Virus record (IMG/VR): IMGVR_UViG_2648501206_000004
Span: 1 to 6,857 of that record
DNA length: 6,857 nt
From: a virus
Lineage: Duplodnaviria; Heunggongvirae; Uroviricota; Caudoviricetes
Direction: 5' to 3' (one strand)
Part shown: positions 1 through 6,857 of the stretch, piece after piece
How the letters are laid out: each line of letters starts with the position of its first letter
Position numbering within the stretch: position 1 is the stretch's first letter
The notes under the pieces: generated by a model
The model's input: only the letters and a program-made list of their open reading frames with translations
The model's database searches: none
Told to the model about the DNA's origin: nothing
Made by a program: the position numbers and the translations under genes

Positions 1-1
1 C

Positions 2-556
2 GTCAGTGTGCTTAACCTGGGTACTATTGATGAACCAGGTCACGCAGATAACACCGCCACTCTCAAACTGAAAAAGACAGCACCGTTCTCTGCTCTGTTG
101 TCTGTTAATGGCGAGCGTCATTCCCAGAAGTCACTGGCAGAATGGATTGAAGACTGGGCCGACTACCTTGTGGGTTTTGATGCTAATGGTGACGCTATTC
201 AGGCAACAAAAGCGGCTGCGGCTGTCCGTAAAATCACGATTGAAGCAAACCAGACCGCTGATTTTGAAGATAATGACTTCAGCGGCAAACGCTCCCTGAT
301 GGAGTCTGTCGAAGCGAAAACCAAAGATATTATGCCTGTGGCATTTGAATTTAAATGCGTTCCGTTTGAAGGTCTGAAAGAACGTCCATTTAAATTACGC
401 CTCAGCATTATCACTGGCGATCGTCCTGTACTGGTTCTGCGCATTATTCAGCTGGAGGCGGTGCAGGAAGAAATGGCTAACGAATTTCGTGATCTGCTTG
501 TTGAGAAATTCAAAGACAGCAAAGTAGAAACCTTTATTGGTACTTTCACCGCCTGA
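2..556 (+). CDS. Prophage hypothetical protein, 5'-partial (open to the window edge); possibly YfdQ-like
   Basis: The frame is open from position 2 (codons gtc, agt, gtg...) with no stop back to the edge, so the listed GTG start at 8 is probably internal. Stop TGA at 554..556. It lies immediately upstream of, and co-directional with, an HD-domain gene, as yfdQ-yfdR does in KplE1 (recalled synteny, not a sequence match). Confidence 0.6.
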
Positions 557-568
557 TTTCATTACTGC

Positions 569-590
569 AAATGCCCCTGCGGGGGCATTT
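569..590 (+). terminator. Putative intrinsic terminator or attenuator hairpin after the first ORF
   Basis: Perfect 9-bp inverted repeat AAATGCCCC / GGGGCATTT with a 4-nt loop TGCG, 13 nt after the stop. The T-tract is short (TTTAT), so termination may be partial. Confidence 0.45.
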
Positions 591-683
591 ATGGAAACGT
601 AATTGACTCAATAATCGCCGGATGGTGAGGGCTTCCTTTTACCAGAATTCAGCGTGGTGCAGCACATATACGCGGAGAACAAA

Positions 684-1220
684 ATGTCATTTATTAAAAC
701 TTTTTCCGGGAAGCATTTTTATTATGACAGGATAAATAAAGACGACATCGTGATTAACGATATCGCGGTTTCCCTTTCAAATATCTGTCGCTTTGCCGGT
801 CATCTTTCACACTTCTACAGTGTCGCCCAACATGCGGTGCTTTGCAGCCAGCTGGTGCAGCAGGAATTTGCTTTTGAAGCGTTAATGCATGATGCAACAG
901 AAGCATATTGCCAGGACATCCCCGCGCCACTGAAACGCCTTCTTCCTGACTATAAACGGATGGAAGAAAAAATAGACGCCGTAATCCGTGAGAAATACGG
1001 GTTACCTCCTGTTATGAGCACGCCAGTGAAATATGCCGATCTCATTATGCTGGCAACCGAACGCCGCGATCTCGGGCTTGATGATGGCTCTTTCTGGCCG
1101 GTACTGGAAGGCATCCCGGCAACAGAGATGTTCAACGTGATTCCAATGCCACCGGGCCATGCCTACGGGATGTTTATGGAACGCTTTCACGAGTTATCGG
1201 AGTTACGCAAATGCGCATGA
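684..1220 (+). CDS. yfdR: HD-domain phosphohydrolase (5'-deoxynucleotidase YfdR/YfbR-like)
   Basis: HD-superfamily motifs are visible in the translation: FAGHLSH, then LMHDATEAY (the HD dyad), then PVKYADLIML. Start placed at ATG 684 (MSFIKTF...) with a GGAG Shine-Dalgarno 6 nt upstream, rather than the GTG at 654 in the ORF track. This gives 178 aa, the length I recall for K-12 YfdR. The symbol rests on motif and recalled length and synteny, not a search. Confidence 0.8.
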   Translation: MSFIKTFSGKHFYYDRINKDDIVINDIAVSLSNICRFAGHLSHFYSVAQHAVLCSQLVQQEFAFEALMHDATEAYCQDIPAPLKRLLPDYKRMEEKIDAVIREKYGLPPVMSTPVKYADLIMLATERRDLGLDDGSFWPVLEGIPATEMFNVIPMPPGHAYGMFMERFHELSELRKCA

Positions 1221-1573
1221 ATGTTTTCGAAATGGAAGGGTTTCTTCGCGGGAGATGTGTACCACGAGACCTGAAAGTGAATGAAACGGATGCTGAATAC
1301 CTGGTGCGTAAATTAGATGCGCTTGAAGCTAAATGTGCAGCACTGGAAAACAAAGTAATACCAGTGTCAGCTGAACTGCCACCAGCAAATGAAAGTGTTC
1401 TGTTATTTGATGCTAACGGAGAAGGCTGGCTGATTGGCTGGCGTTCTCTCTGGTACACATGGGGGCAAAAAGAAACCGGAGAATGGCAGTGGACATTTCA
1501 GGTCGGGGACCTTGAAAACGTCAATATCACTCACTGGGCAGTAATGCCGAAAGCACCGGAGAATAAGAAATGA
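1211..1573 (+). CDS. yfdS: Small prophage hypothetical protein (YfdS-like)
   Basis: 120-aa ORF overlapping the upstream stop (ATG at 1211 with GGAG 8 nt upstream; an alternative ATG at 1217 forms an ATGA overlap with the stop at 1218..1220). Coiled-coil-like N-terminus. The symbol is inferred from position after the HD gene and from the recalled 120-aa length of YfdS. Confidence 0.55.
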   Translation: MRMNVFEMEGFLRGRCVPRDLKVNETDAEYLVRKLDALEAKCAALENKVIPVSAELPPANESVLLFDANGEGWLIGWRSLWYTWGQKETGEWQWTFQVGDLENVNITHWAVMPKAPENKK

Positions 1574-1785
1574 GCGTGATAAAAACTCATACAGGAATTG
1601 TTATTACCCGAAACGGTCCGCAGGTAAAAAAACTGCACCAGACAAAGCGGATGTGGGTCGTCGGAAAAAACGAGTTTTACCACAAAGAAACCGGACGCCG
1701 CCACTTTGCAGAAAATACGCGCCGCCGACTGCTCCTGGACAGCATCAGGCCAATTAAACAGGTAGCAACCATAGAACAAAATTAA
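1570..1785 (+). CDS. Small basic prophage hypothetical protein
   Basis: 71-aa ORF whose ATG overlaps the upstream stop as ATGA (1570..1573), with GGAG 8 nt upstream. Lys/Arg-rich. No family recognised. Confidence 0.5.
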   Translation: MSVIKTHTGIVITRNGPQVKKLHQTKRMWVVGKNEFYHKETGRRHFAENTRRRLLLDSIRPIKQVATIEQN

Positions 1786-1846
1786 TTATCAGGACTGAAA
1801 TTTGATATTACTGCCCGTGTGCAGCGGGTTAAGTGGAGAAACAGCC

Positions 1847-2056
1847 ATGGCAAAACTAATGAAAGCGAGCCAATGGGGACGCCGTGAATTCTCTAATGGC
1901 TCAATTCCTGACAACCGAACGATAAAACGCTGGGTCGAGAACGGTCTGCTCATGGGGCGTATCGTGGACGGTTCTGTTTTTGTCTGCGAAACAGAAAAAT
2001 GGGGAGTCGACTCAATGGTTAGTCAAGCTGTTCGCAAGTTAATAAATGAGGGGTGA
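1847..2056 (+). CDS. xis: Excisionase (lambda Xis-like recombination directionality factor)
   Basis: About 69 aa from ATG 1847 (GGAG at 1835..1838). The translation (ASQWGRREFSNGSIPDNRTIKRWVENGLLMGRIVDGSVF) parallels the lambda Xis winged-helix region (QEWNARQRRPRSLETVRRWVRECRIFPPPVKDGREYLF). The stop abuts or overlaps the integrase start, the classic xis-int arrangement. The TTG start at 1802 in the ORF track is considered less likely. Confidence 0.7.
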   Translation: MAKLMKASQWGRREFSNGSIPDNRTIKRWVENGLLMGRIVDGSVFVCETEKWGVDSMVSQAVRKLINEG

Positions 2057-2058
2057 CC

Positions 2059-3237
2059 ATGGCGGCAAGGCCACGTAAAAAAGAATACAGACATCTTCCT
2101 GATTATCTGATTTTTGATAAAGATCGAGGTGTTTATAAATTCACACTTATTACCGGAAAGAAGAAAAATATAGGTAAGGATAGGGCAATAGCCATTGCAA
2201 TCGCCAGAGAGTACAACCTGAGGATGCGACCAGAATTATCTCCATCAGTAGATAATCTTATTAGAGAATCTGGCGGTGTTATCGGAGAAGCAAAACCATT
2301 TGCTGAACATGTTGATCACATAATGGCCCGAATTATCGAAGACGAACGTCCTTCCCAGAGCACCTTAGATGACTGGAAAAATGACGCTCTACGCGTAAAA
2401 GCGTTTTTCGTAAATGTTCCGGCATGCGATATCGAACTTGAACACGTTAATACCTACATCAACAAATATCATGCCAGCGCATCCGCAAATGTGCAGAACA
2501 GAAAGGTCAGCTTTCTTAAAAAGTTGTTCTCTTATGCGGTCGATGAATCACTAATGCTGGATAACCCGGCCATCAGAAAAAAAATGCGTAGGACTGATGA
2601 GAAGAAAAGACGGCGCCTGTCACTCGAGCATTTTATAGCTATCAGGCAGGCCGCTGCACCATGGTTAAGAACAGCAATGGACCTAGCATTGCAGACTACA
2701 CATGCACGACTCGAAGTATCGCGAATCCGTTACTCAATTCGCGAACCTAAAGACGGTATATGTGGATGTGTCTGGTTCGAACAACCACAAAATGGCATAT
2801 ATGGGACGCTTTACATCCACAGGCAAAAAGTGCAACAAAAAGAGGCGTCACACGTTGCAATACCAATTGGTGAAGAGTTGAAACGGATAATTGACGATAG
2901 CCGAGATAATGTGGCCAGTCCGTTTGTCGTTCACAGGCTCCCAGAACGCCAAGTTAAACGCAGCAAAGAGGTTTCACATCCTACTCAAGTTGCACCGGAC
3001 TATTTGAGTAGGTCGTTTTCAGCTACACGGGACAAACTAGGTTTATGCGACAATCTACCAATGGATGAAAGACCAACCTTTCACGAAATTCGAGCACTAG
3101 CAGCGCATCTATTCGATCAGCAGGGTATCGATCCACAAGGACGAATGGCGCACAGCGATGCGAAGTCAACCAAGATCTACACGCAAAATCATATAGATTG
3201 GGTTGTCGTTCCCCATGGAGAAATTAAAGCCAGCTAA
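2059..3237 (+). CDS. int: Tyrosine site-specific integrase, lambda Int family, with N-terminal arm-binding domain
   Basis: The N-terminus (MAARPRKKEYRHLPDYLIF...GKDRAIAIAIAREYNLRM) parallels the lambda Int arm-binding domain (MGRRRSHERRDLPPNLYI...GRDRRIAITEAIQANIEL). The C-terminus carries HEIRALAAH (box II H-x-x-R) and AHSDAKSTKIYT, with the H-to-Y spacing of lambda Int H333/Y342. Start placed at ATG 2059 (GAGGGG Shine-Dalgarno 6 nt upstream); a GTG at 2053 would overlap the xis stop as GTGA. Confidence 0.92.
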   Translation: MAARPRKKEYRHLPDYLIFDKDRGVYKFTLITGKKKNIGKDRAIAIAIAREYNLRMRPELSPSVDNLIRESGGVIGEAKPFAEHVDHIMARIIEDERPSQSTLDDWKNDALRVKAFFVNVPACDIELEHVNTYINKYHASASANVQNRKVSFLKKLFSYAVDESLMLDNPAIRKKMRRTDEKKRRRLSLEHFIAIRQAAAPWLRTAMDLALQTTHARLEVSRIRYSIREPKDGICGCVWFEQPQNGIYGTLYIHRQKVQQKEASHVAIPIGEELKRIIDDSRDNVASPFVVHRLPERQVKRSKEVSHPTQVAPDYLSRSFSATRDKLGLCDNLPMDERPTFHEIRALAAHLFDQQGIDPQGRMAHSDAKSTKIYTQNHIDWVVVPHGEIKAS

Positions 3238-3271
3238 TAATAAATTACTCCCTTTATTGCTTTAGTATAAA

Positions 3272-3303
3272 GCAGAGCAAACCAAATTGGACGGGTTGCT
3301 CTG
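3272..3303. terminator. Bidirectional intrinsic terminator hairpin between convergent int and the cargo gene
   Basis: Inverted repeat CAGAGCAA(ACC) / (GG)TTGCTCTG at 3273..3283 and 3293..3303 with a 9-nt loop, about 35 nt past the int stop and 28 nt past the cargo-gene stop. The flanks are AT-rich on both sides. Confidence 0.5.
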
Positions 3304-3330
3304 TGTTGGAAGTTGAGGAATGTATTAATT

Positions 3331-4182
3331 TCAAAGTGAGTAATTGGAGAGTTCTTCAATCATTGACCGATAATGTATACCGATACTATCGGCAAATTTT
3401 TCGCCCATCCCCTCAACTGACGCAATTAGGCAGTCTGTAGCAACCTTCAGGGATATTATGACTAAGCAGATGTCAGCTTCACTGGGTGCACCATGACCGC
3501 TAAATTCATCAATCCTGTGGATAGCCAGTGGCAATGGATGAGCCAGATTTGATAGTAACTGGTGATGTAGTGCAATGTCGGCTAACCGCGGGCAGCGAGC
3601 TTCGAACTCAGCTTTGGTATAATACATTTCGGCCCTGTTTTTGAGACTATTCTTTTGTTCTTTAGATAGTGAACTATAGAATTCATGGTTCACTATCTCC
3701 TCCTGCTGCTTTGGTATGCCGGTGAAAAACTCCTCCAGTGATTCTTCAGATTCACCAGCCTTCAGTCTGATATCACGCCATTTAACATTTCTGTCTTTCT
3801 GGAAAATTCGAAAACGAAAGTCAGCCTCCGCTTCCGAGACCGTTTCCGTTCCGTAATAAAAAAGCGCCTGAAAATTTTCCATCACACTTCTGGACACAAG
3901 TGCGATAGTGGTTACATCCCATACTGTATCATCGGGATTAACTCCGTTTCGCAGTACTGGTAGTAGTTTCTTAAGACTATGCGCAGTCAACACTTGACGA
4001 GTGAAAATATTTGCAGCCCGTATTCCCCTGCCGTCAGTCTTAATTCCGCTTTGATTCAGTGATATGGCCGCGGAAATTTCACAAGCGCGGCAGAAGATCT
4101 TATAAAGGCTAATGTAAGACCTCTCAACCTCAGTGTGTTCTCGGAAACGAATGTTACTGCCTTTTTTAGTTCTTTTTTTCAT
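3331..4182 (-). CDS. Orphan cargo (moron) protein of unknown function, 283 aa; candidate accessory or defence gene
   Basis: Long minus-strand ORF convergent with int. ATG at 4180..4182 is preceded on the mRNA by AGAGG with a 7-nt spacer. Hand counts on two 60-nt samples inside it gave about 40% and 47% GC, against about 53% for one sample in the downstream autotransporter. Basic N-terminus (MKKRTKKGSNIRFREH). Two R-x6-H spacings in the C-terminal half (RLADIALH, RIDEFSGH). I do not recognise the family. Confidence 0.7.
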   Translation of the reverse strand: MKKRTKKGSNIRFREHTEVERSYISLYKIFCRACEISAAISLNQSGIKTDGRGIRAANIFTRQVLTAHSLKKLLPVLRNGVNPDDTVWDVTTIALVSRSVMENFQALFYYGTETVSEAEADFRFRIFQKDRNVKWRDIRLKAGESEESLEEFFTGIPKQQEEIVNHEFYSSLSKEQKNSLKNRAEMYYTKAEFEARCPRLADIALHHQLLSNLAHPLPLAIHRIDEFSGHGAPSEADICLVIISLKVATDCLIASVEGMGEKFADSIGIHYRSMIEELSNYSL

Positions 4183-4374
4183 TATCCAGCCTCTAGTAGT
4201 TTATTCTGGCATTATGTCACACAACTCTTCGAAACTATTCAAACATGGGGAGAAACCACCATGTAAGCCATTGAAGTATATAGAGCAGATTATGTCGAAA
4301 AAGCACTGTTTGTTTATACATGCAAATGGTACTTCTAACCAGCAATAGCGCGGCTCTCAGCGTTTTACAAGCGG

Positions 4375-4423
4375 CGTCATGGGGTGTCGGGGGTCGGAGG
4401 TTCAAATCCTCTCGTGCCGACCA
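4375..4423 (+). repeat. Prophage att core: 3' 49-nt fragment of tRNA-Pro(GGG) (proL-like), lacking the 5' half
   Basis: Anticodon loop AUGGGGU (anticodon GGG), T-arm GGAGG-TTCAAAT-CCTCT, acceptor 3' strand CGTGCCG, discriminator A and CCA are all present. The complementary 5' acceptor strand CGGCACG is absent from the preceding 100 nt, so this is not an intact tRNA. It matches my recollection of the E. coli proL 3' end. Confidence 0.65.
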
Positions 4424-4431
4424 AAAATCCC

Positions 4432-4463
4432 AAAAAAAACCAACCGTAAAGGTTGGTTTTTTT
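4432..4463. terminator. Rho-independent terminator, bidirectional (native tRNA-Pro terminator; also serves the convergent autotransporter gene)
   Basis: A8-CCAACC-GTAAA-GGTTGG-T7: a 6-bp GC-containing stem extended by an A-run/T-run, with a 5-nt loop. It lies 9 nt after the tRNA CCA end and about 60 nt past the minus-strand autotransporter stop. Confidence 0.8.
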
Positions 4464-4524
4464 ATATCTGCATTTAATTCGATAAACAGACCGCGACACA
4501 TCACGGCCTGTTTATTGTCTGTTA

Positions 4525-6857
4525 TCAGAACGTCCAGACCACACCCGCCTGGGTATTCCACGGCGATTCTACCCCTGCGCCATTGCCATAGCTGACTGAC
4601 AAATGACCGCTTAACGTCGGGGTAAACGATGACCTTATCCCAGCCTGATAAACGCCACTGGTTCCAGCCACATCATTATTAAATTTGCCATCGTCATTAA
4701 CTTTCACCTGGTTAGAATCGGCGTATTCCTGACGCACGGCGGCTTTCAGCCAGGGTTCCAGCGTCGTACCGTTTTGCAGGTCCATGTGATAGCTTACCGC
4801 CGTTCCCGCTTCAGCGCGTAATATCCGGGTATTTCCCACGTCCGCGCGCATGCCGTTTGATAACGTGTAGTCCTGACCATCTGTGGTAAAGCCGGTAAAG
4901 GCCAGATAGGGTCTAACACTCCACAATCCGTCAACCCAACGGAACCCGCTCTCAACATGAGCACCCGCGCCGTTACTATTGTAATCGCCAAACGCTGTTG
5001 CCCCATTACTCATCTTGCCATGGATGGTGTTGGCAAAACGGTCAACTTTCACCACCCCATCAACATAGGCACCGTTCTGATGCTCCCAACCGGCATAAGC
5101 ACCCAGGGTATAGCTATCGACATTGCCTTTGCCGCCGCGATCAAAACCAATATCAGAATGAGAGTAACCAAAGAACAAGCCGCGAATTGTGCTGCTTTCT
5201 TCACGGGAGAAACGGCTATCGATACCGAGCGTCAGGCCCGTCAATGTTTGCTCAAAACCAGCTCCCGCATCAGTGGTCACGTTGTTGCGGGTGTTAATTG
5301 CCGAACTCCACATCGCCGTATCGTAACTAACGCCTTTTACGCTACCAAGACGCTCACGCACGGTGTCCAGTTCTGCATCAAATACCAGCGGTTGTGCGGC
5401 CGCCATATTCAGCACATCAGTGGTTGAAGGGGTAATTTGCGCGCGATTCTCTGCCAGACTCCAGCTATGGTTGCCATTATCCAGCAAGGTATATTCATAC
5501 GTACCGATATCAACAACGCCTCCGGCATTGCCCAACGTAAATGCAGCATCACCGCCGCCCGTTGTTACCAGTGTAAGGCTATCTCCTGCTGCCGGGCTGG
5601 CACCGGTGTCCGTCACGAATATTTTGAAATCACCTGTTGCCTGACCGGTGACGTTGAGCTGATCGCTCTGATGATTAGCCATATCGGTACGCATATAAAA
5701 ATTGCCGTTTCCCGACAGGGTATTGGTGGTCAACGTAATGAAATTTTTCGCACTTGCCGTCACTGATGAACGAGTCACTGGCTCATCCATCATAATCACA
5801 TTTGCGTCAGACATCGCAAGGTTGGCTAAGTTGAGGAGGGTGTTTTGGTTCGTCGTAGTGATATCGGCAATGATGGTCCATACGCTATTTTCGAGCGAAA
5901 CGTCCGCTTTGCTGGTATCCACGGCACCATGCGTTCTAAAAGAAGCGCCCTCAGAAACCACTACCTTACCCACCAACATTGCGGGTGCATAATTTATTTG
6001 CGGCTTCATGACCTCAAGAATGCCATCATTCCCTCTGACTGACACGTTAACCATTGTGCCAGCCCAGACGTTAGCGCGGCCATTGTTGATAACCATATTT
6101 TCAGAGATGGCTTTTGAGGAATACGTGATACTTCCATTCTGATCTGATCGACCGAGATCATATACCGCATTTGCCTGCACTCTCGTCCCAGTATCCTTTC
6201 CCAGCGATTGCATAGTGGCATGCTCATCAAGGATAGTGTCAATGGCCTGCGTGTCCTCCATAACAATAAGCCCGGAACCATCATCCAGTTCATAATTTTT
6301 TGACACACCATCTTTTATACTAAATTGGCCTTTACTGTTTGTACCACTCACTTCCAGCGCATTCGTTGAGACAATTAATTTTCCGCCTGCTTTTTTATCA
6401 ACGCCAGTTGCAGTCCCGCCATCCATAACCTCCAGTAAGCCGCCACTATCTACAGTAGTATTATAAGCGAAGTCATTTTCTTCAACTCGCAAACTTCCGC
6501 CGTTTTCCAACAGCATATTGTTTGCAATTCCATTCTTGATATCGAACTGACCGAGACGGTTTGTTCCGAATACCTCCATGACCCGCGTGGTTGCTTTAAT
6601 AGCACCGCCTGCCTTCTGATCTACCGCAAATGCTAATCCCCCGTCTTTAACCTCCAGTAATCCTCCCTTTTCGATAGCGGCAAAGACGGCAATCCCATCT
6701 TTTTCAACAATTAAGCGCCCGCCTTTAATCGTGGGATCATTCGCCGCGCCATAAACCTGTAGCACACCATTATTGAGCGTAGTCTGGTTTGCCGCGCCAC
6801 CCATTTGAACAATTTGATAACCATCATTTAATACTGAGTACTGATGAATCCCCTAAT
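4525..6857 (-). CDS. yejO: AIDA-I/Ag43-type autotransporter adhesin, N-terminally truncated by the window edge (YejO-like by position)
   Basis: The C-terminus ends ...PWNTQAGVVWTF, a typical autotransporter beta-barrel terminus, preceded by about 280 aa of alternating-polarity beta-strand sequence. The passenger region has repetitive G-G-x-L-x-V motifs typical of a beta-helix. The reading frame stays open from 6804 to the window end at 6857, so the true start is outside the window. The symbol is by synteny only: as I recall, K-12 has an autotransporter gene, yejO, immediately downstream of proL on the opposite strand. Confidence 0.85.

Follow-up and report, generated by a model that had tools for sequence, protein, structure and literature searches.

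The first 3,237 nucleotides of this locus had been read from the sequence alone as a mosaic, in which an accessory block of the KplE1/CPS-53 type is joined to a lambda-type xis-int pair at a tRNA-Pro site. We asked whether this joint is real, what kind of element carries it and whether KplE1 has a special place in its ancestry. The window analysed here is the whole stretch of 6,857 nucleotides (positions 1 to 6,857 of the IMG/VR virus record IMGVR_UViG_2648501206_000004), and its features are listed in Table 1. The window very probably represents the integrase-proximal (right) end of a lambdoid prophage that lies between yejM and yejO, with its insertion point in the 3′ half of proL. The patchwork of an accessory block and an exchangeable xis-int cassette is genuine, but it is the usual build of lambdoid phages, and the modular exchange seen here is textbook for them.

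Table 1. Features of the window in order of position
Feature	Position	Strand	Evidence
yfdQ, 3′ two-thirds (DUF2303), truncated by the window start	1..556	+	Pfam DUF2303, E 2.6e-59, profile positions 89-269 of 269
yfdR, HD-domain 5′-deoxynucleotidase homologue	678..1220	+	PHROG 318, E 8e-110; weak Pfam YfbR-like/HD_3 matches
yfdS-like gene, DUF551 in C-terminal part	1211..1573	+	PHROG 583, E 1.9e-81; Pfam DUF551 at cut-off
71-aa ORF (orf71), function unassigned	1570..1785	+	PHROG 1226, E 2.3e-40
Intergenic spacer carrying the xis Shine-Dalgarno	1786..1846	+	Alignment with prophages bearing other integration modules
Candidate excisionase (recombination directionality factor) of 69 aa, from an uncharacterised family	1847..2056	+	Synteny with int, weak Xis match
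Lambda-family tyrosine integrase, arm-binding N-domain, putative proL specificity	2059..3237	+	PF09003; lambda Int alignment
Variable cargo cassette holding ORF283 (3331-4182, minus strand)	3259..4244	.	Homology gap against other proL prophages
Int-proximal phage arm of attachment site	4245..4374	+	Homology to Eeyore/Flotzy sequence
att core: 3′ 49 nt of proL (tRNA-Pro GGG, anticodon stem to CCA) plus AAAA	4375..4427	+	attL/attR/attP alignment
Hairpin terminator native to proL, on the bacterial side of attR	4433..4463	+	13-bp perfect inverted repeat; minus-strand terminator scan match
yejO autotransporter gene, chromosomal flank	4525..6804	-	Pfam AIDA, Pertactin and Autotransporter domains

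Results

A probable prophage end in the 3′ half of proL

From 5′ to 3′, the window holds the distal part of an early-left operon (yfdQ-yfdR-yfdS-orf71), the pair formed by a small gene and int, a cargo slot, a phage arm and a tRNA core. A tRNA-Pro core had been placed next to int; the proL fragment is present, but it lies beyond 1-3237, 1.1 kb past int and with cargo intervening. Identity to genuine proL reaches 49 nt (4375-4423), and positions 4378-4423 are an exact 46-nt match to the common att core, with 0 such matches expected by chance. The core block proved identical in attL, attR and the phage attP when the three were aligned. ARAGORN detected no complete tRNA within the window and, in a related genome, an intact tRNA-Pro(GGG) at attL, the opposite end of the prophage. 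The hallmarks of a prophage at a tRNA 3′ end are present: an intact tRNA at one junction, a duplicated 3′ fragment at the other and the same segment in attP.

The region comprising arm, core and terminator (4245-4465) was 74-75% identical to the sequence found directly 3′ of int in phages Eeyore and Flotzy. The terminator at attR is the bacterial one and differs from the phage-supplied terminator at attL and attP. An Rfam scan of the window proposed OrzO-P at this hairpin; the match was below threshold (27.9 vs 60 bits) and was rejected in favour of the proL terminator. A repeat search of 3238-4480 returned no credible arm-type Int sites, and the arm itself (4245-4374), the only one in the window, contained no convincing repeated motif. 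Short blocks of the arm region were conserved among relatives. On the chromosomal side, the RefSeq annotation of relatives gives yejO followed by narP-ccm, and proL is already on record as a prophage site in O121:H19 (PMC8767318).

The window opens within yfdQ and gives no direct view of how complete the source strain's prophage is. The related genome VE-V11-M contains a complete lambda-like prophage with the same right end between proL/yejM and yejO. The lambda-like order (tail, head, lysis, Q, replication, immunity, early-left, xis, int) was recovered from the relatives VE-V11-M and contig L013 rather than from the window itself. Could the element nevertheless be a phage-derived genomic island or satellite, left with no more than an integration module plus a handful of early genes? 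The window has no structural genes, and in the closest complete genome, EC20-4B-2, homology begins only at 573 and Mu-like tail genes adjoin the block, so that this prophage copy is rearranged; both observations would suit an island. Against it, contigs 99.1% identical to window positions 1-4391 (L013 among them) carry a full early region with a repressor, a cro-like gene, replication genes, RusA and KilA-N, VE-V11-M has head, tail and lysis genes between attL and attR, and a homologous cassette is found in the free phages Eeyore and Flotzy. We therefore regard an island or satellite as very unlikely and a lambdoid prophage as the better description.

An integrase of the lambda family followed by a cargo slot

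The arm-binding N-domain and lambda-type character attributed to Int were borne out. Residues 1-56 matched Pfam Arm-DNA-bind_1 (PF09003; 26.7 bits vs a cut-off of 22), and residues 4-359 could be aligned with lambda Int (E 4.5e-11). The core-binding (SAM-like) domain PF02899 scored below its cut-off (19.6 vs 22.3 bits), in a region that aligns with lambda Int. The catalytic residues R217, K261, H342, R345, H365 and Y374 matched those of HK022 Int, K261, H342, R345 and H365 as invariant columns of the alignment and R217 and Y374 after a by-eye register shift of one residue. As in lambda and HK022, the protein combines an arm-binding domain, a putative core-binding domain and a catalytic domain with the R-K-H-R-H-Y set, and xis and int form a coupled pair, in this order, with int transcribed in the direction of the attachment site. 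Unlike in these phages, integration is directed to the 3′ half of a tRNA gene, not to an intergenic attB, and cargo lies between int and the arm; the alignment with HK022 Int showed just 28% identity and approximately 22 additional residues in the catalytic domain of the present Int.

We infer that this Int would recombine the phage attP with chromosomal proL. The attP would carry the 3′ half of proL together with its own terminator. After integration, the tRNA would be whole at attL, while attR would hold the native 3′ half that was displaced, which is the copy seen here. As judged from alignment, the structures of attL, attR and attP appear as expected for Int-catalysed recombination between attP and attB.

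Homology to other proL prophages ended at 3225-3258 and restarted at 4245. The slot between these points measures 3 bp in Eeyore and Flotzy; that of NC19 is 1.2 kb long and that of VE-V11-M 3.0 kb. ORF283, which occupies it here, gave no Pfam, PHROG or PADLOC family match.

The yfdQ-yfdR-yfdS block is not a signature of KplE1

The description of an HD-domain gene with small coupled ORFs proved accurate: yfdR is HD/YfbR-like, the yfdS ATG at 1211 overlaps the yfdR stop at 1220, the ATG of the 71-aa ORF at 1570 overlaps the yfdS stop at 1573, and the small gene upstream of int ends 2 nt before the int ATG. The upstream genes are related to those of KplE1, the yfdQ-yfdR-yfdS order being that of K-12 CPS-53/KplE1 with 95-98% DNA identity. 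Compared with K-12, identity was 97% for yfdQ, 96.9% for yfdR, whose equivalent is called yfdR in RefSeq, and 95% for the yfdS-like gene as far as 1561. The fourth small ORF had been taken for YfdT-like; the 71-aa ORF has no similarity to K-12 YfdT, and DNA homology to CPS-53 has already ended at 1561. It is instead 96% identical in DNA to a gene of mEp460 and 1720a-02 as far as 1754. PADLOC assigned no defence family to yfdR, yfdS or orf71. Overexpression of K-12 yfdQRST inhibits the initiation of chromosomal replication, and YfdR binds DnaA (PMC4776307).

The block had also been called characteristic of KplE1, and this did not hold. The yfdR-yfdS pair turned up in 56% of complete E. coli genomes (3039 of 5426) and the block in many lambdoid phages; a yfdP-Q-R-S block with 96% identity lies in the early-left operon of SfV, SfIV, cdtI, Stx2c phages and mEp460, in SfV directly upstream of xis-int. 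The xis and int genes of these phages are unrelated to those described here, and homology to the window stops at 1561 or 1754.

The module exchange that had been proposed implies that a phage of the KplE1/CPS-53 type replaced its TorI/IntS (argW) module by a lambda-type xis-int and thereby moved to proL. The window contains no counterpart of TorI or IntS, Int and the 69-aa protein having no significant similarity to IntS and TorI, respectively, and its three yfd genes are 95-97% identical to those of CPS-53. However, YfdT is likewise absent, an unrelated 71-aa ORF occupying its slot, CPS-53 homology stops ahead of that ORF, and SfV, mEp460, 1720a-02 and the serU prophage are equally identical, so that CPS-53 is no privileged relative of a block found in more than half of the genomes. 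CPS-53 is also annotated as a cryptic 10-kb remnant located at argW, with torI and intS at opposite prophage ends, whereas here xis and int are adjacent and the prophage lies at proL, flanked by yejO. A KplE1 origin is in our view highly improbable. What stands of the proposal is the exchange itself, indicated by sharp joints and by the same block next to unrelated modules; a direction "from KplE1" cannot be read from these data.

Joints at gene boundaries and the spacer upstream of xis

A sharp loss of identity had been predicted near 1786..1846. It was found at 1841-1844, 3-5 nt ahead of the xis ATG, when the window was compared with the serU prophage (EC147566) and the DETEC-C31 prophage, in which spacer homology ended at 1841/1842 and 1843/1844. 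With KplE1/CPS-53 the break came at 1561, as it did with SfV and others, and with mEp460 and 1720a-02 it came at 1754. Positions 1..3237 were nonetheless colinear in approximately 107 genomes; only 107 of the genomes with yfdR-yfdS run on into this xis-int, which itself was present in 109. Because of this colinearity, the joint marks a standing prophage lineage at proL and not a unique recent event. An assembly chimera, with the yfd block artificially joined to xis-int, had nothing in its favour and is refuted by the colinear arrangement, which recurs in two independent contigs as well as in approximately 107 complete genomes.

At least 5 different integration modules are joined to the yfdQRS block. 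Three are that of argW (K-12), the SfV xis-int and that of serU (EC147566); in DETEC-C31 the block is combined with a further integrase and in mEp460 with one of the Rci type. The histories of block and int are discordant, since yfdQ is closer to that of the serU prophage (99.6%) than to those of the proL prophages (97-98%).

The conserved 58-nt spacer might be more than the mere end of the block, namely a dedicated linker (a homology patch or a regulatory element) that promotes swaps of the integration cassette. When the cassette joints were compared on their upstream (spacer) side, the spacer was common to three unrelated xis-int modules, with divergence within 3-5 nt of the ATG. The 54-nt stretch 1790-1843 was matched at approximately 96% in about 190 further genomes without this xis-int, and in DETEC-C31 and NC19 the spacer was 95-97% identical while the neighbouring orf71 was just 72-73%. 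On the other hand, selection on function alone would also leave a joint at a gene boundary, the joints at 1561 and 1754 do not involve the spacer, and a motif scan of the spacer revealed no significant promoter or terminator; a promoter scan gave sites no more numerous than in shuffled sequence. A dedicated linker is thus unlikely, and the spacer is better described as the end of the block.

The 69-aa protein as a candidate excisionase

The gene upstream of int had been named a lambda-like Xis. The name is consistent with the gene's position, with its conserved synteny and with a weak match between profiles, but the protein matched no excisionase family of Pfam or PHROGs. Its stop at 2056 precedes the int ATG at 2059 by 2 nt, and a small gene directly upstream of and coupled to int is a trait of Xis-type genes. 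This pairing recurs in four other genera and two phages. In Cronobacter, Pseudescherichia, Mangrovibacter and phages Eeyore and Flotzy, the 69-aa gene always lies 2-3 nt 5′ of a homologous int; Int and the tRNA-Pro core are kept with it, while the genes upstream vary and 0 to 2 cargo genes are present.

The only Pfam signal of the 69-aa protein was a sub-threshold DUF4817 helix-turn-helix, PHROGs returned no match, and BLASTP against lambda Xis was not significant, so that, in contrast to Xis of lambda and HK022, it does not detectably belong to the Xis family. Alignment with hhalign to lambda/HK022 Xis gave a weak match to the recognition helix and wing in the expected register (P 0.0055, probability 6.5%). 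The AlphaFold model showed a strand-helix-helix-hairpin arrangement, but it was poor (pLDDT 57.5) and too weak for fold assignment; Foldseek with this model against the PDB found nothing at E below 0.4. A PDB sequence search pointed to WD40 repeat proteins, a candidate we rejected: the score summed weak D-x-T-I/V-K-x-W-x-x-N-G matches and did not reflect homology. The most likely function of the 69-aa protein is to direct excision.

Close counterparts of the pair were found in the Escherichia phages Eeyore, Flotzy and Phi06_2987 S, with Int 76-78% (77% aa identity for Eeyore and Flotzy) and the 69-aa protein 84% identical and with an attP directly 3′ of int that bears the same proL 3′ half. 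These phages differ in that they have no cargo between int and attP, their xis is preceded by an exonuclease and other small ORFs, and their yfdQ/yfdR-like genes are just 65-71% identical in DNA.

Discussion

Lambdoid phages that reside in, or infect, the same cell would have recombined to give the mosaic, the surviving joints being those at gene boundaries. In such a scheme, yfdQRS would act as an almost universal module, conserved at 95-98% and free to reassort, and xis-int-(cargo)-attP would move as a cassette that fixes the integration site.

A bolder possibility, to which we give only a small chance, is that the 69-aa protein is the first member of a family of recombination directionality factors that has so far escaped annotation, is restricted to Enterobacteriaceae as far as seen and accompanies proL-specific integrases, and that the spacer is the preferred point of exchange. 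If so, lambdoid phages that share yfdQRS would swap whole xis-int-attP cassettes via the spacer and thereby acquire a new chromosomal address.

Beyond bookkeeping, the finding is of little consequence. It makes yfdQRS unsafe as a marker of KplE1. The proL-specific xis-int-attP cassette is now delimited, and its small protein still carries a "hypothetical" annotation. The variable slot between int and att may be worth searching for phage-borne accessory or defence genes. Collectively, the locus provides a clean and quantified case of lambdoid modular exchange, in which one 95-98% conserved block is combined with at least 5 integration modules through joints at gene boundaries.

The window carries the attR end of a prophage in proL

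The genes of the window are listed in the table. In near-identical E. coli DNA, RefSeq names yfdQ, yfdR and a "phage integrase Arm DNA-binding domain-containing protein", followed by yejO, narP and the ccm genes. The yejO gene is a single long open frame in the window, its length being counted from the first ATG; the counterpart in EC20-4B-2, the closest complete genome, has an internal stop and carries a pseudogene annotation. An 11-bp inverted repeat (3273-3303) lies between the convergent stops of int and ORF283 and may act as a two-way terminator.

Features of the window and the basis of each assignment
Feature	Position	Strand	Basis
yfdQ (DUF2303/YfdQ)	open at window start, to 556	+	family match, E 2.6e-59
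yfdR, 180 aa, HD-domain YfdR type	678-1220	+	PHROG 318, E 8e-110
yfdS-like, 120 aa, DUF551	1211-1573	+	PHROG 583
orf71, 71 aa	1570-1785	+	PHROG 1226, a family without assigned function
Spacer, 61 nt	between orf71 and 69-aa gene	+	ORF list and sequence
Candidate excisionase gene, 69 aa	1847-2056	+	ORF list and sequence
int, 392 aa, tyrosine integrase	2059-3237	+	lambda-type arm-binding domain above Pfam cut-off
ORF283, 283 aa	3331-4182	-	ORF list
yejO, 759 aa, AIDA/pertactin autotransporter	4525-6804	-	domain matches

ARAGORN found no tRNA in the window, and positions 4375-4423 are identical to the 3'-terminal 49 nt of proL. The window was aligned with the opposite prophage end of strain VE-V11-M, two more prophage right ends and the sequence 3' of int in phages Eeyore and Flotzy. 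All shared the block CATGGGGTGTCGGGGGTCGGAGGTTCAAATCCTCTCGTGCCGACCAAAA; 5' of this core the window resembled phage attP, and 3' of it the terminator hairpin differed from that of attP and attL. The core 46-mer occurred once in the window, with no occurrence expected by chance. The left junction of VE-V11-M is an intact tRNA-Pro(GGG) adjoining yejM. The layout is the standard one for a phage that inserts in the 3' half of a tRNA gene and brings a replacement 3' end with it, and the prophage end in the window is attR. In E. coli O121:H19, proL has already been recorded as an integration site for prophages (PMC8767318).

RefSeq annotates a 78-nt "tRNA-Pro" at attR in NC19 (L002, 10514-10591) and VE-V11-M (L009, 14362-14439). 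ARAGORN called none there, and the Rfam tRNA model scored 18 bits, below its threshold of 29. The window equivalent (4346-4423) is more decayed and gave no tRNA match whatever. The phage arm beside the core resembles a degenerate tRNA 5' half.

The integrase cassette appears to occur as two subtypes and adjoins a variable slot

The alignment of Int to lambda Int covered residues 4-359 (E 4.5e-11). In the alignment with HK022 Int (28% identity), K261, H342, R345 and H365 occupied invariant columns, and R217 and Y374 matched only after a one-residue shift placed by eye. Identity to the integrases of the Eeyore, Flotzy and Phi06_2987 S phages was 76-78%. Among proL prophages, int DNA was 98.8% identical over the first two-thirds and 84% over the last third, despite which the proteins were 95-96% identical overall. 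This split points to a recombination joint inside int, with the adjacent arm differing accordingly, and implies that the xis-int cassette at proL exists as two subtypes. The diverged stretch comprises window 2701-3237 and 4245-4374, part of the arm being about 78% identical to NC19.

Between int and the arm, the cassette at 3259-4244 differed in content between relatives and was absent from free phages. ORF283 was found in 1 of 5426 complete genomes; it has about 25 homologues in Enterobacteriaceae, the two most distant annotated DUF5677, and is predicted with good confidence (pLDDT 82) to form an all-helical bundle. This slot looks like an accessory-gene hotspot. It holds an unrelated 283-aa ORF and a 66-aa ORF in NC19 (L002, 9228-10412); DUF2971, a recombinase fragment, a TPR protein and one further ORF in VE-V11-M (L009, 11260-14262); and a 224-aa ORF or a Peptidase_M78 and HTH pair in Cronobacter (L016, 5407-6081; L018, 5782-6683). 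In Eeyore/Flotzy it is empty (L003, 7195-7197).

The 69-aa protein is a probable excisionase

The 69-aa protein matched no excisionase family in Pfam or PHROG and showed no similarity to TorI. In a profile built from 26 homologues, W-x(13)-T-I-K-R-W-V...D-G aligned weakly (P 0.0055, probability 6.5%) with lambda/HK022 Xis at its recognition helix and wing. The low-confidence AlphaFold model (pLDDT 57.5) had the strand-helix-helix-hairpin order of Xis, and Foldseek returned no significant match to it. A stronger argument than the fold is synteny: in Cronobacter, Pseudescherichia, Mangrovibacter, Eeyore and Flotzy, a 68-74-aa homologue invariably lay 2-3 nt 5' of a 393-395-aa Int homologue, with a tRNA-Pro core 3' of Int and varying genes 5' of the small gene. 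Because of this conserved arrangement, the protein is probably an excisionase of an unannotated family; the family and profile searches do not establish the "lambda-like" of the sequence-only reading.

The yfd block is a widespread module with breaks at gene boundaries

The yfdR-yfdS stretch was present in 3039 of 5426 complete E. coli genomes, at 4114 places, and ran on into a window-type xis-int in only 107 of these genomes; window-type xis-int itself was found in 109. CPS-53 (KplE1) of K-12 matched the window at 96.3% over 1-1561, where the match ended. SfV, SfIV, cdtI and many Stx2c phages also matched 1-1561 at about 96%, and mEp460 and 1720a-02 matched as far as 1754. In a rank-spread sample of 60 yfdR-yfdS hits, 1561 was by far the commonest end point, followed by 1319, 1218-1226, 1751-1754 and 1843. 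orf71 was considered as YfdT and rejected, the sequences being unrelated.

Two prophages had everything in common with the window up to the spacer. EC147566 then continued with a DUF4224 protein and another recombinase, its integration module ending at a tRNA-Ser gene beside mtfA, and DETEC-C31 with a different small ORF and integrase. In the alignment, identity extended through GGAGAAA, ending at 1841, or through GGAGAAACA, ending at 1843, and gave way to total divergence 3-5 nt 5' of the ATG. The sharp break anticipated near 1786-1846 thus exists against these prophages, but not against KplE1, where it falls at 1561.

A segment-by-segment identity table of the window against other carriers revealed discordant histories. 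yfdQ, yfdR and yfdS were 95-98% identical to every carrier regardless of integrase. The window yfdQ was 99.6% identical to that of a serU prophage, but only 97.1% to that of a proL prophage that matched the window at 99.8-100% in xis, int and cargo. For orf71, identity was 99% with some of the proL and serU prophages and dropped to 72-73% with others. Such patterns are those expected if modules reassort freely.

Prophage context and module exchange

VE-V11-M carries a complete lambda-like genome between yejM-proL and attR, in the order tail fibres, J, head genes, terminase, lysis, Q, replication, repressor, yfdP-Q-R-S, small ORFs and int. Repressor, replication, RusA and KilA-N genes also occur on contigs that match window 1-4391 at 99.1% identity. 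In these contigs, the closest to the window, homology ends inside the proL core (L013, about 4932; window 4391), and the unrelated DNA beyond encodes a 1028-aa DnaG-zinc-ribbon/Toprim/P-loop primase-like protein (L013, 2002-5088), which points to another integrative element lying in tandem at this site. In EC20-4B-2 (L001, 1-6000), homology starts at window 573 and Mu-like tail and baseplate genes directly adjoin yfdR, so this prophage copy is rearranged or fused with another phage.

In the sequence-only reading, a KplE1-like block joined by module exchange to a lambda-type xis-int at tRNA-Pro, the observed features were largely right and the idea of exchange was right. Exchange is borne out by the same block preceding other integration modules and by xis-int-attP lying behind varying genes; no direction can be assigned to it. 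The KplE1 framing was not supported: the yfd block is among the commonest E. coli prophage modules, KplE1 shares no more with the window than SfV or mEp460 does, and its distinguishing parts YfdT, TorI, IntS and argW are all absent from the window element.

In K-12, YfdR binds DnaA, and extra yfdQRST copies inhibit initiation at oriC; the study that describes this also remarks on homologous ORFs in SfV (PMC4776307). By homology, the yfd block of the window probably restrains host replication early after induction or infection. Its combination with xis-int in the window forms an established lineage, found in about 2% of complete genomes. Collectively, the comparisons indicate lambdoid mosaicism of the classical kind, in which joints fall at gene boundaries; integration specificity travels with the xis-int-attP cassette, which several genera carry behind differing upstream genes.

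What the first reader, a model, noticed from the sequence alone, without database searches (positions are those of the whole stretch)
3331..4182. Orphan 283-aa cargo gene between the integrase and the att core
A lambda-type int normally ends about 100 bp from the att core. Here about 1.1 kb separates them, and a convergent, AT-rich ORF with its own ribosome-binding site occupies the gap. The int-att junction is a known hotspot for accessory genes in lambdoid and P2-like prophages, including abortive-infection genes (e14 Lit is the example I recall). I cannot assign the protein to any family from the sequence. It has a basic N-terminus and two R-x6-H spacings (RLADIALH, RIDEFSGH) that are loosely reminiscent of HEPN RNase motifs, and no HExxH, Walker A or obvious transmembrane segment. 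This is the best candidate in the window for an undescribed single-gene defence or exclusion function.
Basis: partly seen in the sequence, partly recalled or inferred. Interest (0 to 1): 0.8.

Follow-up and report, generated by a model that had tools for sequence, protein, structure and literature searches.

The report
Mobile orphan gene in prophage defence slot
A real, well-conserved 283-aa gene of unknown function sits in a swap-in cargo slot at the edge of an E. coli prophage where sibling prophages carry anti-phage genes, which makes it a reasonable but untested candidate for a new single-gene phage-exclusion factor.

Summary
A 283-aa ORF (3331-4182, minus strand) lies convergent to a lambda-type integrase, 1,137 nt separate the int stop from the att core, and the ORF has a GAGG ribosome-binding site. 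The gene is under strong purifying selection (dN/dS 0.03-0.12). It is not family-less. It is a divergent branch of the DUF5677 (PF18928) superfamily, which has at least 1,016 clusters at 50% identity, no known function and no solved structure. The residues conserved across the superfamily are D89, R98-x3-E102, E119-x3-R123 and S211-x3-H215. The cargo reading is well supported. Of 5,426 complete E. coli genomes, 109 carry this integrase and 1 carries the gene. Sibling prophages hold at least six other cargos in the same slot, including an AbiL-type pair and PADLOC candidate PDC-S31. The gene moves as a cassette, has no conserved partner, and recurs on a P4-like satellite, in lambdoid nin regions, at a Burkholderia prophage edge and beside R-M or HerA genes. 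Defence is inferred from context only. The one DUF5677 ORF tested elsewhere, in Enterococcus, was not among the ORFs reported as protective.

The parts
3331..4182 (-). 283-aa cargo gene. It encodes a soluble, all-helical, divergent DUF5677-superfamily protein (identical to WP_000747443.1, annotated hypothetical).
   Evidence: ORF; homologues; DUF5677 link; dN/dS 0.03-0.12; AlphaFold2 model pLDDT 88.7, pTM 0.85, 11 helices.
4190..4193 (-). Ribosome-binding site GAGG, 7 nt upstream of the ATG at 4182.
   Evidence: Read directly from the sequence.
4289..4316 (-). Sigma-70 promoter-like site (TAAACA-16-CATAAT, 9 of 12 matches), about 107 nt upstream of the start codon. This is a prediction only.
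   Evidence: The number of such sites in the region does not exceed the shuffle expectation, so this is weak evidence.
3272..3304 (.). GC-containing hairpin in the 93-nt spacer between the convergent int and cargo genes. It is a possible bidirectional terminator.
   Evidence: RNAfold of 3238-3331 on both strands gives -20.9 and -21.8 kcal/mol. The terminator scan did not call it.
2053..3237 (+). Lambda-type tyrosine integrase with an Arm DNA-binding domain, convergent with the cargo gene.
   Evidence: Pfam Arm-DNA-bind_1 and Phage_integrase; annotated as a phage integrase in NZ_AP026937.
3180..4182 (.). Exchanged cassette. This stretch is 96-100% identical to a prophage (L045) whose integrase and upstream genes are only 61-88% identical. 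The breakpoint lies inside the 3' end of int. The far boundary (beyond 4182) could not be seen because the L045 contig ends there.
   Evidence: tblastn; sliding-window identity.
4245..4374 (.). Phage-side attR arm, conserved among sibling prophages whatever cargo they carry.
   Evidence: Homology to other E. coli genomes begins at about 4245; alignment of five attR junctions.
4375..4431 (+). att core: a 57-nt direct repeat made of the 3' part of tRNA-Pro (proL) plus a few downstream bases.
   Evidence: Direct repeat flanking the prophage in EC20-4B-2; alignment with the intact tRNA-Pro at attL.

Best explanation
The ORF is a stand-alone, horizontally exchanged cargo cassette. It sits in the variable int-att slot of a lambdoid prophage with e14-like and CPS-53-like genes, integrated at tRNA-Pro (proL) between yejM and yejO. 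It encodes a soluble all-helical protein from a divergent branch of the DUF5677 superfamily. Shown: it is a real gene under purifying selection; it has no conserved partner; it moves between unrelated mobile elements; and its slot holds recognised defence genes in sibling prophages. Inferred: it most likely acts for the lysogen as a single-protein phage-exclusion or abortive-infection factor, expressed from its own promoter. The conserved polar set D89, R98-x3-E102, E119-x3-R123 and S211-x3-H215 would form a catalytic or ligand pocket. Its Arg/Glu/His composition resembles metal-independent RNases such as the PrrC anticodon nuclease, so cleavage of an RNA (or hydrolysis of a nucleotide) on infection is my preferred mechanism. 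I put the defence role at about 0.4 and the specific RNase mechanism at about 0.15.
For: Real gene: dN/dS 0.03-0.12, full-length alignment to homologues, and at least 1,016 related clusters. Hotspot: 109 of 5,426 E. coli genomes carry the integrase and 1 carries the gene. Sampled siblings carry six other cargo sets, including AbiLi (E 1.6e-64) and PDC-S31 (E 4.9e-22). Cassette mobility: the cargo is 99.6% identical in a prophage whose int is 88% identical, and identity drops sharply at about 3180. Recurrence on other mobile elements: the att-proximal edge of a Klebsiella P4-like satellite on more than 144 contigs, lambdoid nin regions, a Burkholderia prophage beside its integrase, a Pseudomonas mobile-element region beside HicAB and an AAA_15/AAA_21 ATPase, and a Pseudomonas plasmid. 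Defence neighbours in chromosomal loci: Type I R-M with AAA_13, HerA immediately upstream, and Type III R-M. No partner: only the homologue itself is shared among 12 distant loci, and neighbours of similar size are unrelated. Enzyme-like core: R123 and S211 are invariant, and D89, R98 and H215 are present in 95 of 96 sequences down to about 18% identity. Precedent: lit lies convergent to intE in e14. PrrC uses an Arg-x3-Glu plus His triad (PMC1484252).
Confidence: 0.4

Rival explanations
1. The gene is a phage-benefit accessory gene, such as a counter-defence or anti-restriction factor or a lytic-cycle helper, and does not protect the host. It would travel with phages and satellites because it helps them overcome resident immunity.
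For: In lambdoid phages it lies in the nin region, co-oriented with early genes between RusA and a Rha/ANT gene (similar). Chromosomal homologues lie beside R-M systems, which is also where anti-restriction genes could be retained. A DUF5677 ORF was not among the protective ORFs in E. faecalis.
Against: In this window the gene is convergent to int with its own RBS and a promoter-like site. That is the arrangement of lysogen-expressed morons such as lit. The same slot in sibling prophages holds AbiL-type and PDC-S31 genes. Many homologues lie in chromosomes far from any phage.
Confidence: 0.2
2. The protein is a non-enzymatic helical module, either a sensor or a ligand- or protein-binding domain. 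Its conserved polar residues would bind a partner instead of catalysing a reaction, so any biological effect would be regulatory.
For: Two superfamily members fuse the domain C-terminally to a STAND/NB-ARC-like P-loop (GPPGVGKTELAREF). From general knowledge of STAND proteins, that position is usually occupied by the sensor. The fold is a plain helical bundle with no enzyme match.
Against: Seven polar residues (D, R, E, E, R, S, H) survive down to about 18% identity across phyla and contexts. That is more typical of a catalytic site than of a surface that tracks fast-evolving partners. The protein is nearly always stand-alone, with no conserved neighbour to regulate.
Confidence: 0.15
3. The gene is a selfish or neutral passenger with a cellular role unrelated to phages, for example a stress or metabolic function, carried along by recombination at a permissive site.
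For: About half of the distant loci show only housekeeping neighbours. The family is found across many phyla.
Against: Strong purifying selection holds even among mobile-element-borne copies. The gene recurs in the cargo slots of at least four kinds of mobile element. It is rare in E. coli (1 of 5,426 complete genomes), which argues against a core cellular role.
Confidence: 0.15
4. The protein is a canonical HEPN RNase using one of the two R-x6-H pairs.
Confidence: 0.05

Closest known systems
DUF5677 (Pfam PF18928), a family of unknown function
   Same: Homologues at 39% identity reach the Pfam model (P0024 scores 28.3 bits against a cut-off of 27.1). Of 58 family members, 33 match it weakly. 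More distant relatives found by the profile search score 38-47 bits. The shared signature is [DE]-E-x3-R and S-x3-H-x2-P.
   Different: The window protein itself gets no DUF5677 hit even at E <= 1. Its enterobacterial clade carries additional clade-invariant residues (R52, G53, R55, Q63, N132, E185, Y187, N212). No function or structure is known for the family, so membership explains nothing about mechanism.
Lit (cell death peptidase) of cryptic prophage e14
   Same: The genomic architecture is the same: a single accessory gene adjacent to a lambda-type integrase and convergent with it, between int and the att junction. The prophage backbone is related, with ymfK, ymfL, ymfT and ymfQ-like genes.
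   Different: Lit is a zinc metalloprotease with an HExxH motif (established knowledge). This protein has no HExxH, and no PADLOC model hits it.
AbiL-type pair and PDC-S31 (DUF2971) in the same slot of sibling prophages
   Same: They occupy the identical position, between the same integrase family and the same proL att arm.
   Different: There is no sequence relationship. AbiL is a two-gene ATPase system, while this is a single gene with no NTPase motif.
PrrC/RloC anticodon nuclease domain
   Same: Both conserve an Arg-x3-Glu plus a distal His (R98, E102, H215 here; Arg320, Glu324, His356 in PrrC, PMC1484252). Both are helical and phage-related. One homologue lies beside a Type I R-M locus that includes an AAA_13 gene.
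   Different: There is no ABC-ATPase domain and no detectable sequence similarity (no PADLOC hit). The spacing from Glu to His is 113 residues here against 32 in PrrC. This is a resemblance in composition only.
HEPN superfamily RNases

Membership tests
DUF5677 (PF18928) | The protein scores at or above the Pfam gathering threshold (27.1 bits) against the family model. | tested here: not met
   The window protein has no DUF5677 hit at E <= 1.
DUF5677 (PF18928) | Transitive homology: significant full-length similarity to proteins that do match the model. | tested here: met
   P0024 matches the window protein at E 2.4e-53 and scores 28.3 bits on PF18928. 33 of 58 members match weakly. Relatives found by the profile search score 38-47 bits.
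HEPN RNases | A conserved R-x4-6-H catalytic motif. | tested here: not met
   All three R-x4-6-H strings (62-68, 199-206, 223-230) are unconserved in alignments of 58 and 96 sequences.
HEPN RNases | A four-helix HEPN fold that is specifically similar to solved HEPN domains. | tested here: inconclusive
HEPN RNases | Metal-independent RNase activity. | not testable with these tools
   This needs biochemistry.
PrrC/RloC anticodon nucleases | An N-terminal ABC-type NTPase domain. | tested here: not met
   There is no Walker A motif and no NTPase Pfam hit.
PrrC/RloC anticodon nucleases | A conserved Arg-x3-Glu plus His triad. | tested here: inconclusive
   R98 (95 of 96), E102 (85 E plus 10 D of 96) and H215 (95 of 96) are conserved. 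However, the spacing differs, there is no sequence similarity to PADLOC models, and spatial proximity could not be checked.
Lit / peptidase U49 | An HExxH zinc-binding motif. | tested here: not met
   The motif is absent.
Known anti-phage defence systems (PADLOC-DB v2.0.0) | A match to any defence or candidate-defence protein model. | tested here: not met
   0 families at E <= 10.
Prophage int-att cargo (moron) hotspot | The gene lies between the integrase and the att site, and the content varies among related prophages at the same site. | tested here: met
   Seven cargo sets were found beside one integrase family at proL/yejO. The att arm is conserved regardless of cargo.
Prophage int-att cargo (moron) hotspot | The slot carries recognised defence genes in relatives. 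| tested here: met
   AbiLi E 1.6e-64 and PDC-S31 E 4.9e-22.
Prophage int-att cargo (moron) hotspot | Autonomous expression from its own promoter and terminator in the lysogen. | tested here: inconclusive
   A GAGG RBS is present. The promoter-like site matches 9 of 12 positions, but such sites are no more frequent than in shuffles. A hairpin lies in the spacer. No expression data are available.
Type II toxin-antitoxin module | A conserved adjacent partner gene. | tested here: not met
   No neighbour is shared among 12 distant loci. Neighbours of similar size are unrelated. No plausible small ORF lies in 3238-4380.

The most novel reading that the evidence does not exclude
The DUF5677 superfamily, with at least 1,016 clusters at 50% identity across many phyla, would be a previously unrecognised class of stand-alone, single-protein anti-phage effectors. 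It would use a new helical fold with an Arg-Glu-His (plus Ser/Asp) active site, most likely as a metal-independent RNase, and would spread as a one-gene cassette between prophage int-att slots, P4-like satellites, lambdoid nin regions and plasmids.
Probability: 0.15. Interest if true: 0.7.

Novelty: new member of a known kind. Interest (0 to 1): 0.5.

Why it matters
If the gene protects against phages, a large domain-of-unknown-function family would gain a function, and a compact single-gene system with a possibly new catalytic fold would join the defence repertoire. It would also document a proL-integrating prophage lineage in E. coli whose int-att slot behaves as a swap-in cassette site, with at least seven alternative cargos, five of them entirely uncharacterised. 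That gives a small, defined set of candidates for experimental screening. If it does not protect, it remains an ordinary prophage moron of unknown function.

Tried and rejected
1. **Same-length gene in TW14425.** The 852-bp gene in the same slot of strain TW14425 is not homologous (BLASTP E 7.9).
2. **Conserved partner gene.** The neighbours of about 210-224 aa seen in four loci are unrelated to each other. An all-against-all BLASTP of neighbours in 12 distant loci found only the homologue itself shared between loci.
3. **Link to Tdk1.** Five of 58 members hit Pfam Mug135_C, the C-terminal domain of the S. pombe killer meiotic driver Tdk1. The hits fall on non-equivalent regions (142-180 in P0030, 73-114 in P0073) and no stretch passes on its own, so I rejected this as noise.
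4. **MtlR/HEPN-like N-terminal domains.** I recalled that the N-terminal extensions of the fused members P0178, P0242 and P0266 might be MtlR/HEPN-like. A PDB phmmer search found nothing, so I dropped the idea.
5. **Solved structures.** Single-sequence and two profile searches of PDB sequences gave no meaningful hits. Foldseek against PDB and against BFVD viral models found nothing with E below 0.49. The afdb50 library was not available.
6. **Membrane protein.** Rejected: GRAVY is -0.32, and the only hydrophobic 19-mer contains K and D.
7. **Structured RNA partner or antitoxin.** The only Rfam match is a sub-threshold OrzO-P hit (27.9 bits against a gathering score of 60) on the proL terminator.
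8. **Phage and plasmid databases.** tblastn found no match in 50,697 phage records and one in plasmids, a Pseudomonas plasmid at 42.5% identity.
9. **Literature.** Nothing was found for the accession WP_000747443. Only two papers mention DUF5677.

Full report
**Observation**

The window is the right end of a prophage inserted at the tRNA-Pro (proL) site between yejM and yejO. The 283-aa ORF at 3331-4182 on the minus strand is present as described. It is convergent with a lambda-type integrase at 2053-3237, which matches the Arm-DNA-bind_1 and Phage_integrase models. A GAGG lies 7 nt upstream of the ATG.

ARAGORN finds no tRNA in the window. The complete prophage in E. coli EC20-4B-2 (99.2% identical over 3100-4600) is flanked by a 57-nt direct repeat, which is the 3' part of tRNA-Pro plus a few bases. 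In the window this core is at 4375-4431, so the distance from the int stop to the core is 1,137 nt. A phage-side arm at 4245-4374 is conserved among related prophages whatever lies between it and int.

The ORF is 43.4% GC. That is like int (44.2%) and below yejO (49.7%), so it is prophage-like in composition and not a separate island inside the prophage.

**Is it a real gene?**

Yes. It aligns end to end with homologues, including the basic N-terminus. dN/dS is 0.03-0.12 against the six of eight homologues for which it could be computed; the eight range from 99.6% to 64% amino-acid identity, and synonymous sites were saturated in the other two. An exhaustive profile search finds 1,016 clusters at 50% identity with E <= 0.001, of which 485 have E <= 1e-10.

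**What family is it?**

The protein itself hits nothing in Pfam, NCBIfam, PADLOC or PHROGs. It has no relative among PDB sequences by single-sequence or profile search.

Homologues fall into two groups. The first is an enterobacterial clade at 63-95% identity (E. coli, Citrobacter, Klebsiella, Atlantibacter). The second is a broad set at 35-43% identity in Bacteroidota, Ignavibacteria, Acidobacteriota, Thermodesulfobacteriota, Pseudomonas, Shewanella and Burkholderia.

Members of the second group reach Pfam DUF5677 (PF18928). P0024 scores 28.3 bits against a cut-off of 27.1, 33 of 58 members match weakly, and more distant relatives score 38-47 bits. The window protein is therefore a divergent member of the DUF5677 superfamily. 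I found no known function and no solved structure for that superfamily.

**Structure**

An AlphaFold2 model built on a 58-sequence alignment is confident (pLDDT 88.7, pTM 0.85) and consists of eleven helices. The protein is soluble (GRAVY -0.32), and its one hydrophobic helix contains K and D.

**Motifs**

The sequence contains three R-x4-6-H strings: 62-68, 199-206 and 223-230. None is conserved. H68 is Met, Ile or Leu in most homologues. R199 is Val or Ile. H206 is variable. H230 is Arg in 48 of 58. The HEPN hint therefore fails its defining test. There is no HExxH and no Walker A.

Across 96 sequences, down to about 18% identity, the following residues are conserved:
- R123 and S211, invariant (96 of 96)
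- D89, R98 and H215 (95 of 96 each)
- E119 (87 of 96)
- E102 (85 Glu plus 10 Asp)
- W88, P218 and S41 (at least 90%)

The family signature is therefore R-x3-E, [DE]-E-x3-R and S-x3-H-x2-P. A constellation of seven polar residues that survives this much divergence suggests a catalytic or ligand pocket. Its Arg/Glu/His composition recalls the Arg320-x3-Glu324 plus His356 triad of the PrrC anticodon nuclease (PMC1484252). That is an analogy in composition only. There is no detectable sequence similarity and no ATPase domain, and the spacing differs. I could not check whether the residues cluster in space.

**Genomic behaviour**

This is the strongest evidence. The integrase family occurs in 109 of 5,426 complete E. 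coli genomes, always as a single chromosomal copy. The ORF occurs in one of those genomes.

In nine sampled sibling prophages the int-att slot holds six other cargo sets:
- a 289-aa hypothetical (LD91-1)
- a 583-aa hypothetical (3CM)
- a 239-aa hypothetical, with or without an IS3 element (EC_J_9, MINF_2E)
- a 283-aa plus a 66-aa gene (TW14425); the 283-aa gene is unrelated to the one here
- a DUF2971 gene with two small genes (VE-V11-M, FORC_042, 98218)
- a DUF4760 gene with a 167-aa gene and an AAA ATPase (GTEN_24, C11)

The AAA ATPase matches AbiLi (E 1.6e-64), and the DUF2971 protein matches PADLOC candidate PDC-S31 (E 4.9e-22); the others match nothing. So the slot is a true variable hotspot that does hold defence genes. 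The architecture matches the e14 precedent, where lit lies convergent to intE between int and the att junction.

The gene also moves as a cassette. In IMG/VR contig L045 the protein is 99.6% identical, while the adjacent integrase is 88% identical and the upstream genes 61-76%. Sliding-window identity is 96-100% from 4182 down to about 3180, then falls to 67-85%.

Homologues occupy cargo positions in unrelated elements:
- the att-proximal edge of a Klebsiella P4-like satellite, on more than 144 contigs
- lambdoid nin regions in Atlantibacter and in metagenomic phages
- next to the integrase of a Burkholderia prophage
- a Pseudomonas mobile-element region beside HicAB and an AAA_15/AAA_21 ATPase
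- a primase-bearing integrative element
- a Pseudomonas plasmid

Chromosomal homologues lie beside a Type I R-M locus with an AAA_13 gene, directly downstream of HerA, and two genes from a Type III R-M system. Other loci have only housekeeping neighbours.

No neighbour is conserved. An all-against-all comparison of neighbours in 12 distant loci recovers only the homologue itself. Neighbours of similar size are unrelated. This is a one-gene module.

**Interpretation**

- **Shown:** it is a real, selected, soluble DUF5677-superfamily gene. It moves on its own between mobile-element cargo slots. In this window it sits in a slot that holds defence genes in sibling prophages.
- **Inferred:** it gives the lysogen a phage-exclusion or abortive-infection function. 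My preferred mechanism is metal-independent cleavage of an RNA, or nucleotide hydrolysis, by the conserved polar pocket. I put the defence role at about 0.4 and the specific RNase mechanism at about 0.15.
- **Evidence against:** no defence model matches the protein. The only DUF5677 ORF I found tested (a Bacillota gene in E. faecalis against six phages) was not among the five ORFs reported as protective (PMC12632615). The nin-region copies are co-oriented with phage early genes, which fits a phage-benefit role such as counter-defence.
- **Domain fusions:** two superfamily members fuse the domain to a STAND-like P-loop. This links the family loosely to immunity-type architectures but leaves open whether the domain acts as sensor or effector.

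**False leads**

The Mug135_C (Tdk1 meiotic driver) hits fall on non-equivalent regions and were rejected. A recalled MtlR/HEPN likeness of some fused N-terminal domains found no support. Rfam gives only a sub-threshold OrzO-P match on the proL terminator.

**Verdict**

The cargo and hotspot interpretation is supported. The HEPN motif idea is not supported. The defence function is plausible but untested. I class this as a new, divergent member of a catalogued but uncharacterised superfamily, sitting in a known kind of hotspot. Interest is moderate (0.5). It would rise substantially if a phage-resistance phenotype and a catalytic activity were shown.

Noticed in passing
window 3180-4182 compared with L045:1-2130: The cargo gene and the int-cargo spacer are 96-100% identical to a prophage whose integrase (88%) and upstream genes (61-76%) are clearly diverged. 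The breakpoint is sharp and lies inside the 3' end of int. This indicates recent cassette exchange between prophages.
   Followed up: yes
window 4340-4431; L002:3102-3179; L038:8810-8887: In sibling prophages (TW14425, VE-V11-M) PGAP annotates a full 78-nt tRNA-Pro at the attR junction. There the phage arm seems to supply a 5' half that rebuilds a tRNA gene. In the window the corresponding arm differs in sequence and ARAGORN calls no tRNA.
   Followed up: partly
L041:7727-9366 and L042 (E. coli GTEN_24, C11): The same int-att slot carries an AbiL-type pair (379-aa AbiLi ATPase, E 1.6e-64, plus an overlapping 167-aa gene). A DUF4760 gene and transposase remnants sit alongside it.
   Followed up: partly
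L034:5394-6263, L035:5508-7259, L036:5385-6104, L002:1835-2891: Four further cargo sets in the same slot (289 aa, 583 aa, 239 aa, and 283+66 aa) are annotated hypothetical. The four larger proteins hit no PADLOC model; the 66-aa gene was not scanned. They are additional uncharacterised candidates from the same hotspot.
   Followed up: partly
L003-L010 (Klebsiella pneumoniae P4-like satellite), about 8000-9650 and 16350 onward: The 75%-identical homologue sits with an unrelated 222-aa gene between the alpha-type primase and the element edge. That is a second cargo site, distinct from the region beyond psu, where a protein-kinase-domain gene lies.
   Followed up: no
P0158 and P0187 (superfamily members of 496 and 514 aa): The DUF5677-like domain is fused C-terminally to a STAND/NB-ARC-like P-loop region (GPPGVGKTELAREF...LLWL). 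Other members have unannotated N- or C-terminal extensions of 150-230 residues, and one carries DUF1353.
   Followed up: partly
window 4433-4505 (-): There is a sub-threshold Rfam match to the OrzO-P antitoxin RNA (27.9 bits against a gathering score of 60, E 0.062). It overlaps the terminator hairpin at 4433-4463 just downstream of the tRNA-Pro-derived att core and is probably a chance match.
   Followed up: no
window 4525-6804 (-): The yejO autotransporter reading frame is open across 759 aa here. Several related genomes annotate yejO as a pseudogene with internal stops or frameshifts (EC20-4B-2, LD91-1, EC_J_9).
   Followed up: no
window 1802-2056 (+) and 2053: An 84-aa ORF with a weak helix-turn-helix match (DUF4817, E 0.0045) overlaps the GTG start of int by 4 nt. 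It is conserved upstream of int in all sibling prophages (WP_001096409.1) and is probably the excisionase.
   Followed up: no
window 8-1785 (+): The upstream prophage genes are a DUF2303/YfdQ-like protein, a YfdR-like HD-domain 5'-deoxynucleotidase and a DUF551 protein. This is a CPS-53-like early-left region. In relatives it is joined to e14-like ymfK, ymfL and ymfT regulators and Mu-like baseplate genes, so the prophage is a mosaic.
   Followed up: partly
PF08593 Mug135_C hits in P0030 and P0073: Pfam's Mug135_C is the C-terminal domain of Tdk1, a single-gene killer meiotic driver in S. pombe. Five bacterial family members hit it weakly, but on non-equivalent regions, so the link appears spurious.
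   Followed up: yes

Follow-up and report, generated by a model that had tools for sequence, protein, structure and literature searches.

The 192-bp spacer between a cargo gene and the attachment-site core (positions 4183-4374 of the 6857-bp stretch of DNA analysed here, hereafter the window) is probably composed of two independent modules joined end to end at ~4245: a cargo leader, which would hold the cargo gene's own promoter, and an arm of the phage attachment site, which would be bound by integrase (Int) and accessory recombination proteins. The spacer is bounded by the cargo ATG (4180-4182, reverse complement) and by the block of identity between the two prophage ends, whose first base is 4375. 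The first-pass annotation had described it as an AT-rich sequence of about 190 bp acting as a single regulatory region. Its length was correctly given; the AT-richness is only moderate, with a GC content of 40.6% vs 46.4% for the whole window (36.5% in the left 62 bp and 42.6% in the right 130 bp), and the single region gives way to two modules that meet at ~4245. The features of the locus are collected in Table 1.

Table 1 Features of the window, with candidate and predicted elements marked as such.
Feature	Position	Strand	Remarks
Phage early genes, yfdQ-, yfdR- and DUF551-like	left end of window		
Xis-like small protein, 69 aa	1847-2056	+	Directly upstream of int, overlapping its start; position kept in relatives
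Tyrosine integrase (int)	2059-3237	+	PF09003, phrog_1
Hairpin between convergent int and cargo genes	3273-3303		Inverted repeat I4
Cargo gene, 283 aa, all-helical product	3331-4182	-	Convergent with int; divergent DUF5677 superfamily member
Cargo-specific leader	4183-4244	-	Found only with this cargo type; homology to other prophages begins at 4240-4247
Predicted extended -10 element, TGACATAAT	4211-4219	-	TG-n-CATAAT; one of 3 such motifs in window
Int-proximal arm of attP	4245-4374		Conserved block beside core
Candidate arm-type Int site, TGGGGAGAAACC	4246-4257	+	Outermost element of int-proximal arm
IHF-like site and A/T element CTATATA	4264-4283	-	Conservation across 27 arms
Conserved blocks GATT(T/A)TG (4288-4294) and GCACTGTTTGTTTATACA (4302-4319)	4288-4323		Conservation across 27 arms
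Core-proximal part of arm	4324-4374	+	Less conserved (conservation profile)
attL/attR identity block, 57 bp	4375-4431	+	3' 49 nt of proL (4375-4423) plus 8 nt
Host proL terminator hairpin	4433-4463		13-bp stem, then T runs; also a terminator when read on minus strand; inverted repeat I1
yejO	4525-6804	-	Carries in-frame stop

The window is the right junction (attR) of a prophage in the E. coli tRNA-Pro(GGG) gene proL, adjoining yejO. The tRNA/yejO side is matched in 5426 of 5426 complete E. coli genomes; the cargo gene is matched in one of them, strain EC20-4B-2 (locus L001). The L001 prophage is 98.7% identical to the window over 573-6840 and sits between an intact proL (tRNA-Pro, anticodon GGG) and a junction equivalent to that of the window. 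Comparison of the window with the intact proL and with attL of the L001 prophage defined the 57-bp identity block, and this two-end comparison therefore identifies the window as attR in the lambda sense, in the order phage arm, core, host. The earlier placement of the att core from the window sequence was correct. ARAGORN finds no complete tRNA in the window, the tRNA piece present being a 3' fragment. Crossover probably takes place inside the identity block, near the anticodon loop. In a relative integrated at a secondary site next to ppx (L010), the switch to foreign sequence comes immediately after ...GACAT, which puts the crossover close to the anticodon loop, on its 5' side, at ~130 bp from the arm-type site described below.

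The boundary between the two modules is sharp. Among the 5426 E. coli genomes, 82 match the spacer, and all of these matches except that of the near-identical genome start at window positions 4240-4247; the segment 4183-4239 is present in only 1 genome. The segment 4245-4374 also occurs in phage Eeyore and in many viral contigs that carry this integrase, beside differing cargo or none; in loci sampled from across the matches it lies behind an integrase of one and the same family. From 4245 on, the alignment of 27 distinct copies of the block needs only one gap, of one base, and conservation is patchy; to the left of 4245 the copies are unrelated. The int stop codon is separated from the arm by 3-29 nt in seven cargo-less loci, Eeyore included, and by 1007-2313 nt in cargo-bearing loci. 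The differing left flanks and this spacing together assign 4183-4244 to the cargo and 4245-4374 to the int-proximal arm of attP. On this comparison the arm is older than the cargo, and the promoter would travel with the cargo. At the DNA level the spacer had no match in the phage collection, and the phage relatives were found through the integrase protein instead. A repeat search within the window detected no repeated motif inside the spacer.

The outermost element of the arm is the strongest candidate for an integrase-binding site. Every arm begins with (A)TGGGGAGAAAC, its GGGG is invariant in the 27 distinct arms, and homology between loci starts there. The first-pass annotation had proposed an alignment with the att region at the other prophage end as a means of finding shared arm-type repeats, and such an alignment did reveal a shared motif, in three tandem copies per distal arm. 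In the intact attP of Eeyore, the other arm carries GGGGAATCAT, GGGGAAAAAT and GGGGAATAAT just past the phage terminator, as a tandem array of like orientation with a spacing of 11 nt; the corresponding sites in attL of the near-identical L001 prophage are GCGGAGAAATA, GGGGAATAATT and GGGGTAAAACA. A triple tandem array with ~11-nt spacing is present in 6 distinct distal arms (Eeyore and five others, including L001). A matrix built exclusively from distal-arm sites, 12 tandem sites from four loci (three of other phages plus L001), has its best match in the whole window, on either strand, at 4247-4257 (13.0 bits; P 0.003 against shuffles of the spacer). The reciprocal matrix, built from the proximal sites, detected 1 to 3 plus-strand sites past the phage terminator in 7 of 7 distal arms (6 distinct), and the number of three copies per distal arm was established by direct reading of the sequences together with this matrix. 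Since the window itself holds a single copy of the motif, the assignment rests on the relatives. The threefold presence of the 11-nt motif in their other arm makes 4246-4257 a likely arm-type site, predicted to be bound by the N-terminal domain of the integrase. The second-best match to the distal-arm matrix, at 3243-3253 on the minus strand just past the int stop codon, is absent from loci with any other cargo type and was treated as a chance match.

The integrase has the domain that such a site calls for. Consistent with the lambda-like N-terminal arm-binding domain assigned earlier, residues 3-58 match PF09003 with 26.7 bits against a cut-off of 22. The match to PF00589 (19.4 bits) falls below its cut-off of 27.1, the phrog_1 integrase profile is matched with an E value of 5.7e-30, and tblastn aligns the protein with known phage integrases over its full length. 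A near-identical protein is named 'phage integrase Arm DNA-binding domain-containing protein' in RefSeq. For the Xis-like protein, weak matches only were obtained, to the phrog_629 excisionase profile (E 0.0046) and to an HTH domain.

Inward of the candidate Int site lies a putative IHF site. The sequence TAAGCCATTGAAG (4264-4276), which reads CTTCAATGGCTTA on the minus strand, has two mismatches to the IHF consensus WATCAANNNNTTR, and the family consensus CATCAATGAGTTA has one. The positions specified by the IHF consensus, TAA at 4264-4266 and ATTGA at 4271-4275, are invariant or nearly so in the 27 arms, and variation within the block is greatest at three of the four N positions. Next to the site is an invariant A/T element, TATATAG (4277-4283). 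Because of its two mismatches, the window copy is called IHF-like only; taken with the conservation across the family, 4264-4283 is a candidate IHF site. Farther towards the core, ACTGTTTG and ACA are invariant in the 27 arms. By their position, the blocks at 4288-4320 may be sites for the Xis-like protein, and no repeat that would define Xis sites was found in the conserved arm blocks. The earlier expectation of Int, IHF and Xis sites near the core is thus matched by candidate sites for the first two, and for the third no Xis repeat could be defined.

From these motifs we infer a mode of protein binding similar to that of lambda. Read from the cargo side, the arm would present the arm-type site ~130 bp from the crossover, then an IHF-induced bend, then possible Xis sites and finally the core. 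With the proximal site and the three tandem distal copies, a heterobivalent integrase of the lambda type would be able to bridge arms and core, and such bridging would serve both integration and excision.

On the other side of the boundary, the cargo leader contains a Shine-Dalgarno sequence, AGAGG, at 4194-4190, 7 nt before the cargo ATG. The extended -10-like element that had been noticed about 30 nt upstream of the start codon is indeed present: TGACATAAT is the reverse complement of 4211-4219, and the hexamer, with 5/6 matches that include A2 and T6, has its last base 28 nt upstream of the ATG at 4182. Motifs of this class, counted as TGn followed by a hexamer with at least 5/6 matches and with A2 and T6 kept, occur 3 times on the two strands of the 6857-bp window. 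At least one such motif arose in 3.6% of dinucleotide shuffles of the 62-bp leader and in 11.5% of shuffles of the whole spacer; a chance probability of 0.04-0.12 is not small, and the rarity of the motif is suggestive, not decisive. No usable -35 accompanies the element, the hexamers in question being AATAGT at 17-bp spacing and TTGAAT at 20-bp spacing, and the site does not rise above background in a consensus scan or in a crude two-hexamer matrix. That matrix places nothing in the spacer above background (best score 7.7 vs 7.3 ± 1.6).

Comparison with related loci is more informative. In three further loci, whose identity to the window in the shared region is 89%, 81% and 79%, cargo, leader and prophage have diverged together. 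Downstream of the -10, most of the leader sequence has been replaced in these loci. The extended -10 is recognizable in L092 as TGGCATACT and in the ~79% identical locus (L094) as TGGCATAAT, in L094 with its distance from the ATG unchanged; the hexamer of one orthologue is CATACT. A Citrobacter homologue in an unrelated context (L096) has TAACATAAT, with the hexamer CATAAT, at an equal distance, and in more distant cargo homologues the distance of the -10-like hexamers differs. Retention of the extended -10 in diverged orthologous leaders makes a cargo-borne promoter likely. We therefore lean towards a predicted extended -10 promoter of the cargo gene with a start near 4204 on the minus strand. 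It would be the cargo's own sigma-70 promoter, of the extended -10 type with no useful -35, firing leftward, away from the att site, and a start at this position would give a ~22-nt leader with a good ribosome-binding site. That the cargo gene needs a promoter here, as had been assumed, agrees with the terminator scan, which flagged the proL hairpin as a terminator on the minus strand (4463..4433), downstream of yejO; hairpin and T run insulate the cargo gene from yejO.

The position of the predicted start bears on whether recombination proteins act on the cargo promoter. The first-pass annotation had suggested that Int arm sites could overlap this promoter and couple cargo expression to lysogeny or excision. 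No such overlap is seen: counted from the predicted start, the candidate Int site spans about -42 to -53, and 26 nt separate its end from the TG at 4219-4218, so that it abuts the core promoter and is clear of both the -10 and the TG. Int, IHF and Xis assembled at 4246-4257 might nevertheless regulate the promoter by touching or excluding RNA polymerase, with expression shifting on induction or excision, since the site borders the -35/UP-element zone, in which activators and upstream elements exert their effect. KplE1 (CPS-53) offers a precedent: recombination proteins bound in its att arm repress the intS promoter, the IntS and TorI sites in attL overlapping that promoter and one arm-type site covering its -10 (Panis et al. 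2010, PMC2951348). The two loci resemble each other in having a promoter next to or within an att arm at a tRNA gene, where recombination proteins can act on transcription. They differ in that the KplE1 promoter drives int and the predicted promoter here an unrelated cargo, and the overlap of arm or RDF sites with core promoter elements seen in KplE1 was not found in the window. The spacing between site and promoter is kept in the orthologous loci L092 and L094, but only because the whole block has been inherited together. Other cargo modules lie 110-300 bp from the arm or are in the opposite orientation, and since cargo occurs in both orientations and at varying distances from the arm, coupling to excision is not a designed feature of the site. 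Moreover, recombination leaves ~170 bp upstream of the promoter unchanged, because promoter and arm are both on the phage side of the crossover, and the promoter arrived with the cargo and fires away from the att site. Regulation of the cargo promoter by Int is possible, and nothing computed indicates it; given a site that abuts the core promoter without overlapping it, coupling to excision is speculation. On balance we regard regulation of this kind as unlikely.

A second set of signals lies within the arm itself. The pair TAAACA-16-CATAAT (4316..4289) is the only minus-strand two-hexamer match in the spacer and could be the working promoter of the cargo gene or a second one, with a ~100-nt leader and with a tie to the intasome or to the SOS response. 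A T-to-A change at 4292, found only in the window, in L001 and in L048, improves the family hexamer CAAAAT to CATAAT, and the -35 of the pair falls inside a LexA-box-like 20-mer (4304-4323). Against this, the consensus scan that found the pair returned 3 matches where 2.3 ± 1.5 are expected by chance, and its two-hexamer matrix score of 6.2 is below the background mean. The same arm sequence accompanies cargo on the opposite strand or no cargo, so it is not maintained as a cargo promoter. The overlapping LexA-like box is itself imperfect in the window, where it reads CTGT-N8-ACAT and is without the G of CAG. A cargo promoter embedded in the arm is thus quite unlikely, and the extended -10 element in the leader is the promoter we prefer.

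The LexA-like box was scored with a matrix built from a set of known boxes. The window copy scores 12.3, below the 13.4-26.4 of that set, and departs from the LexA-box form CTGT-N8-ACAG with an AT-rich centre; this form is present in 9 of the 27 relatives, with scores of 17-22. With the LexA box, the weak leftward pair and the Int site abutting the cargo promoter, the att arm might be not only a scaffold for recombination but also a regulatory hub, a view that we consider decidedly doubtful. If it were true, recombination and the expression of any defence-type cargo in the hotspot would both be under the direct control of DNA damage and intasome assembly. The box that is perfect in a third of the relatives and degenerate in the window overlaps the -35-like hexamer. 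A text search of the literature found no description of a LexA site inside an attP arm.

The conserved 130-bp block might also owe its conservation to something other than protein binding, being a decayed tRNA copy with its upstream sequence, a small RNA, a small ORF or a passenger that hitch-hikes with int. A faint likeness links the block with the 5' half of proL, and in one relative (L002) the RefSeq annotation has a tRNA-Pro at the equivalent place. Local alignment of 4320-4374 with the proL 5' half is not significant, however (P about 0.1), and ARAGORN, run on 22 loci, finds no tRNA apart from the host gene. Small ORFs cross the block; they are un-annotated in the near-identical RefSeq locus, and the small ORFs across the spacer are not genes, in agreement with the earlier view that they probably are not. 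No Rfam family is found in the spacer, all sub-threshold matches lying on the terminator/yejO side, and folding of the alignment revealed no compensatory changes (covariation term -0.36 kcal/mol), which makes a structured RNA unlikely. Short conserved blocks at fixed spacing, the fit to the IHF consensus and the recurrence of the boundary motif in the other arm argue for a protein-binding arm, and hitch-hiking would not yield an abrupt boundary exactly at the motif across loci with different cargo. We thus find it very improbable that the block is anything other than an att arm. Least tenable of all is a cargo gene without a promoter of its own, read through from the host gene yejO: yejO does lie upstream on the same strand, but a hairpin with a 13-bp stem and a T run stands between the two genes on the minus strand, yejO has an in-frame stop, and in the free phage the upstream neighbour of the cargo gene would be a different one.

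In lambda, attP and attR are laid out in the order P1-H1-P2-X1-X2-F-H2-core-H'-P'1-P'2-P'3, and the lambda record annotates four Int-binding regions. The locus described here shares with lambda a heterobivalent integrase of the PF09003 type, a small Xis-like gene just upstream of int, one arm with a distal arm-type site followed by an IHF site, and another arm with three tandem arm-type sites, the sites here being candidates. The differences are substantial. The integrases are only ~26% identical (matches to HK022 and mEp235), the motif GGGGA(G/A)AAAC is unrelated to the lambda arm-type motif, and the long arm holds a single recognizable arm-type site with no equivalent of P2. In addition, the long arm adjoins int, whereas int of lambda abuts the three-site arm, and the core lies within a tRNA gene. 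A 17-nt match of the spacer to the X2/F region of lambda attP was marginal (P about 0.02) and was not used.

The closest isolated phages are Eeyore and Flotzy (PP925821, PP925827; integrase 77.6% identical). The attP of Eeyore has the same parts, namely the arm motif 3 nt past the int stop codon, an IHF-like site, the 3' part of proL, a terminator of its own and the three tandem motifs. It differs in having no cargo between int and arm and in carrying a perfect LexA-type box in the arm.

The same gap between int and arm is occupied by a wide range of genes in other members of the family. At least 12 unrelated cargo types, on either strand, were found there, among them SMODS with SLATT, an AAA ATPase pair, a RelA/SpoT-like gene, a gene for a DUF2971 protein (PADLOC candidate PDC-S31), HEC-08 (DUF3644) and several genes without a family; other loci have none. 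Part of this cargo matches known or candidate defence families (HEC-08, PDC-S31, PDC-S33, RelA_SpoT and SMODS with SLATT). Cargo is thus present, absent or replaced at a fixed position between conserved flanks, as is expected of a moron or hotspot. Insertion that spares both int and the arm would be possible only within the short stretch from the int stop codon to the outermost arm site. So narrow an insertion-tolerant gap would turn the position into a hotspot for cargo and would also explain why a cargo promoter comes to lie right beside an arm site.

Defence-gene hotspots are known in P2-like and P4-like prophages and satellites (bioRxiv 10.1101/2021.01.21.427644; NAR 2026 gkag898). The hotspot next to int resembles them in its fixed position between conserved flanks and in its variable, partly defence-type cargo. 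It differs in belonging to another phage family and in its position, from the int stop codon to the outermost arm-type site, and the cargo in the window matches no known defence family. The arrangement is ordinary in kind, a moron with its own predicted promoter in a permissive gap beside a lambda-type att arm, and current understanding is not overturned. It is new in detail, as an undescribed att site at proL with a defined candidate arm motif. These data provide a concrete map of the uncharacterised att site of a proL-integrating E. coli prophage family, and would explain the pile-up of accessory genes at one exact position by the sole insertion-tolerant gap, from int stop to outermost arm site. 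The gap can serve as a search anchor for new lysogen-expressed genes, of which the DUF5677-like gene of the window is one candidate.

The product of this cargo gene has 25 close relatives, all enterobacterial. The protein itself is not matched in Pfam, PADLOC, PHROGs or NCBIfam, and PADLOC yields no known defence family at E values up to 1. Its relatives at 39% identity do match DUF5677, and a profile search with the protein gathered 839 representative clusters, with DUF5677 in 7 of 10 sampled members and fusions to RES, AAA or DUF1353 domains in some. The predicted structure is an all-helical bundle (pLDDT 79.8), for which fold matches were uninformative. Judging by its neighbours at the hotspot, a role in phage defence or in another conflict system is at most a reasonable guess. 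Behind the cargo stop codon lies the I4 hairpin, with 11-nt arms that are 91% complementary and a 9-nt loop; it was not flagged by the terminator scan, and could possibly be a terminator shared by int and the cargo gene.

The few bases between the stop codon of int and the outermost arm-type site constitute a cargo hotspot, which corresponds to 3238–4244 in the window. Comparison of this interval with the related loci L002–L010 and L028–L071 showed that the distance from the int stop to the arm-type site is 3–29 nt in cargo-less relatives versus 1.0–2.3 kb elsewhere. The cargo includes RelA_SpoT-like, PDC-S31 (DUF2971), PDC-S33, HEC-08 (DUF3644) and SMODS+SLATT types as well as an AAA ATPase pair, and is found in both strand orientations among the related loci. 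The cargo protein of the window (3331–4182, minus strand) is assigned by sequence to the uncharacterised DUF5677 superfamily, as a divergent member. This superfamily comprises 839 representative clusters, and fusions to a RES toxin domain, an AAA ATPase or DUF1353 occur in some of its members. For the cargo protein, structure prediction gives a helical bundle that shows only a weak HEPN-like resemblance.

A 13-nt inverted repeat surrounds the gap between int and the cargo gene. Its left arm starts 6 nt past the int stop and, on the minus strand, is the second-best match in the window (11.3 bits) to the arm-site matrix, which was built from the distal-arm motif copies of relatives. This left arm was not found in other cargo types. 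The repeat is probably due to chance; it could be a remnant of the process of cargo insertion.

Repeat and LexA-box-like features of the window and of phage Eeyore
Feature	Sequence	Location	Remark
LexA-box-like 20-mer	CACTGTTTGTTTATACATGC	window 4304–4323	within the conserved att arm; LexA matrix score 12.3
LexA-box-like 20-mer, counterpart		L091 (phage Eeyore) 4757–4776	
13-nt inverted repeat, left arm	AATTACTCCCTTT	window 3243–3255	flanks the int–cargo intergenic region
13-nt inverted repeat, right arm	AAAGTGAGTAATT	window 3333–3345	flanks the int–cargo intergenic region

The int-proximal att arm contains the top LexA-like site of the whole window, by a wide margin, in which CAT replaces the CAG of the SOS box. 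A perfect CTGT-N8-ACAG is present in 9 of 27 distinct related arms, with LexA scores of 17–22, values comparable to those of known SOS boxes of E. coli. No gene is in an obvious position for control by the 20-mer of the window, and a text search of the literature turned up no publication describing a LexA site inside attP. In this phage family, SOS-related genes adjoin the att site. In L001, the near-identical prophage of E. coli EC20-4B-2, a DinI-like pseudogene adjoins the distal att arm and is preceded by two good LexA-type boxes (4501–4548; scores 19.4 and 15.0); UmuD-like and DinI genes occupy the equivalent position in phage Eeyore.

At window position 4292, a T-to-A change relative to the family consensus, in common only with L001 and the related locus L048, converts CAAAAT to CATAAT. 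The resulting hexamer is the −10 element of the sole two-hexamer promoter-like match in the spacer.

Relatives of the prophage also reside at other sites, adjoining ppx in L010 (3501–3700) and the primase gene of another element in L009 (3501–3700). The L010 sequence leaves attP directly after ...GACAT, a breakpoint that suggests crossover close to the anticodon loop, on its 5′ side. In L002, the RefSeq annotation includes a complete tRNA-Pro (2602–2679), equivalent in position to window 4345–4423, with a 5′ half that comes from the phage arm; ARAGORN makes no call of this tRNA. The phage arm may derive from a whole tRNA gene, but the tRNA resemblance of the window arm is not significant.

Elements or remnants at proL have the distal arm in common more often than the proximal arm. 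Of 5426 E. coli genomes, 264 have the distal arm with the phage terminator and three tandem motifs (L001 4321–4470), CFT073 and APEC O1 among them, whereas only 82 have the int-proximal arm. In the neighbouring yejO, an in-frame TAG at window 6853–6855 (minus strand), upstream of the listed ORF start, agrees with the annotation of the near-identical genome, where yejO is marked as a pseudogene with an ‘internal stop’.

Follow-up and report, generated by a model that had tools for sequence, protein, structure and literature searches.

The displaced 3' end of proL as the very probable attR core of a lambdoid prophage between yejM and yejO

The pairing of a regenerated tRNA gene with a displaced fragment of it is an established principle, set out in the Islander survey, in which a 3' fragment was found in 3,760 of 3,919 islands and an anticodon-centred site in 2,083 (PMC4383910). 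That phages integrate at the tRNA-Pro gene between yejM and yejO has itself been reported, for Shigella flexneri 1c (PMC4924310); a whole-word literature search for "proL" returned nothing on the yejM/yejO site. Here, we analyzed a stretch of 6,857 nt of DNA (the window) that makes up positions 1 to 6,857 of the virus record IMGVR_UViG_2648501206_000004. Positions 4375-4431 of the window are very probably the attR core, that is, the integrase-proximal junction of a lambdoid prophage inserted in proL between yejM and yejO. This reading is supported by sequence comparison, which identifies the fragment, tells the host flank from the phage flank, places the breakpoints, and yields matching attB, attL, and attP sites.

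The displaced piece of proL occupies positions 4375-4423 on the plus strand and reads CGTCATGGGGTGTCGGGGGTCGGAGGTTCAAATCCTCTCGTGCCGACCA. It is identical at 49 of 49 nt to the 3' end of proL, a 77-nt tRNA-Pro(GGG) gene called by ARAGORN just downstream of yejM in E. coli EC20-4B-2 (L001:6871-6947). A first-pass annotation had recognized here the 3' 49 nt of a tRNA-Pro(GGG) through the CCA, and the comparison bears this out; judging from the alignment, so exact a match with proL cannot be chance. The fragment starts four bases before the anticodon loop and spans 4 nt of the 5' strand of the anticodon stem, the loop itself (ATGGGGT, 4379-4385, with the anticodon GGG at 4381-4383), the variable loop, the T arm, the 3' strand of the acceptor stem, and ACCA. 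Identity with the tRNA is broken at 4374, where the window has a G and the tRNA a C. At the other side, identity between the window and the attL of EC20-4B-2 runs for 8 nt past the CCA (AAAATCCC); hence, the direct repeat is 57 bp long (4375-4431, plus strand). The same 57-mer is present at both ends of the EC20-4B-2 element, at L001:6899 (within and after the intact proL) and at L001:23803 (beside yejO), 16.9 kb apart, and the crossover would lie somewhere inside it. The direct repeat that was sought in the first pass therefore exists in EC20-4B-2, at a length of 57 bp rather than 49 bp.

The locus at 4375-4423 does not form the complete cloverleaf by which tRNA detectors identify a functional tRNA gene. 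ARAGORN found zero tRNAs in the whole window, and the Rfam tRNA model gave only a local match of 15 bits at 4375-4420, with a gathering score of 29. When the 5' half of the tRNA was aligned to the DNA upstream of 4375, 508 of 5,000 shuffles scored as well in a local alignment of 31-32 nt, as did 248 of 5,000 in a global alignment. We rejected a residual tRNA 5' half because the upstream 31-43 nt did not resemble it significantly, either in the window or in seven relatives, by local and by global alignment. The earlier statement that neither a 5' acceptor strand nor a D-arm is present is thus essentially right, with one caveat, an acceptor-like 7-mer (TAGCGCG) at 4346-4352, to which we return below.

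To the right of the core, the window continues into the bacterial chromosome. We assembled a synthetic attB by joining the yejM 3' end and proL of L001 to window positions 4432-4800. This sequence was contiguous, in the uninterrupted order yejM-proL-terminator-yejO, in 3,784 of 5,426 complete E. coli genomes, with an identity of up to 99.6%, and a contiguous attB was absent from 1,642. The proL terminator and yejO are thus contiguous with proL in the former genomes, in agreement with the choice of proL as the integration site. Positions 4183-4600 were also searched against the same collection. For the empty-site genomes listed, the hit starts at query base 193 (window position 4375) and overlaps an annotated tRNA-Pro and yejO. 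This is the comparison with an uninterrupted proL locus that had been proposed as a check. Because empty-site homology begins exactly at 4375, the boundary is fixed to the 57-bp repeat at 4375-4431; the right boundary had been claimed to within about 50 bp, and it stands as a junction at the repeat but with the interval widened to 57 bp. DNA from 4432 on, with its terminator and yejO, is accordingly best assigned to the host on these matches. The flanking host gene, yejO, lies at 4525-6840 on the minus strand, convergent with proL, and encodes an AIDA-type autotransporter (Pfam AIDA, Pertactin, and Autotransporter domains; annotated as yejO in all matching genomes).

A separate observation concerns the far end of yejO. 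Homology of the window to every E. coli yejO ends at 6840, and an in-frame stop follows at 6853-6855, after this point. The last 17 nt of the window (6841-6857, CTGATGAATCCCCTAAT) match the IS10/Tn10 outside end printed in PMC2705183, so that IS10 or Tn10 seems to have interrupted yejO in this genome.

To the left of the fragment lie the phage genes yfdQ (DUF2303) and yfdR (HD hydrolase), a gene for a DUF551 protein, two small ORFs, the integrase gene, and an ORF of 283 aa. The phage P arm of attP/attR follows at 4245-4374 (plus strand) and aligns with six prophage attR and two free-phage attP sequences. In the eight-sequence alignment, the P arm is conserved from ATGGGGAGAAACC, at window position 4245, up to the core; homology starts at about 4245 in all eight sequences and is lost upstream, and blastn breakpoints agree at 4245. 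The conserved blocks are ATGGGGAGAAACC, CATTGA-GTATATAG, and CACTGTTTG. The integrases of the two free phages, Eeyore (PP925821) and Flotzy (PP925827), share 77.6% identity with that of the window. Directly downstream of int, both phages carry a homolog of 4245-4374, then a tRNA-Pro core, and then a terminator of the type found at attL. Their core runs from CATGGGG to the CCA plus three or four A's and includes 46 nt of tRNA. The gene order in both is xis-like ORF, int, attP, umuD, dinI, and then invertase or tail-fibre genes, and this circular order of int, attP, and dinI exactly predicts both of the prophage ends that are observed. The DNA left of 4375 can thus be ascribed to the phage, with a P arm homologous to the Eeyore/Flotzy attP arm.

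The association extends beyond E. coli. Homologs of the integrase gene with a same-strand tRNA-Pro fragment downstream occur in Enterobacter, Pseudocitrobacter, Erwinia, Entomohabitans, Serratia microhaemolytica, and Citrobacter, and the pairing of this integrase lineage with tRNA-Pro is general because the same fragment recurs downstream of int in these other genera. Among phage records, none covers more than ~40% of window positions 1-4460. We also noted that the end of the Gifsy-2 record (NC_010393.1, 44257-44334) matches window positions 4389-4465, from the T arm through the terminator, at 85.9% identity; this match may be a tRNA-Pro-like att remnant or an included host flank.

The cognate integrase, of 392 aa, is encoded at 2059-3237 on the plus strand and is transcribed toward attR. 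Its N terminus matches the arm-DNA-binding domain Arm-DNA-bind_1 (PF09003; residues 3-58, 26.7 bits against a cut-off of 22), the protein matches the PHROG_1 integrase family (E = 5.7e-30), and the score for PF00589 is 19.4 bits, under the cut-off of 27.1. Structure alignment was nearly full length: residues 4-359 align with the lambda Int structures 5j0n and 1z1g (E = 4.5e-11). The N-domain (residues 3-58) aligns to lambda Int from residue 3 onward, and the alignment spans the catalytic domain, including the PTFHE(I/L)R box, and ends at query residue 359. The locus had earlier been read as the signature of a tRNA-targeting integrase, and this reading gains from the presence of a lambda-type integrase within the element and from the Eeyore and Flotzy homologs, which abut an attP with a tRNA-Pro core. 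The comparison also refines the earlier account, in that the integrase gene adjoins the attR junction and not the intact tRNA.

Directly upstream of int, at 1847-2056 (plus strand), is a small ORF of 69 aa in the position of a 225-bp ORF of Eeyore and Flotzy. Its product had only a weak helix-turn-helix match (DUF4817, E = 0.0045) and no match in PHROG or NCBIfam; from its position, it is probably the excisionase. Between int and the P arm lies a variable cargo slot of ~1 kb. In the window, this slot holds orf283 (3331-4182, minus strand), which lies inside the prophage but does not belong to the recombination machinery; it has no match in Pfam, PADLOC, PHROG, or NCBIfam. The slot contains no gene in Eeyore, Flotzy, L021, L023, and L024 and is filled with other genes in Ec42, MJ-T, LD91-1, and ET791.

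If 4375-4431 is attR, an intact tRNA gene would be expected at the other prophage end, as the first-pass annotation had proposed. Only 72 of all genomes searched carry most of the window. In the complete E. coli set, no genome is identical to it; among complete genomes, EC20-4B-2 comes closest (98.7% identity over window positions 573-6840), and the best draft contigs are L012 and L013 (99.27%). Between yejM and yejO, EC20-4B-2 has first the intact proL, then a DinI pseudogene and degraded tail genes, and after these yfdR, int, orf283, and the fragment, with 16.9 kb of degraded phage DNA between the intact proL and the fragment. Ec42 carries a complete lambdoid prophage (~48 kb) that is bounded by the fragment on the yejO side (L004) and by an intact proL on the yejM side (L005); here too, a DinI-like gene sits beside attL. 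Hence, two related genomes that share this type of junction beside yejO have an intact proL in direct orientation at the far end, as expected. We infer that the window's own replicon likewise carries an intact proL at the other end, outside the window.

Two further observations were made at this end of the prophage family. A gene of the DUF262/GmrSD type, a modification-dependent restriction family, lies just inside attL (L001:7792-9681 and, in another strain, L011:16639-18528), so that both ends of the family seem to carry accessory cargo. In the metagenome-assembled contig L028, an intact tRNA-Pro(GGG) at 2732-2808 and a T-arm copy at 5714-5733 (an exact 20-mer) lie <3 kb apart, with only the C-terminal half of an integrase between the two tRNA copies, and the second copy diverges upstream of the T arm. 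This contig seems to hold what remains of an element of the same kind after extreme reduction.

A terminator had been described after the fragment, and we found it as a hairpin at 4433-4463 with a CCAACC/GGTTGG core and a run of seven T's (dG -16.5 kcal/mol, z = -6.3). None of 200 shuffles folds as well, and a terminator scan also detects it. The hairpin belongs to the uninterrupted proL locus, being located downstream of the intact proL in the empty-site genomes; from its fold energy, the scan, and these genomes, it is the original host proL terminator, a bidirectional hairpin shared with the convergent yejO. A different terminator, derived from the phage, follows the regenerated tRNA at attL: AACCAGCC...GGCTGGTTTTTTT (L001:6948-6990; L005:3042-3000). 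The regenerated tRNA thus receives the phage's own terminator, and the host terminator remains with the displaced fragment. The phage terminator and the host terminator for which it is exchanged share one architecture (an A-run, then a GC stem and a T-run), and the phage terminator is thus potentially bidirectional as well. At 4433-4505 on the minus strand, the Rfam model for the OrzO-P antitoxin RNA scored 27.9 bits (gathering score 60, E = 0.28); we rejected this match as driven by the terminator hairpin and most likely due to chance, and set aside minor Rfam matches (HPnc0260 and others) as look-alikes of the T arm or terminator.

We suggest the following route of integration. In the free phage, attP lies downstream of int and is made up of a P arm of ~130 bp, a proL copy that extends from the anticodon stem to a few bp beyond the CCA, and the phage's own terminator. 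This attP would be recombined with proL by a tyrosine integrase of the lambda type, which has an N-terminal arm-binding domain. At attL, the 5' part of the host proL would be joined to the phage-borne 3' part and the phage terminator, to give an intact gene; at attR, the junction seen in the window, the phage P arm would be joined to the displaced 3' part of the host gene with its original terminator. At fragment-intact enterobacterial junctions and in both free-phage attP sites, tRNA identity starts no more than 3 nt from the last base pair of the anticodon stem. Because identity begins at or within 3 nt of this base pair, an anticodon-centred site is the likely arrangement. Strand exchange would then take place in the 7-bp anticodon loop ATGGGGT (4379-4385, plus strand), a putative overlap region suggested by the identity start points and by Islander class 'A', with the two halves of the anticodon stem as presumptive inverted core sites. 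The outer P arm contains one conserved ATGGGGA(G/A)AAACC motif, and GGGG(A/T)A-like motifs recur two or three times in the P' arm, both at attL (L001:7000-7037) and in the Eeyore attP. Such GGGGA-type repeats are candidate arm sites, and ATGGGGAGAAACC at 4245-4257 (plus strand), kept at the outer edge of the P arm in eight sequences, is the candidate arm-type integrase site of the window.

The alternative that survives best accepts the junction as a genuine attR and differs over what the element can still do: it would be a defective, immobile remnant, and the fragment a fossil scar instead of a working site. Relatives with the identical orf283-fragment-yejO junction include degraded elements, such as that of EC20-4B-2, which at 16.9 kb contains pseudogenes; L011 and L016 have lost int and have yejM within 10 kb; L028, as described above, combines a truncated int with an intact tRNA-Pro and fragment less than 3 kb apart; and the adjacent yejO bears an IS10 end. 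Since several same-junction relatives are degraded (L010, L011, L016, and L028), the element may no longer be able to excise. Against this, the int, xis-like ORF, P arm, and core of the window are all intact, and in the closest contigs, L012 and L013, the early region seems complete over 10 kb or more. We regard a dead element as possible, if rather unlikely.

Much less credible is an origin of the fragment in some other proL-targeting element, for example, one of the CP4-57 type seen in Shigella flexneri 1c, with the integrase of the window unrelated to it and the whole a tandem or replaced island. The site is indeed used by at least one other type of integrase, which adjoins the intact tRNA (PMC4924310), a contiguous attB is missing from 1,642 E. 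coli genomes, and most of the window is found in only 72 of all genomes. However, the P arm at 4245-4374 is homologous to an attP arm that abuts a homologous int in the free phages and at loci from several other genera, and in Ec42 and EC20-4B-2 a single element spans attL to attR. We consider this origin very improbable. A decayed tRNA pseudogene or a chance tRNA-like sequence with no integration event, in line with the failure to call an intact tRNA at the fragment, can be dismissed almost entirely: the degenerate-pseudogene reading is refuted by the identity with proL (49 nt, exact), the contiguous attB, and the sharp breakpoint at 4375, alongside matching attL and attP sites and flanks that are phage DNA to the left and syntenic host DNA to the right.

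With 4375-4431 read as attR, the acceptor-like 7-mer deserves separate comment. TAGCGCG lies 32 nt upstream of the core-starting CATGGGG, where it fits the register of a 78-nt tRNA-like fold, and six of its seven positions could pair with the 3' strand of the acceptor; as background, 1.1% of the 7-mers in the window reach at least 6/7. The corresponding 7-mer of relatives, YGGYGCG, can pair at six to seven of seven positions in elements of E. coli, Enterobacter, Pseudocitrobacter, Entomohabitans, and Serratia. In ET791, the counterpart (L008:4712-4789) is annotated in RefSeq as a 78-nt tRNA-Pro, a call that is rejected by ARAGORN and scores 18 bits with Rfam, below the cut-off of 29. The 78-nt stretch at 4346-4423 of the window folds no better than shuffled sequences (z = -0.04), and no D stem is present. 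Overall 5' similarity to the tRNA is marginal at best, with 4 to 21% of shuffles scoring as well, and L023, the one locus with a changed host acceptor, shows no compensating change in its 7-mer. We therefore regard the 7-mer as a vestige or a protein-binding motif. That the attP of this phage group embeds a full-length tRNA-Pro mimic, kept by selection beyond the 3' part needed for integration, seems to us quite improbable. Were it selected, a tRNA-like RNA might be transcribed from the attR hybrid or from the copy in attP, or the 7-mer might serve recognition by the integrase or a host factor.

For annotation, the analysis supplies the right boundary of the prophage (4375-4431), its attachment site in proL, and the link between this site and the integrase at 2059-3237. 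It further accounts for spurious second tRNA-Pro calls that some pipelines may make at such junctions, as RefSeq does in ET791. The feature is already known, a textbook signature of phage integration at a documented site; it adds nothing new in biological terms, because the displacement of a 3' fragment by tRNA-targeted integration is long established and the site was reported before.

Compared with the described systems, the locus has the following in common with Eeyore and Flotzy: the integrase (77.6% identity), a homologous P arm, a tRNA-Pro core, a phage-borne terminator, and an order of xis-like ORF, int, attP, and dinI that corresponds to prophage ends of the window type. These phages differ in that their identity block starts 3 nt later (at CATGGGG, 46 nt), no cargo separates int from attP, and the rest of the genome is different. 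The cryptic gtrIC prophage of Shigella flexneri 1c (PMC4924310) likewise occupies the tRNA-Pro downstream of yejM, with yejO as the far boundary, but has a CP4-57-like integrase of 414 aa encoded 210 bp from the intact tRNA, and its attR is reported to be deleted. With lambda, the window has in common the near full-length Int alignment with an arm-binding N-domain, an int transcribed toward att, a small ORF upstream of it, and long P and P' arms with repeated short motifs, whereas lambda targets the intergenic gal-bio attB instead of a tRNA gene and its Int has low sequence identity. Finally, like Islander class 'A' (PMC4383910), the window combines a tyrosine integrase with an identity block that covers the tRNA gene from its anticodon stem-loop to its 3' end, in a system where the tRNA is regenerated at one end and its displaced 3' fragment left at the other. 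Nothing essential separates the two; the window adds only that int lies beside the displaced fragment, with a cargo gene between int and the P arm.
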